Below are positions 1-64,000 of a stretch of DNA of 64,000 bases, piece after piece. The stretch is from the NCBI GenBank assembly GCA_035547095.1, contig DASZVE010000015.1, positions 17,306-81,305 on the forward strand. Reading direction: 5' to 3'. The stretch comes from Mucilaginibacter sp. (GTDB lineage: Bacteria > Bacteroidota > Bacteroidia > Sphingobacteriales > Sphingobacteriaceae). Numbering within the stretch: the stretch's first letter is position 1; the number at the start of each line of letters is the position of its first letter. The position numbers and the translations under genes are program-made. Below the pieces are notes generated by a model. It worked only from the letters and a program-made list of their open reading frames with translations. It was not told the DNA's origin and did no database searches.

Positions 1-500
1 GCGAACGGAATGTGCTATCCATCCACTATTTTGCTATGCACAGCCAGGAAAAAACTGAGCGCCATATCGAACCGGTAGGTGTATTTTACCAGGACAATTA
101 CTGGCACCTCATCGCCTGGTGCCGCCTGCGGCAGGATTACCGCGATTTCAGGCTCGACCGGATATCCAACATCGCCCTCACCGGCGAACGTTTCCGCACG
201 CTGCACCCCAGTTTGAATGAGTATATTTCTCAACAGGCGCGCGAGCGTAACCTGCAGGAAATAGTGATCCGTGTTGAAAAACGTATTGGCCCTTACCTGA
301 ACGAACAGAAATATTACAACGGCTTCGTATCTGAACACGAGGTAGACGGCATGGTCGAAATGCGCTTCCTGACGGAATTTATTGAAGGTTTTGTACGCTG
401 GCTGATGATGTATGGCGATATGGCGGTTATTATAAGTCCGGATAGTCTGAAGGACAAAGTGCGCGAGCTATCCAACACCATCATGCTTAGGAACAGTTAA
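1..500 (+). CDS. WYL-domain transcriptional regulator, C-terminal part (5-prime end outside the window)
   Basis: The frame is open from base 3 to the stop at 498-500. The segment VGVFYQDNYWHLIAWCRLRQDYRDFRLDRI is a typical WYL-domain core (YafY/PafBC-like). Confidence 0.7.
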   Translation, partial: ERNVLSIHYFAMHSQEKTERHIEPVGVFYQDNYWHLIAWCRLRQDYRDFRLDRISNIALTGERFRTLHPSLNEYISQQARERNLQEIVIRVEKRIGPYLNEQKYYNGFVSEHEVDGMVEMRFLTEFIEGFVRWLMMYGDMAVIISPDSLKDKVRELSNTIMLRNS

Positions 501-535
501 TGCAGTTTTGTTAAGTTAAGTGATTCGTTTATTTC

Positions 536-678
536 ACTCACCCGACCTTTGCTTCGCTCGGTCACCCTCTCCACCGCGAGCGGTAAAGAGGGTTTGGTAA
601 TTTTCAAACACTTTCTTTTTTGCCCTCTTTGCGCGCAGCGTAGAGAGGGCCGACGAACGTAGTGATGTCGGGGTGAGT
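536..678. repeat. Composite nested palindromic GC-rich element (outer inverted repeat plus two internal hairpins)
   Basis: The outer arms are actcacccgac (536-546) and gtcggggtgagt (667-678). The inner hairpins are ccctct..ccgc-ga-gcgg..agaggg (565-592) and gccctct...agagggc (622-650). The unit resembles the element at 53990-54027. Confidence 0.7.
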
Positions 679-752
679 CTAAACGGAATGAGTTAAACCC
701 TGCTGACATAGGGCTGTCATAGGCGCCTGCTTCCTTTGCATAAAAGGAACAG

Positions 753-1193
753 ATGAGCACAGAACGATACTGGATAACTGTGGTATCAAAAGACCACATC
801 AAGCGCGGTGTCGCCGGCGGGTTTATACAGGCTAACCATGGTAAACCGGGTGCGCTGAAGAAGCTGCATGTAAATGACTGGGTGATATTCTATTCGCCGA
901 AAGTCACTTACCAGGGTGATGAGAAATTACAGGCTTTTACTGCGATAGGACAGGTGACAGGGACCGGGATATACCAGCACAAGATGTCGGACGATTTTAT
1001 TCCCTGGCGCAGGGAGGTCCGGTTCTACCCATGTAAGGAGACGCCATTTATCCCCCTGATCCCGTCGATGGATTTTATCAGGGACAAAAAGTCGTGGGGC
1101 TACCACTTCCGTTTCGGTTTCTTTGAGATCGGTAAGCATGATTTCGACCTCATCCGCGAAAAAATGCTGTCAGCGGAAACAATCTCATCTTAA
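753..1193 (+). CDS. EVE (PUA-like) domain protein
   Basis: 146 aa. The N-terminus RYWITVVSKDHIKRGVAGGFIQANHGK...NDWVIFYSPK matches the EVE-domain pattern. Confidence 0.7.
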   Translation: MSTERYWITVVSKDHIKRGVAGGFIQANHGKPGALKKLHVNDWVIFYSPKVTYQGDEKLQAFTAIGQVTGTGIYQHKMSDDFIPWRREVRFYPCKETPFIPLIPSMDFIRDKKSWGYHFRFGFFEIGKHDFDLIREKMLSAETISS

Positions 1194-1246
1194 AGCAATT
1201 AAATAATAAAATGATCTAACAATAGAACAATCCAACGATAATTGAC

Positions 1247-1681
1247 ATGACAAACTTAACATCAAAAACATCCATCGGGATCGATGCCCCGGCTTCGAAA
1301 GTATGGGACGCGTTGACTAAACCAGAAATTGTAAAGCAGTACTTTTTCGGCACTAATGTAAAGTCCGACTGGAAAAAGGGCAGCCCGATAACCTGGGAAG
1401 GGGAGTGGGAAGGCAAAAATTATAAAGACAAGGGAGAAATATTGGATATCCATCCGGGTACACATGTTAAATACAGTTACTGGAGCTCGATGGGCGGGAC
1501 AGAGGACAAACCGGAAAATTATGTCAATGTCTCCTATGATCTGGACGAAAGTGATGGGAAAACAACGCTCATCATTACTCAGGAAAACATTAAAACGGAG
1601 GAAGCGAAGAAACATTCCGAAGATAACTGGCAATGGGTTTTCGGTAAGATGAAGGAAATGATCGAGAGCGGCAGTATTTAA
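1247..1681 (+). CDS. SRPBCC / AHSA1-family ligand-binding protein
   Basis: 144 aa. IDAPASKVWDALTKPEIVKQYFFG...WKKGSPITWEGEW is typical of Aha1/SRPBCC domain proteins. Confidence 0.7.
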   Translation: MTNLTSKTSIGIDAPASKVWDALTKPEIVKQYFFGTNVKSDWKKGSPITWEGEWEGKNYKDKGEILDIHPGTHVKYSYWSSMGGTEDKPENYVNVSYDLDESDGKTTLIITQENIKTEEAKKHSEDNWQWVFGKMKEMIESGSI

Positions 1682-1751
1682 AGTATCATGTTATATGATA
1701 TTTATAAAAAATTGGCACATAAATAATTAAGTTATAATATAACCATTCGTT

Positions 1752-2222
1752 ATGACTCAAAATTCAGGCGTTGAGCACATAAAAACTCAAGGTTTTTTTG
1801 TTTCGGGCATCCATGTGAGAACCATTAACCGGGAAAATAAAGCACAGCAGGACATCGGCAGTCTTTGGGCAAGGTTCATGTCTGAAAATCTTGGGGCGAA
1901 GATAGAGGATAAGTTGTCCGAAGATATTTATTGCGTTTATACCGACTATGAGACGGATCACACGGGCTGGTATACGACGGTCTTAGGCTATAAGGTTGAA
2001 TGTCCCGATACCGGACAGGGACTGTTTACAGCTTTTGTGCCCGAAGGGAATTACAGGCGCTACAAACCGATTGGCGATCTGCCGGGGTGTGTGGTGGATA
2101 CCTGGATGAAAATATGCGAGGATGACTCGGGCCGCAGTTATATTGCCGATTATGATGTGTACCGGGCCGGCGCAAATTGCCCGGACGGGAGTGGAGTAGA
2201 GGTTTATTTGGGCGTAGTTTAG
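1752..2222 (+). CDS. GyrI-like small-molecule (effector) binding domain protein
   Basis: 156 aa. The GFFVSGIHVRT...IGSLWARF pattern resembles AraC-effector/GyrI-like domains. Confidence 0.6.
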   Translation: MTQNSGVEHIKTQGFFVSGIHVRTINRENKAQQDIGSLWARFMSENLGAKIEDKLSEDIYCVYTDYETDHTGWYTTVLGYKVECPDTGQGLFTAFVPEGNYRRYKPIGDLPGCVVDTWMKICEDDSGRSYIADYDVYRAGANCPDGSGVEVYLGVV

Positions 2223-2245
2223 TAAAGAAATTTCTGTTTATTAAA

Positions 2246-3625
2246 TTATATCCTGTTAAATTTCAGTCGTTTGCCAGATTTACCTTCAATAATACTTCCG
2301 TTGCTATAAGCCACGTTGCCCGAAACGATTGTGTGCATAATACTTGATCGGAATGTAGTTCCTTCGAATGGGCTCCAGCCGCATTTGTACAAAATATTCG
2401 ACTTGTTTACATTCCAGGGTTTGTCCAGGTCGACCAAAACCACGTCGGCCCAATAGCCTTCGCGGACAAAGCCGCGCCTGTCGACCTGGAAACAGGTAGC
2501 CACGTTATGCGCCATTTTCACAGCTATTTGTTCCAGGCTGATCTTGCCATGATGATACAGTTCCAGCATAGCCGGTAAAGCATGCTGTACCAAAGGTCCG
2601 CCGGAAGGCGCCTTCAGGTAAGGCTGTGATTTTTCTTCCAGCGTATGTGGGGCATGATCCGTAGCGATCACATCAATACGGCCGTCCAGCACTGCTTTAA
2701 GGATCCCTTCCCTGTCGGATGCCGTTTTTACAGCCGGGTTCCATTTGATCAGGTTGCCCTTGGTTTCGTAATCTTCGTCGCTGAACCATAGGTGATGGAT
2801 GCAAGCTTCAGCCGTGATGCGTTTGTCCTTAAGCGGAATGTCGTTGCGGAATAAATGTGTTTCCTTTTCGGTGGAGATGTGGAGGATATGCAGCCGTGTA
2901 TTGTATTTCTTAGCCAGCTCTACCGCCATCGACGATGATAGATAACAGGCTTCTTCGCTGCGAATTACTGGGTGCATCCTTATCGGAATGTCTTCTCCGT
3001 AGAGTTGTTTGTAATGCTCCAGGTTACGGCGAATGGTGGCCTCATCCTCGCAATGCACGGCTACCAGCATCGGCGACTGCGAGAAAATGCCCTCCAGCGT
3101 TTTAGGATTATCCACCAGCATATTGCCGGTCGATGACCCCATGAACACCTTTACGCCGCACACGTTTTGGATATCCGTTTTCAGTATCTGGTCGATATTA
3201 TCATTCGACGCGCCCATGAAAAACGTATAGTTAGCCAGTGAGTTACGTGATGCTATCTCATATTTTTGTTCAAGCAGTTCCTGCGTTAAAGTATTCGGTA
3301 CTGTATTAGGCATTTCCATAAAGGAAGTAATACCTCCCGCCACCGCCGCCCGCGATTCGGTATGAATATCGGCCTTATGCGTCAGCCCCGGCTCACGAAA
3401 ATGCACCTGGTCGTCGATACAGCCTGGGAAAAGATACAAGCCCTCAGCGTTGATGGTTTGATCCGCATTTAGATCGATCTGTCCGTCTATCTTTTCGATC
3501 ATCCCATCCTTAACCAGCAGGTCGCTTACAAATTGCTTGTTCTCGTTTACAATGGTGGCGGATTTGATGAGAATGGAAGGCATAATGATTTCGAATTTCG
3601 GATTCAATTGCGGATTTACTTGCAA
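2246..3625 (-). CDS. pyrC: Dihydroorotase (amidohydrolase superfamily). The start is more likely the ATG at 3583 (MPSILIK...)
   Basis: DDQVHFREPGLTHKADIHTESRAAVAGGITSFMEMPNT and VIATDHAPH are dihydroorotase/allantoinase signatures. Confidence 0.85.
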   Translation of the reverse strand: MQVNPQLNPKFEIIMPSILIKSATIVNENKQFVSDLLVKDGMIEKIDGQIDLNADQTINAEGLYLFPGCIDDQVHFREPGLTHKADIHTESRAAVAGGITSFMEMPNTVPNTLTQELLEQKYEIASRNSLANYTFFMGASNDNIDQILKTDIQNVCGVKVFMGSSTGNMLVDNPKTLEGIFSQSPMLVAVHCEDEATIRRNLEHYKQLYGEDIPIRMHPVIRSEEACYLSSSMAVELAKKYNTRLHILHISTEKETHLFRNDIPLKDKRITAEACIHHLWFSDEDYETKGNLIKWNPAVKTASDREGILKAVLDGRIDVIATDHAPHTLEEKSQPYLKAPSGGPLVQHALPAMLELYHHGKISLEQIAVKMAHNVATCFQVDRRGFVREGYWADVVLVDLDKPWNVNKSNILYKCGWSPFEGTTFRSSIMHTIVSGNVAYSNGSIIEGKSGKRLKFNRI

Positions 3626-3653
3626 AGTTACGAGTTTGGACTGACTATGAGCG

Positions 3654-4829
3654 TCATGTAGCTAATTGGCCTTTATTAAACCGCCTTGTCAGCATTTCAT
3701 AAATGATTTTCAGCCAGATTATTAAGCAAGGCAGCGCTATCAGCGCGTAAGGCAGGATATAATTTACCCGGATAAATTGGGGTATGATATCCGAATTGGA
3801 AAAGCTTGTTACGATCAGCGCAAAGAAGAACAGGCACCATTCAAAAGCAGTTATAGGCCGCTTAAGATTCATGAACCAAATACCTACACCAATGAATGCG
3901 ATGATGTACGTTGGAGGCTCGGACCCCGTGCTGTAGATGACGGTGAATATCAGCACCGAGGCCAGCAACTGCAACTGGTATTGCGTGTTCTGCCAGAATT
4001 TAATTCGCATATATGACAAGGCAAGTAGCAGTAATGCGGGCAGTAACACAACTAAATTAGACAAATGCTTTAAGCCGAATATTTTGGTGATCATGCCCAT
4101 TACACAGCGGTCGGCGCGATTGGAAATCACATTCGCCGCATTTTTGGCCACAAGATCAGGGTACCAGTCCTGGTAAGTTTTGATGATGTAGGATGGTGAC
4201 GAGATCAGCATCGGCAGTACAAATAAAACCGCGGACCAGAAGAGAAAGCTAAGAATGAATTTCAGCTTGTTTTCCGAAAAGAAAAAGAAGGCAAGGCCGA
4301 CTATGCCGTACAATTTGATAGCTGTTCCCAATACGATTGCCAGCGCCGCCCAGAAATCCTGCTTGCGTTTGATGAACACATAGCTGAAAATAATGAGTGC
4401 GGTGATGAGCGGATTTACTTCCACGTTGCCCGATGAGCCCACCATGCTGTTGGCGTTGATCAGCAGGATCAGCAGGCAATACTCACGCTTCATGGGCAGC
4501 ATCATTACCGCCTGGTACAGTATCCAGGCATTGAACATCGTCCACAGGATAACGCCGATATGATCAGGGAGCAGCGCAAATGGTGCGATCACCAACGCGA
4601 AAACCGGTCCGTAATGATTCAGGTCGAAATAGAATTGCGACTCCGGTCCGAACAGTGGATGCTGGTGGATCACATTCAGGAAATTGTGTTTGTAAATAAT
4701 ATAGTTGTTAAAATTGGCCGTGGTGCCGTCGCCAAAATATATCCCTTTAACCACCGCCAGCAAACTCGGTACAAACCACAGGAAAAGGATGACATACGGA
4801 TTGGTAAAAAAGGCTTTGAGTTTTTGCAT
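3654..4829 (-). CDS. Polytopic membrane protein, GT-C type glycosyltransferase-like (GT87/DUF2029-like)
   Basis: 391 aa with about 10 hydrophobic spans. The family assignment is by recollection of general architecture only. Confidence 0.45.
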   Translation of the reverse strand: MQKLKAFFTNPYVILFLWFVPSLLAVVKGIYFGDGTTANFNNYIIYKHNFLNVIHQHPLFGPESQFYFDLNHYGPVFALVIAPFALLPDHIGVILWTMFNAWILYQAVMMLPMKREYCLLILLINANSMVGSSGNVEVNPLITALIIFSYVFIKRKQDFWAALAIVLGTAIKLYGIVGLAFFFFSENKLKFILSFLFWSAVLFVLPMLISSPSYIIKTYQDWYPDLVAKNAANVISNRADRCVMGMITKIFGLKHLSNLVVLLPALLLLALSYMRIKFWQNTQYQLQLLASVLIFTVIYSTGSEPPTYIIAFIGVGIWFMNLKRPITAFEWCLFFFALIVTSFSNSDIIPQFIRVNYILPYALIALPCLIIWLKIIYEMLTRRFNKGQLAT

Positions 4830-4875
4830 GTAGCGACTTACGGGCTGCTAAAATAGGAAATACTCCGATACAAAA

Positions 4876-4935
4876 CCTTTCACCTTTGACCTTTCGCCTT
4901 TCACCTAACTCCCCGACTTCCGCAGACTTCCGGAC
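4876..4935 (-). repeat. CCTTTNN heptad array (complement of NNAAAGG, 4 units, 4876-4903) plus a GTCCGRAA-type element in reverse orientation (4912-4935)
   Basis: The units read cctttca cctttga cctttcg cctttca, then ccgacttccgcagacttccggacg. The upstream ORF extension 4886-4954 reads through it. Confidence 0.8.
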
Positions 4936-4954
4936 GAAACACTATCTTTGCCGC

Positions 4955-6295
4955 ATGGCAAAAAGCTTCGACGACTTCAAATTTAACCGGCAGATACTGA
5001 ATGCCATTGCCGATGCAGGTTATACCGAAGCTACCGACATACAGCAAAAAGCCATCCCACCGATACTGAACGGTCAGGATGTGATGGGCATAGCCCAGAC
5101 CGGTACGGGCAAAACCGCGGCTTATGTGCTGCCCATTATTATGCGGCTGAAATATGCGCAGGGCGAAAATCCACGTGCACTGATCGTGGCGCCAACGCGC
5201 GAACTGGCTATCCAGATAGAGGAAAACATCAGGGCCTTTGCCAAATACACCGACTTACGTACAGTAATACTTTACGGCGGTATCGGTCCAAAAGCGCAGA
5301 CCGAACAGGTAAAAAAGGGCGTCGATATCATTGTCGCAACACCGGGCCGTTTTATGGACATTTACCTGGCGGGTAACATCGTTACCAAAACATTGCAAAT
5401 ATTGGTTCTGGACGAGGCCGACAAGATGATGGATATGGGGTTTATGCCACAGATCAACCGGATTCTGGAGGTCGTGCCCCGCAAACGGCAGAACCTGCTT
5501 TTTTCGGCAACCATGTCGGACAAGGTGCGACAGCTTTCGGCCAATTTTCTTGAATTTCCTACGGAAATCGAAGTTACGCCCCAGGCCACGCCCGCACAGA
5601 CCGTCGAGCAGAAACTGTATCACGTTCCGAATATTAAAACTAAAATCAACCTGCTTAAATACCTGCTGGACGAGGAAGGCGATATTAAAAAACTGATGGT
5701 TTTTTGCAAAACGCGCAGCAATGCTGAGAATGTTTACAAATTCCTGGGCCGGCGTTATGGCGAAGAGGAGGTAAAGGTTTTGCATGCCAATAAGGGGCAA
5801 AACACACGTATTAATTCCATTAACGCTTTCAGGGGCGATGAAGTGAAAATACTGGTCGCTACCGATGTTGCCGCGCGGGGCATCGATGTGAGCGATGTGA
5901 GCCATGTGATCAATTTCGATGTGCCTTTTGTAATTGAGGATTATGTGCACCGTATTGGCAGAACCGGACGTGCCTTCCAATCGGGCGAAGCGATTACCTT
6001 TTGTACCCCGGCCGAGGAATATTACATCGGCAAGATCGAGAAACTGACCCGGCAGCCGATCCCGGTTTTAACTTTGCCGGAAGAAGTTTTCGTCGAGCAA
6101 ACGCCGTTCGAGGAGCGCCAGGACCAGGCCCGCGAGATCGACCAGCAAAAACGCCGCGAGAATCCGGAGTTTAAAGGCGCTTTTCACGAGAAGAAGCAGG
6201 TTAAAGGTGAAAGGGTAAAGGCGAAAGGTTTAACCAAAGTCCGAAAGTCCGGAAGTGCGCATAAGTCCGAAAGAAAGGGCAGAGGTAGAAAATGA
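4955..6295 (+). CDS. DEAD-box ATP-dependent RNA helicase with a basic C-terminal tail
   Basis: Contains AQTGTGKT (motif I), VLDEADKM (DEAD box), SAT and HRIGRTGR. The start is taken at ATG 4955 (MAKSFDDFKF). Confidence 0.9.
   Translation: MAKSFDDFKFNRQILNAIADAGYTEATDIQQKAIPPILNGQDVMGIAQTGTGKTAAYVLPIIMRLKYAQGENPRALIVAPTRELAIQIEENIRAFAKYTDLRTVILYGGIGPKAQTEQVKKGVDIIVATPGRFMDIYLAGNIVTKTLQILVLDEADKMMDMGFMPQINRILEVVPRKRQNLLFSATMSDKVRQLSANFLEFPTEIEVTPQATPAQTVEQKLYHVPNIKTKINLLKYLLDEEGDIKKLMVFCKTRSNAENVYKFLGRRYGEEEVKVLHANKGQNTRINSINAFRGDEVKILVATDVAARGIDVSDVSHVINFDVPFVIEDYVHRIGRTGRAFQSGEAITFCTPAEEYYIGKIEKLTRQPIPVLTLPEEVFVEQTPFEERQDQAREIDQQKRRENPEFKGAFHEKKQVKGERVKAKGLTKVRKSGSAHKSERKGRGRK
6201..6273 (+). 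repeat. NNAAAGG heptad array (6201-6228) followed by a GTCCGRAA-type element (6239-6273), lying inside the helicase 3-prime coding end
   Basis: The units read ttaaagg tgaaagg gtaaagg cgaaagg, then gtccgaaagtccggaagtgcgcataagtccgaaag. The region translates as KGERVKAKGLTKVRKSGSAHKSERKG. Confidence 0.85.
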
Positions 6296-6618
6296 AAGAA
6301 GATAATAATAAAGTCTCCCCTTCCGGGGGAGATTTAGAGGGGGCCAGGGGCATTCGCATCACACCGCTCAATTTCGCAACAGCTTTTTTCCTGTTCCTGG
6401 CGGTATACATTTCGATTTACGGTGTCCAGGTTATAGGCGCGCACTACCCCTATGCGCTCAAAAGCTGGATGTTTACCGCCATATTTGTGCTTTTTGCTAT
6501 TGCCGTGTCATTTATGGACCTTATCCTGCGCAATTTTTTCCGCCAGACTAAAAAACTGTGGATAGTGGAGCTAAGCTTTATAACTTTGGCGATTATTTTA
6601 TTTTTACTTGCGAGATAA
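6292..6618 (+). CDS. Hypothetical small membrane protein (start uncertain)
   Basis: The ATG overlaps the helicase stop (ATGA). The first about 20 codons are the 36-nt GC-rich repeat, and three hydrophobic spans follow. Confidence 0.3.
   Translation: MKEDNNKVSPSGGDLEGARGIRITPLNFATAFFLFLAVYISIYGVQVIGAHYPYALKSWMFTAIFVLFAIAVSFMDLILRNFFRQTKKLWIVELSFITLAIILFLLAR
6310..6345 (+). repeat. 36-nt GC-rich hairpin plus mirror-purine-tail element (family C)
   Basis: The sequence reads aaag tctcccc ttccg ggggaga ttt agagggg gcc. The stem pairs 6314-6320 with 6326-6332. The mirror repeat is gggggaga-ttt-agaggggg. Confidence 0.85.
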
Positions 6619-6621
6619 ACA

Positions 6622-6954
6622 ATGAAAAAAGCAGAGATCAAACTCACGATAGACCTGGATGATAACAACGTGCCCGAAAACATCACATGGGAATCGACGG
6701 ATGCGCAGAACAAGGAGGCACTCCCGGTAAAATCGATGATGCTGTCGCTTTGGGACCATAATTACAAAAATACCCTCCGCATCGATCTGTGGACAAAGGA
6801 TATGCCTGTAGACGATATGAAGCGCTTCTTTTACGAGACCCTCCAAACCATGGGCGACAGCTTTCTGAGGGCAACCGGCGAAAAGAACATTGTGGAGGAC
6901 CTGCGCGACTATTGCGCCCATTTTGCCGATAAAATGGAGATCAGCCAGAAATAA
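6622..6954 (+). CDS. gldC: Gliding motility protein GldC
   Basis: 110 aa. LRIDLWTKDMPVDDMKRFFYETLQTMGDSFLRATGEK matches the conserved GldC core as I remember it. Confidence 0.8.
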   Translation: MKKAEIKLTIDLDDNNVPENITWESTDAQNKEALPVKSMMLSLWDHNYKNTLRIDLWTKDMPVDDMKRFFYETLQTMGDSFLRATGEKNIVEDLRDYCAHFADKMEISQK

Positions 6955-6955
6955 C

Positions 6956-7399
6956 ATGAAACTCACGTCATTCGTATCGTTCGCCGGTTTTATAATACTT
7001 ATTGCTGCTACGTTTTGCCCGCTGTTTCGTCCGCTGCACATTGTTAACTGGGACATGTACAAGGCCAACATGCCTTACGGAATCGTGGTATTGCTGATAT
7101 CGGTAGTTGGTATATTGGGAGTGGTTTTGATGCAGCGCAAATTGGTTCGCCTTACGGCCTGGTTATCCGTGATATTGGTGGCGCTGTTTTACGTCCTTTC
7201 GCTGCTGAAGATCCATTACTCATTCACTTTCATACCTTTCCACTCGTTCGAAAAATTCATGGAACGCCAGATCAAATTCAAATGGGGCTGGTGGTTGTTA
7301 TGTATAGGTCCGCTGTTTGCGCTGTTTGGCGCCCTAAAAGACAAACCAAAATATAAAGCGCCTGTTGAGAACACGATGGATCAAAAAGCCGCCGTATAA
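6956..7399 (+). CDS. Hypothetical membrane protein
   Basis: The ATG lies 1 nt after the gldC stop. The protein has four hydrophobic spans. The track ORF 6890 extends upstream into gldC and was trimmed. Confidence 0.5.
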   Translation: MKLTSFVSFAGFIILIAATFCPLFRPLHIVNWDMYKANMPYGIVVLLISVVGILGVVLMQRKLVRLTAWLSVILVALFYVLSLLKIHYSFTFIPFHSFEKFMERQIKFKWGWWLLCIGPLFALFGALKDKPKYKAPVENTMDQKAAV

Positions 7400-7405
7400 T
7401 TTGAG

Positions 7406-8230
7406 ATGACCGAAACACCCGGAATAACCGAGCCACAGCTTTTAGAATTGACAGAACTGGTCAGCCGTGTGCATAGTTTTGATTTTTCGGGTTATTCGCG
7501 TGCTTCGCTAAAGCGGCGCCTGTCGCGCATCATCATGCTCAGGAAGATCAGTGTTGATCAGCTTAAGCAGTTACTTGCCGACGATCCGAAGTTTTTTCAA
7601 TGGTTTTTGGAAGAGGTTACGGTTAATGTAACCGAAATGTTCCGTGATCCGCAGTTTTATAGAGCGCTCAACAGCCAGGTTATCCCTTATTTGACAGCTT
7701 TTCCTAGCGTCAGGGTGTGGAGCGCCGGCTGCTCTTCCGGTGAAGAGGTATACTCCCTCGCTATTTTGTTATACCTTTCGGGTTTGGGCGACAGCTCATT
7801 TATTTACGGCACGGATATCCACACACAGATGCTTAATGAGGCCCGCAACGGCGTTTACAGCCAGCGCAAATTGGATAGCTATGCGGAAAATTATCGTCAG
7901 GCTGAATTGCCTGGCGATTTGTCCGACCATTTCGAAAAAATGAACGATTGCGGGCGCGTTCGCAGCGTTCTAAGGAAAAATACACTTTTTTCGATGCACA
8001 ACCTGATATCCGACAACGCGTTCAATGAATTTCATCTCATCAGTTGCCGTAACGTTTTTATTTATTTCGAGGCTGACATGCAGCAAAAGATATTGCAACT
8101 TTTTTACGAAAGTTTAAGCCCGTATGGGTTTCTATGCCTGGGGTCGAAGGAGACCATACGTTTCCCCGAAATGAAAACCAGGTTCAGGCTGATCAGCTCA
8201 AAAGGAAATATTTACCAAAAGATCGGATAA
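7406..8230 (+). CDS. cheR: CheR-type protein-glutamate O-methyltransferase
   Basis: An N-terminal helical domain (FSGYSRASLKRRLSR) is followed by a SAM-binding segment, VWSAGCSSGEEVYSLAILL. Confidence 0.85.
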   Translation: MTETPGITEPQLLELTELVSRVHSFDFSGYSRASLKRRLSRIIMLRKISVDQLKQLLADDPKFFQWFLEEVTVNVTEMFRDPQFYRALNSQVIPYLTAFPSVRVWSAGCSSGEEVYSLAILLYLSGLGDSSFIYGTDIHTQMLNEARNGVYSQRKLDSYAENYRQAELPGDLSDHFEKMNDCGRVRSVLRKNTLFSMHNLISDNAFNEFHLISCRNVFIYFEADMQQKILQLFYESLSPYGFLCLGSKETIRFPEMKTRFRLISSKGNIYQKIG

Positions 8231-8236
8231 CGGCCT

Positions 8237-8719
8237 TCAGAATAATTTTGTCTGTCCGACTCCCAGCACATTCATTTCATGCTCTAATAACCACTTTTTG
8301 CGCCATAATCCGCCGGCATAACCTGTTAATGATCCGTCCGACCCGATAACCCGGTGGCAGGGCACTACGATGGCCAGGTCGTTTTTGCCGTTGGTTGAGG
8401 CGATAGCACGAATGGCCAGCGGGTTGTTCATCATTTTGGACTGCTGCAGGTAGCTGATGGTCCTGCCGTATGGTATTTTCAGTAAACATTCCCAAACTTC
8501 CTGCTGAAAGGCCGAGCCGGGTTGTTTGATCGGAAAAGTAAACTCCCTGCGTGTTCCGGCAAAATACTCATCCAATTGTTTAGCCGCCTCCAGCAGCAGG
8601 GAAGTAGGCCCATCGCTTTCACCTGTCGCATGGTCCATAACTTTGACGGACGAAATAAACCCGTCTTCTTCCCTTATCCTGGCAACACCGATGGGAGTGG
8701 GGTGGTAGATGATTGGCAT
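8237..8719 (-). CDS. ogt: Methylated-DNA--protein-cysteine methyltransferase
   Basis: Carries the PCHRV active-site motif (VVPCHRVIGSDGSLTGYAGG). Confidence 0.9.
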   Translation of the reverse strand: MPIIYHPTPIGVARIREEDGFISSVKVMDHATGESDGPTSLLLEAAKQLDEYFAGTRREFTFPIKQPGSAFQQEVWECLLKIPYGRTISYLQQSKMMNNPLAIRAIASTNGKNDLAIVVPCHRVIGSDGSLTGYAGGLWRKKWLLEHEMNVLGVGQTKLF

Positions 8720-8722
8720 GTT

Positions 8723-8806
8723 TCAAAGGTACAAAGGCGAAAGGATAAAGGTGAAAGGTTAATCTGGCCATAATCAAACCTTTTACCTTTGGCCTTTTAC
8801 CTTTCA
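8723..8806. repeat. NNAAAGG heptad array (8723-8758) facing its complement CCTTTNN array (8779-8806)
   Basis: The left array reads tcaaagg tacaaagg cgaaagg ataaagg tgaaagg. The right array reads cctttta cctttgg cctttta cctttca. It lies in the divergent ogt/ccmB spacer. Confidence 0.85.
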
Positions 8807-8823
8807 CCTCACAAAAAGTATCT

Positions 8824-9516
8824 TTGCACCGGATGGAACTTCTCGACCAAACCTGGTACCTGCTTAAAAAAGAGATCCTGCTCGAATGGCGCTCGAAGTA
8901 CGCCTTTAATGGGGTGCTGCTTTATGTGGTATCGACCGTGTTTGTTTGCTATATTTCGTTCAAGATCACTCCTGGTTTTGCGGGCAGCTCGGGTTACCCG
9001 GTTGTTTGGAATGTGCTATTCTGGATCATTATGCTTTTTGCCGCGGTAAACGCTATCGCCAAAAGCTTTATGCAGGAGAGCAAGAACCGCCTGCTTTACT
9101 ATTATACCATTGCCGGTCCGCAAGCCGTTATCCTGGCCAAAACCATTTACAATATCCTGCTCATGTCGCTGCTGAGCGTATTGGCGCTGATCATTTACAT
9201 GCTGTTCTTCACCAACACCATTGGCGACCCGCTGTTTTACTTTTTGGCCGTGTTACTGGGCAGCTTTAGCTTTTCTACCGTTTTCACTATGATCTCGGCC
9301 ATCGCTTCCAAAGCAGGCAATAACGGTACGCTGATGGCTATCCTGAGCTTCCCGGTTGTTATTCCCGTCATATTAGTGCTCATCCGCCTGAGCAAAAACG
9401 CCATGGACGGCCTCGAACGCAGCGCTAACTATGAAAACATCGGCGTGCTCTGCGCCATTAATGTCATCGTTGTCGCTACCTCGCTGCTGCTTTTCCCTTA
9501 TTTGTGGAGGGATTGA
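8824..9516 (+). CDS. ccmB: Heme exporter permease CcmB
   Basis: 230 aa with six hydrophobic spans. The CcmB-like C-terminal segment is LSFPVVIPVILVLIRLS. Other ccm genes lie nearby. Confidence 0.7.
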   Translation: MHRMELLDQTWYLLKKEILLEWRSKYAFNGVLLYVVSTVFVCYISFKITPGFAGSSGYPVVWNVLFWIIMLFAAVNAIAKSFMQESKNRLLYYYTIAGPQAVILAKTIYNILLMSLLSVLALIIYMLFFTNTIGDPLFYFLAVLLGSFSFSTVFTMISAIASKAGNNGTLMAILSFPVVIPVILVLIRLSKNAMDGLERSANYENIGVLCAINVIVVATSLLLFPYLWRD

Positions 9517-9520
9517 GGAA

Positions 9521-9548
9521 GTCAGAGGTCTGAAGTCGGAGTGAGTCA
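9521..9548 (+). repeat. Heptad word array GTCNNAG, directly after the ccmB stop
   Basis: The units read gtcagag gtctgaa gtcggag tgagtca. Confidence 0.6.
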
Positions 9549-9672
9549 ACCTTAAAACTCAGAACTTAATAAGTGTAGTGTATCAGCAGAGCCTGCTACA
9601 CTGGCATGATCGTGTCAGTGAGGCTGTATTGATTGAAAATGTTCTGATAACTCATCAATAAGAATTATTTTA

Positions 9673-9701
9673 ATTTTATTTAGACTTAGTCTAAATAAAA
9701 T
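9673..9701. promoter_or_regulatory. Perfect 29-bp palindrome (14-nt arms, 1-nt centre). It is a candidate operator, or alternatively an AT-rich terminator stem
   Basis: The arms are attttatttagact and agtctaaataaaat, separated by a single t. The palindrome abuts the TAnnTTTG box at 9703-9710 and lies 29 nt upstream of the ATG at 9730. Confidence 0.5.
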
Positions 9702-9702
9702 A

Positions 9703-9710
9703 TACTTTTG
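9703..9710 (+). promoter_or_regulatory. Candidate Bacteroidota -7 promoter box (TAnnTTTG)
   Basis: TACTTTTG matches TAnnTTTG exactly, 20 nt before the DUF1111 gene ATG. Confidence 0.45.
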
Positions 9711-9729
9711 CCTCATTAAACTATACCAC

Positions 9730-10962
9730 ATGAGCAAAAGATACATTATCATTTCCGGTCTGTTTATCATGACGCTGGCGATCACGATTGGCTCCATTTC
9801 ATCGTGCAAAAAACTAATGCCTGATATGATCGATCCGAATTTTGGCGTTTGCGGACCGGTCGACGATCTGACCAATAGTCAAACCATCCTTTTTTCGAAA
9901 GGGAACGACCAGTTCTTCGCCATAAGGGACGCAGCGAGCGGTCTGGGGCCATACTTCGTGTCGAATAGCTGCGGCGGCTGTCATTCGAGCGATAACAGAG
10001 GCCATCCTTTTACTATACTAACCCGCTTTGGACAGACCGACAGCACCGGCAATAAATTCCTCGGCCAGGGCGGTCCGCAATTGGGTAGTAACAACCTGCC
10101 CGGCTATACTGCTGAACAGATTCCTGCCGGCGCCACAAGCTCGAAGTTTATCGCGCCTATTACTGCCGGGGTAGGATTCCTGGAAGCCGTGCCCGACACC
10201 GAGATCATCGCTATGGCGCACCGGAATGCAAATAACCCCGACGGCGTGCGCGGCCATCCAAATTACAATACCGTGCCTGCCAACATCACGCCGCTTTACG
10301 GCTCCGTTCCGCGCGCGGATGGCAAATACATCTGCCGGTTCGGACGCAAAGCCTCGACTTACAGCCTTGTCCAGCAAACAGCGGCAGCATATAACCATGA
10401 TATGGGTATCACATCCGCTTTTATGCCTGTCAACCCCTACAATTATTTGGATCAGGCTGCCCCTCCCGTATCGTCACCTGAAATAAATAATGACGATTTC
10501 AACTCGGTGGTATTTTATGTCACCTGCCTGCAAACGCCCAACCAGCGTAATGTCGGTGATCAGGCGGTTAAACGGGGAAACGCACTGTTTGTACAGATCG
10601 GCTGCGAAACATGCCATAAGCAAACATTGACTACCGGCTATTCACCTATTCCTGCGCTTTCGAATAAAACCATCAGCCCGTTTACCGACTTGCTGGTGCA
10701 CGATATGGGCCCTGCGCTGGATGATGGCTATACCGAAGGTGACGCTAAAACGTCCGAATGGCGCACCACGCCGCTTTGGGGACTTGGACTTGCCCGGAAT
10801 GTACAGGGCGGCAACATTTACCTCATGCACGACGGTCGCGCACATAGCATACGGGAAGCCATAAAGCTACATGGCGGCGAGGCCGCGGTAAGCGCGGCAA
10901 GGTTCGGGAAATTAAATGCACAGGACCAGAGCGCAGTTATTACCTTTTTAAACTCACTATAA
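9730..10962 (+). CDS. Di-heme c-type oxidoreductase (DUF1111 / thiol oxidoreductase-like), probable lipoprotein
   Basis: Two CxxCH motifs (CGGCH, CETCH) and SEWRTTPLWGLG. The N-terminal signal has SSC (a lipobox-like Cys). Confidence 0.85.
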   Translation: MSKRYIIISGLFIMTLAITIGSISSCKKLMPDMIDPNFGVCGPVDDLTNSQTILFSKGNDQFFAIRDAASGLGPYFVSNSCGGCHSSDNRGHPFTILTRFGQTDSTGNKFLGQGGPQLGSNNLPGYTAEQIPAGATSSKFIAPITAGVGFLEAVPDTEIIAMAHRNANNPDGVRGHPNYNTVPANITPLYGSVPRADGKYICRFGRKASTYSLVQQTAAAYNHDMGITSAFMPVNPYNYLDQAAPPVSSPEINNDDFNSVVFYVTCLQTPNQRNVGDQAVKRGNALFVQIGCETCHKQTLTTGYSPIPALSNKTISPFTDLLVHDMGPALDDGYTEGDAKTSEWRTTPLWGLGLARNVQGGNIYLMHDGRAHSIREAIKLHGGEAAVSAARFGKLNAQDQSAVITFLNSL

Positions 10963-11394
10963 ATGCAGCGGAAAGAGTTCATCAAAACATGCGGCATGGC
11001 CTGCGTTGGCGCCGCATTTCTTGGGATTGCCTTTGAAGGCTGCAACGGAAGCAAAATGGTTGCCGGTATAATGGACGGATCCGGATTGCTGGTGCCGCTG
11101 TCGGCTTTTGAGCAAGGCAAAGGATCATACTATAAATACGTTGTCGTTCAGCACGAAAAGCTGAGATATCCCGTTTGCGTTTATCGCTTTGATGAAAATT
11201 CATATACCGCGTTATTAATGCGCTGCACGCACCAGGGCGCGGAACTGCAGGTTTTCGGCGACCGGCTTGAATGCCCGGCACATGGCAGCAGGTTCACCAA
11301 CACCGGCGCGGTACAGAACGGCCCTGCCGATGCCGGCCTGCGCTCCTTCCCGGTAAAAATTTTACAAGATCAACTACATATCACTTTATCATAA
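10963..11394 (+). CDS. Rieske [2Fe-2S] domain protein
   Basis: CTHQG...(17 aa)...CPAHGSRF is the Rieske CxH/CxxH pair. The ATG immediately follows the DUF1111 stop. Confidence 0.85.
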   Translation: MQRKEFIKTCGMACVGAAFLGIAFEGCNGSKMVAGIMDGSGLLVPLSAFEQGKGSYYKYVVVQHEKLRYPVCVYRFDENSYTALLMRCTHQGAELQVFGDRLECPAHGSRFTNTGAVQNGPADAGLRSFPVKILQDQLHITLS

Positions 11395-11395
11395 A

Positions 11396-12673
11396 ATGAA
11401 ACGACTTTATTGCATTTATTCGATATTCCTCTTATTGACTGCAGCTACTGCACAAGCCCAGATCGACAGCAGTTTGCTGAAGGGTTCGGCAAAAACTGAT
11501 ACTACCCGGAAAAAATTGAGCATGGATGCCATTTACGACAGGCCTTTCCTTAAAATGGGAAAAATGCCGGTGTCGATCGGCGGGTATATGGAAGCCAACT
11601 GGCAGTATGTCAGCACATCGGGTATATCTATAGGCAACCAATTCCAATTTCGCAGGTTCAGCCTTTTCGCAGCATCTTCTATATCGAACAGGATCAAATT
11701 CCTGTCTGAAATCGAATACGAGGACGATCCGGCAGGCGACCCGGACGAAGCCGCCGAAGGCGGCAAATTTGAAGTGGAATATGCCGCCGTCGACATCGAG
11801 CTGCATCCTTTGCTAAACCTCCGGGGCGGTATGATTGTCAACCCGATTGGCTCATTCAATGAAAACCACGACGGGCCCAAATGGGAATTTACCGACCGCC
11901 CGATTGCCATGACGCAAATGCTGCCCGACACCTGGAGCAACCCCGGTTTTGGCGCCTACGGCAAGGAGTACAGCGGGCACTGGATGTATGGCTATGAGTT
12001 TTATCTGAGCGGAGGCTTTAACGATTCGATCATCGACAATCCGCAGGGAAGGACTTCTTTGTCGGCTGCAAAAACCAGTGCAACCCGTTTTATAAAAAGC
12101 GCCGGCGGCGAGCCGCTCTATACGGGAAAGGTTTCGCTTGGAAATGACAAGATAGGCGAGCTTGGCCTGTCGTACATGGGCGGCGTTTATAACACCTGGC
12201 AAATAGAAGGCGCCACGGCCGATAATAAACGCAGGGTGAATGTCTTCGATGCGGATTTTAATACGACACTGCCATGGACACATACCAATATCATAACCGA
12301 ATGGGCTTATATCGCATTGGACATACCGCCAAATTACCCGCAATCGTATGGCAACAGGCAGTTCGGCGGTTTTGTGGATGTGGTTCAGCCCATTATAAGC
12401 GGCAGGATGCTGGGCTGGCAGCACGCCACGTTGAACCTCGCCGTGCGTGGCGAATATGTGGATTGGAACGTTGGGAATTTTGCCGCAACCGGTACGCCTA
12501 TGTATAACGACGTATGGAGCATCATGCCGGCCATCAGTTTCAGGCCGACCCCGCAAACCGTGCTGCGGTTGAATTACCGCATCCAAAATCAGCGCGATAT
12601 TACCGGCAGCACCATAGGCGCAACCATAGGCCCGACCAGGGGTATCAGTTTAGGCGTTTCGACCTATTTTTAG
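11396..12673 (+). CDS. Outer-membrane beta-barrel (porin-like) protein
   Basis: Has a signal peptide ending AQAQ, alternating beta-strand-like segments and a C-terminal GVSTYF. The ATG lies 1 nt after the Rieske stop. Confidence 0.5.
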   Translation: MKRLYCIYSIFLLLTAATAQAQIDSSLLKGSAKTDTTRKKLSMDAIYDRPFLKMGKMPVSIGGYMEANWQYVSTSGISIGNQFQFRRFSLFAASSISNRIKFLSEIEYEDDPAGDPDEAAEGGKFEVEYAAVDIELHPLLNLRGGMIVNPIGSFNENHDGPKWEFTDRPIAMTQMLPDTWSNPGFGAYGKEYSGHWMYGYEFYLSGGFNDSIIDNPQGRTSLSAAKTSATRFIKSAGGEPLYTGKVSLGNDKIGELGLSYMGGVYNTWQIEGATADNKRRVNVFDADFNTTLPWTHTNIITEWAYIALDIPPNYPQSYGNRQFGGFVDVVQPIISGRMLGWQHATLNLAVRGEYVDWNVGNFAATGTPMYNDVWSIMPAISFRPTPQTVLRLNYRIQNQRDITGSTIGATIGPTRGISLGVSTYF

Positions 12674-12808
12674 TTGGAGATAGTCTGTATTAAGAATTTT
12701 ACCTTGAGGGAATGAATTAGGCACTGTGAGGGACTGGTATTTTATCGATAATTCACAATAAATGCGTTTATTAGCGGCACAATAGCCCTGTTAAAGTATT
12801 TTTGTGAA

Positions 12809-13999
12809 ATGAGTTTCAGAAGGATTATACTGCTTCTCGTTTTTTTACCTTTTTTCTCTAGCGCCCAAACCGTCATCTCAGGTAAAGTAACCACCTCCGA
12901 GTCGCTTACGCCTATTGGAAAAGTCAGCGTTTTCCTGAGCAACTCGTCTTATGGTACTGAAACGGCCGAGGATGGTACATTCAGACTTGTCGGCGTTAAA
13001 CCCGGTCAATACGAACTGGTTGCCAGTTCGGTTGGGTTCCAGGAGTATTCGGAATTCATTTTAGTAGGCAGTTCGCCCATAACAGTCAATATCAAGATGC
13101 TGCCGAAGATGAATATGCTGCGGGGCGTGGTGATATCAAGCAATGCCGACTGGAAAAAGAACTATGAGCTGTTTCGGAAGGATTTTATCGGAGAGTCGGA
13201 GAATGGCAAAAAATGCGATGTTGCAAACCCTCATACTATGAACCTGGTGTACCACGGCAAAAGCCGGATGCTTGAGGCCTGGTCGAACGACTTCCTGGTA
13301 GTGGATAACAGGGCGCTGGGATACCGGGTTAAGTTCCTGGTGGATACTTTTTCGAGCTCGGGCTTGAGTGGTATTGTTGAGTGGCAGGGCAAGGTGGTTT
13401 TCGAGGAAATGAAAGGCAGCGAAGAACAGAAAAAGGAATGGCGTGAGAAACGCGAGCATATCTACTATGGCTCGCAGCGCCAGTTTTTCCGTTCCCTCTA
13501 TAACAACACGCTTACGCAGGATGGGTTCATCATGTATCACCTGAGCCGCGAACCGAACGCCGACAGGCCGCCCGAAGGCGTGATCCTGGCGAAGATCAAA
13601 TACTTCAGGGAAATAAGATTTAACAGGGATTCATTTAATTATTGGGTCGGGAAGGAAAACCTGTCCAAGTATTACCACGAGCACCTGGATAAAACCCCGC
13701 TCCAGCCTTACCAGGTTTTTGCACAAACGAGTAAGCCCGGTTTGTTTGTACTATCGTTTCGGGACTGTTTGTATGTCGTTTATACCAAAAGACGCGAGGA
13801 GACTGATTTTAAGGACGTATACCGGACGCTGGATATGGAAAATTTTGAAACCAGCATACTTACCCTGATGAAGCCCTATGCCATTTTTGATATGAATGGT
13901 GTGGTAGTCGAGAATGTGCCGCTGGCGGAAGGGAGCTGGTCAAAAGCAAAATTGGGAGAACTTTTACCGTTCGATTACGTGCCGGGCGAGAATAAATAG
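12809..13999 (+). CDS. Carboxypeptidase-regulatory-like (CarboxypepD_reg) domain protein
   Basis: A signal peptide is followed by VISGKVTTSESLTPIGKVSVFLSNSSYGTETAEDGTFRLVGVKPGQYELVASSVGF. Confidence 0.7.
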   Translation: MSFRRIILLLVFLPFFSSAQTVISGKVTTSESLTPIGKVSVFLSNSSYGTETAEDGTFRLVGVKPGQYELVASSVGFQEYSEFILVGSSPITVNIKMLPKMNMLRGVVISSNADWKKNYELFRKDFIGESENGKKCDVANPHTMNLVYHGKSRMLEAWSNDFLVVDNRALGYRVKFLVDTFSSSGLSGIVEWQGKVVFEEMKGSEEQKKEWREKREHIYYGSQRQFFRSLYNNTLTQDGFIMYHLSREPNADRPPEGVILAKIKYFREIRFNRDSFNYWVGKENLSKYYHEHLDKTPLQPYQVFAQTSKPGLFVLSFRDCLYVVYTKRREETDFKDVYRTLDMENFETSILTLMKPYAIFDMNGVVVENVPLAEGSWSKAKLGELLPFDYVPGENK

Positions 14000-14108
14000 T
14001 CCGAAAGTCCGGAAGTCCGTGTAAGTCCGGAAGTATAAATAAATGATTGGGCTCAAAACATCCATGTCACTTCTTTCGGACTTTCCGACTTGTGCGGACT
14101 TTCGGACT
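13999..14108. repeat. GTCCGRAA-type element (13999-14034, starts in the stop codon) and its inverted copy (14070-14108)
   Basis: The first copy reads gtccgaaa gtccggaa gtccgtgtaa gtccggaa gt. The second reads cttctttcggactttccgacttgtgcggactttcggact. Confidence 0.85.
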
Positions 14109-14138
14109 CTCTTTCGTACATTTGACCGTTCAATTACT

Positions 14139-14813
14139 ATGAAAATAATTTATCAAACCTGGTGGAAAGTATTGGCTGTTGTGCTGGTATTCTACACATT
14201 GATAGCCGGTTTGCTGATGGGTGTGCCCAGGCTGCCTATTTTACACGAAACCATACGCAACCTGTATTTTCATGTGCCCATGTGGTTTGCCATGCTCACG
14301 GTACTGGTGCTGTCGGTATTTTTCAGCATCCGCTACCTCAGGGATGGACGGGAAGAAGACGACCTGGCGGCAGTAGAATGCGTCAACACCGGCATGATGT
14401 TTTACGCCCTGGGCCTGGTTACCGGTATGATTTGGGCCAAGTATACCTGGGGTGAGTTCTGGAGCGGCGATCCTAAACAAAATAGCGCGGCGATAGCTTT
14501 TTTACTGTATTGCGCCTATATGGTGCTTCGAAACTCGATCGACGAAGAACAAAAACGGGCCAAAATAGCGGCTATCTACAATATCTTTGCTTTCCCGGTA
14601 ATGGTGGTATTACTTTTCGTATTACCCCGAATGACGGATTCACTTCATCCGGGTAACGGCGGTAACCCCGCATTCGGCCGGTACGACCTGGACGACCGGA
14701 TGCGTGCCGTGTTTTATCCTGCCTGTGCCGGATGGATCATGCTGGCCGTCTGGATAGCAACTATACGTTATCGTATCCGTTTAATTCAGCAAAAAAGAAA
14801 TAGCTTAAATTAA
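14139..14813 (+). CDS. ccmC: Heme exporter / cytochrome c assembly protein CcmC
   Basis: Carries the W-rich motif WAKYTWGEFWSGDPKQN. The start is taken at ATG 14139 (MKIIYQTWWK), because the upstream extension reads through the repeat. Confidence 0.85.
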   Translation: MKIIYQTWWKVLAVVLVFYTLIAGLLMGVPRLPILHETIRNLYFHVPMWFAMLTVLVLSVFFSIRYLRDGREEDDLAAVECVNTGMMFYALGLVTGMIWAKYTWGEFWSGDPKQNSAAIAFLLYCAYMVLRNSIDEEQKRAKIAAIYNIFAFPVMVVLLFVLPRMTDSLHPGNGGNPAFGRYDLDDRMRAVFYPACAGWIMLAVWIATIRYRIRLIQQKRNSLN

Positions 14814-14868
14814 TATCTGCTCACGGTTTTGTGAGTTTTTTATAACGAATTTTGAAGCCGAACACCTA

Positions 14869-15078
14869 ATGAAAAAAACTTTTATCCTGGCGCTTTTGAC
14901 CTTATCGCAACTGGCGGTTTTTGGACAGCAATCTTCAAACGTACAAATGGCGGATACCTTGCGTCAATCGGGCAAGATATATGTGGTGGTAGCAATCATT
15001 TGCATCATTTTCGCCGGTTTGGCTATTTACCTGTTCTCGATCGACAGAAAGCTGAAAAAAATAGAAAAAGAGAAGTAG
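14869..15078 (+). CDS. ccmD: CcmD-family small membrane protein
   Basis: 69 aa. One TM segment is followed by IDRKLKKIEKEK. It sits directly after ccmC. Confidence 0.6.
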   Translation: MKKTFILALLTLSQLAVFGQQSSNVQMADTLRQSGKIYVVVAIICIIFAGLAIYLFSIDRKLKKIEKEK

Positions 15079-15235
15079 CATAAAAACCGGGGCTATTTTA
15101 TTTAAACATCGTTTCGAGCCTGTGCAGTGCGTTGTGTAGGTGAAACACTAACAAATAGAAATTTGCAATATTGATAAATTTTGTACCAACTTTGTGCACT
15201 TTTTTGAGAATATAATAATTTATAAATCCTAAATT

Positions 15236-16672
15236 ATGGCAAATAACAACCCGGCCGCCAATAACGAAACCCACTTCTTTGGCGACGTATGCAAGAATTT
15301 CGACTATGCTGCGCAGTTTACCAAACACGATGCAGGCCTGCTCGACCAGATCAAATCATGTAACAGCGTTTACCGTTTCCGTTTTCCCATCCGTAAGGGC
15401 GATGGTTTCGAGGTGATCGACGCCTGGCGCGTGGAGCACTCGCAGCACCAGTCGCCCACCAAGGGCGGTATCCGCTACAGCGAAATGGTGAACGAGGATG
15501 AAGTAATGGCGCTCGCAGCCCTCATGACCTACAAATGCGCTATTGTAAACGTTCCTTTCGGCGGCGCGAAAGGCGGCATCAGGATCAACCCTAAGAATTA
15601 TACTTTACAGGAACTCGAAAATATCACCCGTCGCTATACCGTCGAGCTGGCGAAGAAAAACTTCATCGGTCCGAGTATAGATGTTCCGGCGCCTGATTAC
15701 GGTTCAGGTGAGCGCGAAATGAGTTGGATAGCCGATACCTATGCGACCATGAATCCGGGCCAGTTGGATGCCATGGGCTGTGTTACCGGCAAACCGATAG
15801 CTCTGCATGGCATTCAGGGGCGCCGCGAGGCTACCGGCCGCGGTGTGGCAATTGCTGCCCGCGAATGTGTAAGCGTGGCCGAGGATATGAAGAAGATCGG
15901 CTTGCTTCCGGGTTTGACAGGTAAAAGAGTGATCGTCCAGGGCCTGGGTAATGTGGGGTATCATTCCGCAAAATTCCTCGGCGAATTCGGCGCCACTATC
16001 GTGGGCCTGTGTGAATATGAAGGCGCTATTTATAACGCTGATGGCCTGGATGTCGACGCGGTCCTGCAGCATCGCAAGCAAACGGGCACCATATTGGGCT
16101 TTAAGGGCGCAAAACAGGAATTCAAGAACTCAGGAGAAGGACTGGAACAGCCCTGCGATATATTGGTTCCGGCAGCTTTAGAGAACCAGATCACCGAGCG
16201 TAACGTGAGGAACATCAAAGCAAAAATTATAGTCGAAGGCGCCAATGGACCTACTACGCCATCGGCCGAAACGATATTTTACGAAAACGGCGGTATCATC
16301 GTGCCCGATATGTATGCCAACGCCGGCGGTGTTACGGTATCCTATTTTGAATGGCTGAAAAATTTGTCGCATGTGGCCTTTGGCCGTATGAACAGGCGCT
16401 TTGAGGAAACCGCCAATACCAACCTGGTAAACATGGTGGAAAGTTTAACAGGCGTTGCGCTCAGCCCGCTGCAGCGTTCAACCATCATTAAAGGCGCTTC
16501 CGAACTCGAGTTGGTAAATTCGGGCCTGGAGGACACCATGATCCGCTCGTACCACGAGATCAGGGAAACTTACAATACCGTAGAAAAAATAGATACGCTG
16601 CGGACAGCGGCGTTTGTTGGTGCAATTAATAAAATTGCCGTATCTTACAAAAATTTGGGCGTTTGGCCATGA
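15236..16672 (+). CDS. Glu/Leu/Phe/Val-family (glutamate) dehydrogenase
   Basis: Contains [40 protein letters not shown] and the Rossmann segment VQGLGNVG. Confidence 0.9.
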
Positions 16673-16734
16673 TCCCCTGGCACCCTGTTTCGGGGAGCAG
16701 GCGCCTTGCATAAATATGCTGCCCATATAAGAAT

Positions 16735-16765
16735 AAAGTGCCGTTGTGCTGATCAATGGCACTTT
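16735..16765 (+). terminator. Possible gdh terminator hairpin
   Basis: The 8-bp stem is aaagtgcc / ggcacttt with a 15-nt loop. The T tract is weak (ttatcaatt). Confidence 0.35.
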
Positions 16766-16800
16766 ATCAATTAAACCAAACTTGTGATCATAATTTTACT

Positions 16801-17319
16801 ATGGCAAGCAGGCGCAGGCGAAAAAGACAAGCCCGACGAATTTTCAGAAAGATTAAGGGCATATGGATAGTCAAGGCGGTGCTTTATATACTGGGTATAC
16901 TGTCGTTCTTTTACACACAGCGCCAGTACGAGGTGACCATCGTTAGCCTTAGTACGCTGCTGACTATAGGCATTGTGAGCGGTCTGCTGGTTTCATTGAT
17001 ATTGGAACGGAACATAAGATATTACCTGTTTTCGATCATATTTTTTGGCAGCCTGTGTACAGCGGCATTTTTTTGGGTCAATAAAGCGTTATCAGGCAGC
17101 GATGAAATAAAACTTAAGCAGCGTATTCTTTATAAGGCCCTGGCCTCACCTACTATCGAACATTCAAAGGTGACCATCAGTTTTGATAGCTTTACCAAGG
17201 ATATACCCATCAGCAGCGACCAGGAGTTTAACATCGCACAAGCTTCATTTATCATTCTTACCGTACATCCGGGCGGGCTCGGTCATTATATTATCATAAG
17301 CTCGGAGCTGGCGAAGTAG
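16801..17319 (+). CDS. Hypothetical membrane protein
   Basis: A basic N-terminus (MASRRRRKRQARR) is followed by three hydrophobic spans. No recognisable domain. Confidence 0.4.
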   Translation: MASRRRRKRQARRIFRKIKGIWIVKAVLYILGILSFFYTQRQYEVTIVSLSTLLTIGIVSGLLVSLILERNIRYYLFSIIFFGSLCTAAFFWVNKALSGSDEIKLKQRILYKALASPTIEHSKVTISFDSFTKDIPISSDQEFNIAQASFIILTVHPGGLGHYIIISSELAK

Positions 17320-17414
17320 ACGGACAATAGTCAACAGTGAACGGTGAATAGTGAATAGTGAATGGTCAGAATGCTTGTCCTGTTCAACTTTCTGACTTTT
17401 GCCGACTTTCGGGC
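17317..17414 (+). repeat. Heptad word array TGAAYRG (7-8 units, 17317-17365, starts at the stop codon), then a degenerate reverse GTCCGRAA-type array (17387-17414)
   Basis: The heptads read tagacgg acaatag tcaacag tgaacgg tgaatag tgaatag tgaatgg. The second array reads actttctg acttttgccg actttcgggc. Confidence 0.75.
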
Positions 17415-17462
17415 TATCGATAATGATTCTAAATAGTATTAATGATTTGCAATAAACTTTAT

Positions 17463-17485
17463 TAACTTTGCGTTTCGTATTTTTG
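17463..17485 (+). promoter_or_regulatory. Two candidate TAnnTTTG -7 boxes upstream of ccmE
   Basis: TAACTTTG (17463-17470) and TATTTTTG (17478-17485). The ATG is at 17508. Confidence 0.35.
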
Positions 17486-17507
17486 TATCCGATAAGAAGC
17501 AAACGCG

Positions 17508-17918
17508 ATGAAAAAGAGTTCGATAATTGGTTTAGTAGTCATAGCCATAGCTATAGCCGTCATCATCGGCCTGTATTCCAATGCGAGCAGTTACGGTAGC
17601 TTTGCCGACGCCAAAAAAGCAAGCGGTGAGTTGCACGTAATAGGTTACCTGGACAAACAAAAGGAACTCTATTATGATGCCGCAAAGGATGCCAATTATT
17701 TTTCCTTTTACATGAAGGACAAAAAGGGTGAGGAATGTAAAGTGGTTTTCCCTGGCACGAAGCCGCAGGATTTTGAGCGTTCGGAGCAGATAGTACTCGT
17801 AGGCGAAATGGTGAATGGGGAATTTCATGCCTCCCACATTCAGATGAAGTGCCCCTCTAAATACACGCAAGACAAGGTGGATATCACCGAGGCCAGTGCA
17901 AAAAAGGCCGATATATAA
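17508..17918 (+). CDS. ccmE: Cytochrome c maturation heme chaperone CcmE, CxxxY variant
   Basis: An N-terminal TM anchor and an OB-fold-like body. The heme-binding position reads KCPSKY (Cys115..Tyr119, nt 17850-17864) instead of HxxxY. Confidence 0.85.
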   Translation: MKKSSIIGLVVIAIAIAVIIGLYSNASSYGSFADAKKASGELHVIGYLDKQKELYYDAAKDANYFSFYMKDKKGEECKVVFPGTKPQDFERSEQIVLVGEMVNGEFHASHIQMKCPSKYTQDKVDITEASAKKADI

Positions 17919-17924
17919 ACAGTA

Positions 17925-20462
17925 ATGGATACAGCTTTTAAGGGCGAACACCTTTTTCCGGGGCAGTTGGGCCAATTTTTTATCGTCCTGTCGTTCGGCT
18001 CGGCCCTTTTGGCGGCAATAAGTTATTACTTCGCAACTACAGACAAAACCGGCCTCAATAATTCCTGGCGCCGGCTGGGACGTATTGCTTATATTACCAA
18101 CCTTGCATCGGTTGTAGGTATCGGGGTCAGCCTTTTTTACATTATTTTCAACCACCTTTTCGAATACCATTACGCCTGGGAGCATTCCTCGAAGAGTCTG
18201 CCGGTATATTATATTATTTCCAGCTATTGGGAAGGCCAGGAGGGAAGCTTCTGGCTGTGGTGCTTCTGGCAGGGCGTTTTGGGAAACATACTCATCTGGA
18301 GAGCCAAATCGTGGGAAAGCCCGGTCATGACCGTTATCAGTCTTTCGCAGGCGCTGCTGGCGTCCATGCTGCTGGGCATCGAAATTTTTGGTTCCAGGAT
18401 AGGCAGCTCACCCTTTATTTTGCTGCGCGAGGCTATCGACCTGAGGGCCCAGGCCCCGATCTTTGCCAGCCGTCCGGATATGTATCACAATTATCTGAGC
18501 TATATTACGGACGGTAACGGCCTGAACCCTTTATTGCAGAATTACTGGATGGTGATCCACCCGCCCACGCTGTTCCTGGGTTTCGCATCCATGGTGGTGC
18601 CTTTTGCTTATGCCATTGCAGGCTTATGGCAAAAGAGATATAAAGAATGGGTTCAACCGGCTATTTCATACGCGTTGTTTGCCGTAATGGTGCTGGGGAC
18701 AGGCGTTATCATGGGTTCGTTTTGGGCTTACGAGTCGCTTAACTTCGGCGGCTTCTGGGCATGGGACCCGGTCGAGAATGCGGCTTTGATCCCCTGGCTG
18801 ACGCTGATCGGCGGCGTTCACGTAATGATCGTCTATAAAAACACCGGCCATTCCTATTTTACAGCAACTTTTCTTGTGCTCATCAGCTTCGTGCTGGTAT
18901 TGTACGCATCGTTCCTTACCCGTAGCGGCGTTTTGGGCGACACTTCGGTTCACGCTTTTACCGACCTGGGCATGTTCTGGCACCTGGTTACTGATGTTGC
19001 CGTATTCTTCGTGATAGCGGTTGTGTTGGTGATTATCCGCTGGAAAGAGTTGCCGATCGATAAAAAGGAAGAAGAAACCTATTCGCGCGAATTCTGGATG
19101 TTTGTGGGTGCGGTGTTCCTGGCGTTGTCGTGCCTGCAGCTGGTTATCGTTACTTCAATCCCCGTTTGGAATAAAATGTTCGGCACCAATATCGCTCCGC
19201 CGAACAACCCGGTAACACTTTACAACGTGTTCCAGGCCGCGTTCGCGGTTGTGGTTGCGTTACTGGCCGGGGTTACACAATTCCTGAAATATAAAAAGAC
19301 CGATTCGGGCAAGTTTTATATTACCGGCGCTGTTTACCTGGCGCTGGCTGTGCTTATCACGGCCCTGGTGGTGTATGTGAGCGGTATCTACCGGCTTCGT
19401 ATCGTGTTCAGCCTTACGATGCTGGCTGCGATTTATATGGTATTATCGAATATCAAAGTGCTGACCGATGCCTTTAAAGGCAAGATCAAGTTGGCGGGCT
19501 CGGCGGTGGCGCATATCGGTTTTGCCTTGATACTGGTGGGCGCTGTTATCGCTGCCGGCACAAGCAAAGTGGTTTCCATCAATAACACCGGCGAGCAGTA
19601 TTCGGCCGAGTTCGCTAAGCGTAACGACCCGAAGGAAAACATTATGCTTTATAAAAATACCCCCATTAAAATGGGAGACTACGTGGTTACGTATATCGGC
19701 GATTCCATTGCCATGCCGAACCACTACTTTAAGGTAGATTATAAACGCATGGATGCCAGCGGAAAAGTGGTGGAAGAATTTATGCTGAAACCAAATTCAC
19801 AAGCCAACCGCAAAATGGGCCTGGTTTCATCGCCTGATACCAAACATTACCTGCTGCACGACCTGTATACGCATGTAACCATGGCGCCCATCAAATTTGA
19901 CGACGATCCGCAGAATGACGACGCGCATAGCGAAGCGGAAGACGATAAGAATTACGATCCGCCGATCTCGCACGACATTGCCATCGGCGATACCATCCGT
20001 TACCGCGAGGGCTATATCGTTCTGGAAGGGCTGAATAAAAACGCCCATGTGGAAAATATACAGTTGGCCAAAAACGATATTGCCGTAGGCGCACAATTGA
20101 AGATTGTAACTAACGGCCGCGCGTTTACCGCCGAGCCGGTTTATATGATCAAGAACGGCAGCATGTTCGACTTCTCCCGCAAGATAGACGATGCGGGGTT
20201 AAAGCTGCGTTTTACGAAGATCGATCCTAAGGCAGGCAAGATGACGATCATGGTTTACCAGCAGCCCGAGAACCGCCGGCCATATATCGTAATGAAGGCC
20301 ATCGAGTTCCCTTATATCAACTTCTTCTGGTCGGGCACTATTATTATGGTTATCGGCTTCGTGCTATCGATACGCAGGAGGAATAAAGAGTTGAAGACGG
20401 TTCCAGCCGCACCTCAAACCCACAAAATTTCCAAACGGCCGAGCCCTCAGCAAGTCGGCTAA
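17925..20462 (+). CDS. ccmF: Cytochrome c heme lyase CcmF
   Basis: 845 aa. Contains WEGQEGSFWLWCFW and the WWD motif NFGGFWAWDPVENAALIPWL. Confidence 0.9.
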   Translation: MDTAFKGEHLFPGQLGQFFIVLSFGSALLAAISYYFATTDKTGLNNSWRRLGRIAYITNLASVVGIGVSLFYIIFNHLFEYHYAWEHSSKSLPVYYIISSYWEGQEGSFWLWCFWQGVLGNILIWRAKSWESPVMTVISLSQALLASMLLGIEIFGSRIGSSPFILLREAIDLRAQAPIFASRPDMYHNYLSYITDGNGLNPLLQNYWMVIHPPTLFLGFASMVVPFAYAIAGLWQKRYKEWVQPAISYALFAVMVLGTGVIMGSFWAYESLNFGGFWAWDPVENAALIPWLTLIGGVHVMIVYKNTGHSYFTATFLVLISFVLVLYASFLTRSGVLGDTSVHAFTDLGMFWHLVTDVAVFFVIAVVLVIIRWKELPIDKKEEETYSREFWMFVGAVFLALSCLQLVIVTSIPVWNKMFGTNIAPPNNPVTLYNVFQAAFAVVVALLAGVTQFLKYKKTDSGKFYITGAVYLALAVLITALVVYVSGIYRLRIVFSLTMLAAIYMVLSNIKVLTDAFKGKIKLAGSAVAHIGFALILVGAVIAAGTSKVVSINNTGEQYSAEFAKRNDPKENIMLYKNTPIKMGDYVVTYIGDSIAMPNHYFKVDYKRMDASGKVVEEFMLKPNSQANRKMGLVSSPDTKHYLLHDLYTHVTMAPIKFDDDPQNDDAHSEAEDDKNYDPPISHDIAIGDTIRYREGYIVLEGLNKNAHVENIQLAKNDIAVGAQLKIVTNGRAFTAEPVYMIKNGSMFDFSRKIDDAGLKLRFTKIDPKAGKMTIMVYQQPENRRPYIVMKAIEFPYINFFWSGTIIMVIGFVLSIRRRNKELKTVPAAPQTHKISKRPSPQQVG

Positions 20463-20470
20463 TGTTTATA

Positions 20471-20485
20471 AAACTTCGGAAGTTT
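20471..20485. repeat. 15-bp palindrome AAACTTC-G-GAAGTTT (copy 1 of 3)
   Basis: Lies 9 nt after the ccmF stop. Related copies are at 21251-21265 and 21318-21332. Confidence 0.8.
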
Positions 20486-20494
20486 GGTCTCGAT

Positions 20495-21208
20495 TTAATT
20501 GAATTTGGACGCGTCGGTAGTAGTTGTTCCAAACTTTATCCCAATATCTGTTAGAAATTTTTTAATGAGGTCGAATTGCTGATTGCAATATGCAGAGGTG
20601 AGGAAGAGTTTATTTGATTTTGACTCATAATTCATGCATTCAAAACAAACTTCGATGTAGTCAAATACTTTTCCCTCTTTATTATAGAAAACAAGTGCAT
20701 TGCGCGGCTCAAAACATTTTGTCCCAGGGTCGGGATTATAATTAGGTATTCTAACTCTTGTATTGAACACAATATTAGTTAGCCTATTGATCTCTTCGGG
20801 CGTCAATTGCTTTATTTCGAAAAGATTTGACATATCCAAAGTATCGCTATGAAAGATCAGGCCATGAGGTTTCCTTTTAACCTCTTTGGTAGTGTCATCC
20901 CCGATGTTTATGTCAACATTTGGCTCTGCGGAGCCATCATAAGAAATAGCTAAAATTTTAGCCGCTTTATTAAATGGATATTTCCGTAATCTTTGAGCTA
21001 TTGTATATTGATGCGTAAACACGCAGTCAGTGTAATATGGCTGGCTATCAGGTGGTTGGCCTATTGCGCGCGCCCAATTAGTATGCTTTTTATGATGTGT
21101 GTTTGGAATACGTTTTGTGGTATCTTTAAGCGCTGTTTTCTCAATCCCGAAAGCTTTTACGAAAACGGAGATCAACAGGATAGTGAGAATAATTTTAACG
21201 GAATGCAT
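20495..21208 (-). CDS. Hypothetical secreted protein (orphan, A+T-rich)
   Basis: 237 aa with an N-terminal signal-like segment and paired CxxC-like cysteines (CFEC, YC). GC is visibly lower than in the flanking genes. Confidence 0.5.
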   Translation of the reverse strand: MHSVKIILTILLISVFVKAFGIEKTALKDTTKRIPNTHHKKHTNWARAIGQPPDSQPYYTDCVFTHQYTIAQRLRKYPFNKAAKILAISYDGSAEPNVDINIGDDTTKEVKRKPHGLIFHSDTLDMSNLFEIKQLTPEEINRLTNIVFNTRVRIPNYNPDPGTKCFEPRNALVFYNKEGKVFDYIEVCFECMNYESKSNKLFLTSAYCNQQFDLIKKFLTDIGIKFGTTTTDASKFN

Positions 21209-21250
21209 AACTTTGCGGGCTTAGATATTGCAATTTAAGCAATCCGTCTA

Positions 21251-21332
21251 AAACTTACGAAGTTTTTAAACGGCGAAGCCCTCAACTGGGCCGCTAAAAG
21301 ACGAATTACTACGAGTTAAACTTCGTAAGTTT
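21251..21332. repeat. Palindrome copies 2 and 3 (21251-21265 and 21318-21332, exact reverse complements) flanking a diverged duplicate of the ccmF 3-prime end (21263-21297)
   Basis: The palindromes read aaacttacgaagttt and aaacttcgtaagttt. By hand count, 21263-21297 matches 20428-20462 at 26 of 35 ungapped positions. Confidence 0.7.
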
Positions 21333-21339
21333 GCCCCTA

Positions 21340-22122
21340 ATGCGCATCACTATTATCGGTTCGGGCAATGTGGCCACACATTTGGCGGCAGCGTTCAAAA
21401 ACGCCGGGCATAATATCGTGCAGGTATACAGCCGCGATATGCAGCATGCCGCCATGCTGGCCTATCATGTTAAAGCCGAACCGATCGATGATCTTGATTC
21501 GATAAATCATGCTACCGATATTTTCATTATATCAATTAAAGATGATGCAATAAGGGACATCGCCAAAAAGCTGGCTAAGTATGATGCGGTGATCGCTCAT
21601 ACTTCTGGCGCTACATCGCTGCAAGATATAATGGCATACACGGACAAAGCGGGTGTATTATATCCCTTGCAAACTTTCAGCAAAACGCGGGAGCTTGATT
21701 TCCGCACGGTTCCGCTTTGCATAGAGGGTGCGACTGAAGAGATAACCAGCCAACTGATTGATCTCGGGCGGACCATTTCCAATCATGTTTACCGCGTCGA
21801 TTCCGGTCAGCGTAAAATATTGCACATGGCGGCCGTTTTTGCATGTAATTTTCCGAATTACCTGTATTACGCTGCGAGGCAATTATTGCAGCAGCATAAC
21901 CTCGATTTTAACATGCTGCGGCCCCTGATACTGGAAACCGCCGAAAAAGTACAGGAACACCTGCCTGTCAACGTTCAAACCGGTCCGGCTATACGGAACG
22001 ACGAAAAAACCATGGCCGCGCACCTGCAATTATTACAGGATAACCCTGAGCTGCAAGACCTTTACCGGCAGATAAGTCAGTTGATTATCAAAATGGATAA
22101 AGGCGGGCACGCCGGCGTATAA
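21340..22122 (+). CDS. Rossmann-fold NAD(P)-binding protein with a DUF2520-like C-terminal domain
   Basis: ITIIGSGNVATHLAAAFKNAGHNIVQVYSR is a GxGxxA/G dinucleotide fold. Start taken at ATG 21340. Confidence 0.65.
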   Translation: MRITIIGSGNVATHLAAAFKNAGHNIVQVYSRDMQHAAMLAYHVKAEPIDDLDSINHATDIFIISIKDDAIRDIAKKLAKYDAVIAHTSGATSLQDIMAYTDKAGVLYPLQTFSKTRELDFRTVPLCIEGATEEITSQLIDLGRTISNHVYRVDSGQRKILHMAAVFACNFPNYLYYAARQLLQQHNLDFNMLRPLILETAEKVQEHLPVNVQTGPAIRNDEKTMAAHLQLLQDNPELQDLYRQISQLIIKMDKGGHAGV

Positions 22123-22141
22123 TTTTGTTACTTTTGCGCCA

Positions 22142-22474
22142 ATGGACATCTATAATTTAAAGATTAGCTTTGAGGAGGAGGGACACGAACCGGTTGAACT
22201 GCCCATTGCCGAAGGCGAATCTGTGCTTGACGTTTGCCTGGAAAATGGGATTGAATTGCAGCATAATTGCGGCGGCGTTTGCGGCTGCAGCACCTGCCAT
22301 ATTTATGTGAACCAGGGGATGGACAATATCCAGGAAATATCGGACAAAGAGGAAGATTTCATAGACCGCGCGGTTAACCCTCGCATCAACTCGCGCCTGG
22401 GCTGCCAGTGCGTTGTGATCGATGGCAACATTGAGGTTACACTGCCGGACCAGTCGAATTTTCTGGGCCATTGA
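22142..22474 (+). CDS. fdx: [2Fe-2S] ferredoxin, ISC/adrenodoxin type
   Basis: The Cys ligand pattern is CGGVCGCSTCH ... LGCQC. Confidence 0.85.
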   Translation: MDIYNLKISFEEEGHEPVELPIAEGESVLDVCLENGIELQHNCGGVCGCSTCHIYVNQGMDNIQEISDKEEDFIDRAVNPRINSRLGCQCVVIDGNIEVTLPDQSNFLGH

Positions 22475-22483
22475 CCTTTTGGG

Positions 22484-22557
22484 GTTGTACGTTAGACGTA
22501 GAATCCTGGTAATAGAAAAATTAAAAACGTATAACGTAGCACGTACAACGTAAAACA
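22484..22557. repeat. Heptad word arrays TNNNACG in the fdx/iscX spacer
   Basis: The left array reads ttgtacg ttagacg tagaatc. The right array reads aaaaacg tataacg tagcacg tacaacg taaaaca. gttgtacgt (22484-22492) is complementary to acgtacaac (22541-22549). Confidence 0.7.
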
Positions 22558-22560
22558 TAT

Positions 22561-22803
22561 ATGACAGACGACAAATACGCCCTGCCTATCCACTGGAACG
22601 ATTACGAGGACATTGCTATAGAGCTTTATGAGAAGTTCGGCGATGATTTCGACGAGTCGAAAATATACCGCATCCGTTTTACCGACCTCCTGGAATGGGT
22701 GTTAAGCCTGCCTAACTTTAAGGGTACGCGTGAAGAGTCGAACGAGGGTCACCTGGAGCAGATACAGTCGGCCTGGGTATATGAGTGGCGGGACCACCAG
22801 TAG
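22561..22803 (+). CDS. iscX: Fe-S assembly protein IscX-like
   Basis: 80 aa and acidic. WNDYEDIAIELYEKFGDDFD...IRFTDLLEWV resembles IscX/YfhJ. It sits after fdx, as in isc operons. Confidence 0.6.
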   Translation: MTDDKYALPIHWNDYEDIAIELYEKFGDDFDESKIYRIRFTDLLEWVLSLPNFKGTREESNEGHLEQIQSAWVYEWRDHQ

Positions 22804-22838
22804 GTAGTTTGCAGTTGGCAGTCGTCAGTTTGCATTCC
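22804..22838 (+). repeat. Heptad word array GCAGTTN (5 units), directly after the iscX stop
   Basis: The units read gtagttt gcagttg gcagtcg tcagttt gcattcc. Confidence 0.7.
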
Positions 22839-22904
22839 CTATCGTTGCAATCTCAAACAAATCGGTAAAGTTCTCGCTTAATAATCGGTGTAATCATTCT
22901 TAAA

Positions 22905-23426
22905 GTGGAATCATTTCTAAGTAAGCTCAAAGATATTTCGACGTTTGTTTTTGATGTCGACGGTGTTATTACGGACGGGACAGTGTATGTTACCGAGAGC
23001 GGCGAACAGTTCAAGTCGTTCAACATCAAGGATGGTTATGCATTGCAACTGGCGGTAAAGTTAGGATACAATGTTTGCGCCATTTCGGGCAGCCGCTCTA
23101 AAGCGTCGCTTTACAGGCTCAATAGCCTTGGCGTAATGGACGTGTTGGTCGGCGCGCATAAAAAATCGGACAATTTCAATTCTTACCTCGAGTCGAAGCA
23201 CGTGGGGCCGCTCAGCACGTTGTATATGGGCGACGACATAACCGACCTGGCAGCAATGAAACTGGCCGGCTTGCCCGTATGCCCGGCCGATGCAGCCGAA
23301 GAGATCAAGGCCATTAGCTATTATATATCTCCGTTTCCGGGTGGAAAGGGCGCCGTACGCGACGTAATCGAAAAGGTAATGAAGGTGCAGGGTAAATGGT
23401 TAAATGACGAGGCATATAGCTGGTAA
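22905..23426 (+). CDS. kdsC: KDO 8-phosphate phosphatase (HAD-IIIA)
   Basis: Contains FVFDVDGVITDG, KDGYAL and YMGDDITDLAAMKLAGLPVCPADA. The start codon is GTG. Confidence 0.8.
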   Translation: MESFLSKLKDISTFVFDVDGVITDGTVYVTESGEQFKSFNIKDGYALQLAVKLGYNVCAISGSRSKASLYRLNSLGVMDVLVGAHKKSDNFNSYLESKHVGPLSTLYMGDDITDLAAMKLAGLPVCPADAAEEIKAISYYISPFPGGKGAVRDVIEKVMKVQGKWLNDEAYSW

Positions 23427-23505
23427 TTGGTCAATGGTCGATTGACGATAGTCCATAGCCGATTCAGATGATAAAAACAATGGACCATGGACTATGGTCA
23501 ATGGA
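23423..23505. repeat. Heptad word array GNCNATN (23423-23464) and complementary CNATGGN array (23478-23505)
   Basis: The left array reads gtaattg gtcaatg gtcgatt gacgata gtccata gccgatt. The right array reads caatgga ccatgga ctatggt caatgga. Confidence 0.75.
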
Positions 23506-23514
23506 CGAAAATTA

Positions 23515-24087
23515 ATGAACCATAAAATCATACTCGCTTCTAAATCTCCCCGCCGGCAGGAACTGTTGCGCCTGATGGACGTGGATTTCCGGATTGTACT
23601 GAAAGACGTCGACGAATCCTATCCTGACCATCTCAGTCCCCAGGAGATAGCCGTTTACATTGCCCGGAAAAAGGCTGAAGCTTATGACGAGACTATAGGT
23701 AACGAGATCGTACTTACCGCCGATACTATCGTAGCGGTCGATGGGCAAATACTCGGTAAACCCGAAAGCAAGGAGCATGCAAAGCAAATGCTGCGGACGC
23801 TTTCGGGGAAAGTGCACCGGGTGGTTACTGGCGTTTGCCTGCTTTATAAACATCAATATAATTTGTTCCACGATGTTTCGGAAGTGTTCTTCAGGAAACT
23901 GACCGATGCCGAGATCGATTTTTACGTCGAAAAATATGCGCCGCTCGACAAAGCTGGCGCCTACGGCATACAGGAATGGATTGGCCTGGTAGGCATCGAA
24001 AGGATCGATGGCTCATATACCAACGTGGTTGGCCTTCCGACAGAAAAATTATACCAGCAGCTTATCAAACTATCTTCCGGCAAATAA
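23515..24087 (+). CDS. maf: Maf-family nucleoside triphosphate pyrophosphatase
   Basis: Contains ILASKSPRRQELL...TADTIV...GKP...AGAYGIQ. The start is taken at ATG 23515, past the repeat. Confidence 0.9.
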   Translation: MNHKIILASKSPRRQELLRLMDVDFRIVLKDVDESYPDHLSPQEIAVYIARKKAEAYDETIGNEIVLTADTIVAVDGQILGKPESKEHAKQMLRTLSGKVHRVVTGVCLLYKHQYNLFHDVSEVFFRKLTDAEIDFYVEKYAPLDKAGAYGIQEWIGLVGIERIDGSYTNVVGLPTEKLYQQLIKLSSGK

Positions 24088-24127
24088 TTTTATTAAATTT
24101 ATTCCGTAACTCCTTATTATACGGCGT

Positions 24128-24658
24128 ATGGAAGATCCGGAAGTACCGACCGAGCACTTGCACGAACATATACACGAGGCCGCGCACCACAACCAGGATA
24201 AATGGTCGATGCGGGTAGCTATTTCTACGGCGTTTATGGCTGCGTTTGCAGCGGTAAGCAGCCTGATGGCCGGGCACCAGTCAAACGAGGCGTTGATCAC
24301 GCAGGTAAAGGCGTCGGACCAATGGTCATATTACAATGCCAAAGGCATAAAAGCCGAGGTCGCTGATGCGGTATTGCAATTGAAAAACGAAAAACTGGAT
24401 ACCTCAAAAATGGCTGTTGCAAGAAAGGCCAAACTGAAAAAAGATCAGGAAAAGATACAGGAGGAAGCCCGTGCCCTTGAAAAAGAATCGGCGGAACACC
24501 TGGAAAAGGACATGATCCTTGCGCGCGGAGTTACATTTTTTCAGATCGCTATTTCCATCTCTGCAATATCGCTGCTGGCCAGGAAAAAATCATTATGGTA
24601 CGTCAGCCTGGGCCTTTTCGCCATAGGGATCGTCCAGTTTATAATTGGGTTAGTGTAG
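24128..24658 (+). CDS. DUF4337-like membrane protein
   Basis: A His-rich N-terminus, a coiled middle part and two TM segments. The family name is from memory of a similar architecture. Confidence 0.5.
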   Translation: MEDPEVPTEHLHEHIHEAAHHNQDKWSMRVAISTAFMAAFAAVSSLMAGHQSNEALITQVKASDQWSYYNAKGIKAEVADAVLQLKNEKLDTSKMAVARKAKLKKDQEKIQEEARALEKESAEHLEKDMILARGVTFFQIAISISAISLLARKKSLWYVSLGLFAIGIVQFIIGLV

Positions 24659-24671
24659 CCAAAGTGGTTTG

Positions 24672-24696
24672 ATGACTATGAAAAGATCATAGTCAT
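24672..24696. terminator. Hairpin between convergent genes (10-bp stem, 5-nt loop, no clear U tract)
   Basis: The sequence reads atgactatga aaaga tcatagtcat. Confidence 0.4.
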
Positions 24697-24724
24697 TCGA
24701 AAACCGGCAACATCTTAATACGGA

Positions 24725-26722
24725 CTATTTAAATACAAATCCGTTGTTGCCCCGGTTAATATCAGGCAGTGCCGCGTCCGGGTCTACAACCACACTTTTC
24801 ACCTCAGCCTTGGTAGGCACAATAAACGAAACCATCCTGTTTTGCAGCCAGGCTTCAACAGGTACCTGCATGCGCTGTTTGGAACCATCCCGCAGGGTTA
24901 CTTCAACCGTAAACGGCATGGCCATCTGTTCCAGGTTAGCTACGGTTACCTTAAGCCCCTGTTTCGGGTCGTTGTTCACATATTCTGCGCCCACAAGTTC
25001 CAGGTCGAGCAGCAGGTTATTATAGAACCAGCCTTTCCAGAACCAGGACAGGTCTTCACCCGCTCCGTTATCCATGCAGCGGAAAAAGTCGTCGGGTTGG
25101 GGATGTTTGAAGGCCCATTTGCTGATGTAATTTCTGAACGCATAATCGAACCGGTCGTGTCCCAGTATCTGTTCGCGAAGCAGCACTAATCCGAACGCCG
25201 GCTTAAAATATTCTATCGGGTGGCGGTACTTTTCAGGCACCGCGTCCGCTGCCGTCATAATCGTAGGTGCATCCGGGTCAGCCAGCGTCGGGATGATCTC
25301 ATGCGCCGGGTTGCGGCCGCCCGGCGCGTACTCAGCGTCCCGCTTGGGGCCATATTCGCCGTTGTTAAAAGCATCTGCGGCATATACGTCAATAAAGGTA
25401 TTAAATCCCTCGTCCATAAAAGCATACCGGCGCTCGTCCGAGCCGACGATCATCGGGAACCAGTTATGGCCTATCTCGTGCGCTGTTACCCAGTACAGTT
25501 CTTTGGTCTTGTCGGTTATCCCGTCGAAAACGATTCCAGGATATTCCATGCCGCCGGCAATACCAGCCTCATTCACAGCCACGGGATACGGGTATACATA
25601 CCACTTTTCGGAGAAATATTCGATAGATTTTTTCAGGTATTCCGTTGCGCGGCCCCACGCGGTGTCGCCGGCGCTTTCAATAGGATAAACCGACATCGCC
25701 AGCGACTTTTTACCGCCGGGCAGATTTACTCTTGCAGCATCCCATACATAGGCCCTTGATGCACCGAAAGCTACATCCCGCGTGTTGTTCATACGGAAAT
25801 GCCAGGTCAGAGTGCCTTTATGCACCGGCCGGGAAGCCGGGTCGGTAACTTCGTTCACCTCGCGGATCATTACCGTTTTGTCGCTGTTGCGCGCCGAAGC
25901 CAGCCTGCTCATCTCTTTTTGAGTAAGTACTTCATTCGGGTTAAGCAACTCGCCCGATCCGGCCACGATCATGTCCCAGGGCACGGTTACCGAATAATCG
26001 ATGTTACCATATTCCAGGTAAAATTCTCCGCTGCCCAGGAAGGGCAGGGTATCCCAGCCCTGGCTGTCGTCAAATACGCACATGCGTGGATACCATTGCG
26101 CAATTTCATATATCTTGCCGTTTTTGGTATCGGTATAGTCCGTCCTTCCTCCAAAAGCGGCAGGTATCGTATAATGGTATTTTATAAATATTTTGATAAT
26201 GCTTCCGTTACCCTGCAGGGCCTTTGGCAGCCTGATCTGCATCCTCGTGTCACTAATAATAAAATTAGCCCGTTCCTGTAACTTGCCATTGCTTACCGTT
26301 ACCGACTCGATTTGATAACCATCGGTATGCTGGTTAGGGCTGGCCGTAAAATCGGTATAAAAGTTCGACCGGGCGCCCTGCTTATAGGTGTTTTGGTCCA
26401 ACTGCAACCATAAAAATTGCAACGCGTAGGGACTATTATTGGTATAATCGATATTTTCAGTCGCACTCAGGGTTTTGCTCGTCGTATCGATACCCGCCTT
26501 GATCTGGTAATCCGCGCGATTCTGCCAGTATTTTGGTCCCGGCTCACCGTTTGACGCATGGCGCTCGTTCCCGCGTTCCGGATAAAATGATGGCGAAAAC
26601 AGGTCGGCTGGCTGATAGTTGGACACGATGGTATCCACTGTTACAGGACGGCGCTTGCGCTGCGCCTGTGCCGAAAGTACAATGCAGGTGAGCAATAGGG
26701 GTACAACGAACTTGGTTTTCAT
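24725..26722 (-). CDS. M1-family zinc metallopeptidase (aminopeptidase N-like), secreted
   Basis: Has HEIGHNWF plus the downstream glutamate in MDEGFNTF (HExxH-18-E), and a signal peptide. Confidence 0.9.
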   Translation of the reverse strand: MKTKFVVPLLLTCIVLSAQAQRKRRPVTVDTIVSNYQPADLFSPSFYPERGNERHASNGEPGPKYWQNRADYQIKAGIDTTSKTLSATENIDYTNNSPYALQFLWLQLDQNTYKQGARSNFYTDFTASPNQHTDGYQIESVTVSNGKLQERANFIISDTRMQIRLPKALQGNGSIIKIFIKYHYTIPAAFGGRTDYTDTKNGKIYEIAQWYPRMCVFDDSQGWDTLPFLGSGEFYLEYGNIDYSVTVPWDMIVAGSGELLNPNEVLTQKEMSRLASARNSDKTVMIREVNEVTDPASRPVHKGTLTWHFRMNNTRDVAFGASRAYVWDAARVNLPGGKKSLAMSVYPIESAGDTAWGRATEYLKKSIEYFSEKWYVYPYPVAVNEAGIAGGMEYPGIVFDGITDKTKELYWVTAHEIGHNWFPMIVGSDERRYAFMDEGFNTFIDVYAADAFNNGEYGPKRDAEYAPGGRNPAHEIIPTLADPDAPTIMTAADAVPEKYRHPIEYFKPAFGLVLLREQILGHDRFDYAFRNYISKWAFKHPQPDDFFRCMDNGAGEDLSWFWKGWFYNNLLLDLELVGAEYVNNDPKQGLKVTVANLEQMAMPFTVEVTLRDGSKQRMQVPVEAWLQNRMVSFIVPTKAEVKSVVVDPDAALPDINRGNNGFVFK

Positions 26723-26835
26723 GCGGCTTCGGTAATTATTAAGGATGCAATATACAAAGGATGGGTAAATTTTTAAGGATACATACGAATGATATGGCCG
26801 TTTAATAACTTAGTCTGAAAATTTCATAGGATAAC

Positions 26836-27591
26836 TTGCATTTCCCCCTTCATATTCCTTTTGGCAAATCGACGATTCCGTTGCATTTTATATGCGAAAC
26901 AATAGCGTATTTCCTTGGATATAGGTATTATGTCTACCTCCGAAAGCATACCGGGGACCTTATCGGCGACGAAAAAAGGTTTATTATTTTCGCCGGAGCG
27001 ATTTGCGGCGCTTTTTTGGGATCGCACATCGTCGGGGTTCTTGAAAATCCGCCATTGCTGAACGGAATGGGCCTGGTTTATTTTATGGGGAACAGAACGA
27101 TTGTGGGTGGCTTCCTCGGCGGCCTTGCCGGCGTCGAGATCGTCAAGAAGAAAATCGGTGTGACCGTGTCCTCAGGCGACCTGATGGTTTATCCTATCAT
27201 CCTTGCAATGATCATTGGTCGCCTGGGCTGTTTTTTTACCGGGCTGGATGATGGCACGTTTGGTATACCATCGAACCTGCCGTGGGCCATAGATTTTGGT
27301 GATGGAATATACCGCCACCCCACAAACCTATACGAGATCCTGTTTTGGATATTGCTTTGGATATCGTTAAGCCTGTACGAGCGTTACCGGCAATTTACAA
27401 ACGGCTCAAGATTTAAGCTGCTGATGGTGACGTATCTTGTCTTTCGTTTCTTTGTCGAATTTATCAAACCGGATTACTTTTTCAGCATAGGTTTATCCAC
27501 TATCCAAATGGTTTGTCTTACCGGAATTTTGTATTATTACAAGGTGTTGATTTTTCCTTCACGATTATCGCAACCGAAAGCCTATGCCTGA
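26836..27591 (+). CDS. Prolipoprotein diacylglyceryl transferase (Lgt)-family membrane protein, divergent
   Basis: GRLGCFFTGLDDGTFGIPSNLPWAIDFGDGIYRHPTNLYEILF parallels the Lgt GRxGNFxNgE...PW...RHPxQLYE region. The start is TTG and uncertain. Confidence 0.6.
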   Translation: MHFPLHIPFGKSTIPLHFICETIAYFLGYRYYVYLRKHTGDLIGDEKRFIIFAGAICGAFLGSHIVGVLENPPLLNGMGLVYFMGNRTIVGGFLGGLAGVEIVKKKIGVTVSSGDLMVYPIILAMIIGRLGCFFTGLDDGTFGIPSNLPWAIDFGDGIYRHPTNLYEILFWILLWISLSLYERYRQFTNGSRFKLLMVTYLVFRFFVEFIKPDYFFSIGLSTIQMVCLTGILYYYKVLIFPSRLSQPKAYA

Positions 27592-28984
27592 ACGGCCGTA
27601 CATTTACTACGATTTTACACAGAGTATCTGCTCCACATGTTTGAAAAGAGTCGACGCCAAGATCGTGTTCGAAGGAGACAACGTGTATATGCTCAAAACC
27701 TGCCGTGAGCATGGCTTTGAAAAGGTCCTGATAGCAACGGATGCCGATTATTATAAAAGCTGCCGCAATTATGCCAAACGCAGCGAAATGCCGCTCAGAT
27801 TCAATACAAAAACGCATTTCGGCTGTCCATACGACTGCGGCTTATGCCAGGACCACGAGCAGCATTCCTGCCTGACGATCATTGAAGTGACGGACCGCTG
27901 CAATTTGAGCTGCCCGACCTGTTACGCCATGTCGTCGCCGCATTACGGCAGGCACCGTACCCTGGAAGAGATCGAGCAGATGCTGGATGTAATCGTTGCC
28001 AACGAGGGCCAGCCGGACGTGGTGCAGATCAGTGGCGGTGAGCCTACCATCCACCCGCAGTTTTTCGATATATTGAATGTCGCTAAAAGAAAGCCCATCA
28101 GGCATTTAATGGTCAATACTAACGGTATCAGAATAGCTAAAGACGATGCTTTCGCGCAAAAACTGGCTACTTATATGCCGGATTTCGAGATATACCTGCA
28201 ATTCGATTCATTTAAAAAGGAGGTTCTTGAACAGTTGAGAGGTGAAGACCTGCGCGACGTACGAATGAATGCTATTAAGAATCTGAATAAGTACAATCTT
28301 TCTACCACACTGGTGGTAACTCTGCAAAAAGGATTGAATATGGACGAGATCGGCACCATCATCGAATTCGGCCTGAAACAACGCTGCGTTCGCGGGGTTA
28401 CTTTTCAGCCTACACAACAAGCAGGCAGGCTGGAGAATTTTAATACTGAAACTGATCGCTGCACACTTACCGAGGTAAGATCGGCCATACTGGAACAAAC
28501 AAATATTTTTAACAAGCACGATCTTATACCTGTGCCCTGCAATCCGGATGCGCTGGTAATGGGCTACGCGCTTAAGCTGGGGCCGATGGTATTTCCGCTG
28601 ACGAGGCTGATCAATCCGGATGATCTTTTGGATAATTCCAGGAATACTATCGTCTATGAACAGGATGAAGTATTAAAATCACATTTGCTGAAAATGTTCA
28701 GCACGGGTAACTCTGTGGATACAGCAAGCAATCATCTTAAGTCGATCATGTGCTGCCTGCCGATGATAGATGCACCCGAACTAAAATATGAAAACCTGTT
28801 CCGTATCGTCATTATGCAGTTCATCGATGCGCATAATTTCGATGTCCGGGCTATCAAGAAATCGTGTGTGCATATTGTGAACAAGGATATGCACATCATT
28901 CCGTTCGAAACGATGAATCTGTTTTACCGCGACGACAAGATCAATTACCTGAAACAACTGCAAAACGAAATAACCTTATCATGA
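27584..28984 (+). CDS. Radical SAM enzyme with an N-terminal Cys-rich (zinc-ribbon/rubredoxin-like) region and an extra Cys cluster
   Basis: CNLSCPTCYA is the CX3CX2C motif. Upstream lie CSTC...CREH and GCPYDCGLCQDHEQHSC. The gene overlaps the Lgt-like gene by 8 nt. Confidence 0.85.
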   Translation: MPERPYIYYDFTQSICSTCLKRVDAKIVFEGDNVYMLKTCREHGFEKVLIATDADYYKSCRNYAKRSEMPLRFNTKTHFGCPYDCGLCQDHEQHSCLTIIEVTDRCNLSCPTCYAMSSPHYGRHRTLEEIEQMLDVIVANEGQPDVVQISGGEPTIHPQFFDILNVAKRKPIRHLMVNTNGIRIAKDDAFAQKLATYMPDFEIYLQFDSFKKEVLEQLRGEDLRDVRMNAIKNLNKYNLSTTLVVTLQKGLNMDEIGTIIEFGLKQRCVRGVTFQPTQQAGRLENFNTETDRCTLTEVRSAILEQTNIFNKHDLIPVPCNPDALVMGYALKLGPMVFPLTRLINPDDLLDNSRNTIVYEQDEVLKSHLLKMFSTGNSVDTASNHLKSIMCCLPMIDAPELKYENLFRIVIMQFIDAHNFDVRAIKKSCVHIVNKDMHIIPFETMNLFYRDDKINYLKQLQNEITLS

Positions 28985-29238
28985 GCAAAGAAGAAAATAA
29001 AGCGCAGCGAAGGTGGGCCGTTGTAGGGTATAATATCCTGGGAATGGTTGGCTACACACTATTATGCAGGCTGGCTGGCGAAGGAGGTATTCTTTTCGAT
29101 TGTATTCTCCTCGTTGCGCATTTTATTATATGCGTGATCTTGTCTATCGTTTGGAGCAAATGGGAATGGATACTGAGCGCTTTCCTCGTAGTTGCCATAG
29201 GGTTCTCGGCCTGCGTTACGCTATTAACGCTCAATTGA
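28981..29238 (+). CDS. Small (85 aa) membrane protein, translationally coupled to the radical SAM gene
   Basis: The ATG overlaps the radical SAM stop (ATGA). The protein has three hydrophobic spans. Confidence 0.5.
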   Translation: MSKEENKAQRRWAVVGYNILGMVGYTLLCRLAGEGGILFDCILLVAHFIICVILSIVWSKWEWILSAFLVVAIGFSACVTLLTLN

Positions 29239-29284
29239 GGATATTTTTTACAGTATTTGTACTAAAAAATTAATTAATTCAGGT

Positions 29285-29322
29285 AATAATAATCCCCGCA
29301 CCCCGGTGCAGGGATTATTATT
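29285..29322. terminator. Bidirectional terminator hairpin between convergent genes
   Basis: aataataatccccgcacc cc ggtgcagggattattatt forms an 18-bp stem with one mismatch. A/T runs flank it on both sides. Confidence 0.75.
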
Positions 29323-29332
29323 AATTAGCATG

Positions 29333-31207
29333 TTAACTCAAGAAATCAGGCAAATTCTGTTCCTTTAAGATCATACCGTATGTTGTGCTTACCGGGAACG
29401 CCGCTGTGGAGTTTGCGTCTTTTTTAGTAATGCTTTGCCAGCCGGGGAAATCGGATAATACGGCCGACTGCCCGGTTAACTGCGTTGAAAACGCCTGCGT
29501 AACGGAAAATAGCGAACTGTAAACGTTATTGTCGCATATTCCAAAATTGGTAAAATCACTTTGTGAACTATTGGATGAAAGACATCTGAATCTGAAAAAT
29601 AATTGAGTTGGGGAACCATTCGAAATAATGTTGTTGCTTATAACGAAATTAACCGGCAAAGGAAGATTAGTGGCTATAGGATCTGTTTGAATCCCAATTT
29701 GAGCTACTGCATTATTGTAGCTCAGATTATTCAAACAGGTTATCTCGTGGCTGTTATGAAAATAAATGCCATACTGCCCGCTATTGTAAACTTTATTATT
29801 TGCAAGGGTTAAATTTGATGTATTATCATCGCACATTATTCCATTTGCCCAATTCCGCCCCATTGCGCCGTCGGGCGCTCCCAGGCAGTTTAAGAGAATG
29901 TTGTTGCAGATCGTTCGTCCGATATAAACATGCGCACCCGTTCCGCCTACATCGGTATAGATACAGCCGCCGTCGTCGATCACATAACAGGCGGTGTCGA
30001 TATAATTGCTGTCTACCAGGAACGTATCGCCGAGTATGAAGATGCCGCAATAGCCCGTGCGTAATATCGTGTTATTGGTGACCATGTTGTCGGACGCTGT
30101 AGTAACGTTGTTGATCGTAATCCCTGTATAGGCGCCTGCGCCGTTTGTCCCGTCGGTGGACTGCCCCATACCCGCGATAGAACCGGTGTTATTGATTAGA
30201 TTGGCAAATACGTTATTACCGACGGCATCCGAAAGGTAGATGGCGTTATTAACGCAATCGGTTATCGTATTGTCATTGATAGTGCATGTATTCGCTGCTC
30301 CAAAGTAAATGGCATGGACCCCGATGTCGCTGAACACACAATTATTAACCTGGATATTAGAGCTTGCTGAGTTGCCGTTTATGGCGTAACCGTTCGCACC
30401 CTGGAAACTGATATCGGTGAAGACGTTATAGCTCCTCGCTGCCGAAAAGGATACCAGCGAATCGGTTACGCTTACCTGTATGGTGCCGGCGGGGCCCGAA
30501 GTAAACCACATGCTCAAGGTTTTTGTTGTTGGGTTATAACTCCAGTCGCCAGCTTTGGCAAGCGTACTCTGGTGGTTTTGTACAAAAAAGCCATAGCCGT
30601 TGGTGGGCGTCAATTGGTTGGTGCCGGTATAGGTTATCGATGTGGATGTTTCGGCGGTGATCGTTCCCCGGGTCAGGCCCCAGTTGGTTTTTCGTATCAC
30701 TACTTCGCCGCCGACATAAGTAGTGGGCAGCGAGCCGCTTGCAAAGCTGATCCCTGTGGTCCCCGTCGAGCCGGTATAGGTGATGTACCCTGTGGCCGGA
30801 TACCTGCCCAGCGGCGAAATAGCGTTGTTGTACAAAAGTACATTAATCATCGAAGCCGGAAAATGGGTAGCGTCGGTAATCGTCCACACATTTGAGGTGC
30901 CGACCTGTGTCCAGCCGGTAAGCGGAACGGTGAAAAACCCCGTGATTAGCGGGTTAACACCGGTACCATAAGCTCCAAAAGTGATCGGGCTGTTATTGGC
31001 GCCGCTCTCGCCGATGGTTAAAACCCCGCCGGCATGACCCGATGTGGTATCCCAGGTATTCCATACCCCGCCGCGATTGAATAAAACGGTGTCGCCTGCT
31101 AAAAGAACTTGCGTGGAGACCCGGGTTAATGATTTCCAGGCTGCGCCCGGAGAAGTGCCGGCATTCGTGTCGACACCTGCTGCTGAATCAACATAATAAG
31201 TGGCCAT
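29333..31207 (-). CDS. Right-handed parallel beta-helix repeat protein (polysaccharide lyase / tailspike-like), no signal peptide
   Basis: The N-terminus is MATYYVDSAAGVDTNAGTSPGAAWKSLTRV. Repeated N-x-I/V-x-N turn motifs occur (INDNTITDCVNNAIY, ANLINNTG, NNVTTASDNMVTNNTI). Confidence 0.7.
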   Translation of the reverse strand: MATYYVDSAAGVDTNAGTSPGAAWKSLTRVSTQVLLAGDTVLFNRGGVWNTWDTTSGHAGGVLTIGESGANNSPITFGAYGTGVNPLITGFFTVPLTGWTQVGTSNVWTITDATHFPASMINVLLYNNAISPLGRYPATGYITYTGSTGTTGISFASGSLPTTYVGGEVVIRKTNWGLTRGTITAETSTSITYTGTNQLTPTNGYGFFVQNHQSTLAKAGDWSYNPTTKTLSMWFTSGPAGTIQVSVTDSLVSFSAARSYNVFTDISFQGANGYAINGNSASSNIQVNNCVFSDIGVHAIYFGAANTCTINDNTITDCVNNAIYLSDAVGNNVFANLINNTGSIAGMGQSTDGTNGAGAYTGITINNVTTASDNMVTNNTILRTGYCGIFILGDTFLVDSNYIDTACYVIDDGGCIYTDVGGTGAHVYIGRTICNNILLNCLGAPDGAMGRNWANGIMCDDNTSNLTLANNKVYNSGQYGIYFHNSHEITCLNNLSYNNAVAQIGIQTDPIATNLPLPVNFVISNNIISNGSPTQLFFRFRCLSSNSSQSDFTNFGICDNNVYSSLFSVTQAFSTQLTGQSAVLSDFPGWQSITKKDANSTAAFPVSTTYGMILKEQNLPDFLS

Positions 31208-31326
31208 TTGATGAAAATTTAAGGTTTTATGATAAAGATTAAACTTGAAGAACCGAGCTGGACATTAACGTAAACACTTAGCCTAACTAAATGTTTATCA
31301 ATGTTTTGAACGTTTCTTAACAAGTA

Positions 31327-32280
31327 TTATTTTATCATGCCGGCCAGAACGCCTTCTTTAAGGGAGTAGGTGCTTAATACGACATTTCGGATGCCAAGCC
31401 GCCGAATGATATAGCGCGTAACAACTGCTGAAACGACGATCATATCGACGCGCACGGGGATGATAAGCCTATTGGCTGCACGCTCGGAGTGCGACGAGGC
31501 AATAAGTTTGCCGGTTACCTGCAGTAAGTCTTCAAGATCGAATGCATAGCGCTTTATTTGGTCGAGGTCAAATGTGTCGTTCCGTTCCGATTCGATCAGT
31601 GAGGCAAACGTTTCGAACGAACCGGATGAGCCGATAAGATCGGGTAAAGGCATGGCTTTAACAGCATCGAACAAGTTTGTAAGGGTGTTTTCCAGGCAGA
31701 GTTCTAATGCTTCGACAGAATCGGGCGGAATAGGGTCGGTACGATGGAAACGCTCCATCTGTCGCGCAGCGCCGATCTCAAAACTTTGCTTCCATAATAT
31801 GCGGCTTGCGTTACAAATGATAAACTCGATACTGCCCCCGCCGATATCCATGATCAGTGCGTTCTCGCCGGACAGAAGACCGGTTGCCTTGATCCCCTGG
31901 TAAATAAACCCGGCTTCAGTTTCACCGTCGGCGACCTCGATGCTGATACCTGTTTCGTTTTTTACTTTTTCAATAAAGGCCGGACCGTTGGAGGCGTTGC
32001 GGACGGCGGACGTCGCGATGGCCCGGATGTATTGAACGTTATGCGCATCTATTTTATCCCTAAAACTTTTCATGGTGTGCACGCCGCGTTCAAAAGCTTC
32101 CGGCTGAATAATACCTTTATCGATGCCGCCTTCTCCGAGTTTTACGGCGACTTGTTCGCGCACAATTGCCTCGAAGCCGTTGGCCGTACTTTCGGCTATC
32201 AACAAATGAAAAGTATTGGTGCCGAGATCCATCACGGCGGCCCCCCGGCCCCCTGAAGGGGGAGATACTTTACTCATCAT
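31327..32280 (-). CDS. Ppx/GppA-family phosphatase (exopolyphosphatase-like)
   Basis: Contains MDLGTNTFHLLIAE, DIGGGSIEF and an actin-like ATPase fold pattern. The first about 16 codons are repeat-derived, so the start is uncertain (32280 or 32232). Confidence 0.8.
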   Translation of the reverse strand: MMSKVSPPSGGRGAAVMDLGTNTFHLLIAESTANGFEAIVREQVAVKLGEGGIDKGIIQPEAFERGVHTMKSFRDKIDAHNVQYIRAIATSAVRNASNGPAFIEKVKNETGISIEVADGETEAGFIYQGIKATGLLSGENALIMDIGGGSIEFIICNASRILWKQSFEIGAARQMERFHRTDPIPPDSVEALELCLENTLTNLFDAVKAMPLPDLIGSSGSFETFASLIESERNDTFDLDQIKRYAFDLEDLLQVTGKLIASSHSERAANRLIIPVRVDMIVVSAVVTRYIIRRLGIRNVVLSTYSLKEGVLAGMIK

Positions 32281-32327
32281 TTTCTAAGATAAACAAAATT
32301 TGTTCCCCCTTCAGGGGCTAGGGGTTG
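32239..32327. repeat. Two degenerate family-C units in inverted orientation (32239-32271 minus, 32301-32327 plus)
   Basis: The first unit reads ggccccccggccccctgaagggggagatacttt. The second reads tgttcccccttcaggggctaggggttg. Confidence 0.6.
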
Positions 32328-33554
32328 TTACTCCTTATAAAAGAACCATTTGGCCAATTCCTTAAAGTTGGTCTTTTTGCCGTACATCAGGATCCCAACA
32401 CGGTATATCCTGGCGGCCACATAAGTAGTAAACAGGAAACCGGCTACCATCAGGCACATCGAAAGCGCCAGTTGCCATCCCGGCACATGGAAGGGTATTC
32501 GCACCATCATGGCCACAGGCGCCGTGAATGGTATGATAGACAGCCAAACTGCCAAAGTGCTGTCGGGCGCCTGGAAAAGATAGGACACCGACAGGATATA
32601 CGTAAACAATAACGGCAGCGTGATGGGGAACATAAACTGCTGTGTTTCCGTCTCACTGTCTACTGCTGATCCTACGGCTGCAAAAAGTGCGCTATAAAGC
32701 AAGAAACCGCTTATCCAGTAAAATCCAAAACAAGCCAGTTCATACCCGGCGCTCGAAGCCATAGTTTGAATGAATTTATAGGTCGAGTTTTGTGCGGCCA
32801 TATTATGGCCCAGCATATTGCTGACCAGGTATGACAAGACGATCCACAAAGCGAATTGTGTAAGCCCCACCAAACCAACGCCGATGATCTTACCGGCCAT
32901 CAACTGGAACGGTTTTACCGACGATACGATCACTTCGATGATACGGCTCGTTTTTTCCTCAATAACCCCCCGCATTACCTGTGCGCCGTAAATGAACAGC
33001 GACATATAGATCAATATCGCCCCTGCAAATGCGAGCGCGTAAGCCGAACCGATACTGGTGCTTTTGTCGCCTTCAGCAGTCATTTCCACCGTCTTAACCA
33101 CCACATTGCTTTTTACTTTGTGAAGCTGTGCGGTATCGATGCCCATCTTTACCAAACTGTCGCCGGACACTATGCTGTTCATTTGCTGCTGAATGTCGTC
33201 CGACAAGGCAAGCGTATTTTTTTTCTTCGCGTACAATTCAGAACTATCCGTCTTGCCGGCCGGGATAAGTAAGGCCATATCATCGTCGTTAAGCGATGCC
33301 TTAACGGCGTTCAGCGGCTTATCCGGATAGTTGAATTTCAAGGTTTTTGTATTGGCGAATCTGCCTTTAAACTGGTGACTGTTGTCGATTACGTTGACAA
33401 TATGAACAGTTTGATCCTTGTTATTGGCCAGGTAAGCTATGGTGCCGAACATCGCGGCAATAAGCGCCGGGACCAATAGGGTCATGATGATGAACGAGCG
33501 TTTTCTTACACGGGTAAAATATTCCCGGTGTATGATCAGAAAGATTTTGTTCAT
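32328..33554 (-). CDS. ABC-2 type transporter permease (NatB-like)
   Basis: 408 aa. An N-terminal TM segment and a large loop are followed by 5 TM segments. It sits directly downstream of the ATPase. Confidence 0.7.
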   Translation of the reverse strand: MNKIFLIIHREYFTRVRKRSFIIMTLLVPALIAAMFGTIAYLANNKDQTVHIVNVIDNSHQFKGRFANTKTLKFNYPDKPLNAVKASLNDDDMALLIPAGKTDSSELYAKKKNTLALSDDIQQQMNSIVSGDSLVKMGIDTAQLHKVKSNVVVKTVEMTAEGDKSTSIGSAYALAFAGAILIYMSLFIYGAQVMRGVIEEKTSRIIEVIVSSVKPFQLMAGKIIGVGLVGLTQFALWIVLSYLVSNMLGHNMAAQNSTYKFIQTMASSAGYELACFGFYWISGFLLYSALFAAVGSAVDSETETQQFMFPITLPLLFTYILSVSYLFQAPDSTLAVWLSIIPFTAPVAMMVRIPFHVPGWQLALSMCLMVAGFLFTTYVAARIYRVGILMYGKKTNFKELAKWFFYKE

Positions 33555-33556
33555 GG

Positions 33557-34465
33557 TCAGGCAGATTTTTTATTTACTTGTTCTACAAATATCTCGTGCA
33601 TGCTGGGTATTACTTCCTGCAGCATGTTCACACGTACTTTTGGCAGCAGGTACTGCAGAATATCATTGGAGCTTTTTCCCGGCTCAAGTTTTACTCTGAT
33701 CGTATAACTATCCTCGGCCGCAATTTCGTCCAAAACCTGGTAAGGCATATTTTCGTCTGCGTCGACGCGGTTGCCGATATATTCCACCAGGTAGGTGTCG
33801 TTCCGGTAGGCATTTTTAATGTCTTTTATCCGGCCGTCGAGTATTTTGTGCGAAAGGTTGATCAGCGCGATCGAATCGCAAAGCTCTTCCACCGACTCCA
33901 TGCGGTGAGTGGAAAACAGAATAGTTGCGCCTTTGCGGTTAAGTTCCAGTATCTCGTCCCTGATGATATCGGCATTCACCGGGTCGAAGCCGCTGAAAGG
34001 TTCGTCGAGGATGATCAGGTCGGGTTCGTGCAGTACAGTAGCCACAAACTGTGCTTTTTGCTGCATCCCTTTGGAAAGTTCCTCTATCTTTTTCTTCCAC
34101 CAGGTTTCCATGCCCAGTTTCGCAAACCAGATCTTTAAACGTTTGATGGCTTCATCCCGGCTCATACCTTTTAATCGCGCCAGGTAGATCATCTGCTCGC
34201 CGATCTCCATTTTTTTGTAGAGGCCGCGCTCTTCGGGCAGATAACCTATGCGTTCGATGTGCGATTGATCGAGCTTTTGGCCGTTGAAATAGATTTCTCC
34301 CGAGTCGGGCGCTGTGATTTGATTGATGATACGTATGAGCGAAGTTTTACCGGCGCCGTTCGGACCAAGAAGGCCGAACACTTGTCCGCTTTCAACTTCA
34401 ATGCTCACATCGGTAAGGGCTTTGTGCCCTGCATATTGTTTCTCGATGTGCCGGATGCTTAGCAT
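33557..34465 (-). CDS. ABC transporter ATP-binding protein
   Basis: Has Walker A GPNGAGKTS, signature LSKGMQQK and Walker B LIILDEP. Confidence 0.9.
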   Translation of the reverse strand: MLSIRHIEKQYAGHKALTDVSIEVESGQVFGLLGPNGAGKTSLIRIINQITAPDSGEIYFNGQKLDQSHIERIGYLPEERGLYKKMEIGEQMIYLARLKGMSRDEAIKRLKIWFAKLGMETWWKKKIEELSKGMQQKAQFVATVLHEPDLIILDEPFSGFDPVNADIIRDEILELNRKGATILFSTHRMESVEELCDSIALINLSHKILDGRIKDIKNAYRNDTYLVEYIGNRVDADENMPYQVLDEIAAEDSYTIRVKLEPGKSSNDILQYLLPKVRVNMLQEVIPSMHEIFVEQVNKKSA

Positions 34466-34771
34466 ATGGATAGATCAGTTTTCTTACTTTGATAAAAAGA
34501 GTTGTTTTTTGTTACCGTAAAGTTATCATTTTATGCTTCAGTTGGTATTGTCTGCCTGGCTTTCAGAAGATTGCAGGTTTGTACAAACAGGTAAAGCAGG
34601 ACTGATACAAGCACCGCCTGGAGTAGTCGCAAATATCAGCAACCATAATGCAGATTACGCTGATGTTAACTATTCTTTGATTGTTGGCAGCGTGACTTTC
34701 ATTTAGGTTGTGGTTTGCTTATCGATTCGTTATAAAAATAATAATTTAGCAACCACCAATTGTAAATCAGA

Positions 34772-35770
34772 ATGAATTGTAAACTGTTTCTTTTCTGTAT
34801 AGGTGTGCTTTTTATGGCGAACGCAAACGCTCAGCTTAAGGACCCTGTACGCATAATCTTCGACAGCGATATGGGGCCGGATTACGACGACGTAGGCGCG
34901 ATCACTATTTTACATGCCTTAGCCGATAAAGGCGAAGCCAGAATACTGGCCACCATGGCAAGCACTAAATATGAGGGCGTGGCCGGCGTTCTCAATGTAT
35001 TCAATACCTATTTTAACAGGGCTAATCTGCCCGTCGGTGTGCCGAAAGGCTACGCCCTGGAATTACGCGACTGGCAGCATTGGACGGATAGTTTACTGGC
35101 GAAGTATCCGCACAAAATAAAAAGTAACGTGCAGGCCTGGGATGCCGTGACACTATATCGTAAACTACTGGCCTCACAGCCCGATAAAAGCATAACCATC
35201 GTAACGATCGGTTTCCTCACCAATCTTTCCAACCTGTTAAATACCGGCGCGGATGAATACTCCAAACTTAGCGGTAGGGAACTCGTCGCAAAAAAAGTCA
35301 GGTTGCTGGTGTCCATGGGCGGCAAATTCCCTTCCGGTTCTGAATTTAATGTGATGAAAGATGCCAAAGCCTCGCAGAATGTTTATCAAAACTGGCCATC
35401 GCAGGTCATTTTCAGCGGTTTCGAAATAGGCGAGAAGATACTCGCCGGACTGCCTTTAATCCATAACGAATCTATCAAAAACGACCCGGCCAAAGATGCT
35501 TTTCGCATCGCTATACCGCAAGCCAAAGAGGATTCACTCGGCCGAAAAAGTTGGGATGAAACCGCAGTCCTGGTAGCGATAAAAGGATACTCGCCTTATT
35601 ACACTCTGCATTCCGGCCATATCAAAGTCGCCGATGATGGTCAGAACACCTGGGACGATAGCGGGACCGGGCAGTCTTATTTGGTTGAGAGGATCGATTA
35701 TAAGGAAGTGGAGAAGCTTATTAATGAGTTGATACAGCATCAACCTGTTCAGGCGAAAGGTAAAAGGTGA
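34772..35770 (+). CDS. Nucleoside hydrolase-like protein, secreted
   Basis: A signal peptide is followed by IIFDSDMGPDYDDVGAITILHALA (the IU-nucleoside hydrolase Asp cluster). The last codons and the stop lie in the heptad array. Confidence 0.65.
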   Translation: MNCKLFLFCIGVLFMANANAQLKDPVRIIFDSDMGPDYDDVGAITILHALADKGEARILATMASTKYEGVAGVLNVFNTYFNRANLPVGVPKGYALELRDWQHWTDSLLAKYPHKIKSNVQAWDAVTLYRKLLASQPDKSITIVTIGFLTNLSNLLNTGADEYSKLSGRELVAKKVRLLVSMGGKFPSGSEFNVMKDAKASQNVYQNWPSQVIFSGFEIGEKILAGLPLIHNESIKNDPAKDAFRIAIPQAKEDSLGRKSWDETAVLVAIKGYSPYYTLHSGHIKVADDGQNTWDDSGTGQSYLVERIDYKEVEKLINELIQHQPVQAKGKR

Positions 35771-35783
35771 AAGGATAAAGGTG
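35751..35783 (+). repeat. NNAAAGG heptad array (4 units) containing the nucleoside hydrolase stop codon
   Basis: The units read cgaaagg taaaagg tgaaagg ataaagg. The 18-mer aggtgaaaggataaaggt (35765-35782) recurs inverted at 37266-37283. Confidence 0.85.
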
Positions 35784-35804
35784 TATTTTCCATATATTTA
35801 GAGA

Positions 35805-37205
35805 ATGGATTTTAAGCTGGAAAAGGAATTCAGCAAGGCTGGAATATTGCAGGAAGTCGATGCTTTAAAAAAGCAGATCAACGATGCAAGGCCGTTGCCA
35901 AACGATGTGGAAGACCGCGTGATGCAAAAGCTTCGCCTGGAGTGGAATTATAACTCCAATGCAATCGAAGGCAATAAGCTGAATTATGGTGAAACGACAG
36001 CTTTGCTGATGCATGGCATTACTGCTAAAGGCAAACCGCTCAAAGATCATTTGGACATACAGGGCCATAATGATGCTATCGATTTTCTTCAGTCGATTAT
36101 TAAAGAGAACAGGCCATTTACAGAAGCGGACATTCGCCAGCTACATGAGATAACATTGGTAGAACCCTACCCGGTTAAAGCACAAACAGCTGATGGTAAG
36201 TCGACTACCAAGCAGATCAAGATTGGTGTTTATAAAACATCACCTAATCATGTAAAAACGATCACCGGCGAAATACATTATTATGCTACTCCTGAAGAAA
36301 CACCAGCCAAAATGCAGGATTTGATGGCGTGGTATAGTGAGATTATAAAAGATAAGGACGTTCATCCTATTGTAATAGCAGCCTTATTTCAGCATAAGTT
36401 TACCGAGATACATCCTTTTGATGACGGTAACGGCCGTGTTGCACGCTTAGTGATGAATTTAATATTGATGAGGCATAGTTATCCGCCCGCCGTGATCAAA
36501 ATGGACGACAGGCACAACTACTATTCGCTATTAAGCCAAGCGGATGCGGGTAATAGTTGGCCGTTTATCGATTATATTGCGGAATTGTCGTTTAGCTCAC
36601 TACAAATCTATATGAGAGCGATAATGGGCGGAGATATTGACGACGATGAAGATATTGATAAAGAGATTGCTCTTTTTAAGCTGGAATTACAGTCCCAATT
36701 GGCGAATAAAAAAGAAATAAACGCGAAAGGAATTTACAATCTATGTATTCAGGAAGTATTGCCACTTGTTAATGGTTTGGCAAAAAAAGCTTTCGCTTTC
36801 AATGATTTATTCTTTAGAAATGAATATTGGATTAATGTAATTTATAAAAATATTACGCGCAATAGTAAAGATCGCTTAAATACGGGCATAGACTTGAACC
36901 AAGGAAATTTATCTCAATTTTTTGATTTTTTTTTAAATGAAAGAAATAAAATCGAAGCGATCGAATTCTCAATAAGGTTATATAATTTTAAGGATGAAGA
37001 TAATACTTTTGATGTAACTGGCTCACTCGTATTCAATTTTCTTAAGTACGAATACGAAATCATTAATTATAATAGGGAGCTATATATGTTGAAACTCTAC
37101 GGTGAAAAGATAAGTCAACAAGATATAAAGAAAATCATAGGCACCGTTGTCAAAGATATAGAGAGTTTAATACGTAATAATCTAAAAAGCCCAGAATCAA
37201 ACTAA
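35805..37205 (+). CDS. Fic-family protein (class II, with internal inhibitory helix) and an A+T-rich C-terminal extension of unknown fold
   Basis: The Fic motif is HPFDDGNGRVARL. The inhibitory (S/T)xxxE(G/N) motif is SNAIEG. The last about 180 aa are N/K/I-rich. Confidence 0.9.
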   Translation: MDFKLEKEFSKAGILQEVDALKKQINDARPLPNDVEDRVMQKLRLEWNYNSNAIEGNKLNYGETTALLMHGITAKGKPLKDHLDIQGHNDAIDFLQSIIKENRPFTEADIRQLHEITLVEPYPVKAQTADGKSTTKQIKIGVYKTSPNHVKTITGEIHYYATPEETPAKMQDLMAWYSEIIKDKDVHPIVIAALFQHKFTEIHPFDDGNGRVARLVMNLILMRHSYPPAVIKMDDRHNYYSLLSQADAGNSWPFIDYIAELSFSSLQIYMRAIMGGDIDDDEDIDKEIALFKLELQSQLANKKEINAKGIYNLCIQEVLPLVNGLAKKAFAFNDLFFRNEYWINVIYKNITRNSKDRLNTGIDLNQGNLSQFFDFFLNERNKIEAIEFSIRLYNFKDEDNTFDVTGSLVFNFLKYEYEIINYNRELYMLKLYGEKISQQDIKKIIGTVVKDIESLIRNNLKSPESN

Positions 37206-37221
37206 TTCCGGGCTCTAAATA

Positions 37222-37283
37222 TTCTTTCGGACTTTCCGACTTATGCGGACTTCCGGACTAAACTAACCTTTATCCTTTCACCT
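37222..37283 (-). repeat. Reading on the dnaJ strand: NNAAAGG array starting at the dnaJ stop (37283 down to 37266), then a GTCCGRAA-type element (37259 down to 37222)
   Basis: The plus strand reads ttctttcggactttccgacttatgcggacttccggact ... acctttatcctttcacct. Confidence 0.85.
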
Positions 37284-38440
37284 CATTCAAAATACTCCTT
37301 CATCCGTTCGAAGAAACTCTTTTCGTTCTTACCCGGACTCGGTTTAAAATTCGGCGAGTTTTGCAGCTTTTCCAGCAATTCGCGTTCTTCCCGGCTTAAT
37401 GCTTTTGGCGTCCAGATATTGATGTGGATCAGTTGGTCGCCGCGGTGGTATGAATTTACCTCCGGAACGCCTTTGCCCTTCAGGCGCAATATCTTACCGC
37501 CCTGTGTGCCGGGGTCGATCTTGATCTTGGCTTTGCCGTCTATTGTCGGCACTTCGACGTTCGTACCCAGAGCCGCATCGATAAAGCTGACATGCAGGTC
37601 GTAGATAATGTTATTGCCGTCGCGTTTTAAGGTTTCGTGGGGTATTTCTTCGATCAGGATGATCAGGTCGCCCGCAATGCCGCCGCGCGGCGCGGCATTA
37701 CCTTTGCCGCCCATGCTCAATTGCATGCCTTCGCTAACGCCTGCGGGTATGTTTATGCTGATCAGCTCTTCATCGCGTACTACTCCTTCGCCATGACAAA
37801 CCGTACATTTGGCAGTGATCACCGTGCCTTCGCCGTTACAGGTGGGGCAGGTGCTGGTGGTTTGCATCTGGCCGAGGATGGTATTCGTTACCCGGCGCAC
37901 TGCACCCTGGCCGCCGCAGGTCTTACAGGTCTGCACCGACGAGCGGTCTTTCGCGCCCGTACCGTCGCACGTTTTACAGGCGACCTGTTTGTTTACCTTA
38001 ATTTTCTTTTCGGCTCCGTTAGCGATCTCTTCAAGCGTTAGCCTTACCTTTATGCGCAGGTTGCTGCCGCGTTGCACACGGCGGCCGCCGCCTTGTCTTC
38101 CGCCGCCAAAAAAGCCCTCGAAGGGACTTCCGCCGCCGAAAATGTCACCAAACTGGCTGAATATATCTTCCATATTCATGCCGCCGCCGCCAAAACCGCC
38201 TCCATTGGCCGATTGTGCGTTGGCCGCATGCCCGAACTGGTTGTAACGCTGGCGCTTATCCGGATTGCTAAGCACCTCGTATGCTTCGGCCGCCTCCTTG
38301 AACTTTTCCTCTGCCTCTTTGTCACCCGGATTTTTGTCAGGGTGGTATTTGATGGCCATCTTACGATAAGCCTTTTTGATCTCTTCGGCATCGGCGCCCC
38401 TGGCGACACCCAGTACGTCGTAATAATCTCTTTTTGACAT
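37283..38440 (-). CDS. dnaJ: Molecular chaperone DnaJ
   Basis: Has the J domain (HPDKNPG), a G/F region and four CxxCxGxG zinc-finger repeats. Confidence 0.95.
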
Positions 38441-38447
38441 AGATCCA

Positions 38448-38541
38448 ATTATTGAATTATTGAATTACAGAATTATCGAATAGGCCTCATTAGCAAACTA
38501 TCAATAACTCATTAATTCAATAATTCAGTAAATCAATAATT
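38448..38541. repeat. Octad word array AATTAYNG (38448-38479) and complementary CANTAANT array (38502-38541) in the dnaJ/grpE spacer
   Basis: The left array reads aattattg aattattg aattacag aattatcg. The right array reads caataact cattaatt caataatt cagtaaat caataatt. Confidence 0.8.
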
Positions 38542-39094
38542 AATTTCCAACAACAACCTTAGCGTGACGCGCCACCTTATCGTTCAGGTAGTAGCCTTTT
38601 TCCACTTCGTCTACCACCTTACCCTTCTGATCGTCGCTTGCGGGTATATTGGTTATTGCTTCATGCAGTTCGGGGTCAAAGTCGGTGCCTATAGACGGCA
38701 TTTCTTTCAAGCCCTTTTGGCCAAGTATATTTCTTAGCTTCTGCTGTATTAGCAAAACACCCTCTTTTACGGAATTTATATCGGTGGTGTTCGCCATTGA
38801 ACGGATAGCCCGGTCGAAGTCGTCCAGTACGGGAAGCAACGAAACAATCACATCCTTGCCGGCGGTCTGCAGCAGTTCTGCACGTTCTTTGGTCGTACGG
38901 CGACGGAAATTATCGAACTCGGCATACAAACGCAGGTATTTATCATTTGCCAGCGCCACTTCCTGTTTTAGAAGCTGCTCGGGTGTTTCCTCTTCGGTTT
39001 CCACCTCGTTGCCTTCCGTTGCAGGAGCCTCATCCGTCATATTTTCAATATCGTCTTCTTTCTTTTTTTTCTTTAGCATATCATTCATATTCAT
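38540..39094 (-). CDS. grpE: Nucleotide exchange factor GrpE
   Basis: Contains LRLYAEFDNFRRRTTKE and a GrpE C-terminal beta domain. The start is taken at ATG 39094 (the track ORF starts at TTG 39109). Confidence 0.9.
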   Translation of the reverse strand: MNMNDMLKKKKKEDDIENMTDEAPATEGNEVETEEETPEQLLKQEVALANDKYLRLYAEFDNFRRRTTKERAELLQTAGKDVIVSLLPVLDDFDRAIRSMANTTDINSVKEGVLLIQQKLRNILGQKGLKEMPSIGTDFDPELHEAITNIPASDDQKGKVVDEVEKGYYLNDKVARHAKVVVGN

Positions 39095-39153
39095 GATCCG
39101 GTACCGCAAATCAAGTATCCTGCCAAGGCTTAAAAGACGACAAGCTGACAGAG

Positions 39154-39281
39154 AGTTTTGAGTTGGCAGTTCTAAGTTGACAGTAAGCAGTAGTCAGTTG
39201 GCAGTTTACAGTTATCGGTTGGCACAATTGGTAAGTTGATTTAAATACTGCCCACTGTGAACTGCCCACTGGAAACTGATT
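39154..39281. repeat. Ten in-register heptads AGTNNNN (39154-39223) followed by five in-register heptads ACTGNNN (39247-39281)
   Basis: The first array reads agttttg agttggc agttcta agttgac agtaagc agtagtc agttggc agtttac agttatc ggttggc. The second reads actgccc actgtga actgccc actggaa actgatt. Confidence 0.9.
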
Positions 39282-39963
39282 ACGCTATCTGCACATCCTC
39301 GATCACCCGACCGCTTTCGCATTTGATGATACGTGAAGGAAAGGTGCGTATGATGTGATAATCGTGTGTGGCGATAACTACGGCAGTGCCTGCCAATTGT
39401 ATCTGTTTCAACAGCAGTACGATTTCTTCCGATGTCTCCGGGTCGAGATTGCCGGTGGGTTCGTCGGCGAGGATGATCTCGGGGTCGTTCAGTAAAGCAC
39501 GGGCGATCACCACGCGCTGCTGTTCGCCGCCAGATAGTTCGTGCGGCATCTTCTTCAGCTTCGAGCGGAGGCCCACTTTTTCCAGTACGTCCAGTGTGCG
39601 TTCAGCTATGAGCTTTTTGTCTTTCCAGCCTGTGGCCTTCATCACAAATTCAAGATTCGCCTCCACCGTGCGGTCCGTTAGTAACTGGAAGTCCTGGAAA
39701 ACAATACCGAGCTTTCGGCGCAGAAAAGGGATATCCTTGCCCGCAATGTCTTTTAGTTCGTACCCGCAAACATGCCCCTCGCCCGATTTGATGGGCAGGT
39801 CGCAATAAATAATCTTTAGCAAGCTGCTTTTGCCCGATCCGGTTTGCCCGATCAGCCAAACAAAGTCGCCTTTATCGATGTGCAGATTAACATGCGTGAG
39901 AACCGGGTGACTTTGCTGAAAAATATCAACCCCGCTAAGTTTTATAATAGAATTTCCGATCAT
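39280..39963 (-). CDS. ftsE: Cell division ATP-binding protein FtsE
   Basis: Has Walker A GQTGSGKSS, LSGGEQQRVVIARAL and ILADEPTGNLD, with an FtsE-like length. Confidence 0.85.
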   Translation of the reverse strand: MIGNSIIKLSGVDIFQQSHPVLTHVNLHIDKGDFVWLIGQTGSGKSSLLKIIYCDLPIKSGEGHVCGYELKDIAGKDIPFLRRKLGIVFQDFQLLTDRTVEANLEFVMKATGWKDKKLIAERTLDVLEKVGLRSKLKKMPHELSGGEQQRVVIARALLNDPEIILADEPTGNLDPETSEEIVLLLKQIQLAGTAVVIATHDYHIIRTFPSRIIKCESGRVIEDVQIA

Positions 39964-39964
39964 T

Positions 39965-40168
39965 TTACAATTCCAATTTTAGGATCTGTCCGAAAGGCAG
40001 CTCCCTGACAATATTCATAATATATTCCGTCCTGGCGCCCAAACCAACCTTTTCCAGTGATTTTTCAGGCCTGTCTACCCTGAAATAAGCCAGCAAAGTG
40101 AACTGGTCGTCGCGCAGCTGCACGTAATCCGGTATCTTGGCGACGCCTTTTACTTTGATAATATACAT
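39965..40168 (-). CDS. Hypothetical 67-aa protein
   Basis: The stop lies 1 nt before the ftsE start. The start is taken at ATG 40168, because the upstream extension reads through the heptad array. Confidence 0.4.
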   Translation of the reverse strand: MYIIKVKGVAKIPDYVQLRDDQFTLLAYFRVDRPEKSLEKVGLGARTEYIMNIVRELPFGQILKLEL

Positions 40169-40175
40169 TTTGAGG

Positions 40176-40248
40176 TTACAGGTAAAAGGACCAAGGTTAA
40201 AGGTTGATGCGGACTTACCTTTCACCTTTTACCTTTTGGCTTTCACCT
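40176..40248. repeat. NNNNAGG heptad array facing a CCTTTNN array, with one GTCCG-type unit between them
   Basis: The left array reads ttacagg taaaagg accaagg ttaaagg. The middle reads ttgatgcggactta. The right array reads cctttca cctttta ccttttgg ctttca. Confidence 0.8.
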
Positions 40249-40268
40249 CCTCCAAAGGTATTGTTATT

Positions 40269-41291
40269 TTAAAGCTTTGTCAAGAAATCCATCGTATCCA
40301 CGCCGTCGGCATAGTCCCATAACTTTGGATGCTGGCTTTGGCCGGGAGCTACGCTGCAGTTTCCCGGCGGCAAGGTTAGCATTGTTACAATGCACTGGAT
40401 ATTGTCCTTTTGCCCGGCTAAAATTTCCTGCAAGGCATTTATGTCATCATAGTATTCATAAAACAAAACCGCGAGGGGCGAGGACATGCCTTGATCTTCT
40501 TTCAGCAGCAGGAAACCGTTATCGAGATGAGGATCGCGGTTCACCAGGTAGATCGATTTGTTATAATCGTAGTTGTTGTGGTATTTGTGGTGGTGAATAA
40601 TGTCATGGTAAGGCTCGATCGCCTCGAAAAACCGTGTAAAATCATACCCAACCGGTACAAATAATTTTGAAACATTCCTGCAGCCGAGGCCGAAATAATC
40701 AAAAATATCGCGACCAAGGTTATACAATAGTTCATTCGACTCATCACCTGTCAAAACAGCGACGCTATTCCGGTTTTTACGGATGATATGAGGCACTTTT
40801 CCAAAATAGTATTCAAAATACCGCGAGGTGTTGTTGCTGCCCGTGGCGATTACTGCATCAAAATCCTGTAGTTTGTCCACGAAGCTGAATTGTTCGCTAA
40901 AAGCGGGCTCGATGGCACACAGCAGGTCCAAAACCTGCTTTATGAGCCTTGCGTCCTGCGATGAGGCTTTAATTAAAGCATAATTTCCGCTCACTAAAAC
41001 ACAAAGTACATCGTGAAAACCCACAAGCGGAATGTTTCCAGCCAGGATGAGCCCTACCCGTTTCGGGCTTGCTGACTTAAAGTTATAATGATCGAGCCAT
41101 TTCGAAATATCTTCAGCATTCAGCATCTGCGCGTCAGCTTTAACAGCATTCGCTACATTCCCGGGCGTAAACCAGGCATTATAATGGCATTCGTTTTGTA
41201 TAGTATTAGTTAATTCCGCGGCGGGGAAACTTAATTGATGCCCCCACGTAGAAAGTACATTTTGCAGATAGACTTTGTTAAATTTTGACAT
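40269..41291 (-). CDS. Acyl-CoA reductase (LuxC-like) family protein
   Basis: 340 aa. LILAGNIPLVGFHDVLCVLVSGNYALIKASSQD resembles the LuxC-family core as I remember it. Confidence 0.55.
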   Translation of the reverse strand: MSKFNKVYLQNVLSTWGHQLSFPAAELTNTIQNECHYNAWFTPGNVANAVKADAQMLNAEDISKWLDHYNFKSASPKRVGLILAGNIPLVGFHDVLCVLVSGNYALIKASSQDARLIKQVLDLLCAIEPAFSEQFSFVDKLQDFDAVIATGSNNTSRYFEYYFGKVPHIIRKNRNSVAVLTGDESNELLYNLGRDIFDYFGLGCRNVSKLFVPVGYDFTRFFEAIEPYHDIIHHHKYHNNYDYNKSIYLVNRDPHLDNGFLLLKEDQGMSSPLAVLFYEYYDDINALQEILAGQKDNIQCIVTMLTLPPGNCSVAPGQSQHPKLWDYADGVDTMDFLTKL

Positions 41292-41391
41292 ATAAATGGT
41301 AAGGGTTTCAAACCCCCGAGCGTTTTTTTGTTATATTTGCATGCCGTTAATGGCAGGGCAAAGGTAAACGAGATATAAGTATTAAGAAAAT

Positions 41392-41745
41392 ATGGCGATT
41401 AAAATCACCGACGAATGTATAAATTGCGGGGCCTGCGAACCCGAATGTCCGAATAATGCGATCTATGACGCAGGGGCTGCCTGGCGTTTTTCGGACGGTA
41501 CAGGCTTGAAGGGACTGATCGATTTCGGCGACGGCAATACGCTAAACGCCGAAGAAGCCCAGGCTGCATTGTCAGACGACATATATTACATTGTTCCGGA
41601 CAAATGTACCGAATGCGTGGGTTTCCACGACGAGCCACAGTGTGCGGCTGTTTGCCCGGTAGATTGTTGCGTAGATGACGAAGATGTTCGCGAAACCAAG
41701 GAAGAACTGATGGCCAAAAAAGAATGGTTGCATATGAATGAATAG
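41392..41745 (+). CDS. 4Fe-4S dicluster ferredoxin
   Basis: Contains CINCGACEPECP and CTECVGFHDEPQCAAVCP. Confidence 0.9.
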   Translation: MAIKITDECINCGACEPECPNNAIYDAGAAWRFSDGTGLKGLIDFGDGNTLNAEEAQAALSDDIYYIVPDKCTECVGFHDEPQCAAVCPVDCCVDDEDVRETKEELMAKKEWLHMNE

Positions 41746-41767
41746 CAGAAGATATCTTCTCATAAAC

Positions 41768-41807
41768 AGGGGAATGTGTGTTTTCAATACATTCCCCTAT
41801 TTTTTTT
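41768..41807 (+). terminator. Rho-independent terminator of the ferredoxin gene
   Basis: The 10-bp stem is aggggaatgt / acattcccct with an 11-nt loop. It is followed by a-tttttttt. Confidence 0.85.
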
Positions 41808-41869
41808 ATGATATTTTTAACTTATTGTTGCGAAACGCTATTTCTTAACGTTGAAATAATACCCCATTG

Positions 41870-42631
41870 ATGGAATACGGAATTTGTAATTTGGCAGTTA
41901 TACCGCTAAGGGCCGAACCAAGCGATAAAAGTGAACAGGTTTCGCAGATATTGTTTGGCGAAGCTTTTGAGATTGCCGAATGGAAAGACCGGTGGGTTAA
42001 GGTAAAAACGGCTTATGATGATTACGAAGGCTGGATAGGCAGGCTGCAATTTGCCATGCTGGGGCATATCGCCTATAAAACCCTGAGGCAGAGTCCCGCA
42101 CCGCTTACCTATCGAGCCGTAACCCAGGCGTGGAAAAAACCGGATAACAGTGTATTGTATCTGCCCGTAAGCAGTTCGCTGGTATTTCTTAAAGGTACAA
42201 CCTGTCACATTAATAATGAGAAATTCGAGATCATCGGTGAAATAGGAGAGACCGAACCGATTGACGTTACTGCAAAATCGTTTCTCAATACCGCGTACTT
42301 ATGGGGAGGTCGCACGCATTATGGCATCGACTGCTCGGGTTTTACACAAACCGTTTTCAGGCTGCAAGGCATCCATTTGAAACGCGATGCATATATGCAG
42401 GCCGAGCAGGGTAAACCGGTCGATTTTATTTCAGAAGCCAGGTTAGGCGACCTTGCATTTTTTGACAACGAGGTAGGCCGTATTACCCATGTTGGTATTA
42501 TGCTCAACAATGGCCAGATCATCCATGCGTCGGGACGCGTCAAGATCGAAAACATCGACAGCCAGGGTATCTTTTCCGAGGAACAGAAACGATACACTCA
42601 TAAACTGCGGATAATCAAACGTTTTTTCTGA
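41870..42631 (+). CDS. NlpC/P60 (C40) peptidase with N-terminal SH3-like domains
   Basis: Contains YLWGGRTHYGIDCSGFTQTVF (catalytic Cys) and GRITHVGIML (His). Confidence 0.85.
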   Translation: MEYGICNLAVIPLRAEPSDKSEQVSQILFGEAFEIAEWKDRWVKVKTAYDDYEGWIGRLQFAMLGHIAYKTLRQSPAPLTYRAVTQAWKKPDNSVLYLPVSSSLVFLKGTTCHINNEKFEIIGEIGETEPIDVTAKSFLNTAYLWGGRTHYGIDCSGFTQTVFRLQGIHLKRDAYMQAEQGKPVDFISEARLGDLAFFDNEVGRITHVGIMLNNGQIIHASGRVKIENIDSQGIFSEEQKRYTHKLRIIKRFF

Positions 42632-45600
42632 TCAATTTTTTACAAAGCTGGTAACACCTACTACGCTTTTGTTCAGGTTATCAATTACCTGTACTATATA
42701 AGTGCCAGGTTGCAGATTGGTTATATTGGTTTGCCACGTTGATTGCTGCGTTAATTCCTGCCTTACTAACAAACCGCTTGAATTGACTATCCTGATGTCA
42801 TAGGGCGCAGGATTCGGGTCCCGGGTTATTTTCAGATTAATAACGCTGGCCGCGGGATTCGGATAGGCTGTGATAAGCGTCGCCAAAATGTTTTCGTGCC
42901 TTGAATAATTTAATGACGCAATGTTTGAATAGGTGATGTTGTTATTGATGTCATCCAATTTCAGCCGGTATTGATTTTGTCCATGGGCAGGCGATCTGTC
43001 AACGAATGCATACCGACCGGTGCCATCGGATTGCATACTGCCAATCGGGTTAAACTTAATTCCGTTATCAGTGCTCCTTTCTATATAAAAGGCAGTATAG
43101 TCCGATTCGTTTTTTGTTTTCCATATCAACAGCGAACCTTCGGTAATTTTGTTGGCGTTGAAACTCAATAGTTGTAATGCGGGAACGGGATCCTTACTGA
43201 TAACCAATTGAAAGCGTTTGCCGCCAAATGTTGTAGTGTCGGCTTTGTTGATCGTAAACGAATATACCGGATTGGTGCGTAGGTTGATCGAATCGGGCTT
43301 GGTCCTGTCCCTTAACCATACGCCATAGGTGGGCTGCAGGTTAGAGAGCTGGGTTAGTTTTAGCTGGTATTGCCCTGTCGCTGTGCCATCAACCAGCAGC
43401 GGAATTACTTGCGGTGTTTTCGCAGGAAATGGCAGGCGGTCGATACAAAGTTTTATGCTGTCGCTTGCCATGGCCGACAGGCTCACTGCCGGGCTAATTC
43501 CGCCCATGTCCCCGGCATCTTCGGTAATCTTATAGCAATTGCTGGCACTATCGTTCAGGCGGACCACGATCTCGTCCGTATTGATCGAGTCTTTAGATAG
43601 CCGGATACGCACCAGCGGCTCGTCGCCCGAAGGCGTCGCCTTCGGTTTTCCCATCAGAATGTTCAGTTGAGAAGCAGATGGTTGCGTGGTCGTCTTCGCG
43701 GTTTCCCTGAAAGACAGAGTTTGGCTCGTTGAGCTCGCCCTTATAAAAAAACCCTGCCCGCTTGCGATCATATTGCTCGCCGAACCTACAGCCGTTCCGG
43801 GGTTAATATTGCTTATGGTGTCTGCCGAAACAATAGTGCCTGTTTTTTGCATGTAGGCTTCGTATTGTTTATTGGTTGGATTGAACATATATATCGTGGA
43901 CGTCAAGCCTCCACCGCCATAAATAGACGAATTGGCAACGGTGCTGTTGCGGTTGAACTTTTCCCAATTAATGGTGGCGGCATACGGATTGCCGACCAGG
44001 CAATATCCCCTGACAGCCGAATTAGCAAGGCTGGGGCTGTTGGTATAACCCAGGTAGTTATCCTGCCGGTACCACAGTTTTACGTTTACGGTGCCCGTAT
44101 TTAACGTCCCGGTATTTGTAAACGTCACATCTTCGGGGTAATTGTATGGCAGCGACGTTTTAGTACCGCTGGTGCTTCCGTTAGGGGTTGTTTTATTCCC
44201 TCTGAAAAAGAATAATACGCCGTTGCCCACCGGTATTGTAACAGTAGTATCGTTGACGTTGGTTAGTGTTAACCGTTTTTGGGTACCTATATTATAAACC
44301 GGGGAGTTATTGATCTTTGCTATACCTTTAAAATCCCCAGTGGTAAAGTTTACGTCGCTCGGTATAATATCTTCCCGGTAAATGTAGGTTGATGGGTTTC
44401 CAACGCTAAAAAATCCGCCGCCGGATGGACCGGTAATAATCGCGCTGTTTGCCAGCCAGCTTAAGTCAAATACTTTGTTACTGCCGGCGGTACCGGTATA
44501 AACAGTTGACGACATTAACCGGTAGCCGCGTCTCGAAACATCAGTGGGATAGCTGCCCTTAACAAATCGCTGCACGTTAATAGTTCCGCTGATACTTGCG
44601 CCCGATGAAAGTGTTGCAAAGGTTGCCGAACCGGTAGCATCGCTCAGCAACGTCAGGCTATTGGAGGCTGACGCGTCCAGCAGCGCCGGGTTATTTACGG
44701 TCAACACCCCCAGCGGCGAAATATTGTTGTTGCCCTGCAATACCGTGTTTGCTCCGCTGCCTGATGTAGATATCGTAACATTGTTGAAAATAGTGCCCGT
44801 TACGACGTTGCTGGGATAATAATTGTTGCCGGCCGTTCCTCCTTTTATATATTGTGTGCCCGAACCATCCATCAACAGGGTAGAACTGTTGGTCACAAAA
44901 TCAACATTCGTTCCGGCCGAATTGTCAAGGTTTCCGGCCACGTTCATAGTACCGCTGGCGACCTGTTTTGGCGTAGCGCCGGTAAAAACCACATTGTTCT
45001 GATAGTTTACACTGGTCGACACGACCTGCGTGCTGTCCGAGGCATTATTCCCATCGTAGGTTACCACACCGCCTACATTATAATTGGCCGTGTTAAGCCA
45101 GCTTCCGGCAATATTGATGGGCAATGAGCCCGAATACATTGCGCCGTTGCCGATAAAATTATTTCCTATGTCTATTTCTGTAAGCTGTGAATCGAAAGTT
45201 ACGCTATTGGTCGTATTTAAAACCCCGAAGTTTCCAAGCACGTCAAACACAGTGGTATTATCGGGCGATGTCCCGCCGTTAACCGTAATGTTCGCGCCGG
45301 TAAATATTACGTTTGGGGGAAGGTTTGTCCCGGAGGCATTCGGTTTTACTAAATTAATTACCTGGTTCGTCGCAGTAAATTCCAGCGTTGCTGTCGGATC
45401 TATTACATCGTTATCATGAAAATTAAAGGTGCTTCGCGAAATATAAAGCGCATTAGCGCCGATCGTCGCATGGTAGTTGGTTCCTTCCACCAGCGTGGCA
45501 TTGGCATTAAAGATGGCATTTGGCTCGACATATAAATAATTGATGGTCACGTAAGAGCCCGACGCCTGGTTCAGCAATTCCACGCCTTTATCCGTAGAGG

Positions 45601-46126
45601 AGCCATAATAAGTATTTTGTACATCCAGGTAGCCGACATTACCGCTGAATTTGGTTGTTTGAGGAAAATATTGGGCGGCGGTGCCGTTCAAAATTATCTT
45701 TGCGGTAGAGCTTGATGGGAATTTAAGCGTTCCGCTGCTAAAATTGCCCGCTAAGGTAAGCACACCGGTATTGCTTATGCTAAATGTGGTGGTACTGGCC
45801 ATTGATATATTGCCCGGCACTGTGAGCGAGCCATTAAGCGTTAACGTGGCAGTTTTGCTCGTGCCGAAAGTGATGGATGCCGCATACGCTGTTTCCGACG
45901 ACGATATGGTTGGCTGGTTTGTAAACGAAGTGCTGCCGATGCTTACCGCATCGTTTATTGTCGGCACCCCCGACGGCGACCAGTTGCTGGCTGTATTCCA
46001 GTCGGTGCTGGACGAGCCCTTCCAGACATAGGTACTCGCATATGCATTATTTAACGAAAATGCTGTTACTACAACAATAATAATTGCCCGCAAAAAACCC
46101 TTGAATAAAGTGAATGCTGTTTTCAT
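42632..46126 (-). CDS. Large secreted repeat protein with a T9SS C-terminal sorting domain
   Basis: Has a signal peptide and T/S/N/G-rich beta-strand repeats. The C-terminus is YPNPAASVINLKI...LQPGTYIVQVID...VTSFVKN (Por secretion tail pattern). Confidence 0.85.
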   Translation of the reverse strand: MKTAFTLFKGFLRAIIIVVVTAFSLNNAYASTYVWKGSSSTDWNTASNWSPSGVPTINDAVSIGSTSFTNQPTISSSETAYAASITFGTSKTATLTLNGSLTVPGNISMASTTTFSISNTGVLTLAGNFSSGTLKFPSSSTAKIILNGTAAQYFPQTTKFSGNVGYLDVQNTYYGSSTDKGVELLNQASGSYVTINYLYVEPNAIFNANATLVEGTNYHATIGANALYISRSTFNFHDNDVIDPTATLEFTATNQVINLVKPNASGTNLPPNVIFTGANITVNGGTSPDNTTVFDVLGNFGVLNTTNSVTFDSQLTEIDIGNNFIGNGAMYSGSLPINIAGSWLNTANYNVGGVVTYDGNNASDSTQVVSTSVNYQNNVVFTGATPKQVASGTMNVAGNLDNSAGTNVDFVTNSSTLLMDGSGTQYIKGGTAGNNYYPSNVVTGTIFNNVTISTSGSGANTVLQGNNNISPLGVLTVNNPALLDASASNSLTLLSDATGSATFATLSSGASISGTINVQRFVKGSYPTDVSRRGYRLMSSTVYTGTAGSNKVFDLSWLANSAIITGPSGGGFFSVGNPSTYIYREDIIPSDVNFTTGDFKGIAKINNSPVYNIGTQKRLTLTNVNDTTVTIPVGNGVLFFFRGNKTTPNGSTSGTKTSLPYNYPEDVTFTNTGTLNTGTVNVKLWYRQDNYLGYTNSPSLANSAVRGYCLVGNPYAATINWEKFNRNSTVANSSIYGGGGLTSTIYMFNPTNKQYEAYMQKTGTIVSADTISNINPGTAVGSASNMIASGQGFFIRASSTSQTLSFRETAKTTTQPSASQLNILMGKPKATPSGDEPLVRIRLSKDSINTDEIVVRLNDSASNCYKITEDAGDMGGISPAVSLSAMASDSIKLCIDRLPFPAKTPQVIPLLVDGTATGQYQLKLTQLSNLQPTYGVWLRDRTKPDSINLRTNPVYSFTINKADTTTFGGKRFQLVISKDPVPALQLLSFNANKITEGSLLIWKTKNESDYTAFYIERSTDNGIKFNPIGSMQSDGTGRYAFVDRSPAHGQNQYRLKLDDINNNITYSNIASLNYSRHENILATLITAYPNPAASVINLKITRDPNPAPYDIRIVNSSGLLVRQELTQQSTWQTNITNLQPGTYIVQVIDNLNKSVVGVTSFVKN

Positions 46127-46396
46127 AGAGGATTAATCGTAAGAGAGATATGGTTGCAAGTTGAAGGTGAAGCATGGTTAATGAATCTGATAAAGTAACC
46201 TTTAGTTAAATAAATAGGGGAGGGTACACGACAACCGTCACACTATATTACGGTCTATTTTTAATAAATGTTTCGGCTAAGGAGAGACTATTTTTTACTT
46301 GGCTGCAACACAGCCAAATAAATTACTTATTTGAAGATAATAAACTGGTAACCAGTCTGTTGAAGTTGAAAAAAAGTGAAAATTTTAAACGGGATT

Positions 46397-47305
46397 TCAG
46401 TCAAGCGACAACTGCCAGACAATGACGCGCTTATCGTCGCTAACCGAAATCAGCTTGTCGCCATCCCACGCAAGTTTGTTAACTGATAGTTGATGGGATG
46501 GGTAGCCTTTTTCGCGGCTGATAACCTTGTAAAGCTTGAAGTTGTCTGCACCCCATATCTTAATGCTCTTGTCCATACTTGCGGTCGCGAAGTAAGGTTT
46601 ATCAGGATGAAAGAGAATATGGTTTACGGCGAACATGTGTGCGGCTATCGTGTGCTTCAGTTCTAATGAAGAAGTGTCCCATATTTTTACCTGTGCATCG
46701 CGCGACCCGCTGGCGAGGTATGTATTGCGGGGCGAGAACTGAACGGCGAAAACAGGCAGGGTGTGACTGCGCAGGCTTTTAATAATAGAATAATCCTCGA
46801 GGTCGTATAACTTCACCGAATTGTCCCGGCAGCCAAAGGCGACCATTTTTTCATTCGGAGCGATAGAAATGCTCCGGATGGTATCGGCAGAAACTTTTAG
46901 GACGTACAGTTGCTCCAGCGTGTCAAGGCTCCAAACGGAAACGGTACCGTCTTCGGACGCTACCAGTAGCTCCTTTTTACCCGGCGTGGATTTGATATCG
47001 AATACCGGGGCACGGTGGTGTTTAAGCAGCTTAATGACTTTTTGCTCACCAAAATGAAACACGGTGACATCGCCGCTGCGCAAGCCGGCAAAAAGCAGGG
47101 GATAACCCGCCGGGCAATGAATAGCATAGATCGACGCCGGCACGGGAAACATCACCTTGATAAAGGAATTATCCTTCAAGCTCCATTCCACCAGGCCCTT
47201 ATCGTTGCCGCCTGTAAACAGGATACCCGACTTTTGTGAAAGCTCAAGCGTAAATATCGGGTTATTATGGCCGGTGAGTTCGGCTATTTTTTCTGCGGTG
47301 ATCAT
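46397..47305 (-). CDS. WD40-repeat protein
   Basis: 302 aa with about 7 repeats ending in W-x/D-like dipeptides (VSVWSL, VKIWD, IKIWG, VIVWQL). Confidence 0.8.
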   Translation of the reverse strand: MITAEKIAELTGHNNPIFTLELSQKSGILFTGGNDKGLVEWSLKDNSFIKVMFPVPASIYAIHCPAGYPLLFAGLRSGDVTVFHFGEQKVIKLLKHHRAPVFDIKSTPGKKELLVASEDGTVSVWSLDTLEQLYVLKVSADTIRSISIAPNEKMVAFGCRDNSVKLYDLEDYSIIKSLRSHTLPVFAVQFSPRNTYLASGSRDAQVKIWDTSSLELKHTIAAHMFAVNHILFHPDKPYFATASMDKSIKIWGADNFKLYKVISREKGYPSHQLSVNKLAWDGDKLISVSDDKRVIVWQLSLD

Positions 47306-47313
47306 GTTTGGGC

Positions 47314-47383
47314 TTATAGTTCATGGTTCATAGTTCATAGGCAATTCCGTATTTGCCATGAACTATGAACCATGATCCATGAA
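47314..47383. repeat. Heptad word array TCATRGT (47314-47341) and complementary CYATGAA array (47356-47383), directly after hisIE
   Basis: The left array reads ttatagt tcatggt tcatagt tcatagg. The right array reads ccatgaa ctatgaa ccatgat ccatgaa. Confidence 0.85.
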
Positions 47384-47971
47384 CTACTTATGCCTTCCTT
47401 CCAAATTCTTCGCGATCGTCTCTAAACTCATACCTTTTTCGCGAAGCAAAACCAGTAAGTGGAATACCAGGTCGGAGGTTTCATCAATGAATTCAGTTTC
47501 GCTTTGAGCGAGCGCTGCGATAACCGTTTCAACGGCTTCTTCACCAACTTTTTGGGCGATCTTATTCAGCCCCTTGTTGCGAAGCTTGTTCACATACGAG
47601 CCTTCAACCGGATGCTCATACCGATCGTTAACGATTTCCTCCAGCTCCAGGATAAAGTTTTGGTTATATTCTGTCTTAAAGCAGCTTCGCGAACCGGTAT
47701 GACAAGTGGGCCCGTCGGCTTTAACTTTGATGAGCAGGGTGTCGTTGTCGCAATCTTCATGGATGCTTTTCACATGCAAAAAGTTGTTGCTTGTCTCCCC
47801 CTTGGTCCACAAACGGTTTTTGGAGCGCGAAAAGAAAGTGACGATGTTTTCGGCTACAGTCTTTTCATAAGCTTCCTGGTTCATATAACCCAGCATCAGC
47901 ACTTCTAAGGTTTGCTCGTCCTGTATAATTGCCGGGACCAGCCCGTCGCTTTTGTTGAAATCGATATTCAT
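47384..47971 (-). CDS. hisIE: Bifunctional phosphoribosyl-AMP cyclohydrolase / phosphoribosyl-ATP diphosphatase
   Basis: Contains GLVPAIIQD...[22 protein letters not shown], then a HisE helical part. Confidence 0.95.
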
Positions 47972-47992
47972 ATCCTATCAATGTGCGTTGGA

Positions 47993-48067
47993 TGTCATAT
48001 TGAGGCACTCGAAACATGCGGGCAAAGGCCTTCGCGCTCATACTTCCGGTGCCTCAGTATGACACCC
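47993..48067. repeat. 75-nt hairpin element, copy A (hisF/hisIE spacer)
   Basis: By hand count it matches 48865-48939 at 70 of 75 positions. The terminal 14-nt arms are tgtcatattgaggc / gcctcagtatgaca. Confidence 0.9.
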
Positions 48068-48076
48068 TTTTTATTT

Positions 48077-48841
48077 TTAATTATAAATCTGTCTTACTTC
48101 AATTTGGTGCTGCTTCAAAACCTTCTTCAGGTCCGGTATCAATATCTCACCATAATGAAACACCGAGGCTGCCAGAGCCGCATCGACGTTAGTTTTTTCA
48201 AACACGTCCACAAAATGCTGCACCGAACCCGCGCCGCCGGAGGCGATTACCGGTATATGTACTGCATCGTTCACTTGCTTCAGGAATTCATTATCAAATC
48301 CGCCTTTGGTACCATCATGATCCATCGATGTTAGCAATATCTCACCCGCACCGCGGTTTTCGGCCTCCAATATCCAATCGAAAGTTTCCTTCTCGGTTGC
48401 AATGCGTCCACCGTTCAGGTGCACCAGGTTTTGGTCGCCAACGCGCCGCGTGTCAACTGCAACGATAACGAATTGCACGCCGAAAGCCTTAGCCAGCTCA
48501 TCGATCAAAGCCGGGTTGCGCACGGCTGCCGAATTGATCGATATTTTGTCGGCGCCTGCATTCAGCAAAGCATCAGCATCGGCTATTTCATTAATGCCAC
48601 CTCCAATAGTGAAGGGAATGTTTATTTGTCTTGCCACCGCCTTCACTAATTCCACCATCGTTTTACGGCGCTCGTGCGTGGCCGTAATATCCAGGAAAAC
48701 CAGCTCATCGGCGCCCTGTTGCGAATAGTTCCAGGCCAGCTCAACCGGGTCGCCGGCATCACGCAGGTCGACAAAGTTGACGCCTTTTACCGTTCGGCCT
48801 TCTTTAACGTCGAGGCATGGGATGATTCTTTTAGACAACAC
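48077..48841 (-). CDS. hisF: Imidazole glycerol phosphate synthase cyclase subunit HisF
   Basis: Contains [19 protein letters not shown] and the rest of the HisF pattern. The start is taken at GTG 48841 (or TTG 48838). The track ORF extension to 48913 reads through repeat copy B. Confidence 0.95.
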
Positions 48842-48864
48842 TTTAATAAATATTTGAGGGCGGC

Positions 48865-48939
48865 TGTCATGTTGAGGCACTCGAAACATGCGGGCAAAGG
48901 CCTTCGCGCACATACTTCGAGAGCCTCAGTATGACACCC
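48865..48939. repeat. 75-nt hairpin element, copy B (hisA/hisF spacer)
   Basis: See copy A. The internal arms gaggcactcgaa / ttcgagagcctc also pair. Confidence 0.9.
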
Positions 48940-48944
48940 TTTTG

Positions 48945-49694
48945 TTATATCGAAATCAATGATTTTAAATTCCAGTTTTGAATTTCATCGATCGTCACAT
49001 GCCCTTCATATATCGCTTTGCCAACCACACATGATTCCACCTTGATGCGGCTCAACTGGATAATGTCTTTCATGGAACTAATACCGCCCGATGCGATCAG
49101 CTTGATAAACGGCGAATGGTCAAGCAGTTTCTTGTACAACTCGATACCGGCGCCGCCAAGTTTGCCATCTTTTCCAATATCTGTGCACAAAAAACGGAAA
49201 AAACCTAACTGGAGACACTTGTCAACATAATCCATCAGCTTGATGGGCGAGCTTTCCATCCAGCCTGAATATTTGATCACCTCGTCGAGCACATCGATCG
49301 CAACGATCACCTGGTCGGAGCATTTATCCCTGCCGCAAATTTCCTGGCTCAGGGCCGGTAAAAAATTTGGATTGGTCAATGCCTGTGTGCCGACGATCAC
49401 ACGGAAAACGCCGGCGTCGATCAGCTCCTTTACCTTATCAATGCTGCGAACACCACCGCCATACTGAACCTTCATATCTGTTTTTCGGATCACGTCGAAC
49501 AGGTATTCCTGGTTGCTGAAGTCGTTACGGGCGCCGTTCAGGTCGATCACGTGGATCATCTCTGTGCCATGCGACTTATACTGGTCGATCATTTCTTCCA
49601 GCGTAACGTCATATTCCGTCACCTGTTCATAGTCGCCCTCCCGAAGCCTTACAACTTTTTTGTTTAAAATATCTATTGCGGGAATAATGTACAT
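48945..49694 (-). CDS. hisA: ProFAR isomerase HisA
   Basis: Begins MYIIPAIDILNKKVVRLREGDY. The ATG at 49694 lies 5 nt after the hisH stop. Confidence 0.9.
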   Translation of the reverse strand: MYIIPAIDILNKKVVRLREGDYEQVTEYDVTLEEMIDQYKSHGTEMIHVIDLNGARNDFSNQEYLFDVIRKTDMKVQYGGGVRSIDKVKELIDAGVFRVIVGTQALTNPNFLPALSQEICGRDKCSDQVIVAIDVLDEVIKYSGWMESSPIKLMDYVDKCLQLGFFRFLCTDIGKDGKLGGAGIELYKKLLDHSPFIKLIASGGISSMKDIIQLSRIKVESCVVGKAIYEGHVTIDEIQNWNLKSLISI

Positions 49695-49699
49695 ATCTG

Positions 49700-50290
49700 T
49701 CAAATGTTTGAAAAGTTAGTTAGGAGTTGTTCGCCGTATTTGCCCGATTTTTCAGGGTGAAATTGTACGGCGTAGAAGTTTTCCTTCCAAATTGATGCCG
49801 AAAACTTTGTACTATAATCGGTTGAAGCCAAAGTATATGCCGCGTTGAACTCAATAAAGTATGAATGTACAAAGTAAAAATGTGAACTGTTAGGAATTTT
49901 TTCAAAAAGCGGATTGGCCATTTCCTGCTCCACGCGGTTCCAGCCGGTGTGCGGTACTTTGTATTCGGCGCTGTCGGCAAAGCGTTTAGTTTGTATCGGA
50001 AAGATATTCAGCATATTAGCGTCGCCTTCTTCGGAGTGCGCCGTCATCAGCTGCATGCCCACGCAAATGCCCAGCGTCGGTTTTTGCAGCGACTTGATCT
50101 TTTCCACCATGCCGCTCTGCTGCAATTTATTCATGGCAGTGCCTGCGTGTCCTACTCCGGGGATAATAAAGCGGTCAAACTGTTCAAAATCGGCTTCACC
50201 GAAAACCATACCATATTTTATGCCCAACCGCTCCAAAGCAGCAGTCAAACTGAAAATATTCCCGGCGCCGTATCTTATTATGCCTATCAT
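49700..50290 (-). CDS. hisH: Imidazole glycerol phosphate synthase glutamine amidotransferase subunit HisH
   Basis: Contains IGIIRYGAGNIFS, GVGHAG and LGICVGMQL (catalytic Cys). The start is taken at ATG 50290, past the heptad array. Confidence 0.9.
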   Translation of the reverse strand: MIGIIRYGAGNIFSLTAALERLGIKYGMVFGEADFEQFDRFIIPGVGHAGTAMNKLQQSGMVEKIKSLQKPTLGICVGMQLMTAHSEEGDANMLNIFPIQTKRFADSAEYKVPHTGWNRVEQEMANPLFEKIPNSSHFYFVHSYFIEFNAAYTLASTDYSTKFSASIWKENFYAVQFHPEKSGKYGEQLLTNFSNI

Positions 50291-50300
50291 TTTGTTGTTA

Positions 50301-50361
50301 GAACCAAGAATCAAGAGTCAAGACAGAATCTATCTTGGTTCTTGGCTCTTGATTCTTGGTT
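50301..50361. repeat. Heptad word array GARTCAA (50301-50328) and complementary CTTGRYT array (50334-50361) in the hisB/hisH spacer
   Basis: The left array reads gaaccaa gaatcaa gagtcaa gacagaa. The right array reads cttggtt cttggct cttgatt cttggtt. Confidence 0.85.
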
Positions 50362-50365
50362 CTCT

Positions 50366-51514
50366 CTAAAGCACTCCCTTCGTGCTTGGTAAAACCATCT
50401 TATCCGCATCACGCTTTACAGCCATTTTGATGGCCTTGGCGAATGCCTTAAATATTGCTTCTATTTTGTGATGCTCGTTCTGGCCCTCGGCTTTGATGTT
50501 CAGGTTCGATTTGGATGCGTCCGAAAACGATTTGAAGAAATGAAAAAACATCTCCGTCGGCATTTCGCCGATCTTTTCGCGTTTAAATTCCGCGTCCCAA
50601 ACGATCCAGTTCCGTCCCCCGAAATCAATGGCCACCTGCGCCAGGCAATCGTCCATCGGCAGGCAGAAACCGTAACGCTCGATGCCGCGCTTATCGCCTA
50701 ATGCTTTGGCAAACAGTTCGCCTAAAGCGATGCCGGTATCTTCAATAGTATGGTGCTCGTCGATATGCAGGTCGCCCTTAGCTTTAATCTCCAGGTCGAT
50801 ACTTCCATGTTTGGCGATCTGCTCCAGCATGTGGTCGAAGAAATGCAAACCGGTTGATATTTTGGCTTCGCCTTTGCCGCCAAGGTTTACTTTGATATAA
50901 ATGTCAGTCTCTTTAGTTGTGCGCCGGTGTTCAGCCAAGCGCTCACCCAGTTTCAGGAACTCATAGACCTTTTGCCAGTCGGTGGTTTCCAGCGCAATTA
51001 TGTCATGTAAAGCATCGTGCTGTTCCTGCGTAAATTCATGACCGCCGAGGTTCGAGCCGTTATTCAACCAGATCGCTTTTGCGCCCAGGTTTTTGGCTAA
51101 CAGGATATCATTCTTACGGTCGCCTATGACAAAGGAATTCTTAAGATCGTATTTCTCTGTATCGAAATATTGGCCTAGTAAGCCCGTGCCCGGCTTGCGG
51201 GTAGGAGCGTTGTCTTTCGCGAAGGTGCGGTCAACATGTGTGTTGGCAAACTTTACACCCTCGTTTTCGAAGGTTTTCAGCACGAAATTCTGAATAGCAT
51301 TAAAATGCTCTTCGGGGTACACGGAAGTGCCGAGGCCATCCTGATTGGTCACCATAGCCAGCTCAAAGTCCAGCTCTTTGGCTATCCTCGGCAGCCAGGT
51401 GAGCGCGCCCGGATAAAACTCCAGCTTGGCAAATGAATCGATCTGTTCGTCGGCTGTTTCGAGTATCATAGTGCCGTCGCGGTCGATGAAAAGTACTCTC
51501 TTAGGTGCGCTCAT
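50366..51514 (-). CDS. hisB: Bifunctional histidinol-phosphatase / imidazoleglycerol-phosphate dehydratase
   Basis: An N-terminal HAD part (FIDRDGT) is followed by IGPD motifs ([24 protein letters not shown]). Confidence 0.95.
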
Positions 51515-52557
51515 TGGTAATCCTGTAAAGTTTGTAATAGGGTAGTGTTTTCAGTCGGCGTGCCCACGGTAATGCGCAGACATCCCTCACACAATTCAAC
51601 CTTCGAGCGGTCGCGGACAATGATACCTTTGCCTACCAAAAAGTTATAAATGCCCTTCGGATCCGTCGTCTTAACCAGGATAAAATTAGCGTCGGAAGGG
51701 TATATATCGATTACGAAACCGAAGTCTTTCAGCTCGAGTACCAATTTGTCCCTTTGTGCCAAAGTTTCGCGTATCCAATTGTTTACCTGGTCGATATTTT
51801 GCAATGCTTTGAGCGCCAATTGCTGCGACGCCTCATTCACGTTGTATGGCGGCTTCACTTTGTTCATCACCTCGATGACCTCCTCGCTGGCAAAGGCCAT
51901 GCCCACCCGCAGCCCCGCCAAACCCCATGCTTTGGACAGCGTTTGCAGCACCACCAGGTTGGCATATTCGGTGAGCTCCTGTATAAAGCTCTTCTGGCGA
52001 CTGAAATTAATATACGCCTCATCGATCACCACCAGGCCGTTAAAATTGGCCAGTATGGTTTGTATATCATCACGGTGCATTGAATTGCCTGTCGGATTGT
52101 TCGGCGAACAGATAAAGATCAGTTTGGTATGCGCGTCAATAGCTTCGGCAATACCTTCCAGGTTCAACTGGTATTCTTCCGTCAGCGGCACGCGCTTGAT
52201 GGCGATATCATTGATATTTGCCGAAACCTCGTACATGCCATAGGTAGGAGGAACAAGGATCACATTGTCTACACCCGGGTTGCAAAAGCTGCGGAACAGG
52301 ATGTCAATGGCTTCGTCGCTGCCATTGCCCAAAAAGATATTGCGCGGCGGTACACCTTTTATCTCGCTCAGGCGCAGCTTAACCTGGTACTGCAGCGGAT
52401 CGGGATAGCGGTTGTATTGCTGCTCCAGCGGCGAACCGAAAGCGTTCTCATTTGCATCCAAATACACACTTGCCTCGCCCTGGAACTCGTCGCGTGCGGA
52501 GGAGTAGGGCTTGAGGTTTTTGATGTTTTGCCTTATTATATTGTTGATGTCAAACAT
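51511..52557 (-). CDS. hisC: Histidinol-phosphate aminotransferase
   Basis: A class-II aminotransferase pattern, with SPNNPTG and the [17 protein letters not shown] lysine. It overlaps hisB by 4 nt. Confidence 0.9.
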
Positions 52558-52570
52558 TTTAAATCTTGTT

Positions 52571-52634
52571 TGTCATTCCGAGCGCAGCGAAGAATCTAAT
52601 TAAATAAGATGCTTCACTTCGTTCAGCACGACAG
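52571..52634. repeat. Imperfect hairpin element of the cattccgagcgcagcgaagaatc type (hisD/hisC spacer)
   Basis: The arms are tgtcattccgagcgcagcgaagaatc and gatgcttcacttcgttcagcacgaca. By hand count, 18 of 25 arm positions are complementary. Confidence 0.7.
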
Positions 52635-53921
52635 TTATTGCTTAAGTCGTACACTCACTGCATTCCTATGGGCTCTTAACCCTTCCAGTTCAGCCAAAGT
52701 CTCCACAGCCGGACCAATATTTCTGATTCCTTCCGGGCTAATGTGCTGAAAGGTGATCTTCTTAACAAATGAGTCAACTGACATCCCGGAATACGCTCGT
52801 GCATAGGCGCTCGTCGGTAAAGTGTGATTCGTGCCCGAAGCATAGTCCCCCGCGCTTTCCGGCGTCAGGTTACCGAGAAATACTGAACCCGCATTGACGA
52901 TGTTAGCGGTTAGCTGTCGCCAGTTGGCAGTGGCCAAGATCAAATGCTCCGGTGCATAAGCATTGCTGAAATCCATGGCCTCATCCAGGTTGTTTACCAA
53001 AACGATGTATGAATTATCGATCGCTTTTTTCGCGATAGCTGCCCTTGGCAATTCCTTTAGTTGGCGTTCTACTTCTGCGCTTGCTTTTTCGGCTATTTCC
53101 CTGGAGGTCGTTACCAGTATCGACTGACTATCTACGCCATGCTCAGCCTGTGCCAGCAGATCGGCCGCCACAAATTCGGGCACCGCACTGTCATCAGCTA
53201 TGACTAAAACTTCCGATGGTCCGGCGGGCATGTCGATAGCTGTGTTAGTCGTCGATTGAATAATAGTTTTTGCTTTGGTTACATACTGGTTACCCGGGCC
53301 AAAAATCTTATCAACCTTGGGGATACTTTCGGTTCCGTAAGCCATGGCTGCTATTGCCTGCGCGCCGCCGGTAAGATAAACCTTTTCGATTCCTAACAAT
53401 TGCGAAACATAAGCGATGTAACCGTTCACTTTGCCATCTTTCTGCGGCGGCGAACAAACTACGATCTCTCGGCAGCCGGCTATCTGCGCCGGGATGCCCA
53501 GCATTAAGAAGGTGCTTGGCAAAACAGCGGTTCCACCGGGAATGTATAAGCCAACCTTTTCTATTGGCCTTAATTCGCGCCAGCAGGTGACGCCGGGCAT
53601 AGTCTCCACCTTATCCTCGCTTCTCAGCTGTGATTGGTGGAACTTATAAATATTATTATACGCTGTTTGCAGGGCCTTTTTTTGCTCCGGAGCAATAGTA
53701 GAGGATAATTGCTCAAGCTCTTCCTTTTCAATGGCCAGGCTTGTTAGCTCAACCTTATCAAACTTAGCGGCATACTCCAGCAACGCCTGGTCGCCATTCG
53801 TACGGACGTTCTGTATCACATCCTCCACAACGGCACGTATCTCATCCGCCGGATCAACATTTCGCTGAACCAGTTTTTGGATATCCGTTTTGCTTAAGTC
53901 TGAATAGTTGTACGTCTTCAT
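52635..53921 (-). CDS. hisD: Histidinol dehydrogenase
   Basis: 428 aa. Contains DMPAGPSEVLVIAD and AEHGVDSQ. Confidence 0.95.
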   Translation of the reverse strand: MKTYNYSDLSKTDIQKLVQRNVDPADEIRAVVEDVIQNVRTNGDQALLEYAAKFDKVELTSLAIEKEELEQLSSTIAPEQKKALQTAYNNIYKFHQSQLRSEDKVETMPGVTCWRELRPIEKVGLYIPGGTAVLPSTFLMLGIPAQIAGCREIVVCSPPQKDGKVNGYIAYVSQLLGIEKVYLTGGAQAIAAMAYGTESIPKVDKIFGPGNQYVTKAKTIIQSTTNTAIDMPAGPSEVLVIADDSAVPEFVAADLLAQAEHGVDSQSILVTTSREIAEKASAEVERQLKELPRAAIAKKAIDNSYIVLVNNLDEAMDFSNAYAPEHLILATANWRQLTANIVNAGSVFLGNLTPESAGDYASGTNHTLPTSAYARAYSGMSVDSFVKKITFQHISPEGIRNIGPAVETLAELEGLRAHRNAVSVRLKQ

Positions 53922-53922
53922 T

Positions 53923-53958
53923 GGCCCCCTCTAAATCTCCCCTGGAAGGGGAGACTTT
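53923..53958 (-). repeat. Family-C 36-nt element (sense on the his mRNA strand)
   Basis: Its reverse complement is aaagtctccccttccaggggagatttagagggggcc, 1 mismatch from the copy at 6310-6345. Confidence 0.85.
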
Positions 53959-53989
53959 TGATTTTGTTTATGTTTCAACCTCACTTTAA

Positions 53990-54027
53990 GCCCTTCCGCC
54001 AACTGGCGGAGAGGGTTGGGGTGGGGC
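53990..54027. repeat. GC-rich hairpin with a G-rich tail (family D), ending at the hisG stop
   Basis: The sequence reads gcccttccgcc aact ggcggagagg gttggggtgggg. The architecture is as at 565-600. Confidence 0.7.
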
Positions 54028-54879
54028 TTATAAAATTATCTTTTCTATCGGCATCACCACAATACCCTGCGCGCCGGCTTGCTTTAACTGGCTGATCCTG
54101 TCCCAAAAATCGCGTTCCGGGATAACGGTATGCACCGCAACCCAGCCTTCCTCGGCCAATGGCACTACCGACGGACTTTTAACCCCCGGCAGCAGCCTGG
54201 TTATCTCAGGCAGACGGACTTTCTCAACATTTAACACTACATATTTGGTCTCGGCTGCCCGGAGAACCGACTGCACCCTTTGGATCAGTTCTTTAATTAG
54301 CTCTTCGTTTTCACTGCCTCTGCGGCCGATTAGCACCGCTTCCGACGACATCACATCTGCAAAGGGCTTCAATCCGTTGCTTTTGAGTGTTCCGCCGGTA
54401 GATACCAGGTCGCAAATAGCATCGGCAAGACCCAAACCCGGCGATATTTCTACCGAACCCGATATGGTGCGGATGTCGGCCTCGATGTTTTTCGACCTTA
54501 GAAATTTCCCCAATATGACCGGGTACGTAGTGGCGATGGATTTACCGTGCAGCTCCGACAGGTCTTTAGGGTGCTCGGTGTTGGGTACCGCAATTTTCAG
54601 CGAGCAGCGGCCGAAACCCAACTTTTGCAGGTAGCTGACATTAACCTCGGTTTCCTGGATCACGTTTTCGCCTACTATGCCCAGGTCGGCGATGCCATCC
54701 TGTACATATTCGGGGATATCGTCATCACGCAGGAACAATATTTCGAGCGGGAAATTGGAAACGGGGGAGATAAGCGAGCTTTTGTAATTCTCGAAATTTA
54801 AGCCGCAATTTTTCAGTAATTCAACTGATTTTTCGTTGAGCCTGCCAGATTTCTGGATGGCTATTTTGAGTGTTTTCAC
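54028..54879 (-). CDS. hisG: ATP phosphoribosyltransferase (long form)
   Basis: 283 aa. Contains KIAIQKSGRL, DLVSTGGTL and a C-terminal regulatory domain. The start codon is GTG. Confidence 0.9.
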   Translation of the reverse strand: MKTLKIAIQKSGRLNEKSVELLKNCGLNFENYKSSLISPVSNFPLEILFLRDDDIPEYVQDGIADLGIVGENVIQETEVNVSYLQKLGFGRCSLKIAVPNTEHPKDLSELHGKSIATTYPVILGKFLRSKNIEADIRTISGSVEISPGLGLADAICDLVSTGGTLKSNGLKPFADVMSSEAVLIGRRGSENEELIKELIQRVQSVLRAAETKYVVLNVEKVRLPEITRLLPGVKSPSVVPLAEEGWVAVHTVIPERDFWDRISQLKQAGAQGIVVMPIEKIIL

Positions 54880-55038
54880 TTGTATTTTTTAAACTATTAA
54901 ATGGAACGGTTGGGGTTATTTCACGTAGAAACAATACATTATCTTATCGCCTGGTGGCGATGGTGCAGATGAAGATGATGTAGCCTGTAACCGTTCATTT
55001 TTTTTATAGTTAACTATGGACGAAGTGCCGCAAATATA
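54880..55038 (-). promoter_or_regulatory. his operon control region: candidate -7 box, leader ORF and leader RNA structures
   Basis: TATATTTG lies on the minus strand (55031-55038). The 12-bp palindrome atagttaactat is at 55006-55017. The hairpin AUCGCC-ACCA-GGCGAU lies within the His codons. The 8-bp long-range pair is GAACGGUU (54989-54996) / AACCGUUC (54904-54911). Confidence 0.55.
54939..54998 (-). CDS. his operon leader peptide, 19 aa: MNGYRLHHLHLHHRHQAIR
   Basis: Hand translation of the minus strand gives ATG AAC GGT TAC AGG CTA CAT CAT CTT CAT CTG CAC CAT CGC CAC CAG GCG ATA AGA TAA. That is 6 His in 9 consecutive codons. The stop lies 59 nt upstream of hisG. Confidence 0.65.
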   Translation of the reverse strand: MNGYRLHHLHLHHRHQAIR

Positions 55039-55133
55039 AAGTTTATTTAACAAAAGCAAGTGTTAAGTTTAAATTATGTAATGAGCGGTCGATTTTATTG
55101 AGAGTTTGATATAGACATGACGAGGCCAGCCCC

Positions 55134-55168
55134 AAAGTCCTCCCTACCGGGGAGGATTTAGGAGGGGC
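55134..55168 (+). repeat. Family-C element, covarying copy
   Basis: The sequence reads aaag tcctccc taccg gggagga ttt aggaggg gc. The stem and the mirror tail are both changed coherently relative to the copy at 6310. Confidence 0.85.
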
Positions 55169-56664
55169 TCACTCAAATAAACTTTCCCTTCCTTTGCTCC
55201 GCCGATCTCTTTTAGTTGCCGATGTGCCGCGATATCCTTCAGGCTGATGAGCTCCTTGTTATATAAGGAGTCGAACCAGATTACATAAAATTTCTTTTGC
55301 TGGTAGAATTTGTCTACGTCCTTATGAAAGTACCTGTGCGGTACCAACTGCGAGTTGAGCCCTGTACACAGCCACACCGCTTCGTTTGCATCTGAATAGA
55401 TGGGCACGTTTGGCTTAAACATATCTTTATGCTGCTTCAGGTAGGGCGCAAACTCCGATTTGTTCCAACTATCGTCGCTATAGCCGGGCACGCCGTAGTC
55501 GTTCTCATCGTACCAGCGCTGGTAATCCACCAACACGGTCGAATATTCAAAAAGCAGCATGGCAACAATACCAATTCCGGCCACCACGTATTTCCAGGTT
55601 TTTGAATGTACACTCTTCGAGACATCCGGCACCCAACTGGTACACGAAATAAGCAATGGGATAAACATAGGCGACAACAGCCGGCTGTTAATTTGTTCGT
55701 ACCTCGAAATACTGGCCGATATGATAATGAACAGCCCGTAAACTACCGCAAAAGCAATCACAACATTTTCATAGCTGTTAATGCGCCGCTTCCAGGTTTT
55801 CCATACCAGTACACCGATTAATGCAAGCATAATAACGGATGTTACCAATACCGCATAGCTGTCGGCTTTGTTGCTTAGAGCGCCCCAATCATTTATTACC
55901 GTGCCGACATAAAAGAGGTTTTTTGCAAATGGTGTTATTGATGGCTCACGGGTGCCGGTACTTAACCCGGTCGCCACGCTGTTATAAACCAGGTTGATTA
56001 CCAGCAATGAAATAGAGATCGAACCGTAAATGAGTTCATGGACGATCTTTTTACGGAAAGATATTTCGTTCTCAAGTAATATTAACAAGCAGCCGGTACC
56101 AACAATAGTAACTCCCGCATAACGTGTAATGCAGCTTATGGCAGTTATCAACGCAACTATAACTAGTGATTTAATACTATAAGTATGCGTGTATTTCCAA
56201 AAGGCGATAATAAAGAACAATATCTCCAGTATAAATAAGGTTTCGGACCAGAGGTAAGTATAAATCTCTAGAAGAGCGGGACTGATAATAATAGCGATCA
56301 GTATAAGCCACTTATATATTCGTGAATGCGAAAGGAATCTTTCGATAATCCAGCCGCTGGTAAAAACCACCGAAGCGAACAGGAAGCGGTTGATCATTGC
56401 GCCGGCTTCAACCGGGTTCACCCTCGAAATGAAGTCGATTATGCCGAGGAAAAACGGATAAAATATTGGGAAGAAGGTGATCGGAGTACCCGTAAAGGTA
56501 ATAAAATTGCCGTGCGCCTTAAAGTGCTCTGCCGCGCTGGCGTACATCAGCGAATCGGGCGAAAGGCCCACGCCACTATAGGACGTAAATAAGTATATAG
56601 CGTAAAAGCCTATACAGGCAAAGATGAATGAATCGAGGTTGGTCAGGTAGCGGTTAAGCTTCAT
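55144..56664 (-). CDS. Polytopic membrane protein, GT-C/ArnT-like glycosyltransferase candidate
   Basis: 506 aa. About 11 TM segments are followed by a soluble C-terminal domain. The last codons are derived from the family-C repeat. Confidence 0.4.
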   Translation of the reverse strand: MKLNRYLTNLDSFIFACIGFYAIYLFTSYSGVGLSPDSLMYASAAEHFKAHGNFITFTGTPITFFPIFYPFFLGIIDFISRVNPVEAGAMINRFLFASVVFTSGWIIERFLSHSRIYKWLILIAIIISPALLEIYTYLWSETLFILEILFFIIAFWKYTHTYSIKSLVIVALITAISCITRYAGVTIVGTGCLLILLENEISFRKKIVHELIYGSISISLLVINLVYNSVATGLSTGTREPSITPFAKNLFYVGTVINDWGALSNKADSYAVLVTSVIMLALIGVLVWKTWKRRINSYENVVIAFAVVYGLFIIISASISRYEQINSRLLSPMFIPLLISCTSWVPDVSKSVHSKTWKYVVAGIGIVAMLLFEYSTVLVDYQRWYDENDYGVPGYSDDSWNKSEFAPYLKQHKDMFKPNVPIYSDANEAVWLCTGLNSQLVPHRYFHKDVDKFYQQKKFYVIWFDSLYNKELISLKDIAAHRQLKEIGGAKEGKVYLSEPLLNPPR

Positions 56665-56761
56665 GTGTTTATAGTTGTATCAGTTGTAGAAGTTGCATTA
56701 ATTGAATTGGTTTGCTAATCGATCCAAACCAATACAACTAATATAACCAATCCAACCAAAA

Positions 56762-57262
56762 TCAATCGATCAAATCCAGAACCTCACTGATCGGCTGATC
56801 ACTGTTTATTAATATACCTTTTACACCAGCAGCCGTGCCGGCTATCACATCCCGTTCACGGTCGCCGATAAAATAGGACTTTTCCGGGTCGAGGTTATAT
56901 TTTGCTATACCTTGTAATAATAGTCCTGGTTTTGGTTTACGGCAATCGCATTCGCCGGTAAAATCCGGGTGGTGCGGGCAATAGAAAATATCCGTTATTT
57001 CCACACCTCCCGCGCTGTAAATATCCCTTAATTTGCTATGCATTGCACCAAGGTCTTCCTCTGTATACCATCCTTTGGCAAGCCCGCCCTGGTTGGTAGC
57101 GACTAATAGGAGGTACCCGCGGTCCTGGAGTTCTTTTAATGCGGGAATATTATATTCCAGCACATGAAAATCTTCTACCCGGCATACGTAGTCGCCCATT
57201 TCCCGGTTTAAAACACCGTCACGATCCAGGAAAACGGCTTTGTTCTTTGCAGATGTATCCAT
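56762..57262 (-). CDS. gmhB: D,D-heptose 1,7-bisphosphate phosphatase (HAD-IIIA)
   Basis: Contains VFLDRDGVLN, VATNQGG, CPHHPDFTGECDCRKPKPG and GDRERD. Confidence 0.8.
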   Translation of the reverse strand: MDTSAKNKAVFLDRDGVLNREMGDYVCRVEDFHVLEYNIPALKELQDRGYLLLVATNQGGLAKGWYTEEDLGAMHSKLRDIYSAGGVEITDIFYCPHHPDFTGECDCRKPKPGLLLQGIAKYNLDPEKSYFIGDRERDVIAGTAAGVKGILINSDQPISEVLDLID

Positions 57263-57601
57263 CGGCGCAAAGGTAGTTCCTTGGTTGGAAAGTTGTAAAG
57301 CCGGAACGCTGAAAAGTTAAAATAAAGTAACGACACGCGGAAAATATAACTTTTTAACCCTGCAGCCTTGCAACAGTACGGCAAACAATAGCTATGCAGG
57401 CATACTAACTAAATATACCGGATTATGAGATTTATATATTTTTTATTAATTTTTTAACAGATTGCTAATTTTTGAATTTTTGCTGCGATTTTTTTTAACA
57501 TAATCAGAAAAATTTATGAATATTTTAAAAAATATGCAGATAATTTGTAACTTCGTCATTAGCGCCAGTTGCGAATTTTAAGAGAACAACGGTAAGGATT
57601 A

Positions 57602-60600
57602 ATGATGGATAAGACGGATTGCCCCCAGCAGGGCCTGTACAGGCCTGAATTTGAACACGACTCATGCGGAACCGGTTTTATAGCCAATATTAACGGCCAT
57701 AAAACCAATGAAATAATAGATAATGCCCTTACCATGCTGGAAAACATGGAGCACCGCGGCGCTTGCGGCTGCGACCCTGAAACCGGCGATGGAGCAGGTA
57801 TCCTGATTCAGCTTCCCCACGAATTTTTGATGGAAGAATGCTCGAACCTGGAGATCAGCCTGCCTGAACCGGGCGAGTACGGGGTAGGAATGATATTTCT
57901 GCCGAAAGACCCGTCGATGAAAAAGGCCTGCCGCATCGTAATAGCCAATGCGATCGAAAAGCTGGGCATGCAGAAGCTGGGTTATCGTAAGCTCGCCGTC
58001 GATTCGTCTGTGATCGGTGAGACCGCCCGCCTCGCCGAGCCGGAAGTGGAGCAACTGTTTGTACAACGGCCTCACCGCATTACCAATGCAGACGATTTTG
58101 AACGTAAGCTTTACGTTCTGAGACGATACATTAATAAAACCATCACCGAAACTATTGCGGGAGCAGGCGAGCATTTTTACTTTACCTCGTTCTCGTGCAA
58201 GACTATAGTATATAAGGGCCAGCTGACCACATACCAGTTGCGCCAATATTATGCGGATCTGCGTGACCCGAGAATGACGTCGGGCCTGGCGATGATCCAC
58301 AGCCGTTTCTCAACGAATACTTTCCCGTCGTGGAAACTGGCGCAGCCGTTCCGCTTGCTGGCGCATAACGGCGAGATCAATACGCTGACCGGTAACCTTA
58401 ATTGGTTTTACTCGGGCGTACGCTCGTTCGTATCGCAATATTTTACAAGCGAGGAAATGGAAATGCTGCTGCCGGTTATCGACAATAACCAGTCGGACTC
58501 GGCATGCCTTGATAATATTATAGAAGTTCTGCTCCACTCGGGCCGCTCGCTGCCTCACGTGATGATGATGCTGGTTCCCGAAGCATGGGACGGCAACGAG
58601 CAAATGGATCCGATCAAAAAAGCATTCTATGAATACCATGCGACGCTGATGGAGCCATGGGACGGCCCGGCGGCTTTGACATTTACCGATGGCAGACTTA
58701 TCGGCGCAACGTTAGATCGTAATGGCCTGCGTCCGCTGCGTTTCGTAGTAACTAAGGATGGTCGCGTAATCGCTGCGTCTGAAGCAGGCGTTTTAAAGCT
58801 CGATCCGGCGAATGTGCTGAAGAAAGGCCGTTTGCAGCCTGGTAAAATGTTGCTGGTAGACACGCAGAAGGGTAAGATAATTTCTGACGACGAGATCAAA
58901 CACCAGGTAGCTTCACGGCAACCGTATGGTCAATGGCTCGAAAACTATAAGATTAAACTGGAAGACCTGGCCGAGCCTCGGCTGGCGTTCGCGCCGCTGT
59001 CGCCCGAGGCGGTTTTTCGTTACCAGCAGGTTTTTGGCTATAGCCGTGAAGATATCGACACCATTATTAAACCGATGGCGCTAGACGGCAAGGAGCCGAT
59101 CGGTTCAATGGGGACCGATGTACCGCTGGCCGTGCTTTCGGACAAACCACAACATTTATCAAGTTATTTTAAGCAATTCTTCGCGCAGGTAACCAATCCG
59201 CCTATCGACCCGATACGCGAACGCCTGGTGATGAGCCTGGCTACTTTTATAGGCAACAATGGCAACCTTTTAGACGAAGACAAGATGCATTGCCATTGCG
59301 TTGCCCTGAAATGGCCCATCCTTATCGACCACGACCTGGAAAAGCTGCGTAGTATCGATACAGGTTCGTTCCACGCAAAAACGCTGCAGACCTATTTTGT
59401 AGCCGACGGTATGCCGGGTTCGCTCGAAAAGGGTTTGGCAAGGCTTTGCCGCTACGCGGAAGACGCCGTAGGAGAGGGCTTCGAAGTGCTGATCCTTTCG
59501 GATCGCGCTATCGACTCGGAGCATGCGCCGATACCTTCGCTGCTTGCCGTTTCAGCCGTTCACCATCATTTGGTGCGCAAGGGCCTGCGGGGCGCCGTAG
59601 GTTTGGTTTCGGAAGCGGGCGATGCATGGGAGGTACATCATTTTGCTACGCTGCTGGCATTTGGCGCGACGGCGATCAACCCGTATTTGGCGTTGTCGAC
59701 TATTGAGACCATCAAAAATGACGGCACCCTTGACACGACTTTGGACGCCAAGTCGCTCAGAAAGAACTATGTTAAAGCTATCAATGATGGCCTGCTGAAG
59801 ATATTCTCAAAAATGGGCATTTCGACGCTGCAATCGTACCACGGTTCGCAGGTGTTTGAGATACTCGGACTTAACAAGAGCGTCGTTGACCGTTATTTCG
59901 ACGGCGCCGTAACCCGTATTGGCGGTTTGGGCCTCGATGAAATAGCCAAAGAATCGCTTTGCAAGCATAAGATCGGTTTCGCCAGTTCGAAATATACCGA
60001 CCGTCTGCTACCAGAAGGTGGTATTTACCAGTGGAAGCGCAGGGGCGAGGAGCACCTGTTCAATCCGCAAACGGTACACCTGTTGCAGCACGCAACGCGC
60101 ACAGGCGATTATTCAGTTTATAAAAATTATGCTAAACTGGTTAACGAGCAGACCGAGAAACACTTTACGATCCGTGGTTTGCTTGACTTTGCGCATCACC
60201 GCGAGTCGGTAAAACTGGACGAGGTAGAGCCTGCTGAAGAGATCATGAAGCGTTTCGCTACAGGCGCAATGTCGTTCGGATCGATCTCGCACGAGGCCCA
60301 CAGCACTTTGGCCATTGCCATGAACCGCATCGGCGGAAAAAGCAATACCGGCGAAGGCGGTGAAGACGAGATGCGCTATCAAAGACTGCCAAACGGCGAT
60401 TCGATGCGCTCGGCCATTAAACAGGTTGCTTCGGCACGTTTTGGGGTAACATCCAACTACCTCACCAACGCCGACGAGTTACAGATCAAGATGGCGCAGG
60501 GCGCTAAGCCCGGCGAAGGCGGTCAGTTGCCCGGCCATAAGGTGGACGACTGGATTGCACGGACGCGTCACTCGACACCGGGTGTAGGTTTGATTTCGCC

Positions 60601-62128
60601 GCCGCCACACCACGATATTTATTCTATCGAGGACTTAGCTCAATTAATATTCGACCTGAAAAATGCCAACCGCGCAGCGCGTATCAACGTAAAGCTGGTA
60701 TCCAAAGCAGGTGTAGGCACTATAGCAGCAGGTGTTGCCAAAGCGCATGCCGATGTGATCCTGATCGCAGGATACGACGGCGGCACAGGCGCCTCGCCGA
60801 TCAGTTCGATCAGGCATGCCGGTTTGCCATGGGAATTGGGTCTTTCTGAATCACACCAAACCCTGGTACGCAATAAACTGCGCAGCCGGGTGGTGTTGCA
60901 GACGGACGGTCAGTTGAAAACCGGCCGCGACCTCGCTATCGCCTGCTTAATGGGCGCCGAGGAGTGGGGTGTTGCAACTGCGGCGCTGGTAGCGGGCGGC
61001 TGTATCATGATGCGCAAATGCCACCTGAACACCTGCCCGGTAGGGGTTGCGACGCAGGACCCTGAATTGAGAAAATTGTTCAGCGGCAAACCGGAACACG
61101 TGGTGAACCTGTTCCGCTTTATGGCGGAAGAACTTCGCGAGATTATGGCCGAGTTGGGTTTCCGTACCATTAACGAAATGGTAGGCCGTGTTCAGTTCCT
61201 GAAAGTGAAGGACGGACTACAGAACTGGAAGGTGAAACATATCGACCTGAGCGGCATATTGCATCCGGTTAATAACCCGAAAGGCATGACGCTGTACAAC
61301 AGCGAAAAGCAGGATCATGGCATGGACGCGATCCTGGATTGGACGCTACTGGAACATGCCAAACAAGCGCTTGAAGATAAAACACCGGTGTTTGGCACGT
61401 TCGATGTCAAGAATACGGACCGTACCCTGGGCACGATGCTGTCGAACGAAATATCGAAGATATATGGCTCGGCAGGTTTGCCCGACAATACGATCAATTA
61501 TAAATTCACTGGGTCGGCCGGGCAGAGCTTTGGCGCTTTCGCCACAAAAGGCATTTCTTTCGAACTGGAGGGCGAGGCGAACGACTATGTCGGCAAAGGC
61601 TTGTCTGGCGCTCAGTTAGCCATCTACCCATCAGCCGAATCGACATTTACGCCTGAAGATAATATCATTATCGGCAATGTGGCGCTGTACGGCGCAACGT
61701 CAGGCGAGGTATTTATTCGCGGTATGGCCGGCGAACGTTTCGCTGTGCGTAACTCGGGTGCAACAGCAGTTGTGGAAGGCGTAGGCGATCACGGTTGTGA
61801 ATACATGACCGGTGGCCGCGCGCTGATCCTTGGCAATACCGGCAGAAACTTCGCGGCAGGCATGAGCGGCGGTATAGCATGGGTTTACGACAAAGACGGC
61901 TCATTTACCGACAACTGCAACCGCGAGATGGTCGACCTGGATCCGCTATCCCAAAAGGACGAAGAAGAGATTATCGCATTGCTGAAAAAGCATGTGAGCC
62001 TTACAGGAAGCAAGATAGGCAAGGACCTGCTTAAGAACTGGGATGAAGCATCGACGAAGTTCATTAAAGTGTTCCCGCAGGAGTATAAAAAAGTATTACA
62101 AAAGGCAGAATATCAGACAGTAAGTTAA
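57602..62128 (+). CDS. gltB: Glutamate synthase large subunit
   Basis: 1508 aa. It has the N-terminal amidotransferase Cys (HDSCGTGF), FMN and 3Fe-4S regions, and a C-terminal GXGXG beta-helix. Confidence 0.95.
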   Translation: MMDKTDCPQQGLYRPEFEHDSCGTGFIANINGHKTNEIIDNALTMLENMEHRGACGCDPETGDGAGILIQLPHEFLMEECSNLEISLPEPGEYGVGMIFLPKDPSMKKACRIVIANAIEKLGMQKLGYRKLAVDSSVIGETARLAEPEVEQLFVQRPHRITNADDFERKLYVLRRYINKTITETIAGAGEHFYFTSFSCKTIVYKGQLTTYQLRQYYADLRDPRMTSGLAMIHSRFSTNTFPSWKLAQPFRLLAHNGEINTLTGNLNWFYSGVRSFVSQYFTSEEMEMLLPVIDNNQSDSACLDNIIEVLLHSGRSLPHVMMMLVPEAWDGNEQMDPIKKAFYEYHATLMEPWDGPAALTFTDGRLIGATLDRNGLRPLRFVVTKDGRVIAASEAGVLKLDPANVLKKGRLQPGKMLLVDTQKGKIISDDEIKHQVASRQPYGQWLENYKIKLEDLAEPRLAFAPLSPEAVFRYQQVFGYSREDIDTIIKPMALDGKEPIGSMGTDVPLAVLSDKPQHLSSYFKQFFAQVTNPPIDPIRERLVMSLATFIGNNGNLLDEDKMHCHCVALKWPILIDHDLEKLRSIDTGSFHAKTLQTYFVADGMPGSLEKGLARLCRYAEDAVGEGFEVLILSDRAIDSEHAPIPSLLAVSAVHHHLVRKGLRGAVGLVSEAGDAWEVHHFATLLAFGATAINPYLALSTIETIKNDGTLDTTLDAKSLRKNYVKAINDGLLKIFSKMGISTLQSYHGSQVFEILGLNKSVVDRYFDGAVTRIGGLGLDEIAKESLCKHKIGFASSKYTDRLLPEGGIYQWKRRGEEHLFNPQTVHLLQHATRTGDYSVYKNYAKLVNEQTEKHFTIRGLLDFAHHRESVKLDEVEPAEEIMKRFATGAMSFGSISHEAHSTLAIAMNRIGGKSNTGEGGEDEMRYQRLPNGDSMRSAIKQVASARFGVTSNYLTNADELQIKMAQGAKPGEGGQLPGHKVDDWIARTRHSTPGVGLISPPPHHDIYSIEDLAQLIFDLKNANRAARINVKLVSKAGVGTIAAGVAKAHADVILIAGYDGGTGASPISSIRHAGLPWELGLSESHQTLVRNKLRSRVVLQTDGQLKTGRDLAIACLMGAEEWGVATAALVAGGCIMMRKCHLNTCPVGVATQDPELRKLFSGKPEHVVNLFRFMAEELREIMAELGFRTINEMVGRVQFLKVKDGLQNWKVKHIDLSGILHPVNNPKGMTLYNSEKQDHGMDAILDWTLLEHAKQALEDKTPVFGTFDVKNTDRTLGTMLSNEISKIYGSAGLPDNTINYKFTGSAGQSFGAFATKGISFELEGEANDYVGKGLSGAQLAIYPSAESTFTPEDNIIIGNVALYGATSGEVFIRGMAGERFAVRNSGATAVVEGVGDHGCEYMTGGRALILGNTGRNFAAGMSGGIAWVYDKDGSFTDNCNREMVDLDPLSQKDEEEIIALLKKHVSLTGSKIGKDLLKNWDEASTKFIKVFPQEYKKVLQKAEYQTVS

Positions 62129-63606
62129 TGGGAAAGCCAACAGGATTTAAGGAGTATAACAGGGAATTGCCCGATAAAGTGGCGCCGGCTGAACGTGTAA
62201 AAAATTACAACGAGTTTGAAGGCCTTTACAATGAACAAAAGCTGAATGAACAGTCGGCACGCTGCATGAACTGCGGTATACCGTTCTGCCATTCAGGCTG
62301 CCCGCTTGGCAATATCATACCAGAATTCAACGATGCCGTTTACCGCAAGAACTGGGAAGAGGCGTACCGGATTTTATCATCAACCAATAATTTCCCCGAA
62401 TTTACCGGCAGAATATGCCCTGCGCCCTGCGAATCAGCTTGCGTGTTAGGTATCAACAAACCCCCGGTTGCCATCGAAGAGATCGAGAAGCATATTATCG
62501 AAATCGCTTATGAGAAAAACCTGGTAAAACCCACCGCGCCACTGGTTAAAACGGGAAAGAAAGTGGCTGTAGTAGGCTCGGGTCCTGCCGGGTTGGCCGC
62601 CGCGGCGCAATTGGCTAAGGCTGGCCATGCTGTTACGGTTTATGAGCGTGATGACAAACCCGGAGGTTTGCTGCGTTATGGTATCCCGGATTTCAAGCTG
62701 GAAAAATGGGTGGTTGAGCGCCGCGTCCAGATAATGGAAGAGGACGGGGTCGTATTTAAATGTAATGTCGAGGTTGGGAAAGATTTTCCCGCCGACGAAT
62801 TGACGAAAAATTTCGACGCCGTGATATTGGCGGGCGGATCTACAATCCCCCGTAATCTGAATATCCCCGGCAGGGAACTGAAAGGTATCCATTTTGCGAT
62901 GGATTTCCTGAAACAGCAGAACAAGCGTGTAAGCCAAATAGATTTTGATGCCGAGGACATATTGGCAACGGACAAGGATGTGGTGATCATTGGCGGCGGT
63001 GATACCGGCAGCGACTGTGTAGGTACCTCAAACCGCCATGGTGCGAAGTCGATCCACCAGTTCGAGGTGATGATGAAGCCGCCTGTTGACCGCACTCAAA
63101 ATATGCCATGGCCGACCTACCCGATGATCCTGAAAACGACCAGCAGCCACGAAGAAGGTTGCCAGCGTTACTGGGGCATCAATACCAAAGCGTTTTTGGG
63201 CGACGAAAACGGTAATCTTCGAGCCTTAAAAGTGACCGATGTAACCTGGGAGACCGATGTGTTGGGCCGCCCAATGAAATTCACCGAAATTGAAGGCTCG
63301 GAACGCGAGATAAAATGCCAGCGCGTATTCCTGGCGATGGGTTTCCTGCATCCGCAGCATGAAGGGATGATCAATGGCCTGCATGTCCAGCTGGATGACC
63401 GCAAAAATGTGAAAGCTAAAGAAGGCGTCTATCGTACCAATGTGAGCAAGGTGTTTACCGCGGGCGACATGCGCCGCGGACAGTCGCTGGTGGTATGGGC
63501 TATATCTGAAGGTAGGGAATGCGCCCGCAAGGTCGACGAGTTCCTGATGGGTCATTCGATACTGGAAAGCAAGGACGCGGTAAACCAGTTTGAGCAGGTT
63601 TTCTGA
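62128..63606 (+). CDS. gltD: Glutamate synthase small subunit
   Basis: Contains the Cys clusters CMNCGIPFCHSGCP and CPAPCESAC, and VAVVGSGPAGLAAA. The start overlaps the gltB stop (TAATG). Confidence 0.95.
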   Translation: MGKPTGFKEYNRELPDKVAPAERVKNYNEFEGLYNEQKLNEQSARCMNCGIPFCHSGCPLGNIIPEFNDAVYRKNWEEAYRILSSTNNFPEFTGRICPAPCESACVLGINKPPVAIEEIEKHIIEIAYEKNLVKPTAPLVKTGKKVAVVGSGPAGLAAAAQLAKAGHAVTVYERDDKPGGLLRYGIPDFKLEKWVVERRVQIMEEDGVVFKCNVEVGKDFPADELTKNFDAVILAGGSTIPRNLNIPGRELKGIHFAMDFLKQQNKRVSQIDFDAEDILATDKDVVIIGGGDTGSDCVGTSNRHGAKSIHQFEVMMKPPVDRTQNMPWPTYPMILKTTSSHEEGCQRYWGINTKAFLGDENGNLRALKVTDVTWETDVLGRPMKFTEIEGSEREIKCQRVFLAMGFLHPQHEGMINGLHVQLDDRKNVKAKEGVYRTNVSKVFTAGDMRRGQSLVVWAISEGRECARKVDEFLMGHSILESKDAVNQFEQVF

Positions 63607-63663
63607 TGTGCAGATGTTGAGCAAATGTGCAGATGGGGATCAAGTAATAATTTTACGGGAATG

Positions 63664-63701
63664 CTCTTTCGGACTTATGCGGACTTCCCGACTTTCAGAC
63701 T
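63664..63701 (-). repeat. GTCCGRAA-type element (reverse orientation on plus, sense for the minus-strand gene at 63797)
   Basis: The sequence reads ctctttcggacttatgcggacttcccgactttcagact. Confidence 0.8.
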
Positions 63702-63739
63702 AAAATAATTTCAATTCGTTCAGTTAATAAACCTAAGGA

Positions 63740-63773
63740 GAGCCGGGCCGCGAAAGTGGCTCGGTTTGTTTTT
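63740..63773 (+). terminator. Candidate gltBD terminator
   Basis: A 6-bp stem (gagccg / tggctc, incl. one G-T pair) with an 11-nt loop, followed by ggtttgttttt. Confidence 0.5.
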
Positions 63774-63796
63774 ATAAGCGTCGCAGAATGATCCGA

Positions 63797-64000
63797 TTAA
63801 ATGACGTTGGTTCCCGGTTTATTCGCTAATGTCTCAATGCTCATATTTTCAAATAGTTGTATCAACTGACTTTTGATCAATTTATATTGAGCGTGCATCG
63901 CACACGGCTTAGTTTCCGAACATTCAGCTAAGCCGACGATGCATTTTACAAGAACTTCGTCTTCCTTCATAGCGGTTAAAACTGAACGGATCGGCATTTG
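63797..64000 (-). CDS. Rrf2-family transcriptional regulator, C-terminal part (N-terminus outside the window)
   Basis: The three-Cys pattern is C...CSETKPC, in VKCIVGLAECSETKPCAMHAQY. The frame is open to the window edge. Confidence 0.55.
   Translation of the reverse strand, partial: QMPIRSVLTAMKEDEVLVKCIVGLAECSETKPCAMHAQYKLIKSQLIQLFENMSIETLANKPGTNVI

Follow-up and report, generated by a model that had tools for sequence, protein, structure and literature searches.

Inverted heptamer arrays behind stop codons and around PF05635 genes in a Mucilaginibacter genome

The closest described counterparts of the element studied here are the ORF-bearing intervening sequences (IVS) of the 23S rRNA of Coxiella burnetii and Leptospira (PMC4990558). 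In Coxiella, the IVS joins a PF05635 (S23p) open reading frame to tandem GACAGAT heptamers and to a stem that RNase III cuts at the first repeat (PMC4990558). Heptamers are also familiar as intergenic simple sequence repeats (SSRs), such as GGGAATC in Xanthomonas and GGGGAYT in Nostoc (PMC4692102), or TAACTGA, an abundant repeat of Beggiatoaceae, Cyanobacteria and some Bacteroidetes (PMC4679880). The REP/BIME elements of enterobacteria, for their part, place many hairpins in 3′ untranslated regions (UTRs) and between cistrons, where they are thought to stabilise the upstream mRNA and modulate expression. Published coverage of the class to which the present element belongs is only piecemeal, coming from heptamer SSRs, TAACTGA repeats and the Coxiella IVS; our literature search retrieved no paper that ties PF05635 genes outside rRNA to heptamer arms, nor one that describes a form residing in mRNA spacers.

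In this work, we analyse an element of this kind that lies between ftsE and grpE of Mucilaginibacter sp. (assembly GCA_035547095.1), within a window of 64,000 nt (contig DASZVE010000015.1, positions 17,306 to 81,305; coordinates below count from the first nucleotide of this window unless a contig is named). With the ORF-bearing 23S rRNA IVS, it has in common a long stem formed from inverted terminal sequences, tandem heptamers in stem and leader and, in the full form, a PF05635 gene in the loop. It differs in its place, which is an mRNA spacer behind the stop codon of a protein-coding gene rather than helix 25/45 of rRNA, and the ftsE–grpE copy has no ORF and carries degenerate arms in which only a 4-nt core is conserved. 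Whereas cleavage of the stem by RNase III is shown for Coxiella, we infer it for the ftsE–grpE element by analogy.

The likeness to intergenic heptanucleotide SSRs (PMC4692102, PMC4679880; cyanobacterial STRR) extends to tandem 7-nt units, a strongly intergenic location, an occasional arrangement as inverted pairs and a length that varies between relatives in 7-nt steps; the TAACTGA repeat in particular resembles the 3′ arm here (NAACTGN). However, the published accounts of SSRs deal with a single word in each organism, arranged for the most part as direct repeats and in many cases ahead of start codons, whereas the class here uses dozens of words in one plan, that of inverted, stop-abutting arrays with a link to PF05635 cassettes. 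REPs differ in another way, as they are near-identical copies of one consensus that are mobilised by RAYT transposases, while the elements here have a building plan, not a sequence, in common.

The ftsE–grpE array and its predicted fold

The array is surrounded by an FtsE-like ABC ATPase gene (39280..39963), grpE (38540..39094) and dnaJ (37283..38440), all three on the minus strand, so that this strand, the transcribed one, is the informative one. The product of the first has NCBIfam TIGR02673 FtsE as its best match (E = 8.9e-71), at a score of 238 bits that is below the curated cut-off of 264.85 bits. GrpE matches the NCBIfam GrpE models (E = 4.8e-41) and is 83-85% identical to GrpE of Mucilaginibacter MAGs, and dnaJ is called from a profile match and its ORF.

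On the plus strand, array 1 (39154-39223) consists of ten 7-nt units, nine of which start with AGT, and array 2 (39247-39281) of five units that each start with ACTG, the last overlapping the ftsE stop codon (TAA, 39282-39280 of the minus strand). When phased on the minus strand from that stop, the element reads (NNNCAGT)x5, a 23-nt spacer and (ACTGNNN-like)x10, and the core common to both arrays is, beyond AGT alone, the 4-mer CAGT with its complement ACTG. Arm 1, the 5′ arm in mRNA sense (39247..39281, minus strand; TRF period 14/7), is composed of AATCAGT TTCCAGT GGGCAGT TCACAGT GGGCAGT and begins on the transcribed strand as TAATCAGT, its first unit overlapping the stop. The spacer ATTTAAATCAACTTACCAATTGT (39224..39246, minus strand) forms a gene-less loop, and it is followed by arm 2, the 3′ arm (39154..39223, minus strand), whose ten ACTGNNN-type heptads include the run ACTGTAA ACTGCCA ACTGACT ACTGCTT ACTGTCA ACTTAGA ACTGCCA ACTCAAA (TRF period 7, 9.1 copies, with matches of only 63%).

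The phase-locked 7-nt periodicity, which the first-pass annotation of this DNA had pointed out from the letters, is real. Array 1 has a lag-7 identity of 0.63 compared with 0.27 ± 0.055 in shuffles (z = 6.8), and none of 20,000 shuffles reached 0.63; the 0.57 of array 2 was equalled by 2 of 20,000. Both arrays are also detected by TRF, and their 7-nt copies exceed chance as in a tandem heptanucleotide repeat. A run of five AGT triplets spaced 7 nt apart is found 7 times in the window, compared with 0.00 expected from shuffles. The array is, as had been proposed, one exemplar of a recurring type in this window.

Further arrays of 7-, 8- or 9-nt units, inverted or single, lie in the window at 8733-8809, 13998-14108, 40173-40248, 47316-47384, 50300-50363, 56673-56759, 22798-22834 and 17326-17366. 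Their words include AAAGGTT/ACCTTTT, AGTCCGGA/CTTTCGGA, AGGTTAA/ACCTTTC, ATAGTTC/CCATGAA and AGAATCA/TCTTGGT; the array at 22798-22834 is a further member of the CAGT family seen between ftsE and grpE.

For the sense RNA from 39285 to 39153, ViennaRNA predicts a hairpin (39154..39277, minus strand) of −37.8 kcal/mol with helices of 13, 8, 3 and 5 bp. In the 13-bp helix, 39258-39246 is paired with 39192-39180, in the 8-bp helix 39266-39259 with 39172-39165, the bulge between the two is 7 nt or exactly one heptad, and the outer helices of 3 and 5 bp round off the predicted stem; a 151-nt fold reaches −41.6 kcal/mol (z = −3.0). The two inverted arrays can thus pair through their CAGT/ACTG cores, and their proposed complementarity stands. 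The accompanying idea that they pair at every other heptad was right about the pairing but too simple about its form, as the fold runs over 13 and 8 bp with a one-heptad bulge.

In the best fold, the distal five or six units of arm 2 pair with arm 1 and the four loop-proximal units stay unpaired. A register shifted to the loop-proximal units reaches only −27.3 kcal/mol and is about 9-10 kcal/mol weaker than the distal register (−35.9) and the full fold (−37.8). The exemplar is lopsided in this respect (5 units against 10, with four left unpaired), which counts against the explanation that we favour below. When the entire window was compared with Rfam at its gathering thresholds, it matched no family, rRNA included.

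Orthologous spacers and elements of the same plan

We compared 81 ftsE–grpE loci, made up of 80 loci from relatives and this window. Synteny is kept in 75 of them, with spacers of 66 to 603 nt, and among the 75 aligned spacers a clear lag-7 signal is seen only here (0.43), in L013 (0.39) and in a few others. The expectation that the periodicity would be conserved in related ftsE–grpE spacers consequently fails outside the genus.

Within the genus, about 10 of 19 spacers have, immediately behind the ftsE stop, a CAGT.../...ACTG hairpin whose units differ in number and order, and two use other word families (TTCGGA, GTTCATA). Some variable arm positions match between the arms in mirror order at one locus (L116). 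Two congeners carry an ORF between CAGT/ACTG arm remnants, one of 151 aa in a 603-nt spacer (L126, G130:C29) and one of 115 aa in a 686-nt spacer (L128, G122:C61); neither ORF has a Pfam match, so that the cargo of a loop at this site need not be PF05635. In more distant genera the spacers are short and 'empty'; that of L008, for example, measures 66 nt and has no such element. Judged from these alignments, the ftsE–grpE site is one of fast turnover at which some hairpin is often retained.

To place the array in its genome, we ran TRF on the 4.9-Mb assembly and, by a crude ORF call, took 13% of it as non-coding. Two periods stand out in sharp excess, with 613 arrays of period 7 and 357 of period 8, and these arrays are enriched in intergenic DNA (482 of the period-7 and 247 of the period-8 arrays, against a non-coding share of only 13%). 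For adjacent arrays of the same period, 129 pairs have reverse-complementary consensus units, and the arms of the exemplar resemble those of 126 inverted 7/8-nt array pairs that TRF detects and that use many different words. A stricter, alignment-free census, in which a region counts as positive when a 42-nt stretch reaches an identity of 0.66 or more at lag 7 or lag 8, found 156 of 2,543 intergenic regions positive; a coding control gave 2 positives and shuffled sequences 0. There are roughly 112 distinct heptamer words, the commonest being CCATAGT, CACCTTT and GAGATTT, and the words AAACTGC/AACTGCC of the exemplar account for 18 arrays. CAGT-heptad arrays occupy 11 places in the genome, and at six of these the array is in sense orientation and starts no more than about 6 nt from a stop codon; across Sphingobacteriaceae the distribution of CAGTx4 heptads is patchy (matches in 23 of 121 genomes, up to 145 in one).

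The more than 100 elements of this plan follow strict rules of position and orientation. Of 123 inverted pairs, 86 (about 70%) are no more than 15 nt away from a stop codon, and 45 of these 86 also reach the next start codon and so fill the whole stop-to-start gap; these 45 are inside apparent operons, for example at his junctions and between grpE and dnaJ. Among 80 oriented elements, 60 have a G+T-rich arm on the stop side, and the element behind ftsE conforms, with its G/T-rich arm first and its first unit overlapping the TAA. After the second arm, an A-rich run and the next start codon follow genome-wide, with no U-tract. The arms are 80% Watson–Crick complementary in the best ungapped register. 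As only 3 of the 123 elements have a near-identical second copy (at least 85% identity over at least 80% of the length), recent copying is not evident. The single ftsE–grpE array is ordinary for its genome, and the class, which takes up about 6% of the longer intergenic regions under these rules, is of more interest than any one element.

The mismatches between arms are asymmetric in the 80 oriented elements, with G in arm 1 standing opposite T or A in arm 2 127 times and the reverse 40 times. The arm beside the following start codon is systematically G-poor, which fits the unstructured, A-rich translation-start regions of Bacteroidota.

Arms around PF05635 genes and a proposed role of the hairpins

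The genome has nine matches to PF05635 ('23S rRNA intervening-sequence protein', an Avd-like four-helix bundle). Eight of these nine genes are flanked by inverted 7/8-nt arrays and sit directly behind a stop codon, ahead of the next gene (C95:16634-16945, C14:299-613, C5:51720-52031, C52:56897-57202, C14:45014-45322, C50:36791-37042, C63:7382-7675 and C24:13334-13639); a PF05635 gene on C52 has an internal TAA. The arm words around them are those of the gene-less hairpin families, among them GTTCATA, GTTGTAA, AATTTGAA, TCGGAAT, GTGAATA and AGATGTG. None of the nine genes in this genome has CAGT-type arms, and for the exemplar's own word the link rests on relatives.

Among five other Sphingobacteriaceae genomes, most of 30 PF05635 loci that we inspected have flanking arrays of 7- or 8-nt units, which in the usual case form an inverted pair. 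The word family of the exemplar (TTTGCAG.../...CAAACTG) brackets a PF05635 gene in a genome of the same genus (L106), where TAGTTTGCAGTTTGCA precedes and CTGCAAACTGCCAACTAAAAACTGCAAACTA follows the gene, and CAGT/ACTG arms stand on both sides of such a gene in L084 and L098 as well. Arms of one and the same word family therefore occur both in the gene-less hairpin behind ftsE and around PF05635 genes. The arms at L105 are of a related GTTGACA type, and at L102 a CAGT array stands on just one side of the gene. In this way, the class shares its arms with the long-unexplained genes for 'intervening-sequence proteins'. At a further locus (L086, G026:C58:4592-7906), the PF05635 gene has long (T/A)AACTGA/TCACTGA arrays on both sides, in direct orientation; this is the word published as the abundant TAACTGA repeat (PMC4679880).

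On balance, we think that the ftsE–grpE element is probably a gene-less, heptamer-armed hairpin that acts behind the ftsE stop codon as a substrate of RNase III or a barrier to 3′ exonucleases. The element would be transcribed as the 3′ UTR of ftsE and fold into a long, imperfect stem that can shift its register and measures about 21-29 bp. As is the case for IVS stems, this one may be cut by RNase III, block 3′ exonucleases or do both, and it would then set the 3′ end of the ftsE mRNA and shield the tightly controlled sigma-54 promoter of grpE from read-through. Its 7-nt make-up would be a trace of how stems arise and turn over, through replication slippage of 7-8-nt units combined with copying between arms, rather than the sign of a sequence-specific reader, and the stems are possibly decayed or empty copies of PF05635-bearing cassettes. 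A role in RNase III processing, or as a 3′-end stabiliser or insulator, is favoured by the analogy to IVS stems, the stop-codon rule, the intra-operon positions and a stem of at least 21 bp; the genome has an RNase III gene (rnc). If these stems do prove to be signals for RNase III processing or stability, operons of Bacteroidota would be punctuated on a major scale by elements that annotations leave out.

We regard it as unlikely that the hairpins are instead a neutral or selfish by-product without host function, be it tolerated slippage-prone arrays or decaying remnants of mobile PF05635 cassettes. Such an origin agrees with the rapid turnover at orthologous sites, which affects unit number, word family and presence or absence, and with reports that heptanucleotide repeats are the commonest long SSRs in many bacteria and are ascribed to slippage (PMC4679880, PMC4692102). 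It also sits well with the lack of a wobble signature in sense RNA, as arm mismatches are G:T in 94 and A:C in 83 cases and this lack of a G:T excess over A:C gives no hint of selection on the sense RNA in particular; fold stability does not differ between sense and antisense either (45 of 80 elements), and both results weigh against the explanation that we favour. It does not explain, however, the strictness with which the elements abut stop codons and put the G/T-rich arm first, arms that are still 80% complementary despite the divergence of their units, or a grpE–dnaJ junction that keeps a period-7/8 array, mostly of period 8, in 43 of 80 loci across genera.

Quite unlikely, in our estimate, is that we are looking at a previously undescribed kind of mobile gene-cassette system that targets the position just 3′ of stop codons, with hairpins as its empty or decayed sites and, at this locus, with an ACTGCCA arm co-opted beside the sigma-54 promoter of grpE. 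The loop cargo would then be PF05635/Avd-like genes at many loci and the unrelated 115- and 151-aa ORFs at ftsE–grpE in the two congeners, and the arms would be built and rebuilt from 7-8-nt words. The copy studied here is not of the full-length form of the hairpin class, in which an ORF lies in the loop, as its 23-nt spacer (39224..39246) contains none.

The grpE promoter and the heat-shock question

Conservation in the ftsE–grpE spacers is confined to the 60 nt proximal to grpE, and the array region is not conserved. Adjoining the array is a control element, CTGTCAGCTTGTC-N12-TTGGCAGGATACTTGA, that is conserved in 71 of 75 Sphingobacteriaceae spacers, where it takes the general form CTGaCAGctTGgCtGaTtT-N7-9-TGGCA-N6-TTG(a) (window copy 39152-39137 and 39126-39111). 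Its first part, a palindrome-like block CTGTCAGCTTGTCGTC (39137..39152, minus strand; consensus CTGaCAGctTGgCtGa in the alignment of 71 spacers), directly abuts arm 2 outside the repeat and is probably an activator or operator site of the grpE promoter. The second, TTGGCAGGATACTTGA (TGGCA-N6-TTG; 39111..39126, minus strand), likewise outside the repeat and 16 nt before the grpE ATG, is a sigma-54-type promoter core with exactly the −24/−12 spacing of sigma-54 promoters, its −12 box being TTGA(A), not TTGC.

The genome has rpoN, and further copies of TGGCA-N6-TTG(A) stand before dnaK, clpB, a clpC-like gene and four genes identified by Pfam, namely lon, hsp20, hflX and a thioredoxin gene (trx). 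The distance to these genes and to grpE–dnaJ is 11-103 nt, and the sites elsewhere in the genome have motif start offsets C41:141528, C14:2260, C53:11854 and C41:25623 on the plus strand and C11:4363, C101:56670 and C37:64557 on the minus strand. In agreement with these sites, a 2025 survey found sigma-54 promoters enriched before groEL, groES, ibpA, grpE, dnaJ and dnaK in Bacteroidota and sigma-54-dependent transcription of grpE in two species of this phylum (PMC12316311). The strict composite pattern CTGNCA...TGGCA-N6-TTG occurs at grpE and at one other site in the genome, on C23 and unrelated to heat shock, so that the palindrome part is specific to grpE and the TGGCA-N6-TTG core is shared.

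The first-pass annotation had suggested that the spacer holds a heat-shock control element and that the array may be that element. The former is borne out, as the conserved part of the spacer, kept in 71 of 75 loci, is the TGGCA-N6-TTG block; the latter is not. Across the 75 loci, the array does not behave as a heat-shock operator or promoter, which would be conserved before grpE orthologues and common to heat-shock genes, and the same plan recurs with other words at more than 100 unrelated stop-proximal spacers. Heat-shock control is not explained by the array, and what controls grpE is, on the evidence of the aligned spacers, a separate conserved sigma-54-type motif directly downstream of it. 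For annotators, this means that such arrays are not to be taken for promoters or operators, and that the promoter in the ftsE–grpE spacer is the adjacent motif.

A narrower version holds that the ACTGCCA array is a cis part of the grpE heat-shock promoter, either as an activator site or as a decoy for a factor that reads TGGCA. It draws on the fact that the −24 box TTGGCAG(T), read on the opposite strand, gives ACTGCCAA, that 17 of 19 same-genus loci have CTGCCA units ahead of the promoter and that these units are kept even where a clear CAGT 5′ arm is lacking (L121, L125 and L129), which would allow arm 2 a local role. Upstream of dnaK, moreover, AAACTGCCAAC stands right before a CTGTCA...TGGCTG motif. 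Yet the other CAGT/ACTG arrays of this genome are not beside TGGCA-N6-TTG promoters, an identical architecture is built from dozens of unrelated words, and the composite operator pattern returns just once, at the non-heat-shock locus on C23. Because other genera keep the grpE promoter block without such units (two or more CTGCCA are found in only 3 of 74 family loci), we hold this narrower version to be highly improbable, and the hairpin with a role in mRNA processing or stability remains the reading we prefer.

It is more improbable still that Rho-independent termination of ftsE takes place at this hairpin: its stability, its start at the stop codon and its place before a promoter under separate control would suit such a function, but the stem is followed by CTCTGTCAGC and no U-tract, an A-rich sequence and the next start codon come after arm 2 genome-wide, 45 elements fill stop-to-start gaps within apparent operons, and a scan of 38950-39400 for the intrinsic-terminator consensus returned 0 terminator-like sites. 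A dispersed repeat of the REP/MITE type is ruled out by the near absence of near-identical second copies (3 of 123), and a 23S rRNA intervening sequence proper by the position between ftsE and grpE and the lack of an rRNA match in Rfam.

The next junction of the same gene cluster has an element of its own. From the grpE stop to the dnaJ start (38447-38541), a period-8, AU-rich hairpin made of AATTATTG (x4) and CAATAATT (x5) takes up the whole gap as far as the dnaJ ATG. In those of the 43 Sphingobacteriaceae arrays at this junction that we read as examples, the word is a related one, TGAATGAT/TGAATTAG, and in Solitalea (L073) and Pseudopedobacter (L018) the gap is short and empty. That the place of this hairpin is kept across genera suggests a function, possibly in the control of DnaJ translation or in temperature-sensitive melting.

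Follow-up and report, generated by a model that had tools for sequence, protein, structure and literature searches.

Introduction

Leader-peptide attenuation is a textbook form of gene control, but nearly all characterised cases come from Proteobacteria, Actinobacteria and some Firmicutes. The Bacteroidota lack Shine-Dalgarno sequences, and to our knowledge the tightness of transcription-translation coupling in this phylum is poorly known. In the pyrBI attenuator of E. coli, the leader ORF extends across the terminator hairpin, which cannot form while the translating ribosome sits on one of its strands; what is sensed is the coupling of UTP-sensitive polymerase pausing to the ribosome. In the enterobacterial hisL leader, a short ORF with a run of His codons lies directly before hisG and ribosome stalling selects between folds (summarised in PMC9413887). 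The closest described system in the same phylum is the hisG leader of Flavobacterium psychrophilum, which is annotated as a leader-peptide attenuation element with transcriptome support (Guerin 2021, PMC9723704, Table S7). A short 5' transcript of 129 nt, THC0290_N_0824, is reported for this leader, and hisG expression is maximal in minimal medium (PMC9723704). The Bacteroid-trp leader (RF01692), a cis-regulatory leader of Bacteroidetes, has also been read as leader-peptide control (Weinberg 2010, PMC2864571).

Here we analyse the region upstream of hisG in a 64,000-nucleotide stretch of DNA from Mucilaginibacter sp., hereafter the window. A preliminary description of this stretch had proposed a His-rich leader peptide and ribosome-mediated attenuation of a Bacteroidota his operon. 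Comparison with related loci supports attenuation as the probable mode of control. A His leader before hisG is in itself not new to the Bacteroidota, as one was already annotated in F. psychrophilum (PMC9723704). From the conservation of sequence and pairing we infer a regulatory function for the leader. The element very probably senses histidine through translation of the leader. As a whole we read it as a histidyl-tRNA-sensing leader-peptide attenuator of the his operon, most likely with a split terminator that is occluded by the ribosome, and our confidence in this full reading is about even.

Results and Discussion

The his operon and its leader ORF

The operon is of the hisGDCBHAF type with hisG as the first gene, and NCBIfam models confirm hisG, hisD, hisC, hisB and hisH. 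The features at its 5' end are as follows.

54028-54879, minus strand: hisG (ATP phosphoribosyltransferase, long form), GTG start, gene 1 of the operon
54939-54998, minus strand: leader ORF of 19 codons plus TAA, MNGYRLHHLHLHHRHQAIR, read directly from the sequence
54954-54980, minus strand: run of six His codons in nine positions, candidate stall site and also 5' arm of helix P2
54999-55005, minus strand: A-run, Shine-Dalgarno-less initiation region of the leader ORF, from sequence and alignments
55031-55038, minus strand: putative promoter -7 box of the Bacteroidota type TAnnTTTG, TATATTTG, from sequence and alignment

The leader reads ATG (54998-54996), AAC, GGT, TAC, AGG, CTA, CAT, CAT, CTT, CAT, CTG, CAC and then CAT, CGC, CAC, CAG, GCG, ATA, AGA, TAA (54941-54939). 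Between its stop and the GTG of hisG at 54879 there are 59 nt. The preliminary description had given the ORF at 54998-54939 with six His codons in nine positions, the 59-nt distance, an A-tract before the leader ATG and an exact TAnnTTTG box (TATATTTG, 55038-55031), and all of these are found in the sequence, the A-tract at 55005-54999. The consensus of the box, TATATTTGCA, is kept at the equivalent position in an alignment of 73 loci. The start site mapped for hisG in F. psychrophilum suggests by analogy that transcription begins about 6 nt past the box, near 55025. The sequence AAAAATG is almost invariant at the leader start in both alignments (A1 and A2), and initiation in Bacteroidetes is favoured by adenines at -3 and -6 (Baez 2019, PMC6847099). 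The initiation context of hisG is weak: among the loci listed, the start is GTG or TTG in 78/81 and an A is found at -3 in only 19/81.

The leader ORF exceeds chance. A scan of the window for ATG mini-ORFs of 8-40 codons on both strands gives 930 candidates, and this one alone has at least four His in nine codons; shuffled windows yield 0.05 ORFs with at least five His. The codon scan also returned a Thr-rich mini-ORF (40606-40541) and a Trp-rich one (45784-45825), which were rejected as leaders as both lie inside long ORFs. A second mini-ORF starting from a UAAUG overlap was likewise discarded; its frame is not conserved, and it is read as a by-product of pairing with CAU codons.

The gene upstream of the leader encodes a putative glycosyltransferase, and no regulator gene is seen adjoining the leader. 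No gene of the Trp_repressor family (HisR) was found next to hisG in the window, and neither a local permissive scan nor a scan of the whole window gave an Rfam match to a histidine T-box upstream of hisG. HisR-type genes were seen only where the HisG is a more distant relative (35-53% identical); these loci are probably from Firmicutes, since HisR was described in that phylum.

Conservation in the Sphingobacteriaceae

A genome scan gave at least 539 hisG loci, 80 of which are listed here; 78 Sphingobacteriaceae loci with enough upstream sequence are the base of the leader-ORF counts. Other lineages were reached via representatives at 50% identity, about half of which are HisR-type, Firmicutes-like loci, and a hisG protein search aimed at other Bacteroidota classes gave only Mucilaginibacter among the matches listed. 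A His-rich mini-ORF upstream of hisG in relatives was the check proposed in the preliminary description, and an ORF with at least four His is found at the equivalent site in 74/78 of the loci listed, starting 107-134 nt upstream of hisG. There are 63 distinct peptides, and the pattern L-H-H-x-H-x-H-H is conserved. The first His is codon 7 in 61/78 and the length is 19-20 codons in 59/78 of the loci listed. In the C-terminal part the reading frame differs between clades while the underlying RNA hairpin is kept, which points to selection on the His codons and the RNA and not on the peptide sequence.

These data bear on the idea that the ORF encodes a functional His-rich micropeptide, for example a metal-binding one, or arose by chance without a regulatory role. 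His-rich peptides can bind metals, and five 20-residue orthologous peptides have no match in Pfam or NCBIfam, so that homology leaves room for such a function. However, conservation is limited to the His codons and the RNA pairing, the C-terminal half changes frame, the site upstream of hisG is fixed in the same 74/78 listed loci, and the chance expectation is 0.05 per window. We regard this explanation as scarcely credible.

A predicted three-way junction around the leader ORF

The 156-nt leader RNA has a predicted folding energy of -30.3 kcal/mol, which corresponds to z = -3.4 when compared with dinucleotide shuffles. In the predicted fold a three-way junction of helices P1, P2 and P3 surrounds the ORF, with P1 in two parts.

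55006-55011, minus strand: P1b 5' strand, AACTAT, MFE fold, just 5' of the leader A-run
54989-54996, minus strand: P1a 5' strand, GAACGGTT, from the G of the leader ATG through codons 2-3 to the first base of codon 4
54935-54982, minus strand: P2, outer stem and apical stem, MFE fold
54916-54934, minus strand: P3 hairpin, TTGTTTC-TACGT-GAAATAA, core GTTTC (54932-54928) / GAAAT (54922-54918)
54904-54911, minus strand: P1a 3' strand, AACCGTTC, MFE fold and alignments
54892-54897, minus strand: P1b 3' strand, ATAGTT, 13-18 nt upstream of the hisG GTG
54891-54903, minus strand: U/A-rich tract, CATTTAATAGTTT, immediately behind the P1a 3' strand, where transcription may end prematurely

In the outer stem of P2, the first His codons (TACAT.CATCTT, 54982-54972) are bound to the region of the stop codon (AAGAT.AATGTA, 54945-54935). 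Its apical stem, ATCGCC (54961-54956) with GGCGAT (54951-54946), is paired in 90-95% with swaps between A-U and G-C. P3 is the leader element most conserved in sequence and is paired in 94-98%; its GTTTC...GAAA is invariant in 40/40 Mucilaginibacter, and its closing pair changes from C-G to G-C in Pelobium-like loci. In P1a all 8/8 pairs vary on both sides in the cross-genus alignment, and the complementary sequences of P1b are clade-specific. A change of GAACGGUU to GAAGCGUU would disrupt P1a.

An all-clade MAFFT alignment is too gappy and RNAalifold recovered only P3 from it; clade-wise and model-based alignments were used in its place. In Mucilaginibacter, 89% of the cells are paired, compared with 30-56% with slid partners. 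In the cross-genus alignment, which was fitted to the model structure and is biased towards it, 84% of the cells are paired against 35-50% in the control, 25/30 pairs vary on both sides, and the covariation score is 0.31 against 0.03-0.08, a value reached by 0/500 shuffles. The P1 duplex is found in nearly all loci listed with a mean z of -2.6. Native P1 5' and 3' strands are 3.6 kcal/mol more stable than swaps between divergent loci (p = 3e-12). The hairpin within the His codons (54961-54956/54951-54946) and the 8-bp long-range helix (54996-54989/54911-54904) followed by CATTTAATAGTTT, both proposed in the preliminary description, are present and are kept by compensatory changes; covariation of the leader helices, which it had suggested as a check, extends to all helices.

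Counted from hisG, the P1 3' strand of the window occupies -33 to -12, and that of relatives -45 to -6. At one locus (L068) the entire element is about 100 nt further from hisG, with the P1a 3' strand moved along, so the closing helix travels with the leader and is not tied to the start of hisG.

Leader codons 3-6 and the P3 5' arm are rivals for the P3 3' arm in the Pedobacter, Pelobium, Daejeonella and Parapedobacter clades. The pairing of codons 3-6 with the P3 3' arm is 2.4 kcal/mol more stable in native than in swapped combinations (p = 2e-5). In these clades the predicted competition matches the mutually exclusive pairing that is expected of an attenuator. No such competing pairing was found in core Mucilaginibacter, the window included, and in the model direct masking of the P1a 5' strand would be the sole route available there.

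The strong conservation of P3 may suggest that the RNA is a binding site for a protein or a small RNA, with translation of the mini-ORF being incidental. The sequence conservation of P3 is far above the need of a plain hairpin, and the core Mucilaginibacter model does not account for its role, as the competing codon pairing is absent there. This has to be weighed against the in-frame ATG, the unbroken ORF and the His run, which are retained despite indels in 74/78 of the loci listed, and against the conserved, strong A-rich initiation context. Furthermore, the neighbouring putative glycosyltransferase gene leaves no adjacent regulator, and the Rfam families give no match. We regard a binding site with incidental translation as very unlikely.

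Termination signals

No canonical terminator of stem and U-tract was found in 54500-55500, and none in the window leader or the 80 listed Sphingobacteriaceae loci, although canonical terminators occur elsewhere in the window. The failure of the preliminary description to find such a terminator thus holds also across the family. The His leaders of three other, Bacteroidota-like lineages and of F. psychrophilum end with a canonical terminator, and termination is probably the ancestral read-out because of these leaders. In the Sphingobacteriaceae loci listed, the closing helix is directly followed by a U-rich 9-mer (at least six U in nine) in 33/70 loci and, at a laxer cut-off, in 50/70; the swap controls give 12% and 27%, respectively. 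The tract of the window is below the criterion of at least six U in nine and is weak in the window lineage, with the U-run of its sublineage being degraded to CAUUUAAUAGUUU. In Pelobium-like loci UUUU follows P3 in both states. The lack of a canonical hairpin, the degraded tract of the window and this UUUU all count against the attenuator model proposed below.

Two further candidates were discarded. An AU-only hairpin in core Mucilaginibacter (UAUAAU-UUUU-AUUAUA) was considered as the terminator with P1 as antiterminator; the weakness of its stem speaks against it, as do the regulatory sign, which would be the wrong one, and its deletion in the window lineage. The homology of the segment CCCGTTT with the 5' arm of the Flavobacterium terminator is not claimed, as the post-ORF alignment has a z of only 0.6.

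Proposed mechanism

The steps up to the closed junction are read from the sequence or deduced directly from it, and the later ones make up the proposed mechanism. Transcription would start about 6 nt past the TATATTTG box. The A-rich 5' end would bring ribosomes to the 19-codon ORF, which has its six His codons among codons 7-15. Free of ribosomes, the leader RNA would adopt the closed three-way junction, in which P2 joins the His codons to the region of the stop codon and P3 forms a small, conserved hairpin. The closing helix P1 joins the leader start region to the stretch just before hisG. P1b lies upstream of the AUG, and P1a runs from the G of this AUG through codons 2-3 into codon 4, of which it takes in the first base.

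With ample His-tRNA, the ribosome would read through the leader and depart at the UAA. P2 and P3 would refold, and P1a would close while RNA polymerase transcribes the U/A-rich tract. The closed junction may then act as a split, non-canonical intrinsic terminator that leaves hisG untranscribed. When His-tRNA is low, the ribosome would stall with His codon 7 or 8 in its A site, with a footprint that extends back to the start codon and covers the P1a 5' strand; upon stalling at a later His codon, a trailing ribosome would cover this strand instead. The junction would be kept open and the polymerase would proceed into hisGDCBHAF. Premature termination by the closing helix has, in our judgement, roughly an even chance of being the actual read-out. 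A stem enclosing about 90 nt of nested hairpins is unusual for a terminator and may close too slowly, which speaks against a termination read-out. In constrained folding, P1b stays paired with a single stalled ribosome. Thermodynamic folding shows no antiterminator in Flavobacterium-type leaders either, so such predictions are of limited power here.

The same sensor could have a translational read-out, in which the closed junction hinders 30S loading at hisG and opening of P1 relieves it. The 3' strand of the junction ends 12-20 nt upstream of the hisG start, and in Bacteroidetes the stretch from -20 to +20 has to be poor in structure for initiation (Baez 2019, PMC6847099). The weak start context of hisG described above and the poor U-tract in the window lineage agree with this, and non-terminating leader-peptide attenuators that sequester the start are predicted elsewhere (PMC9413887). 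But the region from -10 to +13 has a predicted unpaired probability of 0.68 in all states, with or without a stalled ribosome, which counts against sequestration of the start site. The region from -30 to -10 changes only from 0.42 to 0.57 and requires an added trailing ribosome, and the hisG start codon itself never pairs with the leader. The closing helix at L068 is more than 100 nt from hisG, and terminators are used by the related leaders of other lineages. A translational read-out is unlikely. Pairing of the leader codons (GUUUUCAC) or the P3 5' arm with the hisG start (GUGAAAAC) was rejected as a general mechanism: visual inspection shows complementarity in the Pedobacter clade, but the start of hisG does not vary and so cannot covary, and in Mucilaginibacter the complementarity is missing and the predicted start accessibility is unchanged.

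Alternatively, this sensor may be coupled to Rho-dependent termination (polarity) on the untranslated, C-rich spacer and the poorly initiated hisG start. Rho would act once the ribosome is off at the UAA, and a stalled ribosome or open leader would prevent this indirectly. The absence of a canonical intrinsic terminator, the weak hisG start context and a C-rich, G-poor stretch that Mucilaginibacter conserves between P3 and P1a (AAUAACAACCCCC) would fit, as does the finding that many 3' ends of F. psychrophilum are unmatched to predicted intrinsic terminators (PMC9723704). The C-rich stretch is, however, just about 12 nt long and missing from the Pedobacter, Pelobium and Daejeonella clades, and a ribosome stalled at the His codons would not cover a loading site downstream of P3. 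We consider Rho-dependent termination quite unlikely.

Returning to the split, ribosome-occluded terminator, we tentatively propose, with less than even confidence, that in the Sphingobacteriaceae a 'split' platform has taken the place of the canonical terminator found in the Bacteroidota His leader, in which direct occlusion would make an antiterminator unnecessary. The 5' strand of the decisive helix would be the leader start codon and the first codons, and a His-tRNA-sensing ribosome parked exactly one footprint past the AUG would decide the outcome, either non-canonical intrinsic termination or control of the weak, Shine-Dalgarno-less hisG start.

The element has no family in Rfam, Pfam or NCBIfam, and its description fills this annotation gap; the his operons of Mucilaginibacter, Pedobacter and their relatives are now annotated without their regulator. 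With about 130 nt it would also be a compact system for testing ribosome-controlled termination against translational control in Bacteroidota.

Comparison with known systems

A cmscan of 54600-55300 gives no match to the His_leader family RF00514 at E <= 10, and no Rfam family matches at its gathering threshold in the whole window. A weak match to mtPerm-5S at 55037-55135, which scores 23 bits (E = 0.13) where the gathering score is 39, is due to chance. Of the marks of an attenuator, the window has a short ORF rich in the amino acid of the pathway directly before the first biosynthetic gene, and its codon run is kept in relatives while the remaining peptide drifts; a GC-rich hairpin with a U-run was not found before hisG in the window.

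The leader shares the TAnnTTTG-type promoter with that of F. psychrophilum, a member of the same phylum. Both have a 19-codon ORF with Leu6-His7-His8, the codons CAG GCG at 16-17 and a TAA followed by TG, and both fold into a long hairpin that has the His codons as its 5' arm and covers the stop codon. The window thus carries what defines the Flavobacteriaceae type, namely an ORF of 19-20 codons with Leu-His-His at codons 6-8 and a TAnnTTTG promoter upstream of hisG. The similarity between the two is significant in the ORF (z = 5.4) and not significant after it (z = 0.6). In contrast to the Sphingobacteriaceae, the F. psychrophilum leader has its own canonical terminator (CCCGTTTGA-GTACA-TCAAACGGG), lacks a P3-like GTTTC/GAAAC hairpin, and its start-codon region does not pair downstream. 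The covariance model built on the Sphingobacteriaceae (R1) does not detect the Flavobacterium-like locus L091.

Enterobacterial hisL (RF00514) is alike in the short His-run ORF directly upstream of hisG, the ribosome-stalling logic and the first His at codons 7-8. It differs in its seven consecutive His, which are interspersed here (HHLHLHHRH), and in its row of hairpins A:B, C:D and E:F in place of the closed three-way junction predicted here; the present leader has neither a GC-rich terminator nor a Shine-Dalgarno sequence at the translation start. Bacteroid-trp (RF01692) is likewise a cis-leader of an amino-acid biosynthesis operon in Bacteroidetes, with another amino acid sensed and another sequence. 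The proposed occlusion of a strand by the ribosome, with no separate antiterminator helix, is similar to that of pyrBI, while here the occluded strand would be at the start of the ORF and the signal would be stalling at His codons. The his leader thus belongs to an established kind of switch, of which it represents a new structural variant. If its read-out is ordinary, it is simply another member of the classical family; if the split platform is true, it would be a new architecture of leader-peptide attenuation and a natural means to study how transcription and translation are coupled in a phylum that lacks Shine-Dalgarno sequences.

A His-rich leader ORF upstream of hisG

A short His-rich ORF precedes hisG on the minus strand of the window, and read on that strand it agrees in all details with the preliminary description:

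54998-54939, minus strand: leader ORF of 19 codons, MNGYRLHHLHLHHRHQAIR
54980-54954, minus strand: six His codons within nine positions
55038-55031, minus strand: exact TAnnTTTG box, TATATTTG

The claimed A-rich tract is present as an A-run directly 5' of the leader ATG, and the stop lies, as described, 59 nt ahead of the hisG GTG (54879). The ORF is more than a chance occurrence, since it is the only one among 930 ATG mini-ORFs of the window with at least four His in nine codons, and shuffled windows contain 0.05 ORFs with at least five His.

The his operon and its flanks

The genes 3' of the leader were assigned by NCBIfam as hisG, hisD, hisC, hisB and hisH. They are followed by four co-directional ORFs reaching about 46400, which are presumably hisA, hisF and hisIE. 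The HisG of the window is 95% identical to that of two 'Bacteroidetes bacterium' MAGs and at most 92-93% identical to Mucilaginibacter proteins, which assigns the window to a Mucilaginibacter-like member of Sphingobacteriaceae.

Two GC-rich hairpins are found in the 106-nt hisG-hisD spacer (53922-54027). One of them is a perfect palindrome, CTCCCC-N5-GGGGAG, at 53937-53953 and again at 6315-6331 (two matches in the window vs 0.04 expected), a candidate REP-like repeat or element for processing or stability within the operon. A nested GC-rich hairpin, AGCCCC...CCTCCCCGGTAGGGAGG...GGGGCT (55120-55170, minus strand), without a U-run, follows directly on the stop codon of the putative glycosyltransferase gene upstream and lies between that gene and the his promoter. 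It may be a terminator or 3' stabiliser of this gene.

Conservation in Sphingobacteriaceae

One scan of species-representative genomes gave at least 539 hisG loci. The best 80 (HisG identity 74-95%) cover Mucilaginibacter, Pedobacter, Pelobium, Daejeonella, Parapedobacter, Pseudopedobacter, Albibacterium and related MAGs. Taking the window with the 77 loci for which an upstream mini-ORF is listed, 74 of 78 keep a mini-ORF with at least four His, starting 107-134 nt 5' of hisG. The leader peptides are diverse (63 distinct sequences), while the length is 19-20 codons in 59/78 loci and His first occurs at codon 7 in 61/78. The ATG in A-rich context, the pattern L-H-H-x-H-x-H-H and the stop are kept. 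The C-termini vary (..HRHQAIR, ..HHHHVVIR, ..HRHCGDR) because translation passes through one RNA hairpin in different frames. Such a pattern typifies a regulatory leader rather than a peptide with a function of its own.

Some lineages have lost the leader or let it decay. A Pedobacter MAG (L080) is without it, and degenerate leaders with only 2-3 His remain in L051, L065 and L067. In Parapedobacter deserti (L068, 1768-1898) a weakened 3-His ORF is separated from hisG by about 100 extra nt.

Structure of the leader RNA

The 156-nt leader folds at -30.3 kcal/mol (z = -3.4 vs shuffles), and the free RNA is predicted as a three-way junction in all clades examined:

P1a: 8-bp helix GAACGGUU x AACCGUUC, its 5' strand running from the G of AUG through codons 2-3 to the first base of codon 4
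P1b: AACUAU just 5' of the A-run x AUAGUU 13-18 nt before hisG
P2: His codons x stop-codon region, with hairpin ATCGCC/GGCGAT as its tip
P3, 54916-54934: small hairpin GTTTC-TACGT-GAAAT, the leader segment with the highest sequence conservation

Both pairings proposed earlier are recovered here, the short hairpin within the His codons as the P2 tip and the long-range helix as P1a. In Mucilaginibacter 89% of cells are paired vs 30-56% with displaced (slid) partners, and the apical P2 pair changes from A-U to G-C in 10 sequences. A covariance model trained on Mucilaginibacter only has one match in the window and matches most other Sphingobacteriaceae genera (E 2e-7 to 0.3). In the model-based cross-genus alignment 84% of cells pair vs 35-50% slid, changes on both sides occur in 25/30 pairs, and the covariation score is 0.31 vs 0.03-0.08, with the observed values reached by none of 500 shuffles. 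As this alignment is fitted to the structure, two alignment-independent tests were added. The P1 duplex has a mean z of -2.6 vs shuffles (70 non-redundant loci), and pairs of native 5' and 3' strands exceed swaps between divergent loci in stability by 3.6 kcal/mol (p = 3e-12). By eye, P1b is clade-specific yet complementary: ACUAUA/UAUAGU in Mucilaginibacter, AAUCAG/CUGAUU in the Pedobacter group, AAAAGACA/UGUCUUUU in Pelobium and GGCCAAA/UUUGGUC in Daejeonella. The his-attenuator interpretation is thus supported by the conserved His ORFs together with a covariation-backed structure.

GTTTC and GAAA of P3 are invariant in 40 Mucilaginibacter sequences with a mostly UACGY loop, a conservation well beyond pairing needs. 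The leader stop overlaps, as UAAUG, the AUG of a second mini-ORF through P3 (ATG TAT TGT TTC TAC GTG AAA TAA; 54939-54916, minus strand), whose frame and length vary between clades. This AUG is imposed by pairing with a CAU His codon; the second mini-ORF is probably a by-product.

Proposed switch

In clades other than core Mucilaginibacter, the loop-proximal part of P3 and its 3' arm have leader codons 3-6 as pairing partner, so that the P3 5' arm is a mimic of these codons. In leaders with 'VFTH' peptides GUUUUCAC pairs with GUGAAAC, and in Pelobium UUUGAC pairs with GUCAAAA. This pairing and P3 itself are predicted to be mutually exclusive. The closing pair changes from C-G to G-C in the codons and both P3 arms together, and native codon/P3 pairs surpass swapped ones in stability by 2.4 kcal/mol (p = 2e-5). 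In core Mucilaginibacter, to which the window belongs, the codon/P3 competition was looked for and is absent; the early codons pair instead with the segment just 3' of P3, forming P1a. No competing partner for P3 was found in this group, where P3 may act in pausing, protein binding or a tertiary contact. In both arrangements, as a shared principle, the junction-closing helix would take one of its strands from the start codon and the five or six codons at the beginning of the leader.

A ribosome covers 12-15 nt 5' of its P site. Given this footprint and a first His at codon 7, a ribosome awaiting His-tRNA would extend back to about the start codon and would therefore cover exactly the 5' strand of the closing helix.

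Read-out of the closed state

The element is very probably a His-tRNA sensor. For its read-out, we give about even chances to premature termination by the closing helix. Termination is favoured by a U-rich 9-mer directly after this helix in 33/70 loci at <= -7 kcal/mol (swap controls 12%), or 50/70 at a laxer <= -5 kcal/mol (27%). It is also favoured by the canonical terminators that end other His leaders (Flavobacterium psychrophilum, Flavobacterium-like L091, L082/83 with its TATATTTG promoter, L087), and by L068, whose entire element has remained with the leader at a distance of about 100 nt from hisG. Against termination, no GC-rich local hairpin is present, the closing-helix 'loop' is about 90 nt, the sublineage of the window lacks the U-run with only CAUUUAAUAGUUU left, and simple folding leaves P1b paired with only one ribosome stalled. 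As the preliminary description noted, no canonical GC-rich stem plus U-tract terminator was found in the leader region; the window holds 14 elsewhere vs 6.4 in shuffles.

Judged against published initiation contexts (Baez 2019, PMC6847099), that of hisG, the first gene of the operon, is conspicuously weak and Shine-Dalgarno-less, and that of the leader ORF near-ideal. Over 81 loci (window, 54877-54879, and L001-L080) hisG starts with TTG in 41, GTG in 37 and ATG in only 3, and A at -3 occurs in 19. Such a context would allow translational or Rho-linked effects. Translational control is an unlikely read-out: hisG -10 to +13 has a predicted accessibility of 0.68 with or without a stalled ribosome, and for -30 to -10 the value goes up from 0.42 to no more than 0.57, which argues against sequestration of the start site. 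Rho-dependent termination, for which the weak initiation context gives room, is considered slightly less probable still.

Comparison with known leaders

The element has no match in Rfam (His_leader, Bacteroid-trp, T-box), and the leader peptide has none in Pfam and NCBIfam. Our literature search found no description of a His leader for Sphingobacteriaceae, and no leader is mentioned in a review on the his genes of Bacteroidota.

Different His leaders (MRRFMHNHHHCTASRVVAVKMVM, MYRISHHHHHHCHAAERPE, MTYNQLHHHLSGFSSGGSMM), each followed by a canonical GC-rich hairpin and U-run, and a 31-codon ORF ending HHHHSFHHSH (L088) are found in distant HisG relatives (35-53% identity):

L082/L083, 1000-1200: distant-relative His leader
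L087, 455-610: distant-relative His leader
L091, 300-450: distant-relative His leader
L088, 712-810: distant-relative 31-codon ORF

Their antiterminators are not obvious, because simple folding gives the terminator in all ribosome states. In L084, L085, L086, L089 and L090 (HisG 45-50% identity) a Trp_repressor-family gene lies immediately 5' of hisG, matching the HisR repressor arrangement of Firmicutes (PMC9413887).

Among published elements, the hisG leader of F. psychrophilum comes closest, with a 19-codon ORF MSLNQLHHHHFHICSQAKC, a 129-nt 5' transcript and a canonical terminator; according to its authors, it is conserved in Flavobacteriaceae and absent from Rfam (PMC9723704). A His leader in Bacteroidota was therefore already known, and what is new is its extension to Sphingobacteriaceae. 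The leader ORFs of both groups align significantly (z = 5.4), whereas the alignment of the region after the ORF is not significant. Also new is the covariation-supported long-range helix on the leader's own start region, which appears to replace the terminator hairpin. The Sphingobacteriaceae element, whose regulation is predicted from sequence, is of the same classical kind of switch as the enterobacterial hisL attenuator, a known kind of regulator with a different structure.
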